Positions 1 to 47,013 of a stretch of DNA of 47,013 nucleotides are shown here, piece after piece; the stretch's first letter is position 1, and every line of letters begins with the position of its first letter. The DNA is from an uncultured Bacilli bacterium. Its GTDB lineage: Bacteria > Bacillota_I > Bacilli_A > RFN20 > CAG-826. Where the stretch lies: positions 1 to 47,013 of the forward strand of contig CANQQL010000003.1 of assembly GCA_947625975.1 (NCBI GenBank). Reading direction: 5' to 3'. The translations under genes were made by a program, and so were the position numbers. The notes under the pieces are model-generated. The model was not told the origin of the DNA and searched no databases. It worked only from the letters and a program-made list of their open reading frames with translations.

Positions 1-30
1 TTGCCCTTTTTCTGGACTTCTCTCTTTCAT
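1..30 (-). CDS. 5' end of a gene running off the window edge (MKERSPEKGQ...), product unknown
   Basis: ATG at 30 on the minus strand preceded by AAAGG; only 10 codons visible. Confidence 0.4.
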   Translation of the reverse strand, partial: MKERSPEKGQ

Positions 31-95
31 CCTTTTTACACTTTATGATTCTGGATTTTACTTTTTCAATTCACGAACAATAATATTAGATTGGC

Positions 96-797
96 TTATT
101 TTAAAAATTGCAACAAATGAGAAATCTCAGTATCGGTAAGTTCACGATATTCGCCAATCTTTAAGTCTTGATGTGATAAAATATCAAAATTTACCCGATC
201 TAAGTTAATAACTTCATATCCAAATTCTTTAAACATGCGTTTTACTTGATGGAATTTTCCTTCGTGAATTGTTAATTTAGCATGCTAATCATCAATAATT
301 TCTAAGTTAGCGGGTAAGCATTTATATCCATCATCAAGAACTATGCCATCTTTAAAATTTTCAAGTAAAGAAACTGCTAATGGATGATTTACTTCTGCAA
401 GGTACGTCTTGTTAATATGATTTTTAGGAGATAAAAGAGCATGTGCAAGTGCACCATGATTGGTCAAAAACATAACGCCAGTAGTATCTAAATCAAGTCT
501 CCCTACAGGTGTGATGCCAAACCTTTTATATTCGGCTGGCAATAAATCAACCACAACTTTGTGATATTTATCATATGTAGCAGAAATATATCCTTTGGGT
601 TTGTTCAATAAAAAATAATAAAATTGTTTGTACGCAATTTTTTGACTATCAATATACACGCTAGAAGTAAAATCGACCTTAAAACCAAAATCTTTTATAA
701 TAATTTCATTTACAGTAATGCGACCGGATTTTATAATTTTTTTTACTTCTTTTCTTGTGCCAATTCCGGCGTTTGCTAAATACTTATCAAGTCTCAT
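96..797 (-). pseudogene. rsuA: RsuA/RluE-family pseudouridine synthase interrupted by an in-frame TAG (285-287)
   Basis: MRLDKYLAN S4 domain from ATG 797, NKPKGY and catalytic GRLDLDTTG motifs. After the TAG the same frame continues HAKLTIHEGKFHQVKRMF...LGEYREL-like (IGEYRELT) to TAA at 96-98, giving about 233 codons. Confidence 0.85.
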
Positions 798-805
798 AGT
801 GGCAA

Positions 806-1720
806 TTATGCAATATTTTCTTTTTCTTTTTTTGCACCAAAATGATCCATGACTAAGGCTAAAATAATACCAACGACCAACAAAGCTATCGCCAAGGCAA
901 ATTGCCAAGGATTATTTAGTAATATAGTATAATATTCATTTACAAAAACATCATGATTATAATAAACAGAGAATATGGATCCTACAATAAAACCTAAAAT
1001 TGCAAAAAATGTTACTGTTTTGTGATTTTTTAATAAATATTTCATTAAAAACACAATAACAATTAAACCAATTATTGCTCCAATTGCAAAAAGAGCAACA
1101 ATTAAGAAATTCGCACTAAAGTCTAGCAAAATTCCCGGAATTGCCTTAATAACAATCAGTTCATAAAGTCCAAGAGCCAATAAAACAGCGGAACCGGAAA
1201 TTCCCGGCACAACTAAAGCACAAGATGCAAATATACCTCCGATAATTATGAGTGTATAAGAACCGACATTTAAATTTGATGCATCGACGCTAAGACCTAA
1301 ATGATGGGATGCGATACCTAAACCTGCAGCTAAAAGTAATGCGATAATAAAACAAATTATATTTTTTGCTGTAAATTTTTCATTTTTTACATTACGGTAT
1401 ATTGACGGCAAACTGCCAATAATAAATCCAACGAATAATGTAATTGTGGGAATTGGAATATATTGTAAACCTAACGACACTAATTTAACTAAAGCAATAT
1501 AGCCGATGAGTGCGCCTAGAGCGAGAGGAATTAAAAACAAAAAAGATTCTTTAAAATGTTTTCTGATTCCAGCAACGCTTTCTATGATATCTTCATATAC
1601 ATTCATAGATAACGCAAGAGTTCCACCACTAATTCCGGGAATCAGCATAGCAATACCTATGACTAAACCTTTTAGTGCAATAATAATAAAATCCTTAAAG
1701 TTTTTAATCTGTGTTTTCAT
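806..1720 (-). CDS. DUF368 family integral membrane protein
   Basis: Two IPGISGG/VPGISGS motifs, multiple hydrophobic segments, 304 aa. Confidence 0.85.
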   Translation of the reverse strand: MKTQIKNFKDFIIIALKGLVIGIAMLIPGISGGTLALSMNVYEDIIESVAGIRKHFKESFLFLIPLALGALIGYIALVKLVSLGLQYIPIPTITLFVGFIIGSLPSIYRNVKNEKFTAKNIICFIIALLLAAGLGIASHHLGLSVDASNLNVGSYTLIIIGGIFASCALVVPGISGSAVLLALGLYELIVIKAIPGILLDFSANFLIVALFAIGAIIGLIVIVFLMKYLLKNHKTVTFFAILGFIVGSIFSVYYNHDVFVNEYYTILLNNPWQFALAIALLVVGIILALVMDHFGAKKEKENIA

Positions 1721-1753
1721 ATCTTGACCTCTTATAAATTATATACTTTTGAT

Positions 1754-1783
1754 GCATATTATTCTACCAAATTAACCAAACTA
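1754..1783 (+). promoter_or_regulatory. sigmaG-like (forespore) promoter for the DUF1540 gene
   Basis: GCATA(1754-1758)-N18-CAAACTA(1777-1783) versus consensus GHATR-N18-CATAHTA. Confidence 0.55.
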
Positions 1784-1805
1784 TTTATAAGGAGAATCAT
1801 ATAAT

Positions 1806-2123
1806 ATGCAAAAATTAAAATGTAATGAAGAAGTATGTCGCAATAATTATTGTAAGCATTGTGTAAAAGATGTGATACAAATTTCTGAAGACGCTTATTG
1901 CAGATCGTTTGATAAAAAAACTGATAAAACCAGCAATCAAGCAAAGATTGAATTTGAATTTGCATGTGATACCGGTCTAGGAACCGAAAATGATATGCAT
2001 CATATTCTTTGTAATGAAGAAACCTGTAATTATTGGAATTTTGGAGAATGTAATGCTCACGAAATTCATGTTAACAATAAGGCTGTTGGGGCAAAATGTG
2101 TGACTTTTACACCAAAAAAATAG
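1806..2123 (+). CDS. Cys-rich protein with two DUF1540-like repeats
   Basis: Two C-x4-C-x2-N/W-x3-4-C-x4-I-x-I/V units; AAGGAG RBS; own terminator. Confidence 0.75.
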   Translation: MQKLKCNEEVCRNNYCKHCVKDVIQISEDAYCRSFDKKTDKTSNQAKIEFEFACDTGLGTENDMHHILCNEETCNYWNFGECNAHEIHVNNKAVGAKCVTFTPKK

Positions 2124-2147
2124 ATTCGTATACTATTATGCTAAGGG

Positions 2148-2177
2148 AAAATGCTTCAGAATTTTGGAGCATTTTTT
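2148..2177 (+). terminator. Intrinsic terminator after the DUF1540 gene
   Basis: AAAATGCTTC-N8-GGAGCATTTT hairpin followed by Ts. Confidence 0.7.
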
Positions 2178-2409
2178 ATATTGATTTTTTTGTTTACATA
2201 TATTTTTAAAGATTGAGATAATTTAAAAATTTAAAGATAAAGAATTTCTTTAGGGGGAATAATTTAATAGTAGGATATTATAAAACTCATTATTACTTGA
2301 CTTTTTCTTAATTATTCATGCCAATTTTTCGATAATCCTTATTTAGATAGAAAGTTTATTTGAAAGACTTCTTGTGCTATACTTAACTAAAATAAGGAGG
2401 AAGCAAATT

Positions 2410-2961
2410 ATGAAATTAATAGTAGGACTAGGCAATCCTGGAAAAGAATACGAAAACACAAGACATAATATGGGTTTTAAAGTTATTGATAAATTTGCTG
2501 ATTCTTTAGGAGTTATGATTGATAAATCAGATTTTAAAGGACTATTTTGTAAAACAAAATTTTATGATGAAGAAATTTATTTATTAAAACCACAAACATA
2601 TATGAATTTATCGGGGGAAAGTGTTTTAGAGTTTGTTAATTACTTTAAAATAAATGTAGAAGATTTAATTGTAATTTATGACGATTTAGCTTTAAACCCG
2701 GGAAAAATTCGCTTAAGGCTAAATGGATCAAGCGGTGGACAAAAAGGTATGCAAAATATAATAGATTTGTTAAAAACAGACCAAATAAAAAGAATTCGAG
2801 TTGGGATAGGAGAACCAACTTATAATATTATTGATTATGTATTGGGAAAGCCCAGTAAAGAAGAGTTAATTTTATTAGATGAAGCACAAGAGAAAGCTGT
2901 ATTAGCGTTGAAAGAAATTATAAAACGTGACTTTCATGTAGCAATGTCTAAATATAATTAA
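2410..2961 (+). CDS. pth: Peptidyl-tRNA hydrolase
   Basis: MKLIVGLGNPGKEYENTRHNMGF, KPQTYMNLSG; AAGGAGG RBS supports ATG 2410 rather than TTG/GTG 2374. Confidence 0.97.
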   Translation: MKLIVGLGNPGKEYENTRHNMGFKVIDKFADSLGVMIDKSDFKGLFCKTKFYDEEIYLLKPQTYMNLSGESVLEFVNYFKINVEDLIVIYDDLALNPGKIRLRLNGSSGGQKGMQNIIDLLKTDQIKRIRVGIGEPTYNIIDYVLGKPSKEELILLDEAQEKAVLALKEIIKRDFHVAMSKYN

Positions 2962-2975
2962 GCATAGGTGTATAA

Positions 2976-5900
2976 ATGTCTAACTTACTTACTCTATTAA
3001 AAGAATATCAAGCCATACAAAAATATATTAACGGAAATTGTAATGATTTCATTACAGATGATGTAATAGGAACAAGTCTTTTGGTATGCGCAAAATATAG
3101 TAATAGACCTGCGAAAATGGCGATAGTGGCATCTAATCTTTACACAGCACAGCGTATATATGATTTTATTTCAAATATAATAAGTGAAGAGAATTGTTTG
3201 TTTTTTCCGGTTGATGAAATGCTTAGAAATGATTCCTTGGCATGCTCTAAGGAGATGATTGCGCAAAGAATCTATATTTTAAATGAGTTAAACAAAAGAG
3301 AACATTACATTTTAGTAACACACACAAGTGCAGTTATGAAATATTTACCCTCGCCAAAATTATTTCTTGAGAATTGCCTAAATATTTCAGTTGGTAGTAA
3401 ATTAAATTTGACACAAACAAAAAATGCTCTTGTTCAAATGGGCTATTTAAATGTCCACAAAATAGACCATAGTTTACAATTTGCCAGTCGGGGTGATGTC
3501 CTTGATGTATTTTCCGTCAATTCCGAATATCCGATAAGAATTGAATTGTTTGATGATGAAGTGGAATCAATTAGATACTTTTCACTAGAGAATCAAAGCT
3601 CCTTTGAAGCGATAAATAGCATTACAATTTTGCCTGCTACCGAACTTTTGTTCGATGAAGATGAACAAAAAAATATAAGCAATAAAATACTTCACCAAGC
3701 AGAGTTAGAGGCAAGACAACTTAGTAACAATATTAGAAGTTGTTTCTTGGATAATCTCCGAAGCGTGGCGGAAGATATCACAATAAATAAAAACTTCGTT
3801 AAGACACAAAAGTATTATGGCTTTTTACAAGATAAACACTATTCCTTAATAGATTACTTAAAAAATGCAGAGATTATTTTTGCAAATGAGGAGCAAATTA
3901 GTTCTTTAAATAGGCTACTACTAGAAGAAGCAAAATCTTATGTAGCGGAAGAATATAAAAATGGTAATAGTTTAGTTTCTTTACTAATCTATCAAAATAT
4001 AGATGGGTTATTAAAAAATTGTAAAAACAAAACATATATTCACGAATTTGGTAATAAGAAAAATTCGGAAGTTTTGCAAATATCTTCTATTGCGGGTAGT
4101 GCAACTAATTTAAACCAAGCTTTCAACTTAATCAACAGTTATCTTAATATGGGGTATAAGATTGTTATAAGTCTCGATAATCAGCAACAGTTTGATTTAA
4201 TTTGTTCGTTACTTGACACAAACGAAATCGAATATGAAAAAGAAAAAAGTTTTAAAATACCTAACAAACAAATCGTACTTATCATTGATTTTCTCGATGA
4301 AGGTTTTGAATTAATTGAGGGGAAACTAGTTTTCTTAACTTCCAAAGAACTATTTAGTTTCAAGATTAAAAACTCGCGGTTTGTCAATAGATACAAAGAA
4401 GCAATTGCTTTAAAGTCGGAACAAGATTTAGAACCGGGTGATTATGTTGTTCACGAACAACATGGTGTCGGCAGATTTATTGATATTGTTACTTTGGAGC
4501 AAAATAATATGCATAAAGATTTTATACATATTCAATATGCAGGTACAGATGTTTTATATGTTCCTCTTGAAAAATTTCATTTAATAAAAAAATTTTCTGG
4601 TCGCGAAGGAGTAACACCAAAACTTAATAAATTAGGTTCAAAAGAATGGGAAAGAACTAAGAAAAAAATAAAAGAGCGAATTAATGATATGGCGGACAGA
4701 CTGTTTAAATTGTATTCTGATCGCGAACAAGTTCAAGGATTTGCTTTTCAAAAAGATGATGAAATACAGATGGAATTCGAACGTCAATTTCCTCATGTTT
4801 TAACTAAAGACCAAGAAATATGTTTAAAAGAAATAAAGCAGGATATGGAAAGTAGCAAGCCAATGGATCGCTTGCTTTGTGGCGATGTTGGATTTGGTAA
4901 GACCGAGTTAGCGTTTCGTGCAGCATTTAAAGCAATTTTAAGTGGAAAACAAGTTGCCATACTTTGCCCAACTACTTTACTAGCAAGACAACATTTTGAA
5001 AGAGCCAAAGAACGATTTGGAACATTTGATGTAAAAATTGCTATGTTTTCGCGTTTAGTGGATGAATCAAGGCAAAAATACTATAAACAAATTACAGAAA
5101 ATGGCGAAGCTCATTTGATTATTGGGACACACCGAATATTATCTAAAGAGATTAAATTTAATAATTTGGGTCTTTTAATAGTGGATGAAGAACAACGTTT
5201 TGGCGTTGAACAAAAAGAAAGAATAAAAGAATTAAAAACAAATATTGATGTATTAACACTCTCTGCCACCCCGATACCGCGCACATTGCAAATGTCGTTA
5301 CTGGGAATAAGATCATTATCACAAATTAATACTCCCCCCGAAAACAGAATCCCCATTCAAACATATGTTATGCCGCAAAAAGATGAGGTTGTTTTTGAAT
5401 TAATAGCCCGTGAATTATCGCGAAAAGGGCAAGTTTATTATTTGCATAACAATGTATCTACAATATATGGCAAAGCACAAAAAATTGAAAAGAATATAAA
5501 GGGTTGTCGAGTTGGTGTGGCGCATGGTCAGATGGATCGCGATAGCATAGAAGATATTATGTTAAATTTTTATAATGGTGACCTTGATGTTTTAGTGTGT
5601 ACATCAATCATTGAAACAGGAATCGATATTGCAAATGTTAATATGATAATAGTTGAAGATGCGGATAAATTTGGATTAGCACAATTGTATCAAATCAAGG
5701 GTCGTGTTGGCCGTGGAGACAAAATAGCTTATGCATATTTACTTTACAAGCCAAATAAAAATTTAAATGATAAAGCCCAAAAGCGCTTAAAAGCAATCAC
5801 TGATTTTACGGAACTTGGAAGCGGATATAAAATAGCTCAACGGGACCTATTAATTAGAGGAGCGGGAGATATTTTAGGCTCCGAACAGGCAGGCTTTATT

Positions 5901-6449
5901 GATACTGTGGGTATTGATATGTATATGTCGTTGTTACAAGAAACTATCAAAGAGAGAACTACGGGAATTATAAGCGACAAAAGAAATTCAAAAGGGACAG
6001 TTAATGTCGATGCATATTTACCAAGTGAATATGTTGATAAAATTGATAAAATAGATTTATATCAAGAAATCGATAATGTAAAATCTTTAAAGGAACTTGA
6101 TGAGTTAAAGAAGAAAGTTCGAGATGTTTATGGCCGTCTTCCAGATAGTGTAAATCTATTATTTGAAAAGCGAGAATTGCTGTTTGTAGTTAATAACGAT
6201 AATGCTTTTGATACATTAAGTGAACAAAATGATTATATAGATTTAATACTTTCAAAAGAATTTTCAAATATTGATAGCATAGGTGTATATTTATTTAAAC
6301 TACTCAGTATGTATTTAAAATATATAAAAGTAACATATCGTGATAAGCAAATAAGAATACGATTAAATAAAACTGATAAATGGTTTATGCAATTAAAAAC
6401 AATCGTTCAAATAATTTCCGATTTAAGAAAAGACCTCATAAAAGAATAA
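2976..6449 (+). CDS. mfd: Transcription-repair coupling factor
   Basis: UvrB-like RGDVLDVF, CarD-like VVHEQHGVG, GDVGFGKT, DEEQRFG, QIKGRVGR; 1157 aa. Confidence 0.97.
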   Translation: MSNLLTLLKEYQAIQKYINGNCNDFITDDVIGTSLLVCAKYSNRPAKMAIVASNLYTAQRIYDFISNIISEENCLFFPVDEMLRNDSLACSKEMIAQRIYILNELNKREHYILVTHTSAVMKYLPSPKLFLENCLNISVGSKLNLTQTKNALVQMGYLNVHKIDHSLQFASRGDVLDVFSVNSEYPIRIELFDDEVESIRYFSLENQSSFEAINSITILPATELLFDEDEQKNISNKILHQAELEARQLSNNIRSCFLDNLRSVAEDITINKNFVKTQKYYGFLQDKHYSLIDYLKNAEIIFANEEQISSLNRLLLEEAKSYVAEEYKNGNSLVSLLIYQNIDGLLKNCKNKTYIHEFGNKKNSEVLQISSIAGSATNLNQAFNLINSYLNMGYKIVISLDNQQQFDLICSLLDTNEIEYEKEKSFKIPNKQIVLIIDFLDEGFELIEGKLVFLTSKELFSFKIKNSRFVNRYKEAIALKSEQDLEPGDYVVHEQHGVGRFIDIVTLEQNNMHKDFIHIQYAGTDVLYVPLEKFHLIKKFSGREGVTPKLNKLGSKEWERTKKKIKERINDMADRLFKLYSDREQVQGFAFQKDDEIQMEFERQFPHVLTKDQEICLKEIKQDMESSKPMDRLLCGDVGFGKTELAFRAAFKAILSGKQVAILCPTTLLARQHFERAKERFGTFDVKIAMFSRLVDESRQKYYKQITENGEAHLIIGTHRILSKEIKFNNLGLLIVDEEQRFGVEQKERIKELKTNIDVLTLSATPIPRTLQMSLLGIRSLSQINTPPENRIPIQTYVMPQKDEVVFELIARELSRKGQVYYLHNNVSTIYGKAQKIEKNIKGCRVGVAHGQMDRDSIEDIMLNFYNGDLDVLVCTSIIETGIDIANVNMIIVEDADKFGLAQLYQIKGRVGRGDKIAYAYLLYKPNKNLNDKAQKRLKAITDFTELGSGYKIAQRDLLIRGAGDILGSEQAGFIDTVGIDMYMSLLQETIKERTTGIISDKRNSKGTVNVDAYLPSEYVDKIDKIDLYQEIDNVKSLKELDELKKKVRDVYGRLPDSVNLLFEKRELLFVVNNDNAFDTLSEQNDYIDLILSKEFSNIDSIGVYLFKLLSMYLKYIKVTYRDKQIRIRLNKTDKWFMQLKTIVQIISDLRKDLIKE

Positions 6450-6494
6450 TAAAAAGCCTTATTTGGGATAATACTATTTATGAGGTGTTTTATT

Positions 6495-7013
6495 ATGGAA
6501 CCATTGGGCGTTCTAAGAAGAATTGATGAATTAGGAAGGATTGTTATCCCCAAAGGGATAAGAAATAGATTAAAAATAAATGAAGGAGATCGGGTAGAAT
6601 TAATACTTGACAACGAATCAGCTTTAATTGTTAGAAAATATAGTTCCTTTCAAGGTACCGATGAAATAACAAAAAAACTTATTTTAGATTTGGAAAAAGA
6701 AATCAATTTACCGGTTTTGTTATGTAGCAACGAAAAAATATTGACATCATCTAGCGAAAAATATAATTATTTTGAAGCAGAGACTATTAGCCAAACTCTT
6801 TTTAATGCTTTAAATGAACGCAAAAACACTGCACTTTATGGGCAATCAATTGCTAAAGTTGGTGAAAATATGAATTTTGTTGTATATCCAATGGCAAAAA
6901 ATTCTGAATTGATTGGTGGTTTGATTATTTTAGGTGTAACTTCTGTTAATGACTATCAGAACAAGATAATTTTGATTTTCCGAAATATCGTCATGAGCAT
7001 GTTAAAAATATGA
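6495..7013 (+). CDS. spoVT: SpoVT-like transcription factor (AbrB N-terminal domain plus GAF-like C-terminal domain)
   Basis: GVLRRIDELGRIVIPKGIR AbrB motif; C-terminal part aligns by eye with the SpoVT GAF domain (VLLC...S..L...P....IGG.II); position after mfd as in B. subtilis; GAGGTG RBS before ATG 6495. Confidence 0.85.
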   Translation: MEPLGVLRRIDELGRIVIPKGIRNRLKINEGDRVELILDNESALIVRKYSSFQGTDEITKKLILDLEKEINLPVLLCSNEKILTSSSEKYNYFEAETISQTLFNALNERKNTALYGQSIAKVGENMNFVVYPMAKNSELIGGLIILGVTSVNDYQNKIILIFRNIVMSMLKI

Positions 7014-7019
7014 TATAAT
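7011..7019 (+). promoter_or_regulatory. Extended -10 sigmaA promoter for rqcP
   Basis: TGaTATAAT, 17 nt upstream of the GTG start. Confidence 0.6.
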
Positions 7020-7036
7020 TAATTTGGTGATATGGA

Positions 7037-7309
7037 GTGCGGATAGATAAGTATTTAAAATTAACCAGATTAGTAAAAAGAAGAATGGTAGCGAAAGAGA
7101 TTATTGAAGATGGAGTGATATATATTAACAATCATAAAGTTAAGCCATCAAAAGAGGTAAAAATTGGCGATATTGTAAAATTGACTTTAGGCCAACATCA
7201 ATTAACCATTAAAGTTTTAGCACTCAATACAGTTACCACTAAAGCTAATGCTGAAGAAATGTATGAAATTATTGAAGATAAAGTAATAACCCCCATAGAT
7301 GAAGCATAG
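7037..7309 (+). CDS. rqcP: S4-domain RNA-binding protein (YabO/RqcP, Hsp15 family)
   Basis: MRIDKYLK..RLVKRR..AK, KPSKEVKIGD; syntenic position of yabO. Confidence 0.88.
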   Translation: MRIDKYLKLTRLVKRRMVAKEIIEDGVIYINNHKVKPSKEVKIGDIVKLTLGQHQLTIKVLALNTVTTKANAEEMYEIIEDKVITPIDEA

Positions 7310-7312
7310 TAT
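7284..7312 (+). promoter_or_regulatory. sigmaE-like (mother cell) promoter for yabPQ
   Basis: TAATA(7284-7288)-N16-CATAGTAT(7305-7312) versus consensus ATa-N16-cATAcanT; yabPQ is sigmaE-controlled in B. subtilis. Confidence 0.65.
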
Positions 7313-7329
7313 CTAATGGGGTGTTTTTT
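7291..7329 (+). terminator. Terminator-like hairpin between rqcP and yabP
   Basis: CCCCATAGAT-N10-ATCT(A)ATGGGG followed by TGTTTTTT. Confidence 0.55.
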
Positions 7330-7608
7330 ATGGAAAATGAACAGACAAGGAATTTAATTGTTATTAAAGATCGTAAAACGTTAGATCTTGAAGGTATAAC
7401 TAAACTTGATAGTTTCGATTCAAAAGAGTTTTTACTTGATACGACTTTAGGATTTCTTCATGTTACAGGACAAGATTTGGAATTGGGCAATATGAATATG
7501 GAAAAAGGTTTAATAACAATTAAAGGTATGATTGATAGCGTCAGTTTTATGAACAAAGGTAAAACGGCTACAAGCAAAGAAAATATTTTTTCGAAATTGT
7601 TTAAATAA
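7330..7608 (+). CDS. yabP: Sporulation protein YabP
   Basis: DRKTLDLEGITKLDSFDSKEFLLDTTLGFLHVTGQDL matches the YabP/YqfC pattern; GGGGTG RBS. Confidence 0.9.
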   Translation: MENEQTRNLIVIKDRKTLDLEGITKLDSFDSKEFLLDTTLGFLHVTGQDLELGNMNMEKGLITIKGMIDSVSFMNKGKTATSKENIFSKLFK

Positions 7609-8009
7609 TGGATATTAAACAACAATTTCAAGTATTCCTAGGATCCATAGTTTTAGGAATGCTTTTTTTATGCTTGTGGTCATTGTTCAATGCCTTTTTT
7701 TATAAATTAAAAAGAAGTGTGGTCAGATTACCTTTTGAAACCCTATTCTTTATGTCGCTGGCATATCTGTATCATTTATTTTTAGTTGCAATTTGTGAAG
7801 GTGTTTTAAATATATTTTATCCATTAGCGCTGTTAATTGGAGCGGTCATCTATCAAAAATTTTATTCTCCACGTATCACACCTTATTTTAATAAACTGGC
7901 AACGAGTTTTTTTAATTTTTTCAAATCTCTATACAATAAACTAAAAAAACTTTATAATAAATTAAAACCAAAAAGGAGGAAAAAGCATGAAGTCAAAAAG
8001 AATACATAA
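7608..8009 (+). CDS. yabQ: Spore cortex biosynthesis protein YabQ-like
   Basis: TAATG coupling to yabP, three hydrophobic segments and a basic tail, synteny. Confidence 0.75.
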   Translation: MDIKQQFQVFLGSIVLGMLFLCLWSLFNAFFYKLKRSVVRLPFETLFFMSLAYLYHLFLVAICEGVLNIFYPLALLIGAVIYQKFYSPRITPYFNKLATSFFNFFKSLYNKLKKLYNKLKPKRRKKHEVKKNT

Positions 8010-8226
8010 TATTTTTTCTTTAGCAATTGCTGTCCTTTCCTTAACATTAGTAGTAACTATGGGCATCGTGCTGATAAATAAGCATCATCGTTACATTGCT
8101 TTAACGCAAGAAAAAGCAAAAATAGAACAAGAATTGGCAAACCCTGATGAAGAAGTATACGACGTATATGTCAAAGATAATTATACCGTGTACGACGAAA
8201 AAACAATTATAGAATATTCAAAGTAG
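7987..8226 (+). CDS. Short bitopic membrane protein, DivIC/FtsB-like septum formation initiator
   Basis: N-terminal TM helix plus short coiled coil; occupies the divIC position between yabQ and spoIIE; sequence similarity weak. Confidence 0.55.
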   Translation: MKSKRIHNIFSLAIAVLSLTLVVTMGIVLINKHHRYIALTQEKAKIEQELANPDEEVYDVYVKDNYTVYDEKTIIEYSK

Positions 8227-8243
8227 CGAAAGCTACTTTTTTT
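8220..8243 (+). terminator. Intrinsic terminator of the yabP-yabQ-divIC unit
   Basis: AAGTAGC-GAAA-GCTACTT followed by a T run. Confidence 0.85.
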
Positions 8244-8275
8244 CGACATTAAAATCCCCAATAGTCCATTAAGAT
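8242..8275 (+). promoter_or_regulatory. Spo0A box and long-spacer sigmaA promoter for spoIIE
   Basis: TTCGACA (8242-8248) is the reverse complement of the perfect 0A box TGTCGAA and overlaps a -35 TCGACA; N21; TAAGAT (8270-8275). Confidence 0.7.
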
Positions 8276-8292
8276 TGAGTTGAGGAAAATTT

Positions 8293-10422
8293 ATGGAAAA
8301 AGTAATTGAAAAATGGACATCGGTTTTTTTGTTTCTACTATCTTTATTATCAGTTTTGTTTAATCGATCTTTTTCGGTTAATCCTTTTTTACTAATAGCA
8401 TTGTATTTTTCTTTTTATAAAGGGTTAAAAAGCTATTTATTAAATTTTACCTCCATGCTGATATTATCTTTTGTTATTGAAAGATCATATGCCTTAGAAA
8501 TAGCAATAATCGGGATTTCTTTTTTGTTTATTACATCATTATTTTCTTATATGTTTAGAAAACCTGAGCAGAGACTATTTCCCCTATTGCTTTTAAACTT
8601 TTTTTGTTTTTTAGGCATTATAATAATAGATTTTTCCTTAGAAAATATAGTTTTGTTGATGATTAATACTCTACTTCAGCTTGTAATTATTAAAGCTTTG
8701 GAAGAATTTTGGGATTCACTCAATAGCATCGACGTGACTTGTTCAAATGTTAATAAGGCTCTTGTCTTAATGACCTTAGCGATAATCGGGACATTTCTAG
8801 AACCAATAGGTTTATTCACAATAAGATTTGTTTTACTTTTAGTAGCGTTAAAATTAAAAGATGAAGTAGGAATTTTATCTATATTTTTATCTTGTATTTA
8901 TTGTGTTTTGTTCTTAGACTATTCCTTTTTGACTTTAACTGCATTGTTTTTACCACTTGTTTTAGTATTCGTAATTCACAAATATGAAATTTTTGTTTAT
9001 CTTATTACCACAATAATTATGTTATTGTTATCACCAACGCCAATATATTTAAATATTTCATTGTATCTAACAATTTTGACTTCGATTATTGCAATTTCGA
9101 TAAACAAAACAAAAATACAGACTTTTTCTTCGTTATTTAAGCAAAATCGCTATAACTTATCAATAAGAGAACAAAATTATCTGGCTTACACCAATGGGCA
9201 AATTGAAGCATTAAAAAACTATATTTCTTTAATTGATACAACGAAGGAAGAAGAAATAAGAGATCCTTTTGAACAAGCAATTTTAAATATTAGCACTTCA
9301 ACTTGTGCACAATGTGAGCATTATCAATTTTGTAAATTAAAGCGAGATTTGCCAACTTTTTTTGATGAAAAAGTTACCTCCGGCAATCGTAAATTAATTA
9401 TGGAAACATGTATTACACCTTATAAACTAACTATGGCAATCGAGACATATTATAAGGTATACAAAAGCGAAAAACTTTATTATGCTAAATACTTAGATGC
9501 CAATAAGAGGTATAAATATTTAGTTAAATCAATCGAATCACCGCTAAAAAATTGTGCACTTAAACTTAATTATAAATTTCAAAACAATATTGAAAGAAAA
9601 ATCCTTGAATCTAATCTCCATTATTATAAATTTTATTTGCGGGAAAATGATTTGGTTGTGGAATTTAATATCGAAAATTTTGAAGAAAATTCTCAAGCGT
9701 TTGATGAATTTGTTAAGGAAAATCTTGAAGTTAACTATCAGAAGATAATTAAGCCACAAAATATTTTAACATCTACGATTACAGTTATTTATAAAGCCAT
9801 AGAGAAAGCTAAATATGATATGGGAGTAATCTCCAAAGCTCTTGTTCCACCATATAACGGAGATAATTACTTTGTTGATAATAAAGATGACTATTTGCTG
9901 GTGTGTTTGTGTGATGGTATGGGACATGGAGAGCAAGCGGAAGAGTGCTCTAAATATCTTTTAAGTGCGATACAAACGCATTTGAAACTATCTACAGGCT
10001 TTTCGGATATGGTCAATGATTTAAATAATATCTTATTAATGAAAAACATAAATGACTGTTATTCAACAATGGATTTATTTAAGTTGAATTTATCAACTTT
10101 AAATGGTACATTTGTCAAGGCGGGAGCGTTTATCTCGTATGTTATAAGAAATAGAGATATAATTCCAATAGAAAGACACAACCTGCCGTTAGGTATTGTT
10201 ACAGATTGTACATATAAAAGTTATAATTTTCAGTTTCAAAGTGGAGATATCCTAGTGATGCTAAGTGATGGAATTGGCGAAAGAGTGGAATTAGATAATA
10301 AGGTTCTCCTTGTTTCGGATGGAACAGATATGGGGAATTATGCACGAAACATTTTTAATATTCTAAACGATGAAAAAAACTTTAATGATGACTCTACTAT
10401 TATCACAATAAAGATAATATGA
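8293..10422 (+). CDS. spoIIE: Stage II sporulation protein E-like PP2C phosphatase
   Basis: About 270 aa multi-TM N-terminus, CxxC..C motif (CAQCEHYQFC), C-terminal PP2C motifs GDNY, CDGMGHG, LSDG, DDST; synteny between divIC and tilS. Confidence 0.88.
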   Translation: MEKVIEKWTSVFLFLLSLLSVLFNRSFSVNPFLLIALYFSFYKGLKSYLLNFTSMLILSFVIERSYALEIAIIGISFLFITSLFSYMFRKPEQRLFPLLLLNFFCFLGIIIIDFSLENIVLLMINTLLQLVIIKALEEFWDSLNSIDVTCSNVNKALVLMTLAIIGTFLEPIGLFTIRFVLLLVALKLKDEVGILSIFLSCIYCVLFLDYSFLTLTALFLPLVLVFVIHKYEIFVYLITTIIMLLLSPTPIYLNISLYLTILTSIIAISINKTKIQTFSSLFKQNRYNLSIREQNYLAYTNGQIEALKNYISLIDTTKEEEIRDPFEQAILNISTSTCAQCEHYQFCKLKRDLPTFFDEKVTSGNRKLIMETCITPYKLTMAIETYYKVYKSEKLYYAKYLDANKRYKYLVKSIESPLKNCALKLNYKFQNNIERKILESNLHYYKFYLRENDLVVEFNIENFEENSQAFDEFVKENLEVNYQKIIKPQNILTSTITVIYKAIEKAKYDMGVISKALVPPYNGDNYFVDNKDDYLLVCLCDGMGHGEQAEECSKYLLSAIQTHLKLSTGFSDMVNDLNNILLMKNINDCYSTMDLFKLNLSTLNGTFVKAGAFISYVIRNRDIIPIERHNLPLGIVTDCTYKSYNFQFQSGDILVMLSDGIGERVELDNKVLLVSDGTDMGNYARNIFNILNDEKNFNDDSTIITIKII

Positions 10423-10436
10423 TATGATAAATATCG

Positions 10437-11666
10437 GTGATTATTGTGCTTAATCTGGATTGTAATAAAAAATATCTTTTAGCTTGTTCTTTTGGACCAG
10501 ATTCCATGGCACTTTTTGATATGCTCTTAAAAAATAATTTTTATTTTGAAGTGGCCCATGTAAATTACCATAAAAGAGATGCTTCAAATTATGAGCAAGA
10601 GTCTTTAGCTAAATATTGCCAGCAAAAATCGATTAAATTTTATGTTTTAAATACTGATTTATTGCCGGATCATCGAGGAAATTTTCAAGCATGGGCAAGG
10701 GATGTACGTTATAAATTTTTTGCGGATTGTGTAAAACTTAATAATTTGGATATTGTTTTAACAGCTCATCATTTGGATGACTTGTTAGAAACTTATTTAA
10801 TGCAAGAAGAAAGGAATAGTGAAAAAAGTTTTTATGGCATAAGAGACTTAACAAATATTTATGACTGCCCTGTCGCGAGACCGCTTCTCAATTATACAAA
10901 AAGTGAGTTGTTAGAATACTGTAAAAGGAATCACATACCGTATTCCATTGATATCTCTAATCTAAGTGATAACTATACAAGAAATAAAATTCGACATCGC
11001 AAAATTGAAAATATGACAAAACAAGAAAAATTGGAACTTAAAGAAAAAATCGACCATAAAAATATGGAATTAAGTCAAACGAAACAGCGTTTAAAGAATT
11101 TTATGATCGAAGATAATTTATGTTTAGATGAAATTTTTAAATTAAACGGAAACGAATGGAATATCTTACTTAATTTGTTTTTAGAAGAATCTAAGATTTC
11201 CTGTCGAATATCTAAAAAGTTCAGTAAAGAAATGTTAAAAGCCATCAAAAGTGCAAAACCTAATATTGTATTTAGACTGAATAAAACAAAAAACATAGTT
11301 AAAGATTATAATTTTTTAAAAATTACCGATAATGAAAACGTAATAAACTATAGTTATATTATGGAGGTACCAACAATACTTGAAAATGAATATTTTTTCT
11401 TAGATTTAACAGAAAATTATGAACAATTTCGTATTAAAAATTCCGATTTTCCTCTTGTTATTAGAAACCAAAAGCAAGGTGATATGAGCTATATAAACAA
11501 TATTCCAAAGAAAGTTTCTAGATTATTTATGGATTGGAAAATGCCACACGATTTACGAAAACGATGGCCACTAATTTTCAATAAAAATAATAAGCTTGTA
11601 TATATAATCCGCTACTACGGTCCGGAGTCACTAAAGGCTAACCAAAAATTTATTGTAAAAAAGTAA
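10437..11666 (+). CDS. tilS: tRNA(Ile)-lysidine synthetase
   Basis: SFGPDSMAL PP-loop variant, HVNYHKR, AHHLDD..ET, RPLL, RNKIRH; upstream of ftsH. Confidence 0.95.
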   Translation: MIIVLNLDCNKKYLLACSFGPDSMALFDMLLKNNFYFEVAHVNYHKRDASNYEQESLAKYCQQKSIKFYVLNTDLLPDHRGNFQAWARDVRYKFFADCVKLNNLDIVLTAHHLDDLLETYLMQEERNSEKSFYGIRDLTNIYDCPVARPLLNYTKSELLEYCKRNHIPYSIDISNLSDNYTRNKIRHRKIENMTKQEKLELKEKIDHKNMELSQTKQRLKNFMIEDNLCLDEIFKLNGNEWNILLNLFLEESKISCRISKKFSKEMLKAIKSAKPNIVFRLNKTKNIVKDYNFLKITDNENVINYSYIMEVPTILENEYFFLDLTENYEQFRIKNSDFPLVIRNQKQGDMSYINNIPKKVSRLFMDWKMPHDLRKRWPLIFNKNNKLVYIIRYYGPESLKANQKFIVKK

Positions 11667-11681
11667 TTGTTTATATATAAT
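11653..11681 (+). promoter_or_regulatory. sigmaA promoter for ftsH
   Basis: TTGTAA-N17-TATAAT. Confidence 0.65.
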
Positions 11682-11712
11682 ATTTTATAAGCATAAGATT
11701 TAAAGAATTAAA

Positions 11713-11737
11713 AATCTAATATTATAAATATTAGATT
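11713..11737. repeat. Perfect 11-bp inverted repeat in the ftsH leader
   Basis: AATCTAATATT-ATA-AATATTAGATT. Confidence 0.75.
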
Positions 11738-11759
11738 CGCATAAAAGGAGGTAAAAAAA

Positions 11760-13730
11760 ATGAAAAAAAACAAGAATATATTCAGTTTTATATTTCCCTA
11801 TATTTTTGTTGGTTTAGTAATCGCGATGTTAGCAGTTATCATCACTCTTAACTTATCCGGACCAACACAAATTTTTAGAGGCGATTTGTTAGATTTTGTG
11901 GAAAACAAAGAAATCATCACTTTAGTAGAAACCCCAAAAGAAACAGTTACGACCATAACCGGAACTTATAAAAATGAAGAAGGTAGAACTTTATCTTTCG
12001 AATGCAATTTTGCAAATGATGACGTTTTTATCGAAGAGCTCCATACTAAAATAGATGAGAGAACATATACAGATGATAACGGTGAAGTGCATTCATATTA
12101 TAATGGCAAATATAGTGCGGTTGATCCATATCAAACATCATGGCTAGAAAGCTGGGGACCAACAATTTTGCTAATTGTGGGAACAGGAGTAGTTTGCATA
12201 TTGATGTTTAGAGGGATGAGCAACTCTGTTAATAACTCAAATAATAAAGCTATGGAATTTAACAAATCGCGTGCTAGACTTGTTGATTCTTCAAAAGTTA
12301 GATTTTCTGATGTTGCAGGGGCAGATGAAGAAAAGGCTGAGTTAATTGAATTAGTTGATTATTTAAAAAATCCCGGAAAATATTCTGAATTTGGTGCAAA
12401 AATGCCAAAGGGTGTTTTATTAGTTGGCCCACCCGGAACAGGTAAAACGTTATTAGCAAAAGCAGTTGCTGGAGAAGCCGGTGTTCCATTTTTCTCGATT
12501 TCCGGATCGGATTTTGTAGAAATGTTTGTCGGTGTCGGAGCAGGACGTGTAAGAGATATGTTTAAAAATGCTAAAAAGAATGCTCCATGTTTAGTATTTA
12601 TTGATGAAATTGATGCAGTTGGCCGACAAAGAGGTGCTGGTATGGGTGGCGGAAATGATGAACGCGAACAAACTCTTAACCAGTTATTGGTCGAAATGGA
12701 TGGATTTTCAGATAACTCTGGCATAATTGTTATTGCTGCAACAAACCGTGATGATGTTTTAGATCCTGCATTGTTGCGTGCTGGCCGTTTTGATCGTCAA
12801 ATTACAGTTGACTTGCCAGACCGCAAAGGGCGAGAAGCTATTTTGAAAGTACATGCGCGTAATAAGAAGATTGATCCGGAAGTTAATTTTGATGATTTGG
12901 CTAAAAGAACCGTGGGATTTTCAGGCGCAGATTTAGAGAATGTTTTAAATGAAGCTGCTATTTTAGCAGTTCGTGAACATAAGAAAATTATCGGTATTAA
13001 AGAAATTGATGAGGCAATCGATCGACGTTATGTCGGTCCAGCAAAATCATCAAGAACAATGGATCCATTTGAAAAGAAAACAATTGCCTATCATGAAGCT
13101 GGTCATGCTGTAATTGGTTTATTCTTAGAATATTCGGATAAAGTGCAAAAAATTACAATTATTCCTCGTGGCAGAACCGGTGGTCATGTTCGTATGGCTC
13201 CAGAGACTGATCATTATAATTTAACTAAGAATCAACTTATTGCACGAATAGTAGGATATTTGGGTGGACGTACTTCCGAAGAGATATTCTTTAAAGATGT
13301 TTCGACAGGTGCTAGCAATGATATTGAAATGGCTACAAAGATTGCCCGTCGAATGGTAACAGAATTTGGTATGTCTCCACTTGGACCCATTCAATATGAA
13401 ACTGACACCGGTTCTGTATTCTTAGGTCGTGATTATACAAATACACAAAAGAATTTTTCGACTCAAATAGCTTATGAAATAGACACTCAAGTACGAAAGA
13501 TAATTGATGAAGCTCACATGAAGGCAAGAGAGATTCTCGAAGCACATATTGAAGATGTTAAGTTAATTGCCGAAACATTGCTAAAGCAAGAAACTATAAC
13601 TGCTGAAGAAATTACTTATTTGCTTGAACATCGTCATTTAAAGTCAGAGGAGGAAAATAATGCTCCTACTGAGACATCTGAACAAACTAAAGAAACAAAA
13701 ACAGATGAGAATGGAGAAGGAAAGGAATAA
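11760..13730 (+). CDS. ftsH: ATP-dependent zinc metalloprotease FtsH
   Basis: Two TMs, [34 protein letters not shown] zinc motif. Confidence 0.98.
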
Positions 13731-13743
13731 ACCTTTCCTTTTT
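13717..13743 (+). terminator. Terminator hairpin at the ftsH end
   Basis: AAGGAAAGG-AATAAA-CCTTTCCTT followed by Ts. Confidence 0.8.
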
Positions 13744-13747
13744 AAGT

Positions 13748-14722
13748 ATGAAAATAGGAAATGTAGAAATAAGTGGAAATGTAATTTTAGCTCCAATGGC
13801 CGGTATAACTAACGTTGCTTATCGCGAATTTATGAAACCATTTGGCGCTGCTCTAACTTATACAGAAATGGTGAGTGATTGCGGGCTTATTTATGAAAAT
13901 AAAGAGACCTATAAATATTTGCAAACATCTCCTATGGAGCATCCGGTGGCAATTCAAATATTTGGTGGCAAAAAAGAGTCCTTATATCAAGCTATTAAAA
14001 TCATTGAAAGTCAAAACATAGATTACGATTTTATTGATATTAATTTGGGTTGTCCGGTTCCTAAAGTAACAAAAACAGGGGCCGGTGCAGCTTGGCTTAA
14101 AAGAAAAGACGAATTATCTGAAATGATGAAATTATTAACCAGAGTTTCGCAAAAACCAGTGATGGCTAAAATCCGAATAGGTTGGGATGATAATTCTATA
14201 AATGTTGAAGAAATTGTTACAATTCTTCAAGAGGCAGGCGTGGCATTAATAACTATTCACCCGAGAACAAGGAATCAGCTATATGCCGGAAAAGCAAACT
14301 ATGAACGTATCAAAGACATAAAACAAATAATGCGTATTCCTCTTGTTATAAGTGGCGATATCTTTACGCTTGATGATGCAATAAAAGCACAAACAATAAC
14401 AGGTGCGGAGGGGATAATGGTAGCAAGAGGGGCATTAGGAAATCCATATCTCATAAAGCAAATAGATTATTACTTTAAAACTGGGAAAAAATTAAATAAT
14501 CCCACATTACAAGATCAAATAAACTATTTAAGACTATTTGCGCATAAATTAGTGACGTTAAAGGGAGAATATACGGCAATACACGAGTTGCGTGGAATTG
14601 CACCACATTTCTTTAAAGGCTATTCAAATACTAAGAAAATTAAGCTTAAATTATCCACGGAAATAGAAACTTTTAATGACTTAGAAGAATTATTAAAAGA
14701 GATTCAATCTTCTATGCTTTAA
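13748..14722 (+). CDS. dusB: tRNA-dihydrouridine synthase
   Basis: LAPMAGIT, YTEMVS, DINLGCPVPKV, TIHPRT, GIMVARGALGNP. Confidence 0.95.
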   Translation: MKIGNVEISGNVILAPMAGITNVAYREFMKPFGAALTYTEMVSDCGLIYENKETYKYLQTSPMEHPVAIQIFGGKKESLYQAIKIIESQNIDYDFIDINLGCPVPKVTKTGAGAAWLKRKDELSEMMKLLTRVSQKPVMAKIRIGWDDNSINVEEIVTILQEAGVALITIHPRTRNQLYAGKANYERIKDIKQIMRIPLVISGDIFTLDDAIKAQTITGAEGIMVARGALGNPYLIKQIDYYFKTGKKLNNPTLQDQINYLRLFAHKLVTLKGEYTAIHELRGIAPHFFKGYSNTKKIKLKLSTEIETFNDLEELLKEIQSSML

Positions 14723-14771
14723 ATATTAAAAAAAATTTGTTAAAATGGGAAAATGTTGAGAGGTGTTAAAT

Positions 14772-16274
14772 GTGGAAGAAAAAGATTTAAATGACCAAGA
14801 ACTTGTAAGAAGACAAAAAGTCGAGAAACTTAAAGAATTAAATATAGATCCTTTTGGACAAGCTTACGATCGCAGAGATTGGTCAGACGATATTAAAAAG
14901 AAAATTAATGGCTTAACAGAAGAGCAAGTTAAAGAATTAGATTTACATGTTTCCATCGCGGGACGTATCATGTTTATTCGAAAAATGGGAAAAGCTAGTT
15001 TTTTTGCTATTCAAGATGTTAAAGGAAAACAGCAAGTTTACATAAGCATTGATACAGTAGGCGAAAGCACTTATAACCTTTTTAAATTGGCCGATGTCGG
15101 AGATATCGTTGGTGTCAAAGGTGTGGTTATGCTCACGAAAACAGGAGAACCCACTGTTAAATGTTTTTCCTACACACACTTAAGTAAGGCATTACGTCCA
15201 TTGCCTGAAAAATTTCATGGATTAACCGATAAAGAAGAACGATATCGAAGAAGATATGTTGATTTAATTATGAATGAAGAAGCTAAAAAAATAGCTTTAA
15301 TGCGCCCTAAAATTATACGAGCTATTCAAAATTATTGTGATAATTTGGGCTTTGTAGAAGTTGATACACCGGTGCTTCAACCAATTCAAGGTGGAGCCAC
15401 AGCAAGACCTTTTATAACTCATCACAATGCATTAGACAGAGACTTCTATATGCGTATTGCGACAGAATTGCCACTTAAACGCTTAATTGTGGGTGGTTTA
15501 GAGAAAGTTTATGAAATTGGACGCTTGTTTAGAAATGAAGGAATGGATTTAACGCATAATCCAGAATTTACTACCATTGAGTTATATGAAGCATATGGTG
15601 ATTTGAGTTCAATGATGAAAATAACAGAAGGAATGATAAGATATTCGGCAGAAAAAGTAGCAAACAAAATGGAATTTTTAAATATTTTTAATCCTGAAGG
15701 AGAAAAAATAGATCTTTCAAAACCTTTTAAAGTTGTTACAATGTGTGAAATGATTAAGCAAGAAACAGGTGTTGATTTTAAGGCAAATCGCTATACTTTA
15801 CAAGAAGCACGAGAACTTGCAAAAAAACATAATGTAATGGTTGAAAAACATTTTACTATCGGTCATATTATTAATGCTTTTTTTGAAATGTATTGTGAAA
15901 ATAAATTGATTCAACCAACTTTTCTATGTGGCCATCCAGTTGAAATATCACCACTTACTAAAGTTGATAGTGAAGACCCTCGATTTGTACAAAGATTTGA
16001 GCTTTACATCGGAGGCCATGAGTTTGCTAATGCCTATACTGAATTAAATGACCCAATTGAGCAAAGGAATCGCTTTATTGAACAATTAAAGGAAAGAGTT
16101 GCCGGAAATGATGAAGCAAATCAAATGGATGTTGATTTTGTTGAATCACTAGAGTATGGCATGCCACCATGTGGTGGAGTTGGTATGGGTATTGATCGCC
16201 TAGTGATGTTATTAACGGAGCAAACATCTATACGTGAAGTAATATTATTCCCTTGTATGAAACCGTTAGACTGA
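14772..16274 (+). CDS. lysS: Lysyl-tRNA synthetase (class II)
   Basis: GKASF, RYRRRYVDL, YMRIATEL, FRNEG, HNPEF, GIDRLVM; GAGGTG RBS favours GTG 14772. Confidence 0.98.
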   Translation: MEEKDLNDQELVRRQKVEKLKELNIDPFGQAYDRRDWSDDIKKKINGLTEEQVKELDLHVSIAGRIMFIRKMGKASFFAIQDVKGKQQVYISIDTVGESTYNLFKLADVGDIVGVKGVVMLTKTGEPTVKCFSYTHLSKALRPLPEKFHGLTDKEERYRRRYVDLIMNEEAKKIALMRPKIIRAIQNYCDNLGFVEVDTPVLQPIQGGATARPFITHHNALDRDFYMRIATELPLKRLIVGGLEKVYEIGRLFRNEGMDLTHNPEFTTIELYEAYGDLSSMMKITEGMIRYSAEKVANKMEFLNIFNPEGEKIDLSKPFKVVTMCEMIKQETGVDFKANRYTLQEARELAKKHNVMVEKHFTIGHIINAFFEMYCENKLIQPTFLCGHPVEISPLTKVDSEDPRFVQRFELYIGGHEFANAYTELNDPIEQRNRFIEQLKERVAGNDEANQMDVDFVESLEYGMPPCGGVGMGIDRLVMLLTEQTSIREVILFPCMKPLD

Positions 16275-16360
16275 ATATGTGCAAAAAAGCCTTAAGAAAG
16301 CAAGACTTTTCATTCATTATTTGCGAGACAAAACAGAATTTTTGGTCAACGGAGGTAAAT

Positions 16361-16837
16361 ATGAAGAAAACACTAATGAGTTTAATGCTTGTTGCAGGCA
16401 TTTTGAGTATATGCGGATGCTCGAATAACAATATTCCTAATTCTATAAATAATAAAGAAAACGAAAACATTCGTTATGCAAAATATGAAGTTTATTACAA
16501 CATTGATACCGGAAAGAAAGACCCACTTTTTAAAGGCTTAGAAATGTATGCCTGGAGTAATAATAATGAATGGTTTGGCGGTTTACTTCCTGGAACGAAC
16601 CGGCTTAAAACAATTGATGAAGTTACAGAACTTCAAAATCTTTGTTGCCCTATTAATATATTAAAAGAAATATTTGAAACATATGATGAGCAAGATCAAT
16701 ATTATTGTGGTTTATTTATTGTTTCTATTCCACCTCAAGAAGATGAACTAGACCACTCAGTAGATAACACTTATAAGTATTATGAAGATTATCTATATTT
16801 ATGTGAGTATTTTGGTATACATCCAGTCGGTAAATAA
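16361..16837 (+). CDS. Hypothetical lipoprotein
   Basis: GGAGGT RBS then MKKTLMSLMLVAGILSICGC signal peptide II with lipobox; own terminator. Confidence 0.75.
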   Translation: MKKTLMSLMLVAGILSICGCSNNNIPNSINNKENENIRYAKYEVYYNIDTGKKDPLFKGLEMYAWSNNNEWFGGLLPGTNRLKTIDEVTELQNLCCPINILKEIFETYDEQDQYYCGLFIVSIPPQEDELDHSVDNTYKYYEDYLYLCEYFGIHPVGK

Positions 16838-16851
16838 AAATATTGAGTAAT

Positions 16852-16880
16852 AAGAGGACATAACTAGCCCTCTTTTATTT
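16852..16880 (+). terminator. Terminator after the lipoprotein gene
   Basis: AAGAGG...CCTCTT followed by TTATTTT. Confidence 0.6.
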
Positions 16881-17065
16881 TGCTTAGAAATAGTTTCTAA
16901 AATCGAAAAAGAAGTAATGCTAAAATCTTAGAAAACAGTAAATTATGAGTTATTGTCTACTAAGTTTCAAGGCTAAATTTATTTTTCTTTTGTTATATAA
17001 AAGTTTACGATGCGTTTGGATGGATAGAGAAATAAGAATGAAAAATAGGATTTAAGGTGAAGTTT

Positions 17066-17095
17066 GTATAAATGAAAAGATAATGGCAAAAATTA
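17066..17095 (+). promoter_or_regulatory. sigmaF-like promoter upstream of clpC
   Basis: GTATA(17066-17070)-N15-GCAAAAATTA(17086-17095) versus consensus GYWTA-N15-GnnnAnAHTA. Confidence 0.45.
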
Positions 17096-17132
17096 AAGAG
17101 CATAAACATAAAATTATTTTAGGAGAGAAAAT

Positions 17133-19187
17133 ATGCTGGAAAAATTTTGTCCTGAGGCACAGAGAATTATTTCTTCTGCTGAATCTCTGTCCTTTGATTT
17201 ATCACACAATTCTATAGCAAATGAGCATTTTTTATTAGCCGTGTTAAAAATACCGGATAATTTATTAACTACAATGCTTAAAAAATATGGAGTTACATTT
17301 AGAAATGTTGTAAACGAAATAAAAAACTATGAAGTAGAAGAAAAGCAAGAAATATTCTTTATGGAATATGATGAAAGTTTTAAAAAGTTGCTTGAAGATG
17401 CTCAAACAATTAGTAAAGAATATAAAGAAGAAAAGGTTTCAGTTAATTCTATGCTCATTTCCTTTTTAAAAAATTTAAATGGAATATGCAAGGAAATATT
17501 TAATAAAAATCATATTGATACTGCAGCAATCTTAGCTACATTAATAAAAAGTCAAAAAAAACATAGTGAATTAGATAAAATAATGGATTTACATGATTTA
17601 TCGAAGATAAAAAAAGATCCCTTGATTGGTAGGAAAAAAGAATTGCAACAACTTATATTAGCTTTAAGAAGAAGAAATAAACCAAATGCTATATTGGTAG
17701 GTGCACCCGGAGTCGGAAAAACAGCAATCGTGGAAGAATTAGCACGATTAATTGCGGAAAATAAAATCTCTGGTTTAGAAAATAAAAGGATATATGAATT
17801 AGATATCGCATCTGTAGTCGGGGGCACTAAATACAGGGGTGAGTTTGAGGATAAGCTAAAAAAAATAATTAAAAGCGTCAATGAAGATGGGAATGCCATA
17901 CTTTTTATAGATGAAATTCACAATATAATTAAAGCTGGAGGCGCAGAAGGCGCGATTGATGCCAGCAATATATTAAAACCATATTTATCACGCGGAGAAA
18001 TACAAATTATTGGTGCTACGACTAATGATGAGTATAATGATATATTTCTGAAAGATAAAGCCTTAAACAGAAGATTTCAAATAGTTTTTGTAGATCCATC
18101 TAGCAAAGAGGAAACCTTAGATATTTTAACTAATTTAAAGCCTATTTACGAAGATTATTACAAAATAAAAATAGATGATGATATAACAAAATACATAGTG
18201 GAAATGGCTGATGAATTTATTCCAAATCAATCTTTTCCGGATAAGGCCATAGATATTTTAGATAATAGCTGTGTAATGAGTAGCAAGAATCTAACAAAAA
18301 ACGATATTAATAAAATGATTGAAAAATTTTATAATGTTTCAATTGTCAAAGAACCAAAAGCTTTAAAAGTAAAAAAACAATTAGAAAATGAAATATTTGG
18401 TCAGGAAGACGCTATTGAAACAATATATAAGGCTTTACTATCTATAGAATATGGATTAATAAATGAAAATGCTCCACTAGTGACCATGCTTTTTGTTGGA
18501 CCAAGCGGAGTAGGAAAAACAGAAAGTGCAAAGATTATTGCTAAAGAATATTACCAAAGTAGCGAAGCATTAATTAAGCTTGATATGGCCTGCTATCAGG
18601 ATCATACCGCAATTAATAAACTAATAGGTGCAGCACCTGGATATCAAGGTAGTGATAACCCAACAAGTTTTGTTAGGCAAATAAAAAAACATCCAAATTC
18701 TGTCGTGTTATTAGATGAAATCGATAAGGCAAGTGCAGATGTTTTAGATTTCTTTTTAAATGTTTTTGATGAGGGCTATTTTGTTGATGCACATAATAAT
18801 ATCGTAAACTGCCGAAATGTTATGTTTTTAATGACAAGTAATTTAGAAAGTGAAAGTGCCTTGACAAAAATGAATTTTGATATAGGTCAAAGTAAAGAAA
18901 AAAAGCAAGCAAATCACGCCTTCAAAGACTTGTTAAGCCAATATAGAAGTGAGTTTTTAAACAGAATTAATTATGTAGTGGAATTTAAACCTCTTGATAT
19001 CGATACAGCGCAAATGATATGTCAAAAATATGCAGAAAAAAAGCCGTTTAGTAATGAAACAACTTTAGAAATAAATAAAAAGTTGTTAGAAAGCAAAAAC
19101 GAAATTAAATCTTCAGGAGCACGGTGTGTTAGTCGCATAATTCTAGATGCCTTATTAGAAGATATAAATAAAAAAAATCGAGTTTAG
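17133..19187 (+). CDS. clpC: ClpC/ClpA-type Hsp100 ATPase subunit, shortened
   Basis: Clp_N repeats (EHFLL), NBD1 GAPGVGKT and FIDEIH, GTKYRGEFE, NBD2 GPSGVGKT and LLDEIDK; 684 aa. Confidence 0.85.
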   Translation: MLEKFCPEAQRIISSAESLSFDLSHNSIANEHFLLAVLKIPDNLLTTMLKKYGVTFRNVVNEIKNYEVEEKQEIFFMEYDESFKKLLEDAQTISKEYKEEKVSVNSMLISFLKNLNGICKEIFNKNHIDTAAILATLIKSQKKHSELDKIMDLHDLSKIKKDPLIGRKKELQQLILALRRRNKPNAILVGAPGVGKTAIVEELARLIAENKISGLENKRIYELDIASVVGGTKYRGEFEDKLKKIIKSVNEDGNAILFIDEIHNIIKAGGAEGAIDASNILKPYLSRGEIQIIGATTNDEYNDIFLKDKALNRRFQIVFVDPSSKEETLDILTNLKPIYEDYYKIKIDDDITKYIVEMADEFIPNQSFPDKAIDILDNSCVMSSKNLTKNDINKMIEKFYNVSIVKEPKALKVKKQLENEIFGQEDAIETIYKALLSIEYGLINENAPLVTMLFVGPSGVGKTESAKIIAKEYYQSSEALIKLDMACYQDHTAINKLIGAAPGYQGSDNPTSFVRQIKKHPNSVVLLDEIDKASADVLDFFLNVFDEGYFVDAHNNIVNCRNVMFLMTSNLESESALTKMNFDIGQSKEKKQANHAFKDLLSQYRSEFLNRINYVVEFKPLDIDTAQMICQKYAEKKPFSNETTLEINKKLLESKNEIKSSGARCVSRIILDALLEDINKKNRV

Positions 19188-19207
19188 ATCTCTAAACTCT
19201 TTTTTTT
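19180..19207 (+). terminator. Intrinsic terminator after clpC
   Basis: GAGTTTAG-ATCT-CTAAACTC followed by T8. Confidence 0.85.
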
Positions 19208-19252
19208 GCAAGTTTGCTTACTATATTATTTATGACGGCAATAAAAACTTAC

Positions 19253-19281
19253 TTTACAATTTGCCATTGATAAGATATAAT
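19253..19281 (+). promoter_or_regulatory. sigmaA promoter of the rpsF operon
   Basis: TTTACA-N17-TATAAT. Confidence 0.7.
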
Positions 19282-19311
19282 CTTATCGATAGAGTGAAGG
19301 CTATCTTAATT

Positions 19312-19362
19312 ACTGCTCTCTGCTATATACAAAAATATAGCCAGATTGACCATAGGGAGGTG
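19312..19362 (+). ncRNA. S6:S18 ribosomal protein leader (cis-regulatory RNA)
   Basis: CTCTCT can pair with the RBS AGGGAG; inner hairpin GCTATAT-ACAAAA-ATATAGC; linker CCAGATTGACC; same layout as the Bacillus S6:S18 leader as I recall it. Confidence 0.7.
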
Positions 19363-19368
19363 TACTAA

Positions 19369-19656
19369 ATGCGTAAGTACGAAATCATGTATATTCTTAT
19401 GCCACAGCTTAGCGATGAAGATCGTAAGAATGAAATCGAAAAATTAAACAAGATCTTAACAGACAATGGTGCAAAAGTTAACGATGTTAATGAATGGGGA
19501 CTTCGTGAGTTAGCTTATGAGATTAAAGACCAGATTAAAGGTTATTATGTTGTTTTAAAAGTTGAAGCAGATACTGTTGCAACTAAAGAATTCGATCGTT
19601 TAGTCAAAATTGACAACAACGTTATTCGTCATATTATTGTCGTTGATAAAGAATAA
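19369..19656 (+). CDS. rpsF: 30S ribosomal protein S6
   Basis: MRKYEIMYI, WGLRELAYEI, VIRHIIV. Confidence 0.98.
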   Translation: MRKYEIMYILMPQLSDEDRKNEIEKLNKILTDNGAKVNDVNEWGLRELAYEIKDQIKGYYVVLKVEADTVATKEFDRLVKIDNNVIRHIIVVDKE

Positions 19657-19679
19657 TTTTAAAACAAGGAGAAAATGTT

Positions 19680-20120
19680 ATGATTAATCGTGTAGTTTTA
19701 GTTGGACGCTTGACTCGTGATCCGGAATTAAGAAAAACCGCTCAAAATGGTACTTCTGTTGCTTCCTTCACAGTAGCAGTTGATAATCGAAGAGGATCAA
19801 ATGGAGAAAAGTCTACAAGTTTCATTCCATGCATTGCGTGGAGAGATATTGCAGACTCAGTTTCTAAATTTACACATAAGGGATCTCTTGTTGGCGTAGA
19901 AGGGCGTTTAACACAACGCACCTATGTAAATAAGGAAGGGAAAAATATTTCAATTTTCGAAGTAATATGTGATACGGTCCAATTTTTAGAGCCGAAATCT
20001 AACAATGTAGAAAATGAACCGCTTGATCCGGTATTCCCTGAAGAGACTATAGAAGAATCAAATAACGACAATAAAAATCTTAATACGGTAGACATCGCTG
20101 ATGATGATTTGCCATTCTAA
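19680..20120 (+). CDS. ssb: Single-stranded DNA-binding protein
   Basis: MINRVVLVGRLTRDPELR, C-terminal DDDLPF. Confidence 0.98.
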   Translation: MINRVVLVGRLTRDPELRKTAQNGTSVASFTVAVDNRRGSNGEKSTSFIPCIAWRDIADSVSKFTHKGSLVGVEGRLTQRTYVNKEGKNISIFEVICDTVQFLEPKSNNVENEPLDPVFPEETIEESNNDNKNLNTVDIADDDLPF

Positions 20121-20148
20121 TTTATAAAAGAAGAAAGGTTGGAAAATT

Positions 20149-20376
20149 ATGGGTTATAAGAAAATGAGACCTAGAAAAAAGGTTTGTAATTTTTGTAAAA
20201 ACAAAAGTACTCACATTGATTTTAAAGATGTTGAAATGCTAAAGCATTATATTTCTTTGAATGGAAAAATTTCGCCACGTCGTACAACAGGAACATGTGC
20301 AAAGCATCAAAGAGAGATTGCAATAGCAATAAAAAATGCTCGTTTTATGGCATTATTACCATATATAGTTGAGTAA
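20149..20376 (+). CDS. rpsR: 30S ribosomal protein S18 (zinc-binding type)
   Basis: [30 protein letters not shown]. Confidence 0.98.
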
Positions 20377-20379
20377 TTT

Positions 20380-21378
20380 GTGAGATTAAAAATGGCTTCC
20401 AAAATAGTAGGAGGCCATTTTGTTTATATGGAGAAAAATATGAAGAAAACAAGATATATAACTGACGCTGCAATGATCAGCGCAGTTGTGGCAGTATTAC
20501 TTTTAATAAATAATGCAACAGGACAATTATTAGTGGTAAATTTTTCTTTTCTCTTGCCTGTTCCTGTTACTTTGTATGGCTTAAAATATGATTATAAAAA
20601 AGCGTTTTTGCCAGCATTCGCTATTATATGCATCAGCTTGATTATAAATTGGTTGATAGGATTGTTGTATGTGTTGCCTGCTATGCTTGTTTCGGTTTTG
20701 TATACACTAATCATAAATAAGTTTCAATATAAAATAGGAATAAAAGTTGGATGTATGTTTATTGGCTCATTACTTGTCAACGTTTTAACTACAGTTATAT
20801 TTTCAAAAGCATTATTCGGGTACACAATCATTGAAGATATGACAAATTTGGCAAATAATACAGTTGATTTATTGACAAAAGTGGGCTTGGTTAATGATTT
20901 TTTTAACAACTCAATAAGAGCAATTTTAATTAGTATAATACCTGCGATTATTGCTATAAATAGCCTGATGGAGGCAATCTTGACTTATCTTTTTATTTCC
21001 ATATTGGCACAAAGAATATTAAAAATAAATTTAGGAGCTAATTTATTAACTTTAAATATAAGAGTTCCTTCTATAGTTACTTTTGTGCTGATGCCCCTAG
21101 CGTTAGCAAGTTTATTCTTTTTCAATCAAATTGTTGAATATGATAAATTTGGATTTGTTCAGATCCTTGTTACGGTTGGGCTTAATATATTGGTCGTGTT
21201 ATGTTTAGCTTATCTTCTTGAAGCGATAGTTATAATAAGTTTTTATGCAACAAAAACAAGAAAAACATACTTATTGTTATTAGCATTCTTATTTATTATC
21301 TTTTGCCCTTTTGTCTTAATGGTAATAGGTTTTATTGATTCGGTTTTTGATTTGCGAAGAAAAATTATTTTTAAATAA
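20380..21378 (+). CDS. YybS/DUF2232 family membrane protein (true start probably near 20428-20440)
   Basis: Multi-TM, C-terminal IGFIDSVFDLRRK, upstream of gdpP as in Bacilli. Confidence 0.8.
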   Translation: MRLKMASKIVGGHFVYMEKNMKKTRYITDAAMISAVVAVLLLINNATGQLLVVNFSFLLPVPVTLYGLKYDYKKAFLPAFAIICISLIINWLIGLLYVLPAMLVSVLYTLIINKFQYKIGIKVGCMFIGSLLVNVLTTVIFSKALFGYTIIEDMTNLANNTVDLLTKVGLVNDFFNNSIRAILISIIPAIIAINSLMEAILTYLFISILAQRILKINLGANLLTLNIRVPSIVTFVLMPLALASLFFFNQIVEYDKFGFVQILVTVGLNILVVLCLAYLLEAIVIISFYATKTRKTYLLLLAFLFIIFCPFVLMVIGFIDSVFDLRRKIIFK

Positions 21379-21565
21379 AGTTGATAGAAAAAAATTACAT
21401 TGATTTTACTAAAAGGTATTTCAGAAAAATCTTATCTAAATAAATTATGTATTGGCGAACCTAAAATATTTTCTTGACTTTTTAATATTTGAAACACGAA
21501 TTGTGTTAAATCTATCGATTTTTTACTTTTATTTATTGTATAATAAATAAGATTGAGGTGATTGT

Positions 21566-23581
21566 ATGTTAAAAACAATTAAATCATTGAGAGTTAGAAT
21601 CATAACATTGTTAATGGTTGAATTGCTATTAATTGTAGGCTTTTTTGTGTTATGGTTTTATAACATTTGGGGTCTACAAGATATCGTCAATATCATAATG
21701 GTTACGATTGGAACTCTAGTGATAGTTTTAATTAATGCTATTGCGTTTATAGCTGTTTTTTCTTCAATTAGCAAAAAAAGACATACTACAGATCTGAAAG
21801 CAGCTAATCTTATTGGAATCGATATGCAAGAAGCATATAATTTCGGAATGATTGGTTTATTAGTTGTAGATGAAAACGATACAATTATTTGGACAAATGA
21901 ACTATTTTCTGATCGACAAATAAATATTATGGACAATAATATTTTTGAATGGCAACCGAGATTACGTTCATTAAAAGAAAATCCCGATTCCGAAGCAAAT
22001 GCTAAAATCGAAATTAATAGTCATATTTACGAAGTGAAATATTTAAGAGATGCTATGTTATATATTTTTAAAGATATAACTTTAGCAGAATCTTATTATA
22101 ACTATTCTCAAGATCATGCTCCGGTTGTGGGATATTTAATGCTTGATAATTATGCAGATGTATCTATAAATGTTGATGAAAGCTCCGACCAAGTAGCAGA
22201 TGTGCGTAAAGCGATTAATGACTTTGCCGCAAAGCATAATGCACTATTGAGAAGATATAGAACAGATGCATATATTATTTTGTTATTTTATAAAGATTTT
22301 GAAATGATGCGCGATATTGATAAATTCTCGATACTTGATAAAGTACGTGAGTTAAGTATGCATCAAGAAACGCCTTTAACATTGTCCATGGGATTTGCGC
22401 TTGGTTTTCCAGATGTTGTAAAACTAAATGAGATGGCTGCATCAACAATAGATATAGCAATGTCCAGAGGCGGAGATCAAGTGGTAGTATCTAAATATGG
22501 GGAAGATTTAGCATTTTATGGCGGAAAATCTGAAGCACAAGAAAGACATAACAAGGTAAAGGCCAGAGTAAATGCCGATACTTTAGTGGCACATATAAAT
22601 CGAGCATCAAACGTAATTATTATGGGTCACAAGGATAGTGACTTAGATTCTATGGGCTCTTCATTAGGCATTAAAGCTATTTGTGACAGCTTAAAAAAGC
22701 CGGCTTCCGTTGTTTTCGATCCAAAATCAATTGAATCTAAAACGAAAAATGCTATAACGACCTTATTTTCTCGTGAAGATATTAATAAAATAATGGTTAC
22801 TCCCCATGATGTTATGGATAAGTTAAAAACCAATACTTTAGTAATTGTTACGGATGTCCATAAACCATCCATGACATTATGTCCGAAATTATTAGAAGAA
22901 GCAAATACTATTGCAGTAATTGATCATCATCGACGAGCTGGAGAATTTATTGAAAATAGTGCATTTAGTTATATTGAACCTTCGGCATCATCTGCGAGTG
23001 AATTAATTACTGAACTAATTCAATATTCCTCAGTTAATCCTAAAATTGAATTACCTGCAGATTTTGCAACGTTTATGTTAGCAGGTATTTATCTTGATAC
23101 TAACTTTTTTAGAACTAAAACAACTGGTATCGGAACTTTTTCTGCCGCAATGCTTTTAAAAGAATTTGGTGCAGATAATACATTGGCGGATAGTTTTTTG
23201 AAAGACGAATTTGAAGAATATTCTTTAAAAACAAAAATTATGAACAATTCCAGTATTCCTTACTTTGGAGTGGTTGTTTCCTTGGCGGATCAAAAGGATA
23301 TAATTGAACCGGCAACACTTGCAAAAGTGGCAAACCAAACACTGCAAATTAGAGGTGTGAATGCTTGTTTTGTTATAGGTAGAACAAGTGAAAAAGAAGT
23401 GCGTATTTCAGCAAGAAGTGATGGAACGATAAATGTTCAATCATTAATGGAAAAAATTGGTGGCGGAGGACATTTTGCGATGGCAGCAGCCAGTTTTGAA
23501 AACATAACTATTGAAGAAGTTAATCAAAAGTTACTTGAGACACTTGAGCAGTATTTAAATTATGCAAGAACTAATAAATAG
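21566..23581 (+). CDS. gdpP: Cyclic-di-AMP phosphodiesterase GdpP (TM-PAS-degenerate GGDEF-DHH/DHHA1)
   Basis: Two TMs, SRGGDQVV, MGHKDSDLDS, VIDHHRR, GGGGHFAMAA. Confidence 0.95.
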   Translation: MLKTIKSLRVRIITLLMVELLLIVGFFVLWFYNIWGLQDIVNIIMVTIGTLVIVLINAIAFIAVFSSISKKRHTTDLKAANLIGIDMQEAYNFGMIGLLVVDENDTIIWTNELFSDRQINIMDNNIFEWQPRLRSLKENPDSEANAKIEINSHIYEVKYLRDAMLYIFKDITLAESYYNYSQDHAPVVGYLMLDNYADVSINVDESSDQVADVRKAINDFAAKHNALLRRYRTDAYIILLFYKDFEMMRDIDKFSILDKVRELSMHQETPLTLSMGFALGFPDVVKLNEMAASTIDIAMSRGGDQVVVSKYGEDLAFYGGKSEAQERHNKVKARVNADTLVAHINRASNVIIMGHKDSDLDSMGSSLGIKAICDSLKKPASVVFDPKSIESKTKNAITTLFSREDINKIMVTPHDVMDKLKTNTLVIVTDVHKPSMTLCPKLLEEANTIAVIDHHRRAGEFIENSAFSYIEPSASSASELITELIQYSSVNPKIELPADFATFMLAGIYLDTNFFRTKTTGIGTFSAAMLLKEFGADNTLADSFLKDEFEEYSLKTKIMNNSSIPYFGVVVSLADQKDIIEPATLAKVANQTLQIRGVNACFVIGRTSEKEVRISARSDGTINVQSLMEKIGGGGHFAMAAASFENITIEEVNQKLLETLEQYLNYARTNK

Positions 23582-23592
23582 AGGTGAAATTC

Positions 23593-24042
23593 ATGAAAGT
23601 TATATTATTACAAGATGTAAAAAATGTTGGAAAAAAGGGGCAAACTATCGAAGTTAGTGATGGCTATGCAAATAACTTTCTTTTACCGCGACGATTAGGG
23701 GTAATTGCTACAAAAAGAAGTGTAGAAATATTAGATAAACAAAAAGAAGATGCTCGCTTACTAGATGAAAAATTAAAAAAAGAAGCTGAGATATTAAAAG
23801 AGAAATTATCGACAATTACATTAGAATTTTATGTAAAATCTGGTAAAGATGGGAAGTTATTTGGTTCTGTTTCTTCTAAGCAAATTGTCGAAGCTCTAAA
23901 AAATAAGTTTGACATAGTTGTTGATAAGAAAAAATTTATTGCCAAGGAAACTGTCAATACTTTAGGTGTAACAATTCTCAAAATTGAATTATATAAAGGC
24001 GTTATTGGCGATATAAAAGTGCATGTTATAGAAGCAAAGTAG
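23593..24042 (+). CDS. rplI: 50S ribosomal protein L9
   Basis: MKVILLQDVKNVGKKG, GYANNFL, GKLFGSV; GAGGTG RBS favours ATG 23593. Confidence 0.98.
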   Translation: MKVILLQDVKNVGKKGQTIEVSDGYANNFLLPRRLGVIATKRSVEILDKQKEDARLLDEKLKKEAEILKEKLSTITLEFYVKSGKDGKLFGSVSSKQIVEALKNKFDIVVDKKKFIAKETVNTLGVTILKIELYKGVIGDIKVHVIEAK

Positions 24043-24052
24043 GTGGAAATTA

Positions 24053-25507
24053 ATGGAGTATAAATTACCAAATGATATTTTAGTTGAAAAGTCACTTTTG
24101 GGAGCCATGCTAATTTCCGAACAAGCTTTGATTAACTGTTTAGGATCTCTTGTTGAAGATGATTTTTATGAGAAAAATATTGCTAATAGATTAGTTTTTC
24201 AAGCAATTAAACGCTTAACAGACAATCATGAAAAAGTTGACGTTGTAACTGTATATAATGAATTGGAAAATATGAAAAAGCATGATGTAGTAGGTGTTGA
24301 TTACTTGCAAGATCTTAGCGAAAATGCAATAGGTGTAACAAGCTTGGAACACTACATTAAAATGCTAAAAGATTGCACGCTTTTACGTTCACTTCTTATT
24401 AAAATGGAAGAAATAAAAGAAAGATATAATAAAGGAATCGACGGCACTGTTTCTGATTTCGTAGCACAATCAGGCGATCAAATTGCTTCAATAGTTGAGC
24501 AGAGAAGAGTAGCGGAGTTTATTCGCTTGAATGAATATGTGCAAAGGGTTAATAGTGACCTCTTAACTTATAAAGAGACAAGAGAAGATCATCTCATAGG
24601 AATAACCACGGGATTTAATAGATTAGACAATTTAACAAACGGATTTCAAAAAGAAAATATGATTGTGTTGGCCGCCCGACCATCGGTGGGGAAAACGGCT
24701 TTAGCGTTAAATTTTGCTCTTACTGCAGCAAAAAGTACTGGCAAAACAGTGGCGTTTTTCTCTTTAGAAATGTCAGGAGATCTTTTGACTAGGAGAATGC
24801 TTGCTATTGATTCCGGAGTCGAACTAAACAAAATCACTACAGGATATATCAATAAAGAAGATCGTTTAAAAATAAAAACAAGCGCGAATCGGTTGGCAAA
24901 CTATAATTTATTTATTGATGATACGCCATCTATTAAAATGTCCGACTTAATCACTAAGGCAAGAAAATTACAAAATAATCACAATGATTTAGCGATGATT
25001 TTAATAGATTATATAGGTTTAATTACTTCTAGTGAAAAACCTAAAGGAGATTTTAATCGTCAGTTAGAAGTTTCTGATTTTTCGCGAAAAATTAAAGATT
25101 TAGCAAGAACTTTAAAGGTTCCCGTTATTGTACTTTGCCAATTATCGCGAGATGTAGAAAAAAGAGAAAATAAAGAGCCGATTCTCTCTGATTTGCGTGA
25201 ATCAGGGGCAATTGAACAAGATGCTGATTTAGTAATCTTGTTGAGCCCGGATGGCACAAGGAGAAAAAAAGAAAGTGATAATAATGCAAAGCAAGATGAA
25301 AAAGAGGAAAAATCTTCTCCAAATACAAGCCAACTTGTGCGAGTAAATCTAGCAAAAAATAGAAATGGTCAAACTGATGTCATGACGTTGCTGTTTCAAA
25401 AACAATATTCGTTATTCTCCGAACTTACTGAAGAACAAAGACAAAAATTAGATGCATTAAGACAAGGTAAAATCACGCGTATTGATGAAGAATTAAAGGA
25501 TGATTAA
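24053..25507 (+). CDS. dnaB: Replicative DNA helicase (DnaC in Bacillus nomenclature)
   Basis: ARPSVGKT, FSLEM, IDYIGL, LCQLSR, DLRESGAIEQDAD, KNRNG; no intein. Confidence 0.97.
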   Translation: MEYKLPNDILVEKSLLGAMLISEQALINCLGSLVEDDFYEKNIANRLVFQAIKRLTDNHEKVDVVTVYNELENMKKHDVVGVDYLQDLSENAIGVTSLEHYIKMLKDCTLLRSLLIKMEEIKERYNKGIDGTVSDFVAQSGDQIASIVEQRRVAEFIRLNEYVQRVNSDLLTYKETREDHLIGITTGFNRLDNLTNGFQKENMIVLAARPSVGKTALALNFALTAAKSTGKTVAFFSLEMSGDLLTRRMLAIDSGVELNKITTGYINKEDRLKIKTSANRLANYNLFIDDTPSIKMSDLITKARKLQNNHNDLAMILIDYIGLITSSEKPKGDFNRQLEVSDFSRKIKDLARTLKVPVIVLCQLSRDVEKRENKEPILSDLRESGAIEQDADLVILLSPDGTRRKKESDNNAKQDEKEEKSSPNTSQLVRVNLAKNRNGQTDVMTLLFQKQYSLFSELTEEQRQKLDALRQGKITRIDEELKDD

Positions 25508-26267
25508 AAAAATGAAATATTATATTTTAGCCAGCGGATCTAAAGGCAACTCCGCGGTTTTTCAAACTAATGATGGGCATCTCTTACAAATTGATATGGG
25601 TGTAAGCTTAAAATATGAAAAAACACAGTTGGCGAAGTATTCAATAAATTTTAATGATATTGAAGCATTACTTGTTACCCACGAACATAGTGACCATATA
25701 AAAGGTATAAGTGCTTTTGATCCAAGCATTATATATTGCGCTAAAGGAACTTATGAAGTTCCAAAAGCTAATATTTTAGAGCATTATAAAGTTTACACAA
25801 TAGCGGGCTTTAAGATTACCATATTACCAACTTCTCACGATGCAATAAATCCCATTGGCTTTGTTTTAGAAGCTGATCAGGAAAAATTAATATACATGAC
25901 GGATACCGGATACATATCGCAGCGTAATTTAAATTACATGGAAAATCCAGATTATATTTGTATTGAAAGTAATCATAATGTAAAAATGCTTTTTGAAACA
26001 AATCGGCCGGCACAGTTAATTATGCGAATTATTGGCGATTATGGCCATTTATCTAACGAAGATTCAGCAATGTATATTTCAGAAATAATTGGAGATAAAA
26101 CTAAAGAAATTGTTTTAATGCATTTATCGGAAGAGGCAAACACTCATGATCTGGCAGTGAGCTCTTTTAAAAAAACATTACAGTCGCGAAAAATCGATAT
26201 TCATTCAATTTATATTCGAGCAGCATATCAATACGAATCAATATCTAGTCTGAAAGTAAAAATATGA
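25500..26267 (+). CDS. YycJ/WalJ-like metallo-beta-lactamase-fold hydrolase
   Basis: LASGSKGN, THEHSDH, SHDA, TDTG, ESNH, GHLSN, HLSEE. Confidence 0.88.
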   Translation: MIKKMKYYILASGSKGNSAVFQTNDGHLLQIDMGVSLKYEKTQLAKYSINFNDIEALLVTHEHSDHIKGISAFDPSIIYCAKGTYEVPKANILEHYKVYTIAGFKITILPTSHDAINPIGFVLEADQEKLIYMTDTGYISQRNLNYMENPDYICIESNHNVKMLFETNRPAQLIMRIIGDYGHLSNEDSAMYISEIIGDKTKEIVLMHLSEEANTHDLAVSSFKKTLQSRKIDIHSIYIRAAYQYESISSLKVKI

Positions 26268-26746
26268 AAATAAAGTTGATAACTGTTGGAAAGATAAAAG
26301 AGAAATTTTTCCAAGAGGCGATTGATGAATATACAAAAAGATTAAAAGGATACTGTAACTTAGAATTTGTAGAGGTCAGCGACGAAATCATAAAAAAGAA
26401 TACTAACGAAAGTTTAAATATGCAAATAAAAGAAAAAGAGGGAGAGAAAATTCTCGCTAAAATAAAAGAGCAAGAATATGTAATACTTTTAGACTTAAAC
26501 GATAGCAAAGAGTTTTCCTCTAACGATTTTGCCAAACATCTAGATGCCTTATTAACAAATGGAAAAAGTTCAATAACTTTTGTTATCGGAGGATCTTTGG
26601 GATTAGGTGAAAATATAAGAAAAAGAGGTAATGAAAAGCTTCTTTTATCAAAAATGACCTTTACGCATCAAATGGCCAAAATTATTTTATTAGAACAACT
26701 ATTTCGAGCATTTAAAATACTGAATAATGAAACTTATCATAAATAA
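26264..26746 (+). CDS. rlmH: 23S rRNA (pseudouridine1915-N3)-methyltransferase
   Basis: MKIKLITVGK, FVIGGSLG, MTFTHQ, EQLFRA, YHK. Confidence 0.97.
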   Translation: MKIKLITVGKIKEKFFQEAIDEYTKRLKGYCNLEFVEVSDEIIKKNTNESLNMQIKEKEGEKILAKIKEQEYVILLDLNDSKEFSSNDFAKHLDALLTNGKSSITFVIGGSLGLGENIRKRGNEKLLLSKMTFTHQMAKIILLEQLFRAFKILNNETYHK

Positions 26747-26773
26747 AAATTAGCGAAATTCTCGCTAATTTTT
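26745..26773. terminator. Bidirectional terminator between rlmH and galT
   Basis: AAAAATTAGCGA-AATTC-TCGCTAATTTTT. Confidence 0.85.
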
Positions 26774-28288
26774 TAAATAATTTACAAATGCAAGAAGTTG
26801 TTTTGTACCCTCAGGCGTATGCTTAAACACAGCGGAGTTTTCTAAAATTTTTGCACATATTTCATTGACACCGGAAATTACCATTTCATGAGCAAACTCG
26901 GCAGTATTATTTGTTCCATATCGTTGTATTAATTCATTAATAAATTGTCGATGTATTTCAAAATCAGTATTTTCTTTTATAAACTCATCTAATTTATTAT
27001 GTTCTCCGCATAGTATTTTCTCTATCTCAGAAAGTTGACGTTTTAATCTTGCTGGTAAAATATATAAACCGGCTGATTCAATTAAACCGATACCCTCGGA
27101 TTTTATATTATGAAATTCTCGATGTGAATGAAAAATTCCTTCTGGATGCTTTTCTGATGTCCGGTTATTACGCAGAACCAAGTAAGCAATATATGTGTTA
27201 CCTACTTTTCGGACAATCGGTGTGACTGTATTATGTTGCCCTTCATTATCATAAGCGACAATTTCTGCTTCTAAATCATTATATGAATACCATTTTTCAT
27301 AAATCTCTGTCATAAGTAAAAGAATTTGATTTTTATCGTTTGACTCGATTTTGAAAGTGGAATTAAAGAAATTTAAGTAAGACAATGTACATTTATCGTA
27401 TTTTTCATAGCAAAACTCCAGTTCGTTTTGCGCTTTGGTAATGGGAAGAAGATGCTTTCCTCCTTGAAAATGCTCGTGATTTAGAATAGAACCTCCGACA
27501 ATCGGTAATTCCGAGTTGGATCCGATGAAATAACAGGGGAAAATATCCACAAAATCAAGTAATTTTTTAAACTTATCTTTACCCATTGTCATATTCTTAT
27601 GCTCAGCATCAATAACAATGCAATGTTGATCATAATAAACATAAGGCGAATATTGTAAATACCAAGGGGTATTATCTAAACTAATAGGAATAAAGCGAAG
27701 ATTTTCACGTGCCGGATGATTTAAATGACCCGCAAATCCCAAATTTTCTTTACACAGTAAACATTGGGGATATTTTTCTTCATCTTGATTACTTTTTTGT
27801 AATAATTTTGCGACATCAGTATTCTTCTTTTCCGGTTTTGACAAGTTAATAGATATTTCTAAATATTTATCTTTAAAATTTGCCACCCAAAGTAAATTTT
27901 TATCGACCGCAGTCTTTTGAATATAATTATTTTTTATTTGTAAATCGTAGAGATAATTAAAAGCATCCTGCTTGTCTTTAAAAGAATTAAATTTATTTAT
28001 TACAGCACTAGGCATCGGAGTTATAGCGCCCATTAATTCTGTTATAAATAAATTTATTTCTTCGCTTGCCACTAAATTTGTTTTTTCAAGATAATCTCTT
28101 AATTCTTGAATTAACAAGTCGGGAACTAACATGTTTTTTATTTCTTCTTCGTTTATTTTACCTTTATATGGATGAGAAACTTTTAATTTTTGCATTAATT
28201 TATTTCTTACATAAATTTCGTCGATTTCTTCTAAAGACAAATGATGTTTTGCATATGCTAATAGTTTTTCAATTGTACAAGCAATCAT
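26765..28288 (-). CDS. galT: Galactose-1-phosphate uridylyltransferase (class II, Firmicutes type)
   Basis: LEISINLSKPEK, YPQCLLCKEN, QYSPYVYYDQH, GSNSELPIVGGSILNHEHFQGG; GGAGG RBS supports ATG 28288. Confidence 0.93.
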   Translation of the reverse strand: MIACTIEKLLAYAKHHLSLEEIDEIYVRNKLMQKLKVSHPYKGKINEEEIKNMLVPDLLIQELRDYLEKTNLVASEEINLFITELMGAITPMPSAVINKFNSFKDKQDAFNYLYDLQIKNNYIQKTAVDKNLLWVANFKDKYLEISINLSKPEKKNTDVAKLLQKSNQDEEKYPQCLLCKENLGFAGHLNHPARENLRFIPISLDNTPWYLQYSPYVYYDQHCIVIDAEHKNMTMGKDKFKKLLDFVDIFPCYFIGSNSELPIVGGSILNHEHFQGGKHLLPITKAQNELEFCYEKYDKCTLSYLNFFNSTFKIESNDKNQILLLMTEIYEKWYSYNDLEAEIVAYDNEGQHNTVTPIVRKVGNTYIAYLVLRNNRTSEKHPEGIFHSHREFHNIKSEGIGLIESAGLYILPARLKRQLSEIEKILCGEHNKLDEFIKENTDFEIHRQFINELIQRYGTNNTAEFAHEMVISGVNEICAKILENSAVFKHTPEGTKQLLAFVNYLKN

Positions 28289-28416
28289 TTTTTTAACCTC
28301 CGGAAACAGTAATTTTATTATATAGTGTTTACAAAATTTTATTAAGTGTAAAAATGAAAACAATTATGAAAAAAATTTAATTATTATAGTATAATAATAA
28401 TTAAGGAGTGCAGAAA

Positions 28417-29964
28417 ATGAGAAAAAAGATTATTTTTATATTACCAATAATTGCTTTTATACTTACAGGGTGTGATATTTCCTTAGATTTTTTTAATACT
28501 GCTTGGGGAAATTCCACTAGCCGTTCAAGTGTCAGCTATAGTATTCCGGATCCTATGCCGGACTGGGGCGAGGGATATTATAAAAGCAGTCAAGTTAAGT
28601 ATACATTACGTGACGCTAACGAAAACATTGGTTGGCATACTTTAAATTCTACATCGGAACAAAAAATTCTTGTTGTGCCGGTTCAACTTAATAATGGTCC
28701 TGTTTGGACTAGTAAAATGCTTTCAAATATTTATACAGTATTTTTTGGACCAGCATCAGAAACAAGTTGGCATTCTGTATCTAGTTTTTTTGCTCAATCA
28801 AGTTATGGAAAACTAAACATAACAGGAGAAGTTACAAGCGTTTTAAATGTTACCCAATATAGTGTTTCGGAATTGAATAGACTTGGAGAAAGTGCTTCGG
28901 ATAAAGTTGCGAGCATCTTTGAAAAAAGTTCAATTGTCTCCAGTGAGAAAAAAAGAGAGTATGATCAAGATAAAGATGGATTTATTGACGCTACTATTTT
29001 CGTTTACTCAAATGATTACTCAACCGATAGTAATTCAGCGTATTGGGCTTGGTGTTATTATACGGAAAGTAGTAGTAATACCACAAATCCTAATGTAAAT
29101 AATTATATGTGGGCTAGTTATTCATTTATGAACGATTCTTATTCCGAGATAAATGGTCCGACGGGTCTTGAGGCGCATACATATATACACGAAACAGGCC
29201 ATTTGTTAGGACTAGATGACTATTATTGTTATGATGAAGATTGTCCTTGGGATTGCGCCGGTGATCGTGATATGCAAAGCTACAATATTGGCGATCACAA
29301 TATATATTCTAAAATGGCATTGGGATGGATTAGTCCCTATGTTGTCACTGATTCATGTGAAATTACATTGCGTTCATCTGCTTTGTGCGATGATGCTATT
29401 TTGATAAAAGATACGTGGAATGGCTCAATTTATGATGAGTATATTTTAATAGAATTTTACACACCTGAAGGAGCTAATGCACAAGATTCACTTTATAGAT
29501 ATGATACGAGAAACAAGATGTATAATTATTCTGGTTTAAGAATTTATCATGTTGATGCGCGTCTTGTTCAATTTCAAACAGATTTTCAAGGCTCTATAAT
29601 TAGTGCAAATTATATTGATGATTTTGTGAATAATGGATATTGCTTCGTGGGTGCTTCTAATTCTATTGATTATCAGTATTTAACCAAAAAGCAAAATCCC
29701 AATAATTATTTACGTTACTTACATCTTATTGATAAAGGTGGACGAAACACTTTACAAGCAGGCACTACTGCTAGTCCAAGAAACAATTCAATAAAAATTG
29801 ATGCCGCGAGTACTTTATGGGTTTCGGGAGATACATTCACTGCCACCAACAAATACTTTGCTAATGGTAATAATACATTTAATGATGGCAGTACAGTTGG
29901 TTATAGTGTGACTGTCGGTGAGATTAATGGAGGAACGGCTAAAGTTGTAATTAATAAAATTTAA
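28417..29964 (+). CDS. M6-family (immune inhibitor A-like) zinc metalloprotease, lipoprotein
   Basis: Lipobox ILTGC; D-x-D-x-D-G motif; HETGHLLGLDD zinc motif; YSKMALGW; EYILIE; GLRIYHVD. Confidence 0.85.
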   Translation: MRKKIIFILPIIAFILTGCDISLDFFNTAWGNSTSRSSVSYSIPDPMPDWGEGYYKSSQVKYTLRDANENIGWHTLNSTSEQKILVVPVQLNNGPVWTSKMLSNIYTVFFGPASETSWHSVSSFFAQSSYGKLNITGEVTSVLNVTQYSVSELNRLGESASDKVASIFEKSSIVSSEKKREYDQDKDGFIDATIFVYSNDYSTDSNSAYWAWCYYTESSSNTTNPNVNNYMWASYSFMNDSYSEINGPTGLEAHTYIHETGHLLGLDDYYCYDEDCPWDCAGDRDMQSYNIGDHNIYSKMALGWISPYVVTDSCEITLRSSALCDDAILIKDTWNGSIYDEYILIEFYTPEGANAQDSLYRYDTRNKMYNYSGLRIYHVDARLVQFQTDFQGSIISANYIDDFVNNGYCFVGASNSIDYQYLTKKQNPNNYLRYLHLIDKGGRNTLQAGTTASPRNNSIKIDAASTLWVSGDTFTATNKYFANGNNTFNDGSTVGYSVTVGEINGGTAKVVINKI

Positions 29965-29990
29965 TTGCACTATTTGAGGGAGAAAAATAA

Positions 29991-31142
29991 ATGAACAAAA
30001 AAAAGAAGATTATTTTGCTATCGCTTTCTGGCATTTTTGCCGTTCTTTTGCCATTTATTTTGATTGCCCAATATGGTATAGATCCGACTAACTATCAAGA
30101 AGATTATATTAATGCTTTGAAACCAATACCGACAAGGAATTTGAATTTTGATTTAGATAATGAAAATATTTCAATTACTTATGAAGCGAACACCGATTTT
30201 AAAATTCTCCAATTATCCGACACACATTTTGTAGGGGCAAGAATCGGAAGGGATTTGGATTTAAGGACTTTAAAAGCTATTTATACAATGGTTGATTTTG
30301 TTAGACCAGATTTAATCGTTTATACTGGGGATATTATCTATCCAACACGATTATTCGGTTCAAATGACAATATAAAAGCAGCAACCGTGCTTAATGCATT
30401 TTTTGAAAAAATGGAAGTACCTTTTGTTTATGAATTTGGAAATCATGATACCGAAGTATTCGCCACAGGAAATGCCAATGATATAAATGAAATATTTCAA
30501 AGCAATCCCTATTGTTACGCTAAAGATGATAATGAGGTTAGTTATAAAACAGGAAGATTATCTCAGGTAATCGAAATCAGGAATTATGATCAAAGTTTGA
30601 ATAACGCTTTAATTTTATTGGATTCTGGTTCATATAAAGATAATACATCCTTTTTTTCAGGCTATGCAAATTTTAATAATATTCATTCGAGTTGGTATGA
30701 AACGAAATTAAATCGCTTAAAAAACCAAGAAGGTTTCCAAAGTGTAAGTGAAATATCTTCGATGCTGTTTTTTCATATTCCTCCTTATGAATATAAAGAA
30801 GCCTATGAACTATATAAAAAGGGAAATGACGAAGTCACATATCTATTTGGCAAAAACGACGAATCAGTTTCTAGCCCAAAGGAACCAAGTGGATTGTTTG
30901 AAAACGTTGTGAAACTAGGTTCGACAAAGGCAATGTTTTTTGGACATGATCATATTAATACTCTAGCTTTAAGATATAAAGGAATTGATATGTATTACGG
31001 GCACTCTATTGATTATCGTGCTTATCCTACAATTAAATATACTGAAGAATATCGCGGAGGATTAGTGATAAACCTTAAGCCTGATTCCAGTTTTCAAGTT
31101 GAAGAGCAATTTTTAAAAGATATTATAGTTGAGGATAAATAG
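29991..31142 (+). CDS. Membrane-anchored calcineurin-like metallophosphoesterase
   Basis: N-terminal TM, DTH, TGD, GNHD, FFHIP, GHDHIN motifs. Confidence 0.88.
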   Translation: MNKKKKIILLSLSGIFAVLLPFILIAQYGIDPTNYQEDYINALKPIPTRNLNFDLDNENISITYEANTDFKILQLSDTHFVGARIGRDLDLRTLKAIYTMVDFVRPDLIVYTGDIIYPTRLFGSNDNIKAATVLNAFFEKMEVPFVYEFGNHDTEVFATGNANDINEIFQSNPYCYAKDDNEVSYKTGRLSQVIEIRNYDQSLNNALILLDSGSYKDNTSFFSGYANFNNIHSSWYETKLNRLKNQEGFQSVSEISSMLFFHIPPYEYKEAYELYKKGNDEVTYLFGKNDESVSSPKEPSGLFENVVKLGSTKAMFFGHDHINTLALRYKGIDMYYGHSIDYRAYPTIKYTEEYRGGLVINLKPDSSFQVEEQFLKDIIVEDK

Positions 31143-31859
31143 ATGGAATATGTTTTAATCGTAGCTTTTTTATTTATAGTAGGTTCTACAGTTGGATGGG
31201 TAATAGAATTGCTTTTTCGTCGTATATTTACGGCTAAAAGATGGATAAATCCCGGATTTTTAACTGGACCATACTTACCATTATATGGTTTTGGTTTATG
31301 TGGTTTATTTGGCCTTGCAAATATAGATTTATCGTTTATTACCAATATTAAATGGTTGCAGATAATTATAATGATATCTTTTATGACCATAGTCATGACT
31401 TTAATTGAATACATTGCGGGACTTATTTTTATTAAAGGATTAAATATTAAACTATGGGACTATACAAATCGAAAGGGTAATATTCAAGGAATTATTTGCC
31501 CATTATTTACGGCTTTTTGGGCAATTATATCTGCCTTTTATATCATTTTTATCCATAAAATTGTAATTAGTTGGGTATCATGGTTTACGAACAATATTGC
31601 TTTTTCACTATTTGTAGGGATAATACTCGGTGCGATGATTGTGGATTTTGCTTATTCTTTACATTTAGCCACAATTATAAAGAAACAAGCAAAAGGAACA
31701 AAAATTATTGTTCATTTTGAAAAACTGAAAGAAGCGTTTATCGATAAACTAAAAGCTTCTAAAGTGCGACAAGTATTTTTACTTCCTTTTAAAACAATAG
31801 GAGCATTAGGAGATAGCGTTAAAGCGTATATTGACGCGCAAAGGGATAAACAGGAGTAA
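31143..31859 (+). CDS. Putative ABC-transporter permease-like membrane protein (CmpB/TMEM229, DUF1113)
   Basis: GWVIE, NPGFLTGPYLPLYG, EYIAG, LWDY, GIICPLF..W. Confidence 0.85.
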   Translation: MEYVLIVAFLFIVGSTVGWVIELLFRRIFTAKRWINPGFLTGPYLPLYGFGLCGLFGLANIDLSFITNIKWLQIIIMISFMTIVMTLIEYIAGLIFIKGLNIKLWDYTNRKGNIQGIICPLFTAFWAIISAFYIIFIHKIVISWVSWFTNNIAFSLFVGIILGAMIVDFAYSLHLATIIKKQAKGTKIIVHFEKLKEAFIDKLKASKVRQVFLLPFKTIGALGDSVKAYIDAQRDKQE

Positions 31860-31862
31860 ATT

Positions 31863-32822
31863 ATGTTAAAAAGAAATCATAAGAAGAGAAATAATATTAA
31901 AGATATACCTTATAAAAAACGAACACAAATGCAAGAATTTAAAGTGAAAGAAAACACGACGCTACTTGACTTTTTACTTGCAAATTTAAAAGGAAAATCG
32001 CGTAATAACATTAAATCTCTTTTAACTCATCGTCAAGTGCTTGTTGATGGAGCACCGGTTACGCAATATGATTTTGCTTTATCCTGTGGTGACGTGATTA
32101 TGATTGCTCCAGCACCCGTAAAAAAAATTTTTAATCCGCAAGAAAAATTAGATATCATTTATGAAGATGAGGAAATGATTGCTATAAATAAACCATCGGG
32201 GTTACTATCCATTGCAAGTGATCGGGAAAAGGAATTAACGGCCTATCGTCTTTTAATGGATCACGTACGACAAAAAAATCCTCATAATAGAATTTATGTT
32301 GTACATAGAATCGACAAAGATACATCAGGTGTTTTAATAGTGGCAAAAAATGAAAAATTAAGAGATTTGTTACAGGATAACTGGAACAGAATTGTAAAAT
32401 ATCGTGGATATTATGCGATAATTGAAGGACAATTAAAAGAAAAAGAAGGTCGCATCAGGTCTTGGCTACGTGAAGCCTCGACAAATTTAATGTATTCTTC
32501 AAGAAAACCTGGTGACGGCAAAGAATCTATTACTAATTATAAAGTAATAAAAGAAATTACGGATTATTCTCTTTTGGATGTAAACATTGAAACAGGAAGA
32601 AAGAATCAAATAAGAGTACATATGAAAGATTTAGGGCATAACATCGTGGGAGATGAGCGATACGGAGCAACAATGAATCCCTTAAATCGCTTAGGATTGC
32701 ATGCCTATTTGTTGGAATTCATACATCCTATTACGAAAAAACTAATGTCTTTTGAAGCAAAAATGCCTGCAGAATTTATTTCTATGTTTGGTATAAAAGA
32801 AAAGCAACTGAAGAAAAAATAG
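31863..32822 (+). CDS. RluA/RluD-family pseudouridine synthase
   Basis: S4-like N-terminus, NKPSGLL, catalytic HRIDKDTSG, TGRKNQIRVH, LHA. Confidence 0.93.
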   Translation: MLKRNHKKRNNIKDIPYKKRTQMQEFKVKENTTLLDFLLANLKGKSRNNIKSLLTHRQVLVDGAPVTQYDFALSCGDVIMIAPAPVKKIFNPQEKLDIIYEDEEMIAINKPSGLLSIASDREKELTAYRLLMDHVRQKNPHNRIYVVHRIDKDTSGVLIVAKNEKLRDLLQDNWNRIVKYRGYYAIIEGQLKEKEGRIRSWLREASTNLMYSSRKPGDGKESITNYKVIKEITDYSLLDVNIETGRKNQIRVHMKDLGHNIVGDERYGATMNPLNRLGLHAYLLEFIHPITKKLMSFEAKMPAEFISMFGIKEKQLKKK

Positions 32823-32860
32823 AATCAATTTTTATCAGATTTAATTATTGTTAAATATAT

Positions 32861-32889
32861 TTTGCAAATGACTAATTATTTGCAAATCA
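32861..32889. repeat. Repeated palindromic TTTGCAAAT(G/C)A element upstream of murA
   Basis: TTTGCAAAT-GACTAATT-ATTTGCAAA; reads as both a direct and an inverted repeat. Confidence 0.6.
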
Positions 32890-32915
32890 TTTTTGTTCTA
32901 CTTGATTCATAAACT
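32887..32915 (+). promoter_or_regulatory. sigmaE-like promoter for the murA operon
   Basis: TCATT(32887-32891)-N16-CATAAACT(32908-32915). Confidence 0.5.
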
Positions 32916-32933
32916 TAATTGAGAGGGACAAAC

Positions 32934-34205
32934 ATGGAAGAAGTAATTAGAATAAAAGGACAAAAATTATTAGAAGGAACAATCCATATATCCGGAAGTA
33001 AAAATTTATGCGTGGCTCTAATTCCGGCTTCGATTTTGGCAAGAGATGTCGTGGTTATTCACAACATACCACCCATAAGTGACGTGTATAGTTTAGTGGA
33101 AATATTAGAACAATTAGGGATATGTGTAGAGTATCATCAAGACACTTTAATTATTGATTCCAGCAATGTAAAATATCACGATTTAGATATGCCGGCGATG
33201 GAGAGATTGCGGGCTTCCTATTATTTTTATTCAGTTTTACTTGGAATGTATCACAAGGTTACTGCAAGTGGTATTGGTGGTTGCCGTCTTGGAGAAAGGC
33301 CAATCGATTTGCATATAAAGGCTTTTGAACAATTGGGCACAAAATTCCAAAAACAAGAAAATAAATATATTTTTGATGGAGAAAATTTACACGCAGGTCA
33401 TATAATTTTTGATAAAATTTCAGTGGGCGCTACAATAAATGCAATTTTATTGGCCATTCAAATAAAAGGAAAAACAATAATTGAAAATGCGGCAACCGAA
33501 CCAGAAATTACCGAACTTTGCAAATTTCTGTCAAAAATGGGTGCGACAATTGAAGGCCTTGGCACGGATTGTATCGTAATAAAAGGTGGAAAAACCTTAC
33601 ACGGAACAACATTTTATAATATCCCTGATCGTATTGAAGTGGGAACATATGCCCTTATCGGCGCCGCTACGGCTAAAAATTTAATTATCAAAAATGTTAT
33701 TAAAGAGCATATTCAAGCACTTCTGGATTTGTTTGATATTTTAGAAGTAGATTATTCAATTAAAGAAAACGAACTACAGGTTAGAAAAAGCAAAATTAAA
33801 AAAGGTATAATCGTTTTAACTGCTCCTTATCCTGGATTTCCTACTGATTTGCAGCAACCATTAACTTCTTTTTTAGCGGTAAATGAAGGAACGTCCGTTA
33901 TCATTGAAAGTATATATACAAATCGCTTTGCACACATTAAGGAATTAAACGAGATGGGTGCGAATATAAATGTAACAAATATGAATATAATTATTCATGG
34001 CGTAAAAGAACTACGAGGATTAGTTGTAAATGGTAAAGATTTACGAGGTGCAGCATCTTTAGTCATTGCCGGACTTATAGCAAAGGGTGAAACAGTAGTT
34101 AGAGGTTTGGAATACATTAATCGAGGATATGAAAATATGATAAAAAAATTAAGAAAAGTACATGCAAATATAGAATTATGCATCGAAGATTTTGGAGATA
34201 ATTAA
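32934..34205 (+). CDS. murA: UDP-N-acetylglucosamine 1-carboxyvinyltransferase
   Basis: SGSKN, RASY, GGCRLGERPIDLH (catalytic Cys), SVGAT, PDRIE, YPGFPTDLQ, DLRGAASL, RGY. Confidence 0.96.
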   Translation: MEEVIRIKGQKLLEGTIHISGSKNLCVALIPASILARDVVVIHNIPPISDVYSLVEILEQLGICVEYHQDTLIIDSSNVKYHDLDMPAMERLRASYYFYSVLLGMYHKVTASGIGGCRLGERPIDLHIKAFEQLGTKFQKQENKYIFDGENLHAGHIIFDKISVGATINAILLAIQIKGKTIIENAATEPEITELCKFLSKMGATIEGLGTDCIVIKGGKTLHGTTFYNIPDRIEVGTYALIGAATAKNLIIKNVIKEHIQALLDLFDILEVDYSIKENELQVRKSKIKKGIIVLTAPYPGFPTDLQQPLTSFLAVNEGTSVIIESIYTNRFAHIKELNEMGANINVTNMNIIIHGVKELRGLVVNGKDLRGAASLVIAGLIAKGETVVRGLEYINRGYENMIKKLRKVHANIELCIEDFGDN

Positions 34206-34206
34206 C

Positions 34207-34869
34207 ATGAAAAGGCTTATAGGTTTAGTGGTTCTCTTTCCTTTGCTACTTACTATGTTAACCTCATGTAATAAATCAACATATTACATGCCTTTAGGAG
34301 ATTTTTCAGATGAGCTAATTGCGCAAATGAACGAAGGACTTAATCGAAAATGTATTGATTATTTTGCCCGAGAAAAAATGCAATCTGGTGAACTATTTAA
34401 AATTGTTGATTCTAATGCCTCTTATTTTTATGAAGGAAAGCAATATCCATTCTTTGGAGTTGCAGAAAAAGCAAATTTGTTTATTTTAAAAATAGGTTTA
34501 AATGATTTTTTGCCATCTATGACCATTGATGTATCAAACAATGTGCTTGACTATGATCGTGATTTGCTTGAAAAGCAATTAGAAATCTTTCAATATCATA
34601 TTTACCACACAATTGAAGGAATTAATGAAATAAATAGTAAGGCCGAAATTGCAATCTTGTCTGCCTATAATGATTACTTGTTTGAAGAACCAGAGCAAAA
34701 ACTTTTTAATAGCATAGTATGGCAAATCAATAATTCCTTGATGGAAATGCAAGACATTAAAAATGTAAAATATTTTTCATTGGTAGATATAAACGAACAA
34801 ATTTATCAAAACAACGCGTTGAATATTAATGAATATATTGTAAAACAATTAGAAGGTTATCGCTTATGA
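34207..34869 (+). CDS. Lipoprotein with a degenerate SGNH/GDSL-hydrolase-like fold
   Basis: Lipobox LTSC; PLGDF at block I, IGLND at block III, INSKAEIAILSAYN; no DxxH. Confidence 0.6.
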   Translation: MKRLIGLVVLFPLLLTMLTSCNKSTYYMPLGDFSDELIAQMNEGLNRKCIDYFAREKMQSGELFKIVDSNASYFYEGKQYPFFGVAEKANLFILKIGLNDFLPSMTIDVSNNVLDYDRDLLEKQLEIFQYHIYHTIEGINEINSKAEIAILSAYNDYLFEEPEQKLFNSIVWQINNSLMEMQDIKNVKYFSLVDINEQIYQNNALNINEYIVKQLEGYRL

Positions 34870-35303
34870 ACGATGGTGAAAGAAATAAATTAATCATACA
34901 TACGTCTTGGCTTTTCGAAGCATTACACAGTCAGTATCGCTCGATATTCAATGATCTGAAAATATGCTCGAATATTGGCATCTATAAGACTTCTAAAATG
35001 TTTTTGACATTTTCGCAAAATCTAAAAATGGCTTCAATTTTGCTTACACAAGCCAGTAGAAATTTTACCATGATTATCAAAAGTGCAAATCTAAACGGAA
35101 AACAAATCCAAAATATTTATAATTTATATACAAAAAGAAGCTTTTTTCAAGAACGAAAAGCATATGAAATGTTTAATAATTTACAATATGATAAAAGCAT
35201 TGCAAGCGCTAGTGAGTATAAGCAAATATATGCAAAGATGTATAATTTAAATGGTTTATATAATCAAATAGATAATAATTTTTTTCAAATGAAAGATTTT
35301 TAA
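34866..35303 (+). CDS. Hypothetical protein (145 aa)
   Basis: ATGA overlap with the upstream gene; no family recognised. Confidence 0.65.
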   Translation: MNDGERNKLIIHTSWLFEALHSQYRSIFNDLKICSNIGIYKTSKMFLTFSQNLKMASILLTQASRNFTMIIKSANLNGKQIQNIYNLYTKRSFFQERKAYEMFNNLQYDKSIASASEYKQIYAKMYNLNGLYNQIDNNFFQMKDF

Positions 35304-35321
35304 ATAATATGTGCCATATTA

Positions 35322-35350
35322 TTTATAAAAAATAAAAATTTGTATATAAT
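35322..35350 (+). promoter_or_regulatory. sigmaA promoter for the first YfhO gene
   Basis: TTTATA-N17-TATAAT. Confidence 0.5.
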
Positions 35351-35375
35351 AGACTTACTTTAAGGAGTGAGTCTA

Positions 35376-38300
35376 ATGAAAAACATCTTGACTTGGATCA
35401 AATGTAAATTTTCATTTTTAAAAGATGAAAAAAGTATTTTTTATTACTTCTTATCTTTAGTTGGCTTAGCTCTGTTAATGTCATTAGTGGTCCTAATTAT
35501 GGAAGATTGGACCATTCCATTAGGGGGAGATTATGTTCAACAGCAAATCCCTTTTTACACGAATGGTTACGATGATTGGTGGCATTTTTTAAAAACCGGA
35601 GAATTTCCTCTATGGGATTCTAATACGGTATTAGGTGTTAATAATATAGGCGCGAATAGTTTTTATTATTTTTTAAATCCGTTTTTTTTACCAATTTTAA
35701 TTTGTCCTAGAGGATTAATTCCACAAGGTTTAGCCATCTTGATGATTTTAAAAATGGCCTTAGCAGGCATAACATTCCGAGCTTATCTTAAATATTTAGG
35801 TGTTGAAGAAAAGACTGCAAGAATATTTGCGATTGCTTATGCCTTTTGTGGTTGGAATCTTTACTATATGTGGTTTAATCACTTTATGGAAGTTGTCGTA
35901 ATGTTTCCATTGGTGTTACTCGGTATTGAGAAAGTTTTGAAAGAAAAAAAACCATGGACTTTAATGATGGCTTTATTTGTTTTAGGTTTAGCAAATTACT
36001 TTTTCTTGGTTGTGAGTTGCTTTGCTGGAGTTATGTATGCCGGTTTTCGTTATTTTCAAACACTAAAGCAAAGAAATTTTAAAGATAATTTGTTCATCAT
36101 AGTCCTTGGTGTTTTTGGCTTTGCTGTGGGATTAATGATGTGCGCTATTGTACTCTTACCATGTTTAAATGCTGTGCAAGAAGCAGGTAGAGTAGAGAAT
36201 GCCACATATCTACAGTCTTTAAAAAATGCTTTTACCGATAAAAATTTAGAAGCATTGTGGGATTTATTATTTGATTTTAACTCCGAAAAGAAAAAATATT
36301 ATCCGCTTGCTACATATTTCTTTCCGGTTGTCAGTGATTTTAACTGTTTGTTGTATCGTAATACGGGCTATGACAATACACTTTCAAGCCTTTTTATCTA
36401 TACGCCTTTAAGTCTTATGGTTGTACCTTCTATTATTGAAAGTATACGACAAAAAAAGGTTTCCCATATTTTAGCAATCTTTCTTTTTGTACTGATGCTT
36501 TTTACCCCTTTTGCATATCAACTATTCCATGGTTTTACTGTGGACTATGGTAGATGGCAGCTTTTTGTAGTAGTCGCTTTAATAACCTATGTTGCTTTAA
36601 ATTTTAAAAACATCAAAAATTATCCAAAGTGGTATTTTGATATCTCTGTGTTAGCAATTATTGCAGGCATGACATTTACAGTTTTAACTGCTCTTGACAA
36701 TCAATACGGGGTCAGTGATATTAAAAATACTTCGGCCATTATAATTTATCAATTTATTTATGTTTTAGTATGTTATTTTATAATAAGAGGTACGGTAAAA
36801 AAAGTAAAATTCGAAACGATTTTTACGGCTATTTTATCAATCGAAGTTTTAATTGTAGGTAATTTTACTTTATTTGGTCAAAAAACAAAATATCAAAATA
36901 TCGCTGGTGGATCGGCAAATTTTGCCGATGAAGTTGAAGTAGTCAAAAAAATAAATAATAGTGATAATTCTTATTTTAGAATTTTTAATACCACGGCAAA
37001 TGACTCTACAAATAATTTGGGAATGCGCGAAAATTATAATGGTGTAGGAGGTTTTCATTCTTTATATAATACCAATATCAAAGATTTTTTAAATTGGACA
37101 AGAATATTATATTCGAAAGATACTTGGACAATGGGAGCACATGAAAAACTTATCAATCTTGATGCGTTCTTAGGAGTCAAATATTATATTGTAAAAAATT
37201 CAGATTATAATACCATCTATAAAAATGAAGTTGTCAATGATAAAGAAATGTATAATATCCCTTTTGGATTTGAATATCGGGAAGATTTATCGTCAAATTC
37301 TCATTCCGTTTTTGAAAATAAAAATTTTATAGAATTAGGATATGCTTTTGATAATATAATTCCCATAAATGCAGATTCGATTGAAAATTATATTCACTTA
37401 AATAACAACTATTCTTATGTATATTGGCAGCAAAGATCACGTAACGATGGGGCGGCGACTAGTGGTTATCTGGTAAATGATTTTATGCAAGTAATAAAAA
37501 ATGAAGAAGCGCTAATGTCCGGAGCGATTCTTTACAATGTAACAGAAGATGGCTTTTTGCAAGAAAATGAATATGATGAAGATACATTAAATTTGCTTGA
37601 AGATTTTCCTATCAATGATTTTACTTCCGCATCTGGTAAACTATATATTAATCCGGAATTACAAGTTACACGATATGCTTGCCCATCAGGTGTAGGTGAT
37701 TCAAGTGATGCTTTATTGGATAACACCAATTGCACAAAAGTTACTGGTAATAATACACCATATACAACAGGAACAACAAAGTATGTTATTGAATTAGGGA
37801 ATAATAAAAATTTTTGTAGTGCTTCTGATAAAGGATGTTTTATAGGTTTGAAATTGCAATTGAATAGATTTGCGTATGTTCATATTTTTGATGAAAATGG
37901 TAATATGCTTACTTTTGATTATCATCAATATATTAATCAAGATTATAAGAATTTACGTGGCTTTTATGTTAAAAAACCTGCAAAAACAATTGTTGTTAAA
38001 CCGATGATTAATGAAGGCGACAACACAAATATGAATGGATTTGCAATTTATGAGGAAAAATATGAAACTTATATTAATAGACTAAACAAAGTAAAAGAAA
38101 ATGCATTACAAAATGTGCACGTTTCGACAAATAAAGCAAATTTTACAACAAACTTTAGTGAAAATAAAATAGTGGTTACAACTATTCCATTTGATAATGG
38201 TTGGACGCTTAAAATGACTGATGAAAAGGGCAATATAACTAAACCACAAATTTTTAAAGCTCAAGGTGGCTTTTGTGCTTTTGTTGGAAAAAGCGGAAAT

Positions 38301-38441
38301 AACGCCTATGAAATGGAATATTTTACACCAGGTTTAAAACCTGGAATAACTATATCACTAATTGGGTTTGCCCTATTTGGTTTTACTTTAGGTTTACAAG
38401 TAATAATAAATAAAAAATATAAAAAAGAAGAAAAGAGTTAA
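35376..38441 (+). CDS. YfhO-family membrane protein (GT-C-type glycosyltransferase)
   Basis: GDYVQQQ..F, YYFLNPF, LEKVL, FRI..T, TTIPFDNGW, C-terminal TM; AAGGAG RBS supports ATG 35376. Confidence 0.88.
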   Translation: MKNILTWIKCKFSFLKDEKSIFYYFLSLVGLALLMSLVVLIMEDWTIPLGGDYVQQQIPFYTNGYDDWWHFLKTGEFPLWDSNTVLGVNNIGANSFYYFLNPFFLPILICPRGLIPQGLAILMILKMALAGITFRAYLKYLGVEEKTARIFAIAYAFCGWNLYYMWFNHFMEVVVMFPLVLLGIEKVLKEKKPWTLMMALFVLGLANYFFLVVSCFAGVMYAGFRYFQTLKQRNFKDNLFIIVLGVFGFAVGLMMCAIVLLPCLNAVQEAGRVENATYLQSLKNAFTDKNLEALWDLLFDFNSEKKKYYPLATYFFPVVSDFNCLLYRNTGYDNTLSSLFIYTPLSLMVVPSIIESIRQKKVSHILAIFLFVLMLFTPFAYQLFHGFTVDYGRWQLFVVVALITYVALNFKNIKNYPKWYFDISVLAIIAGMTFTVLTALDNQYGVSDIKNTSAIIIYQFIYVLVCYFIIRGTVKKVKFETIFTAILSIEVLIVGNFTLFGQKTKYQNIAGGSANFADEVEVVKKINNSDNSYFRIFNTTANDSTNNLGMRENYNGVGGFHSLYNTNIKDFLNWTRILYSKDTWTMGAHEKLINLDAFLGVKYYIVKNSDYNTIYKNEVVNDKEMYNIPFGFEYREDLSSNSHSVFENKNFIELGYAFDNIIPINADSIENYIHLNNNYSYVYWQQRSRNDGAATSGYLVNDFMQVIKNEEALMSGAILYNVTEDGFLQENEYDEDTLNLLEDFPINDFTSASGKLYINPELQVTRYACPSGVGDSSDALLDNTNCTKVTGNNTPYTTGTTKYVIELGNNKNFCSASDKGCFIGLKLQLNRFAYVHIFDENGNMLTFDYHQYINQDYKNLRGFYVKKPAKTIVVKPMINEGDNTNMNGFAIYEEKYETYINRLNKVKENALQNVHVSTNKANFTTNFSENKIVVTTIPFDNGWTLKMTDEKGNITKPQIFKAQGGFCAFVGKSGNNAYEMEYFTPGLKPGITISLIGFALFGFTLGLQVIINKKYKKEEKS

Positions 38442-38457
38442 TTCATAGCAAAATCTT

Positions 38458-41163
38458 TTATTTACTTTTTTCGTGACTTTTTATTTTACCTATTATTTTT
38501 TTCCAATATTCAAAATCTACAAAGAAAATATATGCTATGGCAATTAATCCAATAAGAATTGTAAGGGTATATTCATTGGTTACATATTCTAAATCAATTA
38601 TCACGTTATCGCCACTTCTTAAATTTAACTTGCTCAAATCAGCTGAAACAAACAAATCTTGTGAAATAAAAGTTTGAATAGATTTATTATTTATTTTTAC
38701 TTTCCATTTTCCTTCATAAGGAAGACTTGTCATAAGTAAAGGATAATCTTCACTGTAGGTAACATTGCCATGTAAATGCGAAGAGGATAGTCTTTTTAAA
38801 CTGATATTATGATTTTTTAAAGTGGCAAAATACTCCTTTAGTAAGTCTATATCTTCATAATAAAAGCTAGGAATTATTTCCACTTCATCCCAGACTAAAT
38901 TTTCGTTTAATTTAAGTTGATAAGTTTTACTGGTTTGATAAGAACTATATTCAATAGGATTAACGGCATAATTATACATATTAAAATAATATAAATTACG
39001 CGTATCGGTTAAAGACATATATTGACTAAATCCATCTTTGATGTAGTAGTACATCGGATATTTATTATTCAAACTTACATTATATGTAATATAACCTGGT
39101 TTAGTTATGTCGATTAAGGCATAATGATCTTCGGATAATTGTCGAATATTTTGTAAAGAAGTAGTAAATGTCAAAGGTTTTAAGACATCGCCTAGATCTA
39201 ATCCACTTAAATTTTTTAACATTTGATTTTGATAACGGAAAACATTATGTTTTTCATTATTCTCTTGTTTTGGAGCATTTTTTGCCAAATAGGCGATAGA
39301 TAAAGCATAAGGATTTTCCATGACATAAATCTTATCACCAAGATACGAATCAAAATTCTTGACCGGGGTTAAAAAATCACGTGCACCAAAGTGGCGATTA
39401 GGAATTAAGATACTATTGTACTCGAAATCTCGATCGAGAATATATTTTATACCCATTAATGAATTGGCAGTCAAAGTAGAACCTAAGCCATAGGAAGACC
39501 AGTTATTATTTGTATGAAACCCCATATAATAAGCTAAATAGTTACGAGTCGATAGTTTGTCGTTTGAGGAATAATGAGTGAGTCCCGCATAATCAAACAT
39601 AAAGGAGTCATTGTTTGCCAAATTATAGGTATGCTGAGAGTAAAAAGTTTTTTCCATACGATAAAATTCTTCGCTTTCATCATATTCTTTTACAAAATTA
39701 ATTATTTGACCGATTTCATTAATTTCTTTTTGATATTTTTCATAACTGACATAACTTCCACTTCCGGATTCAGACTCTTCTTTGTTTTTACTAATAACAT
39801 AATTAGCATTAGCATTTAAATTTATAACATTTACCACAACCAAAAGTGTAGTTATCGTAGCTAATAACCATTTCTTTTTTAAATATTTTAAAGTAAATAT
39901 TAATATAAAGGCTATTGTCGTGAATAAAATATCGTTAAGAATGTTTGTTTCGTATCCACTAAGTTTAATAATTACACTTAATAATGCAAAAGCAACTAGT
40001 GGCACCACGAAATGATGAGATTTTAATCCGGAAATGTTGTCGAATTCTTTAAAAGCAAGATAAATTAAAAAGAAATCAAAGGTAAATGCGTATCTAAATG
40101 TAAACCATGTCGGAGCAGATCCACCATGTAGCAAATTATTCGGAAATGTAAATAGCATAATAAATAAATAAAGCACTATGACAATAGAAGAACTTATTTT
40201 TTCACGACGACTGATTTTGGCATTCATAAAATATAGAATGCAAAGTGCCAAACTAAGAGAGCCAATGAAAACAAGAGGAGCGCCATTAATTATATCAGGC
40301 ATACCCAAATAGGATTGACTAGTAAGATTTTTACCGAAATCAGCGATTTTCCATAAAAATTGCATGGAAAAAGCACTGCCGTTTTCTAGTGACGCTTTTG
40401 CTCCTCGCATATTTGCAAGAGCGGACACCCAGCTAAAGGAACTGATTGCGCCAGCAAGGATAGAACCAGAAATAAATGTTCTATATAAATGTTTAATTTC
40501 TTCTTTTTTACGGTCATAGCTATATAATTTGTATAAGAAAAACACCGCAGAAAAAAAGCAGAGCATAAAGCCAATATAATAGTTAATTAAAATGGCTAAA
40601 GATAAAAAGATGATATAAAATAAATTCCTTTTACCTTCAAAGATTTTTTCGATACCTAAAACGATTAAAGGCGCAAATATTACGCCATCTAAGAACATAA
40701 AGTTAAAATTGAAAACTATAACATAAGAACATAAAGCGTAAGCTGTGGAAAAAATTAAGTTTGAAATTATTTTATCTTTATTAAGATGCATCAATAATAT
40801 ATACATGGATAGCCCAATACTACCGATTTTTAAAATGGTAATAATAGCAATACCTAAAGGTAGAGACTCGGTATTAAAGAAAATATATAAAAGGTTAAAA
40901 GGCGATAGTAAGTAGTAAGTGAACATTGAAACCATATCGCCACCTAATGGTTTAGCAAAAGTGTATTTTATGTTATTTTGGCCAAGCAATATGGTGCGGT
41001 AATAGCTAAGAAAGGATATATACTGACCTTGTGAGTCAACAAACAATATTGTGGAATCACCAAAAGGATAAATTTCATTTCTTTTTAAGATAAATAAAAA
41101 CACTAATGATGGTATTAAGAACGATATAATGAATCCACATATTGAAAATATTTTTCTTTTCAT
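38458..41163 (-). CDS. Second YfhO-family membrane protein
   Basis: DSQGQY, YYLLSPFN, FLDG, NYYIGFM, FRY.F.F, YRMEK, SLPYEGKW. Confidence 0.88.
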   Translation of the reverse strand: MKRKIFSICGFIISFLIPSLVFLFILKRNEIYPFGDSTILFVDSQGQYISFLSYYRTILLGQNNIKYTFAKPLGGDMVSMFTYYLLSPFNLLYIFFNTESLPLGIAIITILKIGSIGLSMYILLMHLNKDKIISNLIFSTAYALCSYVIVFNFNFMFLDGVIFAPLIVLGIEKIFEGKRNLFYIIFLSLAILINYYIGFMLCFFSAVFFLYKLYSYDRKKEEIKHLYRTFISGSILAGAISSFSWVSALANMRGAKASLENGSAFSMQFLWKIADFGKNLTSQSYLGMPDIINGAPLVFIGSLSLALCILYFMNAKISRREKISSSIVIVLYLFIMLFTFPNNLLHGGSAPTWFTFRYAFTFDFFLIYLAFKEFDNISGLKSHHFVVPLVAFALLSVIIKLSGYETNILNDILFTTIAFILIFTLKYLKKKWLLATITTLLVVVNVINLNANANYVISKNKEESESGSGSYVSYEKYQKEINEIGQIINFVKEYDESEEFYRMEKTFYSQHTYNLANNDSFMFDYAGLTHYSSNDKLSTRNYLAYYMGFHTNNNWSSYGLGSTLTANSLMGIKYILDRDFEYNSILIPNRHFGARDFLTPVKNFDSYLGDKIYVMENPYALSIAYLAKNAPKQENNEKHNVFRYQNQMLKNLSGLDLGDVLKPLTFTTSLQNIRQLSEDHYALIDITKPGYITYNVSLNNKYPMYYYIKDGFSQYMSLTDTRNLYYFNMYNYAVNPIEYSSYQTSKTYQLKLNENLVWDEVEIIPSFYYEDIDLLKEYFATLKNHNISLKRLSSSHLHGNVTYSEDYPLLMTSLPYEGKWKVKINNKSIQTFISQDLFVSADLSKLNLRSGDNVIIDLEYVTNEYTLTILIGLIAIAYIFFVDFEYWKKIIGKIKSHEKSK

Positions 41164-41282
41164 TGAATTTTCATTTAGCCCTTTCTTATAAAATTTAATT
41201 TAAAAAGATATCTTATTTGCTTATTATACACTTTTTATAAGGTTTTTAGAAATTTATTAAGGAAAATAGGTAGCCACTAAAA

Positions 41283-41340
41283 ATTGACAAATTTCGACAC
41301 GAATACAAACTATTATTAGTATGAATTGTTTTATGTCGAA
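41283..41340. promoter_or_regulatory. Cluster of Spo0A-box-like heptamers
   Basis: ATTGACA(41283-89)-AAT-TTCGACA(41293-99) tandem pair with a 3-bp spacer, plus TGTCGAA (41334-40). Confidence 0.6.
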
Positions 41341-41354
41341 TTTTGTTTTAAAAT
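41326..41354 (+). promoter_or_regulatory. Possible sigmaA promoter of the orphan/ugd-like operon, with a 0A box in its spacer
   Basis: TTGTTT-N17-TAAAAT, 18 nt upstream of ATG 41373. Confidence 0.45.
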
Positions 41355-41372
41355 TAACACGGTGATGAGAAT

Positions 41373-41717
41373 ATGAAAAACTATGAAGAATGGAAAATGT
41401 ATAAATTTGAAATCGAAACACAAAATCCATTTTCTAGTAAATATACCACAAATGATGGCGATATTTTCTATGTCGAGCCGGTATTTTATACAATGTTTTC
41501 ATCCTTTAAAGAACATTATCCCAATGATGTCGCAAGAATTTTAAAGGAAATGGAACGAGTGGTAAAAGTAAACCATAAAGTAATATTTACCGGTAATTAT
41601 GAGCATCCTTTAACACAAACTAAGGAAGATTTCATAATTTTGGAAATTTTCGATATTACAGATCCATTAAATATTTTTGTCGAAGATAAATCGCGCGGTT
41701 CAGATTACGGAGATTAA
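41373..41717 (+). CDS. Hypothetical protein (114 aa, acidic)
   Basis: GGTGA RBS, normal composition; no family recognised. Confidence 0.75.
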   Translation: MKNYEEWKMYKFEIETQNPFSSKYTTNDGDIFYVEPVFYTMFSSFKEHYPNDVARILKEMERVVKVNHKVIFTGNYEHPLTQTKEDFIILEIFDITDPLNIFVEDKSRGSDYGD

Positions 41718-41738
41718 CTGCGAAAATAAGAGGGTACT

Positions 41739-43028
41739 ATGAAAGTAGGAATTATTGGGTTAAGCGAATTAGGAATTACAAATGTTGCATTACTTGCTAA
41801 TTTTGGTTATGAAATTATAGCATATGACTCTAATGCTTTTTGTGTATCATTACTAAGCAAAGGCATAAAAAGGTTTAAAGATGAGCGAATAAAAAAGATT
41901 ATTGATAATCACAGAGATACAATTCAATACACAACTAATATCTTAGATTTAACAGGGATTGAAGTTATAATAATTGCAATAGAATTAGAAGAAATTAATG
42001 GTAAATATAATTTAAATTCTTTTTATTTAACAATCGATGAAATAAAAAAGTTTTTTCATTGGAAAACTACGCTTATTATAAAAACTCCTTTACCGGTTGG
42101 TAGCTGTCAAATAATAGATAAGTATTTAAATCGAAATAGCAATAATTTTTCTATTGCCTATATTCCCACGTGTTGTATAAATAATAACTATTATGATGAT
42201 ATTTTTATGCCTACAAAGTTGGTAGTAGGAACATCAACTTCGCTAGCGCATATAACAGTTCGGTTATTATATGAAAAGTTTTTAATGCAAGAAGTATTGC
42301 TGTATTTTGTTTCGTTTGAAGAAGCAGAGCTTTATCGCGTGGCAAATAACTATCTGGAAGTTTTAATTACTTCTTATATTACGAACATGCATTGTCTATT
42401 TAATGATTTTAATTTAAATTTCAATAACTTAATTTCAAAAATCCAATTACCGAATATTGGTAAATTTGTGAACAAAGGCAATGGTAATAAATTAATTTGT
42501 GAATATAATAATTTAAAGTTCTTTTTAAAGAAAGATGTTAACCTTAATAAATCATTAGTAGAAGGTAATCAATACCTTGCGAAACAAATTGTGGAACAAT
42601 TGCCAAAAGATGCTTTAACTATTGGGATTTTGGGAATTAGTGATGCTTTTGAAGATGTTAGTATAATGGCTATAGAAATAATCTCTCAAATATTAACAAG
42701 TTTAAATTCAACAGTTTATATTTATGATAAAACAAATGAAGAAAACTTTAAAAAATTAATAGGGCCAAATAAAAAAATCAAATATGTTTTAGATGAAAAG
42801 AATTTGTTAAAAAAGACCAATATAATTTTAATACTTCATAAGAAAGAATCTTATAAAGAACTAAATGAAGAGTTTTATTTGAAATATGGACAAGATAATT
42901 TAGTTATTTATGATTTTGATGAGGTTTACAAATATAGTAATTGGTCAAGTGTAAAATTAATTAAAGTGAATAATCAAAGTAATTTAAAATACGAAGAACC
43001 TTCTATATATGAAAAAGCACCACAATAG
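41739..43028 (+). CDS. UDP-glucose/GDP-mannose dehydrogenase-family homolog with degenerate active site
   Basis: Collinear with TuaD/Ugd over its full length by eye, but GxGxxG is GLSELG, NPEFLREG is IPTCCINN, AEMIK is AELYR, and GGSCFPKD is not conserved (GNGNKLICEY). Confidence 0.75.
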   Translation: MKVGIIGLSELGITNVALLANFGYEIIAYDSNAFCVSLLSKGIKRFKDERIKKIIDNHRDTIQYTTNILDLTGIEVIIIAIELEEINGKYNLNSFYLTIDEIKKFFHWKTTLIIKTPLPVGSCQIIDKYLNRNSNNFSIAYIPTCCINNNYYDDIFMPTKLVVGTSTSLAHITVRLLYEKFLMQEVLLYFVSFEEAELYRVANNYLEVLITSYITNMHCLFNDFNLNFNNLISKIQLPNIGKFVNKGNGNKLICEYNNLKFFLKKDVNLNKSLVEGNQYLAKQIVEQLPKDALTIGILGISDAFEDVSIMAIEIISQILTSLNSTVYIYDKTNEENFKKLIGPNKKIKYVLDEKNLLKKTNIILILHKKESYKELNEEFYLKYGQDNLVIYDFDEVYKYSNWSSVKLIKVNNQSNLKYEEPSIYEKAPQ

Positions 43029-43038
43029 TGGTGCTGAT

Positions 43039-44052
43039 TTATTGTTGTTGGATTGAAGGATTTAAGTTTCTGGATGTTAGCCACATTATTCTGATACCAA
43101 GCATTACCATAAATAGCATTGTTGAGAATGATGGGAATATAAACCCTATAAGCGCTGATAAAATTGCTGGTGAAAGAGATGCGACACCGACAATCTTCAT
43201 AGCTTCAACAAATTTATAATCACGATAAGGATTATGTTTACCTCTGGTTATGATGAAGATCATTAAAACCATAAATAAAGATATAATGACATTAATTGCA
43301 GCGTAAATGCCGACTTGCGTAAACAAAGTTACTATTTTAGTGCTTTTATAGCCAACATCAATAAATTCTTTCCAATTGGAGAGAGAATGTTCGCCGGTAT
43401 ATGACGACATAACTTCTCCATTTTTAAAGCGGTCATATTTCATATAGCGTGTGGCAAATGGGGAGGACCAACTTTCAGCATTTTTGCTGTAAACGCAAAG
43501 AAAACATTCGGTTTTTCCAATAATTAAAAACGACGAAATTCCAATTGCAGTAATTTCTTGTGCTTGAATTTCACTAACTTTTTTATTAAAATCATCGCTA
43601 TTTAAATCTAAGGCAAGATAAACTCTTAATCGTTGAACTAATTTATCGCTGTAAGTACCATCTTCCTCGATGATGCGATCTGATCGCTCGTAAAAGAAGT
43701 ATTGGTAAGAATCAGGAGCATAAAAGTGTTCAGGATCATTGCTATTTGCCCAATTGTTATCGGGATCATTCATGGTAATGATTTTTGTTCCGTCTTCTTC
43801 TTTAATCTCGAATTTTATATTTTTTTCCTTCATAGTTTCAGAGAAATAGACTAATCCTTCATCTGCTCCATTGGCGTTACTACTAAGAATAGAAGAGCCT
43901 TTGACTGATGCAATCGTAACAATACTTGGAATCAATGCGACAATCATAGCAATGATAAATATAATGAATGACTCAATCCATTTTCTTTTTCGCCCTTCAA
44001 TAATTACACTATTATTGAATAAAGATTTAAGAACATATCTAAATGGTTTCAT
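43039..44052 (-). CDS. Membrane protein, possibly DUF1189/MalA-like (1 N-terminal TM, extracellular domain, 3 C-terminal TMs)
   Basis: Topology and C-terminal YKFVEAMKIVGVASLSPAIL; AGGGTG RBS supports ATG 44052; family call tentative. Confidence 0.55.
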   Translation of the reverse strand: MKPFRYVLKSLFNNSVIIEGRKRKWIESFIIFIIAMIVALIPSIVTIASVKGSSILSSNANGADEGLVYFSETMKEKNIKFEIKEEDGTKIITMNDPDNNWANSNDPEHFYAPDSYQYFFYERSDRIIEEDGTYSDKLVQRLRVYLALDLNSDDFNKKVSEIQAQEITAIGISSFLIIGKTECFLCVYSKNAESWSSPFATRYMKYDRFKNGEVMSSYTGEHSLSNWKEFIDVGYKSTKIVTLFTQVGIYAAINVIISLFMVLMIFIITRGKHNPYRDYKFVEAMKIVGVASLSPAILSALIGFIFPSFSTMLFMVMLGIRIMWLTSRNLNPSIQQQ

Positions 44053-44158
44053 TGCAAACATCACCCTTTTCAATGAATAATTATATAAGATATAATACTT
44101 AATTTCAATAAAATAAAAATTGACTATAAATTCAAAAGAATAAAATTTCTCAATCATT

Positions 44159-44167
44159 TGCTATAAT
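44159..44167 (+). promoter_or_regulatory. Extended -10 promoter for the GntR/RCK_C regulator
   Basis: TGcTATAAT, 21 nt upstream of ATG. Confidence 0.55.
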
Positions 44168-44188
44168 ATAAAAAAGCGAGGATTTTAT

Positions 44189-44812
44189 ATGAAAGTTAAT
44201 CCAAGTTACTTATTAATAGCGAAAGATATTGCTTTAAAAATAAGTAAAGGCATCTATAAAGAAAATGATAAAATAAAAGGAAGAACCTTATTAGCGGGTG
44301 AATATAATGTCTCTCCGGAAACTATCCGTAAAGCGATAAACATACTTGCGAATGAAAAAATAGTTTTAGTAAAGCAGGGTGTGGGAATTTTTGTAATATC
44401 CAGTGATACTGCTACAAAGTTTCTTTCCAAACTTGGCGATGAGGAAAATAGAAAAAAACAAATATCCGATTTAAATGATTTAATTGAGCAAAGAAACAAA
44501 CTTAATGAAGACATATTTAATCAATTAAATAAAATGTTAAAATCAGATAAATTAATAGCAGATTTGGATTTGGAGTTTAAAGAAGTAATAGTCGATGATG
44601 ACAGTTGGGTTATTAATCAGACAATTGGTGATGTCTATTTTTATAATTATACTGAAGCCACGATTGTCGCTATAATTAGAGGTAATCGTCTAATCGCTTC
44701 ACCCGGGCCGGACTTTACTTTTATTGCTCAAGATAAACTTATTATTGTTGGAAAAGATAAACTGTCTTATGATCGTGTTCTCACCTATTTAAAATATGGT
44801 GCTATGGAATAG
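44189..44812 (+). CDS. GntR-wHTH plus coiled coil plus RCK_C (TrkA_C) transcriptional regulator, BusR-like
   Basis: Y..IA.DIA..I..G.Y, LAGEYNVSPETIRKA, central heptad segment, C-terminal ATIVAIIRG....SPGPDF.F...DKL; 207 aa. Confidence 0.82.
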   Translation: MKVNPSYLLIAKDIALKISKGIYKENDKIKGRTLLAGEYNVSPETIRKAINILANEKIVLVKQGVGIFVISSDTATKFLSKLGDEENRKKQISDLNDLIEQRNKLNEDIFNQLNKMLKSDKLIADLDLEFKEVIVDDDSWVINQTIGDVYFYNYTEATIVAIIRGNRLIASPGPDFTFIAQDKLIIVGKDKLSYDRVLTYLKYGAME

Positions 44813-44888
44813 GATACGACCAATTATTAGCGATTGTTAAATAAAAAAACAAAAAGACTTAAATGTGTTGATTAGGGAAAAGCATATA

Positions 44889-44916
44889 TAGACATTTATT
44901 TAAAAAACTTTATAAT
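44889..44916 (+). promoter_or_regulatory. sigmaA promoter for the SPT-like operon
   Basis: TAGACA-N16-TATAAT, then AAGGAG RBS. Confidence 0.55.
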
Positions 44917-44943
44917 AGTGTTTGAAAAAAGGAGATTTTACTT

Positions 44944-46128
44944 ATGGATTTATTTGATAAATGTAAACATATGGATAGAGTGGATTTTATTAAAAAAGAA
45001 GGCATTTATCCTTACTTTCAGGCTTTGTCAACGGGACAAGATGTACAAGTTGAGATGGCCGGTAGAAGTGTTGTGATGATAGGCTCGAATAATTACTTAG
45101 GCTTGACTTCTGACAAACGTGTAATTGATGCAGGCGTTGAGGCGTTAAAGAAATACGGATCTGGTTGTTCGGGATCAAGATTTTTAAATGGTACGTTAGA
45201 TTTGCATATACAACTTGAAAAGGAGTTGGCAGAATTTTTACATAAAGAAGCGGTAATGACTTTCTCGACCGGATTTCAGACTAATTTAGGAATAATTTCT
45301 GCGATTGCAGGATTAGGAGATTATATTGTTTGTGACAGAGAAAATCATGCATCTATTTATGATGGCTGTCGCTTAAGTTATGCGAAAATGCTCCGCTATA
45401 AACATGCGGATATGGAAGATTTAGAGAATGTTTTAAAGAGCATACCAAGCGATAAAGGAATCTTAATTGTTACAGATGGTGTTTTTTCCATGGGTGGAGA
45501 TATTGCAAAACTTCCGGAAATTGTTGCTTTGGCTCGCAAATATGGTGCAAGAGTTATGGTTGATGATGCCCATGGTTTAGGCGTGTTAGGAGAACATGGA
45601 AGAGGAACAGCGGAATATTATGATTTAGAAGATCAAGTTGATATTTATATGGGAACTTTCTCCAAATCATTAGCATCCCTTGGAGGCTATATGGCTGCCA
45701 AAAAAGAAGTTATCGAATATGTTAAACATAATTCACGTCCTTATATTTTCTCGGCATCTATTACTCCCGCATGTGCAGCTTGTGCTTTAGCAGCGTTAAG
45801 AATTATTAAAGAAGAACCTGATAGACCAAAAAAATTATTAGAGTTATCAGCCTATATGCGAACAGGTTTAAAGAAATTAGGTGTGCCAATTATTGATTCT
45901 AATACACCAATTATTCCAATCTATGTATATGATGATGTTAAGGCTTTTAAAGCTTGCCATTTATTATTGGAACGCGGTGTCTATGTTAATCCTGTTGTGT
46001 CTCCTGCAACACCAGAAGGTTTTGCACTTTTACGAACAAGTTATACTGCAACACATACTAAAGAACAATTAGACTATGCCATGAAGCAGATTAAAGATGT
46101 TCTGGTGGAATTAGAGGTAATTAAATAA
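44944..46128 (+). CDS. PLP-dependent alpha-oxoamine synthase, serine palmitoyltransferase (SPT)-type
   Basis: GIYPYF, GSNNYLGL, GSGCSGSRFLNGTLDLH, STGFQTNLG, NHASIYDG, DGVFSMGGD, DDAHG, PLP-lysine motif GTFSKS, IFSAS, RTSYTATH. Confidence 0.8.
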   Translation: MDLFDKCKHMDRVDFIKKEGIYPYFQALSTGQDVQVEMAGRSVVMIGSNNYLGLTSDKRVIDAGVEALKKYGSGCSGSRFLNGTLDLHIQLEKELAEFLHKEAVMTFSTGFQTNLGIISAIAGLGDYIVCDRENHASIYDGCRLSYAKMLRYKHADMEDLENVLKSIPSDKGILIVTDGVFSMGGDIAKLPEIVALARKYGARVMVDDAHGLGVLGEHGRGTAEYYDLEDQVDIYMGTFSKSLASLGGYMAAKKEVIEYVKHNSRPYIFSASITPACAACALAALRIIKEEPDRPKKLLELSAYMRTGLKKLGVPIIDSNTPIIPIYVYDDVKAFKACHLLLERGVYVNPVVSPATPEGFALLRTSYTATHTKEQLDYAMKQIKDVLVELEVIK

Positions 46129-46901
46129 TGCCGGTTGTGGTAATAACTGGTGTCAGTAGCGGAATTGGCAAAGATCTTGCTGAATTATTAATTAATTCCG
46201 GATTTACGGTATATGGTTTAGCACGTAGGGAAACAGATATTAATGGATTACATTATTTAAAATGTGATGTTACTAATTTAGAAAATATTAAAATTGTAAG
46301 AAATATTATTGCTGAAAAGGAAAAAACAATAGATGTTCTTATCAATAATGCCGGTATGGGCATAGCAGGTTCTATTTTAGATAGTAATTACGAAGATATC
46401 GAAGCGATATTTAAGACGAATGTTATGGGAGTAATTACGGTAACAAAAGAATTTGCTCCGTTACTTAGTGAAGGCGGGAAAATTATTAACATTGGATCGG
46501 TTGCCGGAGATTTGACAATACCTTATCAAGGATTTTATTCAATGAGTAAATCGGCGGTGGATAAATTTAGCGAATGTCTTTCCATTGAATTAAATGCCAA
46601 AAAAATAAAAGTTACCACAATATTACCCGGTGATACAAAAACTGAATTTACGAAAAGCCGAAAAACTGTAATTAAAGATGATCAAAATGGGAAAGCTTTA
46701 AAATCTATCAAAAAAATGGAAAAAGATGAACAAAATGGTGCTTCACCACGTAAAGTTTCTCGGGTCATTCTTAAAATAATAAAGAGAAAAAATCCGCCGG
46801 TTAGAGTTGCAGTTGGATTTTCTTATAAATTAATAATATTTCTACAAAGAATTTTACCAAGAAAATGGGTTTTAGGATTAATTAGAAGATTATATGCATA
46901 A
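46128..46901 (+). CDS. Classical SDR oxidoreductase, 3-ketodihydrosphingosine reductase-like
   Basis: TGVSSGIG, DVLINNAGMGI, IPYQGFYSMSK (YxxxK), PGDTKT.FT; TAATG-coupled to the SPT-like gene. Confidence 0.75.
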   Translation: MPVVVITGVSSGIGKDLAELLINSGFTVYGLARRETDINGLHYLKCDVTNLENIKIVRNIIAEKEKTIDVLINNAGMGIAGSILDSNYEDIEAIFKTNVMGVITVTKEFAPLLSEGGKIINIGSVAGDLTIPYQGFYSMSKSAVDKFSECLSIELNAKKIKVTTILPGDTKTEFTKSRKTVIKDDQNGKALKSIKKMEKDEQNGASPRKVSRVILKIIKRKNPPVRVAVGFSYKLIIFLQRILPRKWVLGLIRRLYA

Positions 46902-46927
46902 GGGTGTAATCACCCTTATTTTTTTTA
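46898..46927 (+). terminator. Intrinsic terminator closing the SPT-SDR operon
   Basis: ATAAGGGTG-TAAT-CACCCTTAT followed by a T run. Confidence 0.88.
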
Positions 46928-47013
46928 TTAAGCTTAATTAAAATTAAAACTTCAAAAATTCGAAGACGAAAAGCACAATAAAAAAAGTAACTTCAAAATA
47001 GAGATATATTGAG

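What the first reader, a model, noticed from the sequence alone, without database searches (positions are those of the whole stretch)
6495..10422. Intact condensed sporulation block (spoVT-yabP-yabQ-divIC-spoIIE) in a streamlined genome
Seen: all ORFs are intact. Neighbours of this locus in B. subtilis (fin, yabM, yabN, yabR, yabS, yabT, hprT) are absent from the block, yet the sporulation-specific genes are kept. Established: SpoIIE activates sigmaF, SpoVT modulates the sigmaG regulon, and YabP/YabQ act in cortex and coat formation. Inference: selective retention points to a functional, minimal endospore programme in a lineage whose highly diverged proteins resemble those of reduced-genome Bacilli. 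SpoIIE (709 aa) is shorter than the B. subtilis protein.
Basis: partly seen in the sequence, partly recalled or inferred. Interest (0 to 1): 0.65.

Follow-up and report, generated by a model that had tools for sequence, protein, structure and literature searches.

The report
Conserved sporulation gene block, reduced programme
This is a real, intact set of spore-formation genes that a whole group of small-genome, uncultured gut or rumen Bacilli keeps under strong selection; the arrangement and the stripped-down sporulation gene set behind it are already described for this branch of bacteria, so it is a solid but fairly ordinary find.

Summary
The block is not special to this genome. All six congeners and three more distant relatives have the same arrangement, and two other families of the order share its spoVT-to-spoIIE core. 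dN/dS is 0.0-0.17, like the housekeeping neighbours. The SpoIIE metal-binding motifs and a Spo0A box before spoIIE are invariant in seven species. Elsewhere the 1.27-Mb, 89%-complete MAG has spo0A, spoIVB, spoIIGA-sigE-sigG, sigK, spoIVFA/FB-like genes, spoIVA, spoVIF, yunB and a lone spoIIIAH. The spoIIAA-spoIIAB-sigF-spoVA cluster, which encodes SpoIIE's substrate, is missing from the assembly. All congeners have it, and its housekeeping neighbours (ftsK, folD, mnmA, dtd) are missing too, so this is almost certainly an assembly gap. No spoIID, spoIIP, spoIIR or spoIIIAA/AE was detected in the 26 genomes searched (own, six congeners, 19 others of the order), and no alpha/beta SASP in the genus. 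The programme is therefore selected for and even more reduced than the published Erysipelotrichia type, but true endospore formation is unproven. Reduced sporulation sets in these lineages are already published. Interest is moderate to low.

The parts
2976..6449 (+). mfd (transcription-repair coupling factor). This is the upstream anchor of the block and the housekeeping control for the rate tests.
   Evidence: 1157-aa ORF. It is 65-79% identical in congeners. dN/dS is 0.035-0.067 in the G000-G005, G000-G002, G005-G002 and G006-G003 pairs (0.119 against the saturated G004).
6495..7013 (+). spoVT. It encodes an AbrB-type DNA-binding domain plus a GAF-like C-domain and is a regulator of late forespore genes.
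   Evidence: PF04014 scores 43.7 bits and PF15714 scores 20.8 bits. TIGR02851 is the best hit at 81 bits, below its cut-off. The alignment to 2W1T covers residues 2-148, E 2.8e-19. Start 6495 is conserved in congeners behind a GAGGTG site. dN/dS is 0.04-0.09.
7037..7309 (+). yabO/rqcP-like S4-domain protein. It is a housekeeping gene, not sporulation-specific.
   Evidence: PF01479 S4 scores 40.6 bits and the protein is Hsp15-like. It is present in five of the six congeners in the CDS table (G004's copy was not recovered by my crude caller) and in two other families of the order. It is called (PF01479) in two of the three more distant relatives; no S4 gene is listed in the third (L070).
7330..7608 (+). 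yabP. The ORF is open from GTG 7321; ATG 7330 is the likely start.
   Evidence: TIGR02892 scores 81.1 against a cut-off of 75.4, and PF07873 scores 57.3 bits. PDB 2KS0 matches at E 2.2e-9. The 92-aa gene call in three near-identical ENA contigs supports the 7330 start. dN/dS is 0-0.07.
7608..8009 (+). yabQ, a membrane protein. Its start overlaps the yabP stop by 1 nt.
   Evidence: TIGR02893 scores 55.3 against a cut-off of 32, and PF09578 scores 31.7 against 27. dN/dS is 0.06-0.14.
7987..8226 (+). 79-aa bitopic protein at the DivIC position: a basic N-terminus, one TM helix, a short coiled coil and a conserved C-terminal YD.Y..DNYTVYDEKTIIEY motif. It overlaps yabQ by 23 nt.
   Evidence: No DivIC Pfam hit and no PDB hit. 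It is conserved in six congeners at 46-71% identity with 25 invariant positions. dN/dS is 0.02-0.17 in the same four pairs (0.232 against G004). The G023 gene at the same position is PF04977-positive. hhalign to that gene gives only a weak match in the C-terminal motif, E 0.024.
8223..8243 (+). Intrinsic-terminator-like hairpin GTAGC-GAAA-GCTAC followed by T7. It overlaps the divIC stop codon.
   Evidence: Sequence read. The hairpin is conserved, with compensatory changes of the stem, in all seven species. The consensus scan missed it because the stem is short.
8242..8275 (+). spoIIE promoter region: Spo0A box TTCGACA (8242-8248, also a -35-like TCGACA), a 21-nt spacer and TAAGAT (8270-8275). 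The GAGG ribosome site is at 8282-8285.
   Evidence: The stretch ACTTTTTTTCGACA is invariant in seven species, while the spacer sequence is not conserved. A long-spacer sigmaA promoter with an overlapping 0A box is the known B. subtilis spoIIE architecture (from my own knowledge; the first-stage note e1-5243226 made the same point).
8293..10422 (+). spoIIE: a polytopic membrane domain (about residues 1-270), a central domain and a C-terminal PP2C phosphatase domain (about 516-709).
   Evidence: PF07228 scores 88.5 bits. TIGR02865 scores 124 bits and covers model positions 346-709. The only PDB hits are B. subtilis SpoIIE 5MQH, 3T91 and 5UCG. The N-terminal 270 residues contain many hydrophobic segments, and the motifs NGDNY, LCDGMGHG, SDG[IL]GE and DDSTII are invariant in seven species. 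dN/dS is 0.055-0.115.
10437..11666 (+). tilS (tRNA lysidine synthetase). This is the downstream anchor. It is followed directly by ftsH (11760-13730), with no hprT between them.
   Evidence: TIGR02432 scores 165.8 against a cut-off of 93.6. ORFs are listed.

Best explanation
The block is the clade-typical, vertically inherited sporulation locus of a small-genome lineage of Bacilli allied to the Erysipelotrichales. It is a working part of a strongly reduced, Erysipelotrichia-type sporulation programme.

Proposed mechanism (steps marked shown or inferred):
1. Spo0A~P binds the conserved TTCGACA box and switches on spoIIE from a long-spacer promoter. The conservation is shown; the binding is inferred.
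2. Membrane-bound SpoIIE, whose four PP2C metal-binding motifs are intact, dephosphorylates SpoIIAA~P. SpoIIAA then takes SpoIIAB off sigmaF in the forespore. This is inferred from orthology; the substrate operon is seen only in congeners.
3. The cascade continues through SpoIIGA/sigmaE, sigmaG (modulated by SpoVT), and SpoIVB, SpoIVFA/FB and sigmaK. All of these genes are present.
4. YabP and YabQ act with SpoIVA, SpoVIF, YunB and SpoVD/SpoVE-type enzymes in cortex and coat assembly. This is inferred from orthology.
5. yabO/rqcP and the mini-DivIC are general-purpose passengers of the same transcription unit.

The missing spoIIAA-spoIIAB-sigF-spoVA cluster lies in an unassembled stretch next to the start of contig C2. 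It is not a loss.
For: Identity of the genes.

Conservation of the whole block:
- It is present in all six congeners. SpoIIE is 45-70% identical with full-length frames of 712-715 aa.
- It is present in three more distant relatives with 55-57% Mfd identity.
- Its spoVT-to-spoIIE core is present in two other families of the order.

Purifying selection:
- dN/dS is 0.0-0.07 in the unsaturated pair G006/G003 (dS 0.08-0.48) and 0.04-0.17 in the G000-G005, G000-G002 and G005-G002 pairs (up to 0.26 against the saturated G004). These values equal those of mfd, tilS and ftsH.
- dN on the branch leading to G000 is 0.04-0.14 for the sporulation genes and 0.05-0.16 for the housekeeping neighbours (my arithmetic).
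- The PP2C domain is the most constrained part of SpoIIE (38% invariant columns against 16% in the membrane part), and all metal motifs are invariant.
- There is a phylogenetic footprint of the 0A box.

Rest of the programme in G000:
- spo0A, 254 bits against a cut-off of 200.
- SpoIVB, 316 against 305. SigE and SigG are best hits. SigK scores 292 against 252 and keeps a pro-sequence.
- SpoIIGA, PF03419, 35 against 28. SpoIIIAH, 37 against 30.6. YunB, 77 against 25.
- SpoIVA, 596 against 460, in the der-spoIVA-hbs context.
- SpoVIF, 92 against 27. An M50 SpoIVFB-type protease behind minCD and a SpoIVFA-like gene.
- SpoVD- and SpoVE-type genes.

Co-distribution: SpoIIE, SpoIIAB and SpoIVA are present in the same genomes and absent together from all nine other genera of the family.

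Assembly gap:
- All six congeners and three further congeneric contigs carry folD-dacF-spoIIAA-spoIIAB-sigF-spoVAC-spoVAD-spoVAE-gerA-like-rarA-dtd-mnmA.
- G000 lacks not only the sporulation genes but also ftsK, folD, rarA, dtd and mnmA.
- G000 contig C2 is syntenic with the congener contig from dapA to RNase J and ends 2.2 kb later.
- The MAG is 89% complete, and the species was assembled at about 3x coverage.

Precedent: spore-forming Erysipelotrichia keep only SpoIIQ/SpoIIIAH of the SpoIIIA complex, and C. innocuum lacks spoIIR and SASPs (bioRxiv 10.1101/2022.02.25.481979).
Against: - SpoIIE's substrate and sigmaF are not in this assembly, and the gap could not be closed.
- spoIID, spoIIP, spoIIR, spoIIIAA and spoIIIAE gave no hit at E<=1e-3 (spoIIIAE at E<=1e-5) in any of 26 genomes. 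A Pfam scan of 64 N-terminally anchored ORFs of G000 found none of SpoIID, SpoIIP or SpoIIR. Galperin et al. call SpoIID and SpoIIP indispensable.
- No alpha/beta SASP was found in the genus.
- SpoVT and SpoIIE score far below NCBIfam's equivalog cut-offs.
- dS is saturated in comparisons that involve G000 itself, so a very recent relaxation in this one species cannot be excluded.
- No member of the lineage is cultured, and nobody has seen spores.
Confidence: 0.68

Rival explanations
1. The programme is retained and selected but no longer builds a classical endospore. Without the engulfment hydrolases SpoIID and SpoIIP, without SpoIIR, SpoIIIAA-AG and SASPs, the sigma cascade and SpoIIE could drive a modified differentiation. 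Examples would be a weakly resistant resting cell or an intracellular-offspring-like process.
For: None of the 26 genomes searched has detectable spoIID, spoIIP, spoIIR, spoIIIAA or spoIIIAE, and the genus has no PF00269 SASP. The spoIID model is sensitive: it matches distant homologues in four non-Firmicute control genomes. Yet the regulators and SpoIVA, YabP/Q and SpoVA are under purifying selection. PMC10868615 treats spoIID as the critical missing gene in related orders.
Against: SpoVAC/D/E (dipicolinate uptake), a GerA-type receptor, SpoIVA, SpoVIF, YunB, YabP/Q and SpoVD/E-type genes make sense mainly for a cortex- and coat-bearing dormant spore. Spore-forming Erysipelotrichia already tolerate loss of spoIIR, SASPs and seven spoIIIA genes. 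HMM sensitivity is demonstrably poor here: NCBIfam missed SpoIIGA and SpoIVFB, which Pfam, motifs and synteny recover.
Confidence: 0.2
2. This particular species has really lost the spoIIA-spoVA cluster and is asporogenous. On this reading the block in the window is a relic that has not yet decayed.
For: There is no spoIIAA, spoIIAB, sigF, spoVAC, spoVAD or spoVAE in 1.27 Mb. Sporulation has been lost repeatedly in this family and order: nine of ten genera in the family lack it, and G016 has a split spoIVA and a truncated spoIIE.
Against: The absence extends to at least 20 kb of neighbours, including near-universal genes (ftsK, folD, mnmA, dtd, rarA). This fits a missing contig, not a deletion. 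Every other sporulation gene examined in G000 is intact, and the G000 branch shows no excess dN. All six congeners keep the cluster.
Confidence: 0.08
3. The programme only looks minimal. spoIID, spoIIP, spoIIR and SpoIIQ exist but have diverged beyond the reach of sequence HMMs in this fast-evolving lineage.
For: SpoIIGA and SpoIVFB gave no NCBIfam hit although Pfam, catalytic motifs (DTGN; HELFH and NLLPIYPLDGG) and synteny identify them. SpoIIE and SpoVT score at a quarter to a third of their cut-offs. PMC10868615 notes faster evolutionary rates in these orders.
Against: Even the most diverged recognised proteins still score E<1e-8. The SpoIID model reaches cyanobacteria and Bacteroides in the controls but finds nothing in 26 genomes. 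The gene after murA, where spoIID sits in B. subtilis, has no SpoIID domain. A Pfam scan at E<=0.01 (E<=0.1 for the first ten) of the N-anchored ORFs of G000 was negative.
Confidence: 0.25

Closest known systems
Bacillus subtilis mfd-fin-spoVT-yabM-yabN-yabO-yabP-yabQ-divIC-yabR-(tRNAs)-spoIIE-yabS-yabT-tilS-hprT-ftsH region
   Same: The retained genes have the same order and strand. spoIIE has a long-spacer promoter with an overlapping Spo0A box. yabP and yabQ are translationally coupled. SpoVT has two domains. SpoIIE has its membrane, central and PP2C parts.
   Different: fin, yabM, yabN, yabR, the tRNA genes, yabS, yabT and hprT are absent. SpoIIE has 709 aa rather than 827. The DivIC-position protein has 79 aa rather than 125 and does not match the DivIC model. 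The B. subtilis gene order and protein lengths are from my own knowledge.
Streamlined sporulation gene set of spore-forming Erysipelotrichia ([Clostridium] innocuum, Erysipelatoclostridium ramosum; Galperin et al. 2022, bioRxiv 10.1101/2022.02.25.481979)
   Same: Only spoIIIAH survives of the spoIIIA operon; here it lies directly after efp. SpoIVFB is kept. As in C. innocuum, spoIIR and alpha/beta SASPs are missing. The genome is a Bacilli-related lineage labelled Erysipelotrichales by NCBI.
   Different: This genome keeps yabQ and spoVT; yabQ is reported missing in both of those species and spoVT in E. ramosum. It also has a SpoIVFA-like gene, reported absent there. spoIID and spoIIP are undetectable here, whereas that survey calls them indispensable. 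The genome is 1.3-1.4 Mb against 3.3-4.7 Mb.
Predicted sporulators among the uncultured orders RFN20, RF39 and ML615J-28 (Microb Genom 2024, PMC10868615)
   Same: These are small genomes known only from metagenomes. They show a mosaic of families and genera with and without sporulation genes. spoIID is reported missing in RFN20 (CAG-631, CAG-449) and in ML615J-28. That paper concludes a reduced, possibly impaired sporulation.
   Different: That study worked at family level with KEGG orthologues and did not describe this locus. The exact GTDB order and family of this genome could not be read from the tools. This genome has a sortase, which the paper says RFN20 and ML615J-28 lack.
SpoIIE PP2C phosphatase domain of B. 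subtilis (PDB 5MQH, 3T91, 5UCG)
   Same: These are the only PDB relatives found (E 2.5e-16 to 1.1e-15). The DGMG.G and SDG motifs align, and upstream GD and downstream DD motifs are present.
   Different: Sequence identity is low over a 130-residue core. Activity on SpoIIAA~P was not tested.

Membership tests
SpoIIE (stage II sporulation protein E; TIGR02865 / PF07228) | C-terminal PP2C domain with the metal-binding aspartates | tested here: met
   PF07228 scores 88.5 bits. The protein aligns to 5MQH and 3T91. NGDNY, DGMGHG, SDG[IL]GE and DDSTII are invariant in seven species.
SpoIIE (stage II sporulation protein E; TIGR02865 / PF07228) | N-terminal polytopic membrane domain plus a central regulatory domain | tested here: met
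   A Kyte-Doolittle scan finds overlapping hydrophobic segments (roughly 8-10 helices, my estimate) in residues 1-270. The TIGR02865 alignment covers model positions 346-709, which includes the central domain.
SpoIIE (stage II sporulation protein E; TIGR02865 / PF07228) | Score above NCBIfam's equivalog cut-off | tested here: not met
   124 bits against 490.8. The same holds throughout this fast-evolving clade, so orthology rests on synteny, architecture and best-hit status.
SpoIIE (stage II sporulation protein E; TIGR02865 / PF07228) | Partner genes spoIIAA, spoIIAB and sigF in the same genome | tested here: inconclusive
   They are absent from the G000 assembly and present in all six congeners. 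The absence coincides with missing housekeeping neighbours, which points to an assembly gap.
SpoVT (TIGR02851) | AbrB-type swapped-hairpin N-domain plus a GAF-like C-domain | tested here: met
   PF04014 scores 43.7 bits and PF15714 scores 20.8 bits, below its cut-off. The alignment to the full-length SpoVT structure 2W1T covers residues 2-148, whereas AbrB structures match only residues 1-50. The equivalog cut-off is not reached: 81 against 236.
YabP (TIGR02892) and YabQ (TIGR02893) | Score above the curated cut-off, and an adjacent yabP-yabQ pair | tested here: met
   81.1 against 75.4 and 55.3 against 32. The two genes overlap by 1 nt.
DivIC/FtsB (PF04977) | Match to the family model | tested here: not met
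   There is no hit at E<=1 for the 79-aa ORF. There is no hit at E<=0.05 anywhere in G000; weak hits in relatives fall on a roughly 120-aa coiled-coil gene that, going by its G000 counterpart near recU-ponA, looks like gpsB (my inference). The profile search against PDB was negative.
DivIC/FtsB (PF04977) | Bitopic protein (N-in TM helix, coiled coil, short C-terminal beta region) encoded after yabQ | tested here: met
   The architecture is read from the sequence and from the alignment of six sequences. The G023 gene at the same position passes PF04977 at 33.6 bits. hhalign to that gene is weak, E 0.024, but in register.
Endospore-former genomic signature (Galperin et al. 2012 and 2022) | spo0A plus the four sporulation sigma factors | tested here: inconclusive
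   spo0A, sigE, sigG and sigK are present. sigF is not in the assembly but is present in all congeners.
Endospore-former genomic signature (Galperin et al. 2012 and 2022) | Engulfment hydrolases SpoIID and SpoIIP | tested here: not met
   There is no hit at E<=1e-3 in 26 genomes. There is no Pfam hit among 64 N-anchored ORFs of G000.
Endospore-former genomic signature (Galperin et al. 2012 and 2022) | SpoIIQ-SpoIIIAH pore | tested here: inconclusive
   SpoIIIAH is present at C56:2213-2701, PF12685, 37.1 bits against 30.6. No convincing SpoIIQ was found: one M23 protein is SpoIVFA-like, and the other lies in a conjugative-element-like region.
Endospore-former genomic signature (Galperin et al. 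2012 and 2022) | SpoIVA, SpoIVB and SpoVA; dipicolinate synthase; alpha/beta SASP | tested here: inconclusive
   SpoIVA scores 596 against 460 and SpoIVB 316 against 305. SpoVAC/D/E are seen only in congeners. SASP is absent from the genus.

The most novel reading that the evidence does not exclude
A whole order of small-genome Bacilli forms resistant endospores with the smallest gene set yet seen. On this reading the set lacks the SpoIID/SpoIIP engulfment hydrolases, SpoIIR and SpoIIIAA-AG, and in this genus it also lacks alpha/beta SASPs. It keeps Spo0A, SpoIIE, the four sigma factors, SpoIIGA, SpoIVB/FA/FB, SpoIVA, SpoVIF, YabP/Q, YunB, SpoIIIAH and SpoVA. That would overturn the view that SpoIID and SpoIIP are indispensable. 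It would also define a natural near-minimal sporulation programme in a genome of about 1.4 Mb.
Probability: 0.3. Interest if true: 0.6.

Novelty: new member of a known kind. Interest (0 to 1): 0.3.

Why it matters
For gut and rumen ecology it matters whether these abundant, uncultured, small-genome Bacilli can spread between hosts as spores. This locus and its partners show that one genus of an otherwise asporogenous family keeps the pathway under selection.

For sporulation biology, the lineage is a natural experiment on how few genes the process needs. It apparently lacks SpoIID, SpoIIP, SpoIIR and SASPs.

The general picture is already published: reduced sporulation sets in Erysipelotrichia, and repeated loss in the related uncultured orders. 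This finding therefore refines a known story and does not open a new one.

Tried and rejected
1. Closing the gap.
   - I searched for the species' own SpoVAD among relatives of the congener protein and read the contigs of the three nearest clusters.
   - None shares DNA with G000 except through ordinary 74% orthology in the dapA to RNase J stretch. They therefore belong to other species.
   - Walking along the 50-kb Logan contig showed where G000's contig C2 stops, but did not bridge the gap.
Laying reads on the congener operon and looking for resistant-fraction data were therefore impossible.
3. I first took a 930-aa congener gene matching C17 for a contig-end marker. It is only a domain paralogue inside C17.
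4. A regex for alpha/beta SASP motifs and one for SpoIIID found nothing. phmmer with YabP found no YqfC paralogue.
5. I first read the 180-aa degenerate-M23 protein on C40 as SpoIIQ. Its position between minD and an M50 protease makes it SpoIVFA-like instead.
6. The 292-aa M23 protein on C23 sits among conjugation-type genes, so I rejected it as SpoIIQ.
7. The lipoprotein after murA (window 34192-34869), where spoIID lies in B. subtilis, has no SpoIID domain.
8. GTDB order and family names could not be obtained. A paper search for the names of the related MAGs found nothing.
9. Sigma-F/G/E-type promoter motifs before spoVT and yabP are conserved in part, but I did not find them convincing enough to claim.
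10. dpaA and dpaB were looked for next to asd and dapF on C1 and not found there. No genome-wide test was left.

Full report
**The observation**

The window is contig C3 of a 1,270,261-bp, 66-contig assembly with 31% G+C. It is estimated to be 89% complete and 0.2% contaminated. Between mfd (2976-6449) and tilS (10437-11666) / ftsH (11760-13730) lie six tightly packed, same-strand ORFs.

- **spoVT** (6495-7013) has an AbrB-type N-domain. It aligns over both domains to the B. subtilis SpoVT structure 2W1T, whereas AbrB structures match only its first 50 residues.
- **An S4-domain gene** (7037-7309) of the yabO/rqcP type follows.
- **yabP and yabQ** both pass NCBIfam's curated cut-offs.
- **spoIIE** (8293-10422, 709 aa) has a PP2C domain whose only relatives in the PDB are the B. 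subtilis SpoIIE phosphatase structures.
- SpoVT and SpoIIE are clear best hits but score far below the equivalog cut-offs: 81 against 236 bits and 124 against 491 bits.
- **The 79-aa ORF at the divIC position** matches no DivIC model, neither alone nor in a genome-wide scan, and its profile finds nothing relevant in the PDB. It is a bitopic protein with a short coiled coil and a strongly conserved C-terminal motif. In a same-order genome (G023) the gene in the identical place after yabQ does pass the DivIC model. Profile comparison with that gene is weak but in register. 'divIC' is therefore a positional call only.
- fin, yabM, yabN, yabR, yabS, yabT and hprT are indeed absent from the block.

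**The block belongs to the clade, not to this genome**

- The same order, pth-mfd-spoVT-yabO-yabP-yabQ-(79 aa)-spoIIE-tilS, is found in all six congeners held by the genome tool.
- It is also found in three more distant relatives whose Mfd is only 55-57% identical. These include a 672-kb NCBI contig; one of the three (L070) lists no S4/yabO gene.
- Its spoVT-to-spoIIE core is present in two other families of the order.
- SpoIIE is 703-729 aa throughout the close clade. The 709-aa length is therefore normal here and not a truncation.
- The nearest named records are MAGs labelled 'Erysipelotrichales bacterium'.

**Selection**

- Pairwise Nei-Gojobori dN/dS for spoVT, yabO, yabP, yabQ, the 79-aa gene and spoIIE is 0.04-0.17 in the G000-G005, G000-G002 and G005-G002 pairs. 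dS is saturated in these comparisons.
- In the unsaturated pair G006/G003 (dS 0.08-0.48) it is 0.0-0.07.
- These values cannot be told apart from mfd (0.035-0.067), tilS (0.056-0.20) and ftsH (0.065-0.136) in the same pairs.
- From the same numbers, dN on the branch separating G000 from its two nearest congeners is 0.04-0.14 for the sporulation genes and 0.05-0.16 for the housekeeping neighbours. This species shows no sign of relaxed constraint.
- Within SpoIIE the PP2C domain is the most constrained part. The four metal-binding motifs (NGDNY, LCDGMGHG, SDG[IL]GE, DDSTII) are invariant in seven species.
- Upstream of spoIIE, a terminator hairpin that varies by compensatory changes is followed by an invariant ACTTTTTTTCGACA. 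This contains a Spo0A box that doubles as a -35. A non-conserved 21-nt spacer and TAAGAT/TAAAAT follow. This is the known spoIIE promoter architecture. It agrees with the first-stage note e1-5243226, which I tested here by phylogenetic footprinting.

**The rest of the programme in this genome**

Present:
- spo0A, 254 bits against a cut-off of 200, preceded by spoIVB, 316 against 305.
- ftsA-ftsZ-spoIIGA-sigE-sigG-sepF. SpoIIGA is recognised only by Pfam and its DTGN motif.
- A pro-sigmaK gene, 292 against 252.
- minC-minD followed by a SpoIVFA-like protein (TM helix plus degenerate M23 domain) and an M50 protease with HELFH and NLLPIYPLDGG motifs.
- der-spoVIF-spoIVA-hbs.
- yunB.
- SpoVD- and SpoVE-type genes in the division cluster.
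- spoIIIAH alone directly after efp.

This last feature is exactly the pattern published for spore-forming Erysipelotrichia. They keep only SpoIIQ and SpoIIIAH of the nine-gene complex (bioRxiv 10.1101/2022.02.25.481979).

**What is missing, and why**

Only four sigma-70-family loci exist (sigA, sigE, sigG, sigK). There is no sigF, spoIIAA, spoIIAB, spoVAC, spoVAD or spoVAE. That would leave SpoIIE without its substrate. However:

- All six congeners carry dacF-spoIIAA-spoIIAB-sigF-spoVAC-spoVAD-spoVAE-gerA-like.
- In five independent congeneric contigs (L020, L021, L048, L051, L061) this cluster is embedded among folD, rsmF, rarA, dtd and mnmA; ftsK, RNase J and dapA were seen further upstream in two of them.
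- G000 lacks every one of these neighbours, including ftsK/spoIIIE, folD, dtd and mnmA.
- Its contig C2 runs in synteny with the congener contig from dapA to RNase J at 74% DNA identity and ends 2.2 kb later.
- The species was assembled at about 3x coverage in the ENA samples that hold it.

An unassembled stretch of at least 20 kb is much the most economical reading.

**Phyletic pattern**

- Across the 26 genomes searched (G000, its six congeners and 19 others), SpoIIE, SpoIIAB and SpoIVA occur together. They are found in the seven genomes of this genus and in five or six other families of the order.
- They are absent together from all nine other genera of the same family, whose genomes are 0.4-1.8 Mb.
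- One genome (G016) shows decay in progress: a split spoIVA, a 304-aa SpoIIE remnant and no SpoIIAB.
- This matches the 'multiple independent losses' described for the uncultured orders around the Erysipelotrichales (PMC10868615).

**How minimal is it?**

- No genome of the 26 has a hit at E<=1e-3 (spoIIIAE at E<=1e-5) to the models for spoIID, spoIIP, spoIIR, spoIIIAA or spoIIIAE.
- The genus has no alpha/beta SASP, although four other genera of the order do.
- NCBIfam missed SpoIIGA and SpoIVFB here, so I distrusted these negatives. I scanned 64 N-terminally anchored ORFs of G000 against Pfam, and again found no SpoIID, SpoIIP or SpoIIR domain.
- The gene after murA, where spoIID lies in B. 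subtilis, is not SpoIID.
- The SpoIID model is sensitive enough to ring in cyanobacterial, Thermus, Deinococcus and Bacteroides controls. Its absence is therefore probably real. For SpoIIP, and especially SpoIIR, divergence beyond detection remains possible.
- Loss of spoIIR and of SASPs has a precedent in the spore-former C. innocuum. Loss of both SpoIID and SpoIIP has none, and Galperin et al. call them indispensable.
- PMC10868615 already noted the lack of spoIID in RFN20 and ML615J-28 families and predicted reduced or impaired sporulation.

**Verdict**

Its inference of function is supported by conservation, selection and the presence of the regulatory backbone. Three things temper it:
1. 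The condensed block is an ordinary clade-wide arrangement that also carries non-sporulation genes.
2. The direct partners of SpoIIE are not in this assembly, most likely because of an assembly gap.
3. Several morphogenetic genes thought essential are undetectable across the order, so real endospore formation remains an inference.

Reduced sporulation sets in Erysipelotrichia, and predicted sporulation in the related uncultured orders, are already in the literature. I therefore class this as a new member of a known kind, with moderate to low interest. The most novel reading still open is natural sporulation without SpoIID/SpoIIP in a genome of about 1.4 Mb. It deserves a fold-level search and a resistant-fraction experiment.

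**Not tested**

The GTDB order and family names could not be obtained.

Noticed in passing
G016 (same order, other family): C34:1076-2538 and C25:9996-10742: The sporulation set is caught in decay. spoIVA is split into two frames, SpoIIE is reduced to a 304-aa frame and there is no SpoIIAB, yet an alpha/beta SASP gene is still present.
   Followed up: partly
G000 contig C56:1455-2701: efp is followed directly by spoIIIAH alone; spoIIIAA-AG are gone. This is the same remnant as published for spore-forming Erysipelotrichia.
   Followed up: yes
G000 contig C40:3916-6471: The order is minC-minD, then a 180-aa protein with a TM helix and a degenerate M23 domain (SpoIVFA-like), then an M50 protease (SpoIVFB-like). 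Galperin et al. report SpoIVFA as absent from Erysipelotrichia.
   Followed up: partly
G000 contig C2:1-2271: The contig ends 2.2 kb past RNase J, after two membrane-protein genes. In a congener the same stretch continues to ftsK and, 12 kb on, to the spoIIA-spoVA cluster. The assembly also lacks ftsK, folD, mnmA, dtd and rarA.
   Followed up: yes
window 1806-2123: Another first-stage note calls this 105-aa Cys-rich ORF DUF1540. It gave no DUF1540 hit in Pfam at E<=1 and nothing in NCBIfam.
   Followed up: partly
window 34192-35303: The lipoprotein and the 145-aa ORF coupled to murA have no recognisable family; the only hit is a weak GDSL-lipase match at E 0.002. The position corresponds to spoIID in B. 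subtilis, but there is no SpoIID domain.
   Followed up: partly
G000 contig C32:3438-3917: A 159-aa protein extremely rich in cysteine (CC and CCCC runs) with a DUF11 domain lies 7 kb from spoIVA. It may be a spore-surface or envelope protein.
   Followed up: no
G000 contig C23:4664-9908: A conjugative-element-like stretch. It holds an M23 peptidoglycan hydrolase with an intact HxH motif next to an 836-aa VirB4-like ATPase and membrane proteins.
   Followed up: no
G000 contig C23:12262-12921: A sortase (PF04203, 59.5 bits) is present. PMC10868615 states that the orders RFN20 and ML615J-28 lack srtA/B, so the order assignment of this genome stays open.
   Followed up: no
G000 contig C1:45512-49167: A glycogen synthesis operon, which I read as glgC-glgD-glgA by eye from the translations (no family search), sits just upstream of asd-dapF. 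No dpaA or dpaB lies beside asd, unlike in B. subtilis.
   Followed up: no

What the first reader, a model, noticed from the sequence alone, without database searches (positions are those of the whole stretch)
41283..41739. Dense Spo0A-box cluster at an orphan two-gene operon (114-aa unknown plus dead Ugd), divergent from yfhO
Seen: ATTGACA-AAT-TTCGACA (tandem, 3-bp spacer), then TGTCGAA at 41334-40 inside the spacer of a TTGTTT-N17-TAAAAT promoter, and another perfect TGTCGAA at 41678-84, about 55 nt before the ugd-like start. TTGACA(41284)-N21-TATTAT(41311) also matches the long-spacer type. That is three perfect heptamers in about 400 bp; my rough estimate of the chance expectation is a few per 47 kb. 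Established: tandem 0A boxes with 10-bp periodicity occur at abrB and spoII promoters. Inference: this is an undescribed Spo0A-controlled operon, repressed or activated, and the divergent yfhO could share the sites.
Basis: partly seen in the sequence, partly recalled or inferred. Interest (0 to 1): 0.65.

Follow-up and report, generated by a model that had tools for sequence, protein, structure and literature searches.

The report
Likely Spo0A operator at conserved small-protein operon
The promoter of a conserved small-protein gene and its inactive sugar-dehydrogenase partner, in a spore-forming gut bacterium known only from metagenomes, carries what look like real binding sites for the sporulation master regulator Spo0A; this adds a probable new target to a well-known regulatory system rather than a new kind of system.

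Summary
One of the three perfect heptamers (41678-84) lies inside the 114-aa gene and is only the codons F-V-E of an invariant protein motif, so it is incidental.

The two promoter heptamers and the tandem pair ATTGACA-aat-TTCGACA are more than chance:
- The genome has spo0A with a recognition helix almost identical to that of B. subtilis.
- Its own spo0A, spoIIE and spoIIGA promoters carry perfect boxes.
- Tandem box-N3-box sites are more frequent in intergenic DNA than for any of 630 composition-matched 7-mers.
- Across 61 related genomes, tandem sites are enriched only where spo0A is present (42 sites in 24 genomes against 11 in 37).
- The tandem site is kept at the orthologous promoter in eight other species. 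In four of them it is among the 1-3 best tandem sites of the whole genome.

Four of this genome's five intergenic tandem sites, this one included, have a -10 hexamer exactly 21 nt after the first box. That is the spoIIE/spoIIG long-spacer design.

The operon is not orphan: the 114-aa protein occurs in 50 of 61 relatives, most of them without spo0A. Several congeners lack the boxes. Direction of control is inferred and no binding or expression data could be obtained.

Verdict: a probable new member of the Spo0A regulon, of modest interest.

The parts
41283..41289 (-). Box 1: ATTGACA, a weak 0A box (5 of 7 matches to TTCGACA). Its last six bases, TTGACA (41284-89), are also a consensus -35 hexamer. 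It is the upstream half of the tandem site.
   Evidence: Sequence. Conserved as yTGACA or TTCGACA in G005, G002, G004 and the metagenomic loci L031, L033 and L091.
41293..41299 (-). Box 2: TTCGACA, a perfect 0A box (TGTCGAA on the minus strand), 3 bp after box 1, giving 10-bp phasing.
   Evidence: TCGACA is invariant in the six box-bearing species of the alignment (L091 and G022 also keep it), while the flanks differ. It is one of only five intergenic tandem sites in the genome.
41311..41316 (+). TATTAT, the inferred -10 of P1. It lies 21 nt after TTGACA and 11 nt after box 2 (long-spacer, spoIIE/spoIIG-type promoter).
   Evidence: Same register at C58:3336, C12:12465 and C40:3865, and N20-21 at spoIIE and spoIIGA. 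Conserved as TAATAT, TATTAT or TATGAT in six of the seven other box-bearing species of the genus. The start site has not been mapped.
41326..41331 (+). TTGTTT, the -35 of P2 (standard 17-nt spacer).
   Evidence: Kept in all box-bearing congeners and in G003 and G006, which lack 0A boxes; G001 has TTGTCA here.
41334..41340 (+). Box 3: TGTCGAA, a perfect 0A box inside the P2 spacer and about +12 to +18 relative to the inferred P1 start. On the minus strand it reads TCGACA and could act as a -35 pointing toward yfhO.
   Evidence: It is TGTCGAG in six relatives and TGTCGGT in one. The TCG is present only where the upstream tandem boxes are present (6 of 6 against 0 of 3).
41349..41354 (+). TAAAAT, the -10 of P2, followed by 6 nt and the ribosome-binding site.
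   Evidence: The layout -10, 6 nt, GGTGAT also occurs at spoIIE, spoIIGA and C12:12465 in this genome.
41361..41366 (+). GGTGAT, the Shine-Dalgarno sequence of the 114-aa gene.
   Evidence: GGTGA is conserved in all nine aligned genus members and in G022 (sixth base C in G004).
41373..41717 (+). Gene for a conserved 114-aa protein of unknown function. The model is confident, matches no known fold, and ends in an invariant flexible tail EDKSRGSDYGD.
41678..41684 (+). TGTCGAA inside the coding sequence. These are the codons TTT-GTC-GAA (F-V-E) of the invariant tail motif, so the match is incidental.
41739..43028 (+). Gene for a 429-aa homologue of UDP-glucose dehydrogenase that has lost its catalytic motifs (a pseudoenzyme). 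It starts 21 nt after the 114-aa gene.
   Evidence: It is adjacent to the 114-aa gene in all genus members examined (L093 excepted) and in G022.
38458..41163 (-). Divergent yfhO-family membrane glycosyltransferase gene.
   Evidence: PF09586, E 1.8e-145. The divergent arrangement is conserved.
41223..41228 (-). TATAAT on the minus strand, the conserved candidate -10 of yfhO's own promoter. It lies about 55 bp from box 1.
   Evidence: The motif ttattatacacttttt is conserved in congeners with and without 0A boxes.

Best explanation
The 209-bp region between yfhO and the 114-aa gene carries a real Spo0A~P operator on two overlapping sigma-A promoters.

- Tandem site. ATTGACA-aat-TTCGACA (41283-99) has the head-to-tail, 10-bp-phased layout that binds a Spo0A~P dimer. 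It overlaps the -35-like TTGACA of P1. P1's -10, TATTAT, lies 21 nt away, too far for RNA polymerase alone. This is the design of the spoIIE and spoIIG promoters, which need Spo0A~P.
- Third box. TGTCGAA (41334-40) lies in the 17-nt spacer of the ordinary promoter P2 (TTGTTT-N17-TAAAAT), which sits 6 nt before the ribosome-binding site.
- Proposed action. During growth the operon runs from P2. When Spo0A~P rises it occupies box 3 and shuts P2, and it occupies the tandem site and turns on P1. Expression of the 114-aa protein and its dead-Ugd partner is thereby handed to the sporulation master regulator.

Shown: the motifs, their conservation, their link to spo0A, and the shared promoter register.
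Inferred: binding, the two start sites and the direction of control.
For: - The regulator is present, with a recognition helix matching B. subtilis Spo0A bound to DNA.
- In-genome controls: two boxes before spo0A, TTCGACA-N21-TAAGAT before spoIIE, and TTCGACA-N20/21-TAATAAT before spoIIGA.
- Intergenic tandem sites rank 1 of 630 composition-matched words.
- Four of the five intergenic tandem sites, this one included, have a -10-like hexamer exactly 11 nt after the second box. The background chance is 0.059 per position.
- Sites with at most 1 mismatch: 42 in 24 spo0A-positive genomes (reversed-pattern control 6) against 11 in 37 spo0A-negative genomes (control 10).
- The orthologous promoters of G002, G005, G004 and G022 are among the only 1-3 such sites in their genomes.
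- Footprint: TCGACA of box 2, GACA of box 1 and TGTCG of box 3 are invariant in the six aligned box-bearing species (L091 shows the same) down to 67% protein identity, while the 34-nt interval is scrambled.
- Box 3 co-varies with the upstream boxes.
- Literature: a perfect core box predicts binding by clostridial Spo0A (PMC3485338), and two boxes 3 bp apart form a footprinted Spo0A site (PMC2731898).
Against: - No binding, start-site or expression data.
- Box 1 has 2 mismatches, one of them at the contacted G5 position.
- TGTCGAA is common in this genome (185 copies), so a single box carries little information.
- G003, G006, G001 and two metagenomic relatives have spo0A or belong to the same genus but lack all three boxes.
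- Spo0A-positive genomes of other families show no boxes at their homologue.
- Box 3 would lie at +12 to +18 of P1 and could hinder P1 transcripts.
- One relative (L033) lacks a -10 in the P1 register.
- Only 1 of 20 tandem sites sampled in other genera has the N11 -10, so the promoter class may be lineage-specific, or the G000 pattern may be partly post hoc.
Confidence: 0.5

Rival explanations
1. Spo0A~P binds, but its only effect is repression. P2 is the sole promoter. The box in its spacer blocks RNA polymerase, and the upstream tandem site, four helical turns away, serves as a high-affinity anchor. The operon would be a vegetative function switched off at the onset of sporulation.
For: - P2 (-35, -10, then 6 nt to GGTGAT) is the element conserved in all congeners and has the short-leader layout typical of this genome.
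- The gene is co-transcribed with the housekeeping gene rlmH in most spo0A-less genera.
- Boxes 2 and 3 are 41 bp apart, start to start.
- Repression through boxes near or after the start site is known at abrB (cited in PMC3485338 and PMC12090719).
Against: - The exact box-N3-box-N11-(-10) register shared with three other promoters and conserved in relatives would then be coincidence.
- Box 3 is imperfect (TGTCGAG) in most species.
- The spacing between boxes 2 and 3 varies from 33 to 35 nt.
Confidence: 0.22
2. The heptamers are not Spo0A sites. They are -35-like hexamers (TTGACA, TCGACA) of ordinary promoters, or the arms of an inverted repeat bound by another regulator, or chance matches in an AT-rich spacer.
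For: - The 13-nt inverted arms ACAAATTTCGACA and TGTCGAATTTTGT.
- TCGACA-N17-TAGTAT on the plus strand and TCGACA-N16-AATAAT on the minus strand score as sigma-70-like promoters.
- The word is frequent genome-wide.
- Congeners G003 and G006 carry a different palindrome, ATCACAAATTGTGAT, at the same place, so another regulator can control this promoter.
Against: - The tandem motif is enriched only in spo0A-positive genomes.
- It marks spo0A, spoIIE and spoIIGA in this genome.
- The extended arms are not conserved, only the 0A core is.
- Arm spacing varies from 33 to 35 nt.
- The C of TTCGACA, which departs from the -35 consensus, is invariant.
Confidence: 0.2
3. The two inverted boxes serve as -35 elements of a back-to-back promoter pair that shares the central AT-rich -10 region. 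Spo0A~P would then co-regulate yfhO (minus strand, TCGACA 41339-34, N16, AATAAT) together with the 114-aa operon.
For: - The minus-strand match scores 10 of 12, the best in the region.
- The TCGACA reading of box 3 is intact even where box 3 is TGTCGAG.
- The minus-strand -10 is AATATT or CATAAT in G005, G002 and L031 (my reading).
Against: - yfhO has its own conserved TATAAT, 80 nt nearer to the gene, which is kept in congeners without boxes.
- The minus-strand -10 fails in G004 and L033.
- The leader would be about 140 nt long.
Confidence: 0.08

Closest known systems
Spo0A-activated sigma-A promoters of spoIIE and spoIIG (Bacillus subtilis; Satola 1992, York 1992 and Baldus 1994, as cited in PMC2731898, PMC12090719 and PMC3485338)
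   Same: A 0A box in the TTCGACA orientation overlaps a -35-like hexamer, and the spacer to the -10 is over-long at 21 nt. This genome's own spoIIE and spoIIGA promoters have the same design.
   Different: Here the second box lies inside the spacer, 3 bp downstream of the first. As I recall, and could not check because PMC205050 is not held, the spoIIG boxes lie at and upstream of the -35. The target is not a sporulation gene. A second ordinary promoter with its own box lies 40 nt downstream.
Tandem 0A boxes of the abrB promoter and of phage phi29/Nf promoter A2c (two boxes 3 bp apart; PMC2731898, PMC3485338)
   Same: Two heptamers in direct repeat with a 3-bp gap, one of them imperfect. This is the layout bound by a Spo0A dimer.
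   Different: Those sites repress. Here the tandem pair sits where activation is expected, and a third, inverted box sits in the position of a repressor site.
The spo0A Pv/Ps promoter switch in B. subtilis (PMC12090719)
   Same: Two promoters, with several 0A boxes that repress one and activate the other.
   Different: In spo0A the induced promoter depends on sigma-H and lies downstream. Here both promoters look sigma-A dependent and the inducible one lies upstream.
UDP-glucose 6-dehydrogenase (Ugd/TuaD; PDB 4A7P, 3PHL)
   Same: The second gene is collinear with the family over its whole length (TIGR03026, E 9e-30; PF03721).
   Different: GxGxxG is GLSELG, the GGSCFPKD nucleophile motif is lost, and the aligned Cys is not conserved among congeners. 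It is probably not a dehydrogenase.

Membership tests
Spo0A binding site (0A box) / Spo0A regulon promoter | Match to the 7-bp core TGTCGAA | tested here: met
   Perfect at 41293-99 (minus strand) and 41334-40 (plus strand); 5 of 7 at 41283-89.
Spo0A binding site (0A box) / Spo0A regulon promoter | Two boxes in direct repeat, 3 bp apart (a dimer site) | tested here: met
   ATTGACA-aat-TTCGACA. It is one of five intergenic sites with at most 2 mismatches, rank 1 of 630 control words.
Spo0A binding site (0A box) / Spo0A regulon promoter | The organism encodes Spo0A with a conserved DNA-binding domain | tested here: met
   PF08769, 145.8 bits. Match to 1LQ1 at E 7e-41 with the recognition helix conserved.
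Spo0A binding site (0A box) / Spo0A regulon promoter | Sites conserved at orthologous promoters and tied to the presence of spo0A | tested here: met
   Conserved in seven congeneric species and in G022. 42 sites in 24 spo0A-positive genomes against 11 in 37 spo0A-negative genomes. Absent in G001, G003, G006, L090 and L092.
Spo0A binding site (0A box) / Spo0A regulon promoter | Direct binding by Spo0A~P (gel shift, footprint or ChIP) | not testable with these tools
   The organism is uncultured and no such data exist.
Spo0A binding site (0A box) / Spo0A regulon promoter | Spo0A-dependent change in transcription | not testable with these tools
spoIIE/spoIIG-type long-spacer sigma-A promoter | A -35-like hexamer overlapped by a 0A box, 21-22 nt from a -10 hexamer | tested here: met
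   TTGACA-N21-TATTAT. Same register at C58, C12 and C40, and at spoIIE and spoIIGA.
spoIIE/spoIIG-type long-spacer sigma-A promoter | A transcription start 6-8 nt after that -10, dependent on Spo0A~P | not testable with these tools
   No transcript data available.
UDP-glucose/GDP-mannose dehydrogenase (active enzyme) | The Rossmann GxGxxG motif and the catalytic Cys in GGSCFPKD | tested here: not met
   GLSELG. The Cys motif is replaced by GNKLICEYNN, and the position is R, R or V in G005, G002 and L031, whereas G012 has the canonical motifs.
Carrier protein with a C-terminal tail modified by a RimK/LysX-type ligase (LysW and ribosomal protein S6 as models; recalled from memory) | A conserved acidic C-terminal tail and an adjacent ATP-grasp ligase gene | tested here: inconclusive
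   The tail EDKSRGSDYGD is invariant and of low confidence in the model. A RimK-like gene (PF08443, E 2e-32) follows in 5 of 45 loci, but none is found in G000. There is no zinc-ribbon as in LysW.

The most novel reading that the evidence does not exclude
The 114-aa protein has a confident model with no known fold and an invariant flexible tail, EDKSRGSDYGD. It may be a new tail-bearing carrier or adaptor protein. Its C-terminus would be the substrate of the RimK-type ATP-grasp ligase that lies between it and a canonical Ugd in some relatives. In the spore-forming clade the ligase is gone, the Ugd has become a pseudoenzyme welded to the small protein, and the pair has been placed under Spo0A~P as a developmental switch for YfhO-type envelope glycosylation.
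Probability: 0.12. Interest if true: 0.65.

Novelty: new member of a known kind. Interest (0 to 1): 0.35.

Why it matters
Spo0A regulons are known from experiments in only a few cultured Bacilli and Clostridia. This MAG belongs to a small-genome gut lineage labelled Erysipelotrichales, Mollicutes or Bacilli in public records, in which most genera have lost spo0A. If the prediction holds, three things follow.

- The 0A-box code and the long-spacer activation design survive unchanged in a 1.3-Mb genome.
- A short list of direct Spo0A targets can be read from sequence alone: spo0A, spoIIE, spoIIGA, this operon, a cold-shock gene and two unknown genes.
- There is a clean natural experiment. The same conserved gene rides on the rlmH operon where spo0A is absent, and has its own Spo0A-boxed promoter plus a dead-Ugd partner where spo0A is present.

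It also points to an uncharacterised protein pair next to two YfhO glycosyltransferases as candidates for envelope remodelling at the onset of sporulation.

Tried and rejected
- Triple cluster as a statistic: rejected. About 0.3 such clusters are expected per genome, and one member is coding.
- Phyletic co-occurrence of the 114-aa protein with spo0A: fails (50 of 61 genomes against 24 of 61).
- Family and structure searches for the 114-aa protein found nothing usable:
  - Pfam gave nothing and NCBIfam only one insignificant hit (E 0.038);
  - the PDB profile search gave nothing below E 0.26;
  - Foldseek against PDB gave a best E of 0.5 and TM about 0.2. The top rows are toxin B-pentamers at noise level and mean nothing.
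- Sigma-E, sigma-H and sigma-F/G-type promoters: read by eye, no conserved match.
- CodY, cre and Rex boxes: considered by eye and not matched.
- TCGACA-N17-TAGTAT as a plain promoter: its -10 is not conserved in relatives.
- A -10 placed 20-21 nt after box 2, as at spoIIE: the hexamers are poor (ATGAAT, ATTAAT).
- The N11 -10 rule in other genera: only 1 of 20 tandem sites fits, so I do not claim it beyond this genus.
- Baldus 1994 (PMC205050) is not held, so the spoIIG box positions rest on my memory.
- The metagenome scan added only two loci, both of the box-less type.
Full report
**1. What is in the sequence**

The region between the divergent yfhO gene (38458-41163, minus strand; PF09586, E 1.8e-145) and a 114-codon ORF (41373-41717) reads:

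...aaaaATTGACAaatTTCGACAcgaatacaaacTATTATtagtatgaaTTGTTTtaTGTCGAAttttgtttTAAAATtaacacGGTGATgagaatATG

- ATTGACA 41283-89 and TTCGACA 41293-99.
- TGTCGAA 41334-40, inside the spacer of TTGTTT (41326-31)-N17-TAAAAT (41349-54).
- TTGACA (41284-89)-N21-TATTAT (41311-16).
- A further TGTCGAA at 41678-84.

A 429-codon homologue of UDP-glucose dehydrogenase follows at 41739-43028.

**2. Is it more than chance?**

The heptamer is common in this genome.
- The window holds 12 copies, against 4.3 expected from shuffles.
- The 1.27-Mb assembly (31% GC) holds 185 copies.
- This is the only place with three copies within 400 bp. A Poisson estimate from the genomic density still gives about 0.3 such clusters per genome.

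The copy at 41678-84 is TTT-GTC-GAA, coding F-V-E of the invariant C-terminal motif FVEDKSRGSDYGD. It recurs at the same codons in G002 and in a relative without spo0A. So the "three in 400 bp" argument does not stand.

The promoter part does stand. Against all 630 7-mers of the same base composition:
- TGTCGAA ranks 7th for intergenic copies (31 against a mean of 10.3).
- It has 3 intergenic pairs within 60 bp against a mean of 0.24. The other two pairs lie before spo0A itself and before a cold-shock gene.
- The tandem form, box-N3-box with at most 2 mismatches, has 5 intergenic occurrences. That is the highest of all 630 control words (mean 0.55). This locus is one of the five.

**3. Is Spo0A there, and does it use this code?**

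- The assembly encodes Spo0A just after spoIVB (C12; PF08769, 145.8 bits).
- Its C-terminal domain matches the B. subtilis domain crystallised on DNA (1LQ1, E 7e-41). The recognition helix SRVERAIRHAIE is identical.
- Perfect boxes mark three classical targets:
  - two boxes before spo0A;
  - TTCGACA-N21-TAAGAT before spoIIE, in this window at 8242 (PF07228 confirmed);
  - TTCGACA-N20/21-TAATAAT before spoIIGA-sigE.
- Published work shows that the clostridial Spo0A domain recognises the same core, and that a perfect core predicts binding (PMC3485338).
- Two boxes 3 bp apart form a footprinted Spo0A site (PMC2731898).

**4. Comparative evidence**

The 114-aa protein is not an orphan. It is found in 50 of 61 related genomes and in hundreds of metagenomic clusters. 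Public names for its relatives are Erysipelotrichales, Mollicutes or Bacilli MAGs.

spo0A is present in only 24 of the 61 genomes. Within the family it occurs in all seven genomes of this genus, in G022, and as a partial match in G017. So the protein does not co-occur with spo0A.

The promoter, however, does track spo0A.
- In most spo0A-less genera of the family the gene starts at or within a few bases of the stop codon of rlmH and has no promoter of its own.
- In this genus and in G022 the gene stands alone, is followed directly by the Ugd-like gene, and in many species carries the boxes.
- Seven further species keep the layout yTGACA-N3-TTCGACA ... TTGTTTTATGTCGAr...TTGTTTTAAAAT. These are G005, G002, G004 and the metagenomic loci L031, L033 and L091, reaching down to 67% protein identity.
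- In those species the 34-nt interval and the upstream flank are scrambled.
- G022 has TTCGACAaatGTCGACA.

A genome-wide pattern search (at most 1 mismatch) in all 61 genomes gave these counts:

| Genomes | Number | Tandem sites | Reversed-pattern control |
|---|---|---|---|
| spo0A-positive | 24 | 42 | 6 |
| spo0A-negative | 37 | 11 | 10 |

The orthologous promoter is the only such site in G002, one of two in G004, and one of three in each of G005 and G022.

Against universality:
- G001, G003, G006 and two metagenomic relatives lack all three boxes.
- G003 and G006 carry a different palindrome, ATCACAAATTGTGAT, at the same spot.
- Homologues in spo0A-positive genomes of other families have no boxes.
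- The TCG of box 3 is present only where the upstream boxes are. This fits joint gain or loss of one operator.

**5. Promoter anatomy and mechanism**

Four of the five intergenic tandem sites in this genome share one register: box-N3-box-N11-(-10 hexamer). This places the -10 exactly 21 nt after the first box.
- C58:3336, -10 AATAAT, before a cold-shock gene.
- C12:12465, -10 TAAAAT, before an unknown 118-aa gene.
- C40:3865, -10 TTTAAT, before a weakly MinC-like gene.
- This locus, -10 TATTAT.

The chance of such a hexamer at a given intergenic position is 0.059. At C12 and C40 that hexamer is followed by 6-8 nt and the ribosome-binding site, as at spoIIE and spoIIGA. In those cases it is almost certainly the working -10. 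The register is kept in relatives as TAATAT, TATTAT or TATGAT.

I therefore read P1 (TTGACA-N21-TATTAT) as a Spo0A~P-dependent long-spacer promoter. P2 (TTGTTT-N17-TAAAAT, then 6 nt to GGTGAT) is conserved in all congeners, including those without boxes, and looks like the basal promoter. Box 3 lies in its spacer, where a bound protein should exclude RNA polymerase.

The most economical model is a hand-over from P2 to P1 when Spo0A~P accumulates. It resembles the spo0A Pv/Ps switch (PMC12090719).

The alternatives cannot be excluded without start-site data:
- Pure repression of P2.
- A minus-strand promoter that uses box 3 as a -35 aimed at yfhO (TCGACA-N16-AATAAT, 10 of 12 matches).
- No Spo0A involvement at all.

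yfhO has its own conserved TATAAT at 41223-28, which is also kept in box-less congeners.

**6. The genes**

*The 114-aa protein.*
- It has no Pfam hit and only an insignificant NCBIfam hit (E 0.038).
- It has no sequence relative in the PDB.
- It gives a confident model (pLDDT 91, pTM 0.82) with a low-confidence tail.
- It has no significant structural match (best E 0.5, TM about 0.2).
- Its last eleven residues, EDKSRGSDYGD, are invariant in the 68 aligned homologues.

*The Ugd-like protein.*
- It is collinear with the family (TIGR03026, E 9e-30).
- It has GLSELG in place of GxGxxG and lacks the GGSCFPKD nucleophile motif.
- The aligned Cys of G000 is R, R or V in close relatives, while G012 keeps all canonical motifs.
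- It evolves faster than its neighbour (53-55% against 81-86% identity to G005 and G002) but stays intact in at least nine species. It is most likely a pseudoenzyme with a retained non-catalytic role.

*Neighbourhood in relatives.* In five of 45 related loci a RimK-like ATP-grasp gene (PF08443, E 2e-32) lies between the small gene and a canonical Ugd. G000 has no such gene. This suggests, but does not show, that the invariant tail is a ligase substrate.

**7. Verdict**

- The interpretation, a new Spo0A-controlled operon, is well supported computationally. I put Spo0A binding at about 0.75.
- I put the specific activation-plus-repression model at about 0.5.
- This is a new member of a known kind. 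It is of modest general interest and is useful as an entry point to a reduced Spo0A regulon and to an uncharacterised protein pair.

Noticed in passing
L011:1873-2766, L021:1988-2887, L051:2051-3007, L053, L054 (relatives G016, G010, G031, G018, G025): In five of 45 related loci a RimK-like ATP-grasp ligase gene (PF08443, E 2e-32) lies between the 114-aa gene and a canonical Ugd. The small protein ends in an invariant flexible tail, ...EDKSRGSDYGD. As I recall, this resembles the tails that RimK/LysX-type ligases modify on S6 and LysW. G000 has no such ligase.
   Followed up: partly
window 41373-41717: The 114-aa protein gives a confident AlphaFold model (pLDDT 91, pTM 0.82) with no significant match in the PDB by sequence or by fold. 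It is a possible new fold family, restricted to small-genome gut Bacilli.
   Followed up: partly
L005 (G006), L007 (G003), L090:630-650: Congeners without 0A boxes carry a palindrome, ATCACAAATTGTGAT, at the same position upstream of the conserved core promoter. In G003 it is present as two direct copies of ATCACAAAATGTAATTA. This looks like operator replacement by another regulator.
   Followed up: no
G000 C58:3336-3352, C12:12465-12481, C40:3865-3881: Three further tandem 0A sites share the box-N3-box-N11-(-10) register. They lie before a cold-shock protein gene (perfect TTCGACAtttTTCGACA), an unknown 118-aa gene, and a weakly MinC-like gene downstream of radC. They are candidate direct Spo0A targets.
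   Followed up: partly
window 8242-8293; G000 C5:13396-13446: The spoIIE and spoIIGA promoters keep the Spo0A design: TTCGACA, then 20-21 nt, then the -10. The -10 lies only 6 nt before the Shine-Dalgarno sequence. Leaders this short seem to be the rule in this genome.
   Followed up: partly
G000 C8:19497 and C16:2695: The same 17-mer, TTCGACAAAATCGAAAA (inverted TTCGA-N5-TCGAA), occurs in two intergenic regions. It could be an operator for another factor, or a variant 0A pair.
   Followed up: no
G000 whole genome: The words AGTGCTA and GTGCTAA form 6-7 close intergenic pairs, more than any other composition-matched 7-mer. One copy lies just before the ribosome-binding site of the cold-shock gene (gtgctaagctaaaggagg). 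Unexplained.
   Followed up: no
G000 C5:13386-15701 and whole assembly: spoIIGA-sigE is followed by a sigma factor that is the best match to the sigF model but scores below its cut-off; it is probably sigG. No separate sigF (spoIIA) locus was found in this 89%-complete MAG.
   Followed up: no
window 35367-38441 and 38458-41163: Two convergent YfhO-family paralogues (1024 and 901 aa) lie side by side next to the operon, followed by an unknown 372-aa membrane protein (43039-44157, minus strand). This hints at an envelope-glycosylation neighbourhood.
   Followed up: no

Follow-up and report, generated by a model that had tools for sequence, protein, structure and literature searches.

The analyses presented here point to a self-contained two-gene operon for the synthesis of a sphinganine-type long-chain base (with a probability that we put at roughly 0.6) in a small-genome, spore-forming and monoderm gut Firmicute that is known from metagenomes only. 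Judged by sequence, the two genes make a credible pair of serine palmitoyltransferase (SPT) and 3-ketosphinganine reductase (KDSR), in a phylum that has so far not been credited with one; the substrates and the product of the pair we infer. In the papers searched, production of sphingolipids in the gut is credited to Gram-negative Bacteroidota (PMC12029090, PMC10865984, PMC10626005). Within this literature we found no description of an SPT or a KDSR in Firmicutes/Bacillota, though one may exist elsewhere, and the sole other relevant entry was a single old line for 'Mycoplasma spp.'.

Layout and distribution of the gene pair

The window (the whole stretch of DNA that was analysed, 47,013 nt) is an entire contig, and 112 bases separate the end of the operon from that of the contig. 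The first-pass annotation had described a two-gene unit with a promoter, a TAATG overlap and a strong terminator, and each of these was found in place (Table 1). Both genes are small, soluble and adjacent; in TAATG one base is common to the stop codon of gene 1 and the start codon of gene 2, and the genes are translationally coupled, unlike the situation in Bacteroides, where it took a homology search to find the reductase BT_0972 (PMC9278070). The terminator folds with −12.4 kcal/mol (z = −4.70), and none of 200 shuffled sequences was as stable.

Table 1. Coordinates and signals of the two-gene operon within the window
Feature	Position	Strand	Details
Sigma-70-type promoter, TAGACA-16 nt-TATAAT	44889..44916	+	Consensus 11/12; conserved in L009 and L010
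Ribosome-binding site AAAGGAGA	44929..44936	+	7 nt 5' of gene 1 ATG
Gene 1, PLP-dependent alpha-oxoamine synthase, SPT type	44944..46128	+	394 aa; PLP lysine K241 in GTFSKS
Gene 2, classical NADP(H)-type SDR, BT_0972 (3-ketosphinganine reductase) subfamily	46128..46901	+	257 aa
Intrinsic terminator, 9-bp stem AUAAGGGUG / CACCCUUAU, 4-nt loop, T-run	46898..46929	+	Terminator scan and folding

The promoter-like site is the best consensus match of the region, within a scan that overall returned 12 sites against 14.6 expected and is thus not above chance in this AT-rich DNA. The −35 block TATAGACA, the −10 and the ribosome-binding site are kept in the two nearest relatives (L009 and L010, in both of which the last of these blocks is invariant), and the flanking spacer sequence upstream diverges. 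A 7-nt inverted repeat across the −35 is present, is conserved in neither relative and was not counted. An upstream GntR + TrkA_C regulator was likewise not counted as part of the operon, being kept in the closest relatives only. A TMEM164–ABC fusion and a 12-TM permease, which lie downstream in the nearest relatives, were considered as pathway partners and rejected as a general component, since they are conserved in the three closest loci only; in the genome studied here they are found on another contig (C27), behind IS-like ORFs.

A survey of the gene pair across relatives, as the first-pass annotation had proposed, found the SDR immediately adjoining the synthase in 31/31 carriers among 299 Bacilli genomes sampled. 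The two also adjoin each other, in either gene order, in roughly half of a set of 80 loci that are mostly from Clostridia, and across 34 loci they are the sole conserved neighbours of each other. This neighbourhood agrees with the earlier remark that the operon holds no gene for an acyl carrier protein (ACP) or a ceramide synthase: no ACP, ACS, head-group or N-acylation gene was found beside the pair. Within its own family the operon is patchy (two of about 22 sampled genomes carry it), and BT_0972-like SDRs occur without the synthase in 13 sampled genomes, so that the SDR subfamily is not exclusive to the pathway. One locus (L014) is labelled Muribaculaceae; its genome (G001) has a size of just 1.0 Mb and its pair is of the Bacillota type, for which reasons we regard the label or the binning as doubtful.

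Relationships of the two enzymes

Gene 1 carries the motifs GIYPYF, GSRFLNGTLDLH, STGFQTNLG and GTFSKS, and the best-matching NCBIfam model is NF047600 (SPT, CFB type) with 541 bits, ahead of TIGR01825 (421), Kbl (416) and BioF (390). This score lies below the equivalog cut-off of 640 bits and hence short of formal equivalog membership; the cut-off is strict, because P0127, a member of the clade of Sphingobacterium multivorum SPT (SmSPT), itself misses it with 625 bits (P0126 has 537 and SmSPT 733). Among solved structures the best match is SmSPT (3A2B, 8GUH) with 417 bits, followed at a distance by Thermus AOS (297), Kbl (286), two cysteate-C-fatty acyltransferases (CFAT; 243 and 226) and BioF (221 or less). 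Gene 1 aligns with SmSPT over 388 aa without a single gap (49% identity), and the predicted fold of gene 1 is fixed by this crystal structure. Length and fold class are thus those of the CFB-type SPTs (SmSPT, B. thetaiotaomicron BT_0870, NF047600), with which gene 1 also has GSRFLNGT, FSTGFQxNLG, GTFSKSLASL, FSAS and VNPVVSPAxP in common, together with all PLP/serine contacts and a Val, not Arg, before the PATP loop. The proteobacterial SPTs (Sphingomonas 2JG2 and 2X8U), which have GSRxLNGT, GTFSKS and the PATP loop in common with gene 1, reach only about 300 bits.

In an alignment of gene 1 with SmSPT, SwSPT, E. coli Kbl, E. coli BioF, Thermus AOS and tdh-linked Kbl paralogs of the same class, gene 1 is of SPT type at every motif block by which SPT can be told from Kbl and BioF. 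GSRxLNGT and GTFSKS, which had been put forward as marks of SPT against Kbl and BioF, proved to be real discriminators here. The Kbl-type motifs ((S/A)VR.I.G and GTL(S/G)KA), which the tdh-linked paralogs do have, are absent from gene 1, which falls outside Kbl; similarly, GSGHVSGY and VTFGKG of E. coli BioF are not found in it, and its 390 bits on TIGR00858 fall below the cut-off of 426 and outside BioF. (SmSPT, SwSPT and Thermus AOS reference sequences were taken from PDB alignments, and Kbl, BioF and Fab proteins from E. coli K-12.) Phylogenetic analysis (IQ-TREE, LG+C20) places gene 1 in a Bacillota clade (99/98), which joins the lineages of SmSPT and S. wittichii SPT in a superclade (96/96) that also holds the proteobacterial enzymes. 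A clade of its own (99/91) unites E. coli Kbl with Thermus AOS and the tdh-linked paralogs, and BioF also lies outside the SPT superclade; clustering with BioF or Kbl, the outcome that had been named in advance as fatal to an SPT reading, was accordingly not what the tree returned. The tree does not settle which lineage is sister to the Bacillota clade, and the superclade also contains many uncharacterised and multidomain lineages, including PKS, NRPS-like and regulatory-domain fusions as well as FemAB-like–AOS fusions.

The first-pass annotation had noted a likeness between the product of gene 2 and BT_0972, the experimentally active 3-ketosphinganine reductase of B. thetaiotaomicron (PMC9278070). 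An alignment of the two proteins shows 43% identity over 236 aa (E = 3e-60), and all five motifs quoted for gene 2, like those quoted for gene 1, are present in the translation (DVLINNAGMGIAG, IPYQGFYSMSK, PGDTKTEFTKSR, EKDEQNGASPRK and RKNPPVRVAVG). In common they have TGxSSGxG, DVLINNAGMGI, IPYQGFYSxSK, PGD..T.FT, EK.E.NG..PRK and RKNPP.R..VG, the catalytic Ser/Tyr/Lys, a basic pair after beta-2 and a hydrophobic C-terminal tail, gene 2 being 12 residues shorter. The SDR signature of gene 2 consists of TGxxxGxG (as TGVSSGIG), Ser124, Y137xxxK141 (YSMSK) and the basic pair RR (ARRE) after beta-2, and its catalytic and cofactor residues align with those of BT_0972. Used as a query against the genome, BT_0972 finds gene 2 with 179 bits and the next match with 46.6 bits. 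The best NCBIfam model is NF049977 (KdsR) with 225 bits, ahead of PRK06179 (183) and short of the equivalog cut-off of 400, on which BT_0972 scores 494. In a tree with limited sampling of other PRK06179-like SDR families, gene 2 and BT_0972 fall in one clade (SH-aLRT 98), and FabG and three B. thetaiotaomicron SDRs that have no KDSR activity (BT_2380, BT_1433 and BT_3771; their sequences and that of BT_0972 come from the supplement of PMC9278070) lie outside it.

Active site and competing readings

Of 27 SmSPT residues compared (list of PMC10196870), 23 are identical in gene 1, including all PLP/serine contacts (N52, G80, S81, H138, S185, D210, H213, T241, S243 and K244); H135, D207 and H210 of gene 1 align with H138, D210 and H213. 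These contacts, the whole PLP-binding set among them, and N117, which has been termed SPT-specific (PMC13692747), do not vary among 110 Bacillota homologs whose overall identity is only 61–93%. On the other hand, all 110 have Ile in place of M271 of SmSPT, and gene 1 departs from SmSPT at F13, I15 and L19 of the N-terminal hydrophobic core.

These substitutions are consistent with an alternative that we consider unlikely, yet the best placed of those weighed, namely that the pair performs the same chemistry on other substrates (Ala, Gly, homoserine or another small amino acid, or an unusual acyl group) and yields, in place of sphinganine, a non-canonical long-chain amino alcohol, for example a 1-deoxy-sphinganine-like base. 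Characterised SPTs do take Ala, Gly and homoserine, although inefficiently (PMC10196870), both proteins fall under their equivalog cut-offs, and the well-supported Bacillota clade is separate from the two SPT lineages that have been characterised. However, the residues that position the carboxylate and hydroxyl of serine in the SmSPT–Ser crystal structure (N52, G80, S81, S243 and H138) are invariant in the clade, and M271 touches the substrate through its main-chain carbonyl only (PMC10196870), which speaks against this alternative.

The invariance of the active site among genes so conserved across orders also speaks against a second alternative, in which the operon would produce a lipid-like signal or secondary metabolite (in the style of the alpha-hydroxyketones of CqsA/LqsA or of PKS-linked aminoketones) from medium-chain donors, and no membrane lipid. 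Its patchy occurrence, its stand-alone two-gene form, which lacks head-group and N-acylation genes, and the PKS, NRPS-like and regulatory-domain fusions within the superclade would fit such a role, but CqsA-type enzymes are distant from gene 1 (110 bits in the PDB comparison and 208 bits on the NCBIfam model) and the reductase is nearest to a proven lipid reductase; we therefore hold this reading to be improbable.

Still less probable is a sulfonolipid (capnine) pathway in which gene 1 would be a CFAT and gene 2 a dehydrocapnine reductase. A CFAT followed by an SDR reductase obeys the same two-step logic, and CFATs use acyl-ACP (PMC13692747), which is the sole evident donor here (see below). 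The CFATs nevertheless branch apart from the SPTs, and their side-chain pocket is remodelled and has no Asn117 feature (PMC13692747), whereas both Asn117 and the pocket residues of SPT type show no variation in the gene 1 clade; the gene 1 tree was built without CFAT sequences, and it is the score (243 bits and 226 bits for the solved CFATs against 417 for SPT) and the retained Asn117 that set gene 1 apart from them.

Small-molecule amino-acid metabolism, with gene 1 as a Kbl beside an SDR-type threonine dehydrogenase or as a BioF for biotin, is suggested by Kbl and BioF being the commonest members of the family, by the usual pairing of Kbl with a dehydrogenase (Kbl–Tdh operons for threonine cleavage likewise join an alpha-oxoamine synthase to a dehydrogenase) and by model scores still at 390–416 bits, and is considered equally improbable on the strength of the clade and motifs of the synthase, of a different dehydrogenase class (gene 2 is a classical SDR 43% identical to a KDSR, and the SDR beside Kbl in G228 is an extended Tdh-type protein of 314 aa), of bioB, bioD and tdh not being found in the genome, and of the genuine Kbl paralogs of relatives, which adjoin tdh at sites apart from the pair (Kbl stands beside a Zn-type or an extended-SDR Tdh, in addition to the pair, in genomes of the same class, among them G107, which belongs to the same family).

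Predicted pathway and its significance

We suggest that the pair of SPT and KDSR works in two consecutive steps. From homology, gene 1 would bind L-serine as a PLP external aldimine on K241 and condense it with a long-chain (predicted C14–C18) acyl thioester, with loss of CO2, to a 3-keto long-chain base of the 3-ketosphinganine type. Homology and the conservation of the operon predict that gene 2 would then reduce the 3-keto group to the 3-hydroxyl in an NADPH-dependent reaction, converting 3-ketosphinganine to sphinganine; as in Bacteroides, and unlike in the proteobacterial systems, this reduction is expected to act on the free base.

The likely acyl donor is indicated by gene content. In the genome, which is 89% complete, we found no FabH, FabD, FabF, Tdh, BioB or BioD, no ketoacyl synthase and no AMP-binding enzyme of the acyl-CoA/acyl-ACP synthetase type, absences that are provisional given that degree of completeness. 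The genome does encode FakA/YloV (648 bits), three DegV (FakB) proteins, PlsX (309 bits) and one AcpP-like ACP. Since FASII and an AMP-binding synthetase are lacking and FakA, FakB, PlsX and ACP are at hand, the most likely donor is a scavenged fatty acid in the form of acyl-ACP, so that gene 1 would probably draw on acyl-ACP and not on acyl-CoA; a host or dietary fatty acid may pass through fatty acid kinase to acyl-phosphate and through PlsX to acyl-ACP. In this respect the monoderm spore-former differs from the hosts of the CFB-type SPTs, from which gene 1 also differs in its separate clade, its Ile for M271, its N-terminal core and its placement in an operon with the reductase. The proteobacterial SPT systems, too, may plausibly use acyl-ACP as donor, but the Spt of Caulobacter and Rhodobacteria has a dedicated ACP and acyl-CoA synthetase (PMC9386255), neither of which adjoins gene 1.

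The base could remain free, or could gain an N-acyl or head group through enzymes encoded elsewhere. No ceramide synthase candidate was found in the operon or, by PF04339 (FemAB_like), in 12 carriers, while the Caulobacter control was matched by that family. PF13444, used as a proxy for ceramide synthase, had no match in eight carriers, and none in the Caulobacter control either, so that this proxy carries no information on bCerS. We take bCerS to belong to PF04339, in part on the evidence of the FemAB-like–AOS fusions. On the more tentative reading set out below, in which the carriers have none of the known types of ceramide synthase, the long-chain bases would be left free as end products or be completed to lipids by a still undiscovered N-acyltransferase.

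The nearest kin of the two enzymes are the first two sphingolipid enzymes of Bacteroides, which suggests, as far as relationships of sequence go, that host-active sphingoid lipids are made outside Bacteroidota too. More tentatively, and with somewhat less than even confidence, we propose that a large and almost wholly uncultured set of gut Bacillota (Erysipelotrichales, Acholeplasmatales, other Bacilli and Christensenellales-/Caccovivens-type Clostridia) makes sphingoid bases, the fatty-acid auxotrophs among them directly from scavenged host or dietary fatty acids via acyl-ACP, as free bases or by way of an undiscovered N-acyltransferase, and forms a second gut source of host-active sphingolipids that is independent of Bacteroidota. 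The pair might also account genetically for the old report of a sphingophospholipid in 'Mycoplasma' (Acholeplasma).

Finally, automated annotation hides both genes under the labels 'aminotransferase class I/II' and 'SDR family oxidoreductase'; as had been anticipated for gene 1, NCBI labels its close homologs only 'aminotransferase class I/II-fold PLP-dependent enzyme'. Gut bacterial sphingolipids enter host ceramide metabolism and tune immunity. If the operon works as read here, a second phylum, often dominant in the gut, would add sphingoid bases to this supply, and estimates of gut sphingolipid capacity that are counted in metagenomes from Bacteroidota spt alone would be too low. Moreover, that a streamlined fatty-acid auxotroph should spend scavenged chains in this way would point to an important role of the product in the membrane, in the spore or in interaction with the host.

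Synthase of the pair and its relatives

Genes 1 and 2 probably encode enzymes that make and then reduce a long-chain alpha-amino ketone, and we put at about 0.6 the probability that the pair would serve the synthesis of a sphinganine-type base from serine. The first-pass annotation had read them as a serine palmitoyltransferase (SPT) followed by a 3-ketodihydrosphingosine reductase (KDSR), a reading that gains support, all of it by homology, from sequence, active site, phylogeny and operon conservation.

Pfam assigns gene 1 to Aminotran_1_2 only, and its best NCBIfam model is CFB-type SPT (NF047600) at 541 bits, which lies under the curated cut-off of 640 bits and outside formal equivalog membership; scores on TIGR01825 (BioF/Kbl subfamily, 421), Kbl (416), beta-proteobacterial SPT (414) and BioF (390) are lower. 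A search of all PDB chains placed the Sphingobacterium multivorum SPT (SmSPT; 3A2B/8GUH) first at 417 bits, ahead of Sphingomonas SPTs (approximately 293–300), a Thermus alpha-oxoamine synthase (AOS; 297), Kbl (286), cysteate-C-fatty acyltransferase (CFAT; 243 and 226) and BioF (at most 221), and gene 1 aligns with SmSPT over 388 residues at 49% identity, with no gaps. When the residues named by the high-resolution SmSPT structures (PMC10196870) were mapped onto gene 1, 23 of the 27 checked proved identical, including all PLP contacts and every residue that positions the serine carboxylate and hydroxyl: N52, G80, S81, H138, S185, D210, H213, T241, S243 and K244. Three of the four differing positions belong to the N-terminal hydrophobic core, and the fourth is M271, an Ile in gene 1, which in SmSPT contacts the substrate through its backbone only (PMC10196870). 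The contact residues, together with N117, an SPT feature missing from CFAT according to a 2026 paper (PMC13692747), are invariant in 110 Bacillota homologues that are themselves 61–93% identical to the window protein. Every motif previously quoted for the two genes is present in the sequence, and at each discriminating block (GSNxYLGLT, GSRFLNGT, FSTGFQxNLG, GTFSKS, FSAS and VNPVVSPATP...LLRTS) the window clade, SmSPT and S. wittichii SPT have the SPT form in common; E. coli Kbl, Thermus AOS and Kbl paralogues of the window's class share the Kbl form, and E. coli BioF differs again.

Trees were built, with FastTree and then with IQ-TREE (LG+C20), from full-length matches among 1.84 billion representative proteins plus reference sequences. 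In the IQ-TREE result the Bacillota clade of gene 1 (support 99/98) falls inside a clade (96/96) with the lineages of SmSPT and of S. wittichii SPT, the latter NF047599-positive, and E. coli Kbl, Thermus AOS and four paralogues linked to threonine dehydrogenase (tdh) form a separate clade (99/91), with BioF as the outgroup; the proposed test of whether gene 1 clusters with BioF or Kbl thus places it in the SPT superclade, with both others outside. Many carriers of the operon do have a second AOS, scoring 340–415 bits on the CFB-SPT model, which directly follows a Zn-type tdh in four genomes (G264, G046, G132 and G107, the last from the window's family) and precedes an extended-SDR-type tdh in a fifth (G228), and the tdh-linked paralogues group with E. 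coli Kbl. Since these Kbl paralogues are separate in relatives, and since tblastn detected no tdh, bioB or bioD in the window's own genome (an absence that is provisional at 89% completeness), we reject the identification of gene 1 as Kbl or BioF.

Branching within the superclade is not resolved by the tree, so that a Bacteroidota origin of the Bacillota genes cannot be asserted. Of 20 superclade representatives scanned, 19 scored best on the CFB-SPT model, all below its cut-off, the exception (P0257) being a beta-proteobacterial-type SPT above the cut-off of its own model; considering that SmSPT, a proven enzyme, scores 733 bits, the CFB-SPT model is a good indicator of the superclade and not of substrate. 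The superclade also contains many fusion proteins, namely FemAB-like/GNAT-AOS (one with a C-terminal PilZ), AOS-STAS, AOS-DUF1571, ACP-KS-...-AOS, thioesterase-ACP-luciferase-like-AOS and adenylation-ACP-luciferase-like-AOS (P0129, P0133, P0132, P0134, P0137, P0172 and P0194), and this variety of architectures is a warning that its members differ in their chemistry.

Putative reductase partner and operon signals

Gene 2 is a classical SDR (TGVSSGIG, an RR pair after beta-2, Ser124 and Y137xxxK141) whose best NCBIfam model, over its full length, is KdsR (NF049977) at 225 bits, followed by PRK06179 at 183; the cut-off of NF049977 is 400 bits, which leaves gene 2 outside formal equivalog membership, and a PDB search returned no close structure (top match 78 bits). 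The likeness to BT_0972, a Bacteroides enzyme of proven reductase activity (PMC9278070), was proposed in the first-pass annotation, and we checked it against the BT_0972 sequence, recovered complete from the supplementary alignments of that paper and verified by its 494 bits on NF049977. The likeness is real: the two proteins are 43% identical over 236 residues (E = 3e-60) and have all five quoted motifs in common, including the C-terminal EK.E.NG..PRK and RKNPP.R..VG. Within the whole own genome BT_0972 finds gene 2 at 179 bits and all else at 47 bits or less. In the SDR tree BT_0972 and every synthase-linked Bacillota SDR form one clade (SH-aLRT 98), outside which lie human FVT1, yeast TSC10, E. 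coli FabG and three B. thetaiotaomicron SDRs without KDSR activity (PMC9278070); since some unlinked Bacilli SDRs lie inside it, the subfamily is slightly broader than the pathway.

The two co-directional ORFs overlap in TAATG, one base being common to the gene 1 stop and the gene 2 start, and the description of a self-contained unit with its own promoter and a strong terminator is borne out. The −35, −10 and ribosome-binding site are kept in the two closest relatives and the spacer farther upstream has diverged; promoter consensus matches in this DNA (30% G+C) are not above chance, with 12 sites observed versus 14.6 expected. None of 200 shuffles matched the hairpin energy of the terminator. 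An inverted repeat of 7 nt (TAAATGT...ACATTTA) lies over the −35 and is not kept at database loci L009 or L010.

Features of the operon, its surroundings and related loci (positions without a prefix are in the window; C, own-genome contigs; L, database loci; G, sampled genomes)
Feature	Position	Strand	Description
Gene 1	44944..46128	+	394 aa
Gene 2	46128..46901	+	257 aa
Promoter	44889-44916		Sigma-70-like, TAGACA-16-TATAAT, upstream of gene 1; best of region, 11/12 match
Ribosome-binding site	7 nt 5' of gene 1 ATG		AAAGGAGA
Terminator	Directly 3' of gene 2		9-bp hairpin and T-run; -12.4 kcal/mol, z = -4.7
Regulator	44189-44812	+	GntR wHTH and TrkA_C (RCK_C), 207 aa; directly upstream of operon
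UDP-glucose/GDP-mannose dehydrogenase homologue	41739-43028	+	429 aa; mainly N-terminal NAD domain, 54 bits
Predicted membrane protein	43039-44157	-	372 aa; no Pfam/NCBIfam match
TMEM164-family membrane domain-ABC ATPase fusion, then ABC-2-like permease	L007 8105-12547; C27:9828-13725		737 aa; 730 aa, multi-TM
fakA(yloV)-recG-plsX-rnc	C18:19331-24081		No fabD-fabG-acpA between plsX and rnc
P0122 / P0121 loci	L147 6001-8462; L148 1661-4244		P0122 pair, then 151-aa GNAT; P0121, then 390-aa protein
SPT-like gene of G232	G232:C15:137275-138186 (L128)		Model positions 6-309 only; in-frame TAG; SDR upstream

Distribution of the pair and its genomic setting

The survey of the pair across Bacillota that had been proposed was run on 299 genomes of the phylum, evenly drawn and all in the window's class. 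An SPT-type synthase (477–586 bits) occurs in 31, and a KdsR-like SDR (181–271 bits) adjoins it in every one of these, with the synthase first in 30. Of 80 loci drawn from species-level genomes, for the most part Clostridia MAGs of rabbit, ruminant, mouse and human gut origin, about half have a homologous SDR next to the synthase, on one side or the other, and when ORFs within approximately 8 kb were clustered over 34 loci, synthase and SDR were the only genes conserved throughout. The distribution is patchy: within the window's own family only 2 of about 22 genomes sampled have the operon, versus 19 of at least 22 in family f5. Several f5 carriers (G085, G132, G235 and G264) are complete genomes on one contig and may be cultured Acholeplasma-like strains. 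In P0122, the closest outgroup lineage at 54% identity, an overlapping SDR is likewise present, with a 151-aa GNAT behind it, and behind P0121 lies a 390-aa protein whose matches to GNAT are faint; both downstream proteins are possible N-acyltransferase partners. The SPT-like gene of G232 may be a decaying copy. A Bacillota-type pair on a 3.5-kb contig (L014) belongs to a 1.0-Mb MAG labelled Muribaculaceae, a label or binning that looks wrong.

The own genome measures 1.27 Mb in 66 contigs and is 89% complete; the window makes up its entire contig C3. At the nearest public loci, from MAGs labelled Erysipelotrichales, gene 1 is 92–93% identical and the upstream genes are syntenic (yfhO, a 114-aa ORF, an Ugd-like gene, a membrane protein and the GntR-TrkA_C regulator). 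The organism's class, which also contains TGA-recoding mollicute genomes, corresponds to GTDB Bacilli, and treating the host as a Gram-positive Bacillota is reasonable. The regulator stands beside the operon only in the closest relatives. The dehydrogenase homologue, kept in the relative represented by L007, is far under the NDP-sugar dehydrogenase cut-off (104 versus 190 bits) and may be degenerate or repurposed.

Proposed acyl donor, end product and precedent

Neither FabH, FabD, FabF nor any ketoacyl-synthase domain was found in the own genome, a provisional absence at 89% completeness; they are also missing in its nearest relative (G002) and in G003 and G005, and FabF is present in other carriers. 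Between plsX and rnc the own genome lacks the fabD-fabG-acpA genes that occupy this position in B. subtilis, and with the missing fab genes this gene order looks like a clean loss of type II fatty-acid synthesis. AMP-binding enzymes were likewise not found (provisionally, at the same completeness), which leaves the genome with no such acyl-CoA or acyl-ACP synthetase. FakA/YloV (648 bits) and PlsX (309 bits) both exceed their cut-offs, and the genome also encodes three DegV/FakB proteins and a single ACP, divergent and AcpP-like (C20:10202-10456). The Fak/PlsX route is established in Firmicutes, and acyl-ACP made by it from imported fatty acids would be the only evident long-chain thioester in the own genome, from which we infer that gene 1 is an acyl-ACP-dependent SPT. 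Use of acyl-ACP is known for Caulobacter-type Spt and CFAT (PMC9386255; PMC13692747). Another small carrier protein (PP-binding, 39 bits; C24:14097-14321) is encoded within an apparent polysaccharide/sugar-modification gene cluster.

The TMEM164-ABC fusion and permease genes come after the operon in the nearest relatives; in the own genome they are on C27, behind approximately 3.5 kb in which one ORF (403 aa) is IS-like. We rejected the fusion as a general pathway member, as it follows the operon in the closest relatives and is not conserved elsewhere. FemAB-like domains are fused to SPT-like domains in some superclade representatives; no FemAB-like protein was found in 12 carriers with a profile that does match in a Caulobacter control, and in a PF13444 search that control itself gave no match. 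Given the FemAB result and the lack of conservation of the fusion, the end product may be either a free base or a lipid that further enzymes complete.

Judged on sequence, active site, phylogeny and the logic of the operon, the closest system is the Bacteroides SPT (BT_0870 type) and KDSR (BT_0972), of which the pair is predicted to share the two-step logic, with both its proteins outside equivalog membership. Reviews assign gut sphingolipid synthesis to Gram-negative Bacteroidota (PMC12029090, PMC10865984, PMC10626005), and the searchable literature yielded no account of SPT or KDSR genes from Firmicutes/Bacillota. An entry in one review reads 'Mycoplasma spp.: sphingophospholipid' (citing Olsen and Jantzen 2001). 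Homologues of the operon are present in Acholeplasmatales MAGs (L033 and L053). Presumably the 'Mycoplasma' entry refers to Acholeplasma axanthum and, given these homologues, the operon may account genetically for that old report. The literature searched describes an SPT and KDSR pair neither from this phylum nor in this physiological setting, a fatty-acid auxotroph; the finding is plainly relevant to research on gut lipids and can be tested directly.
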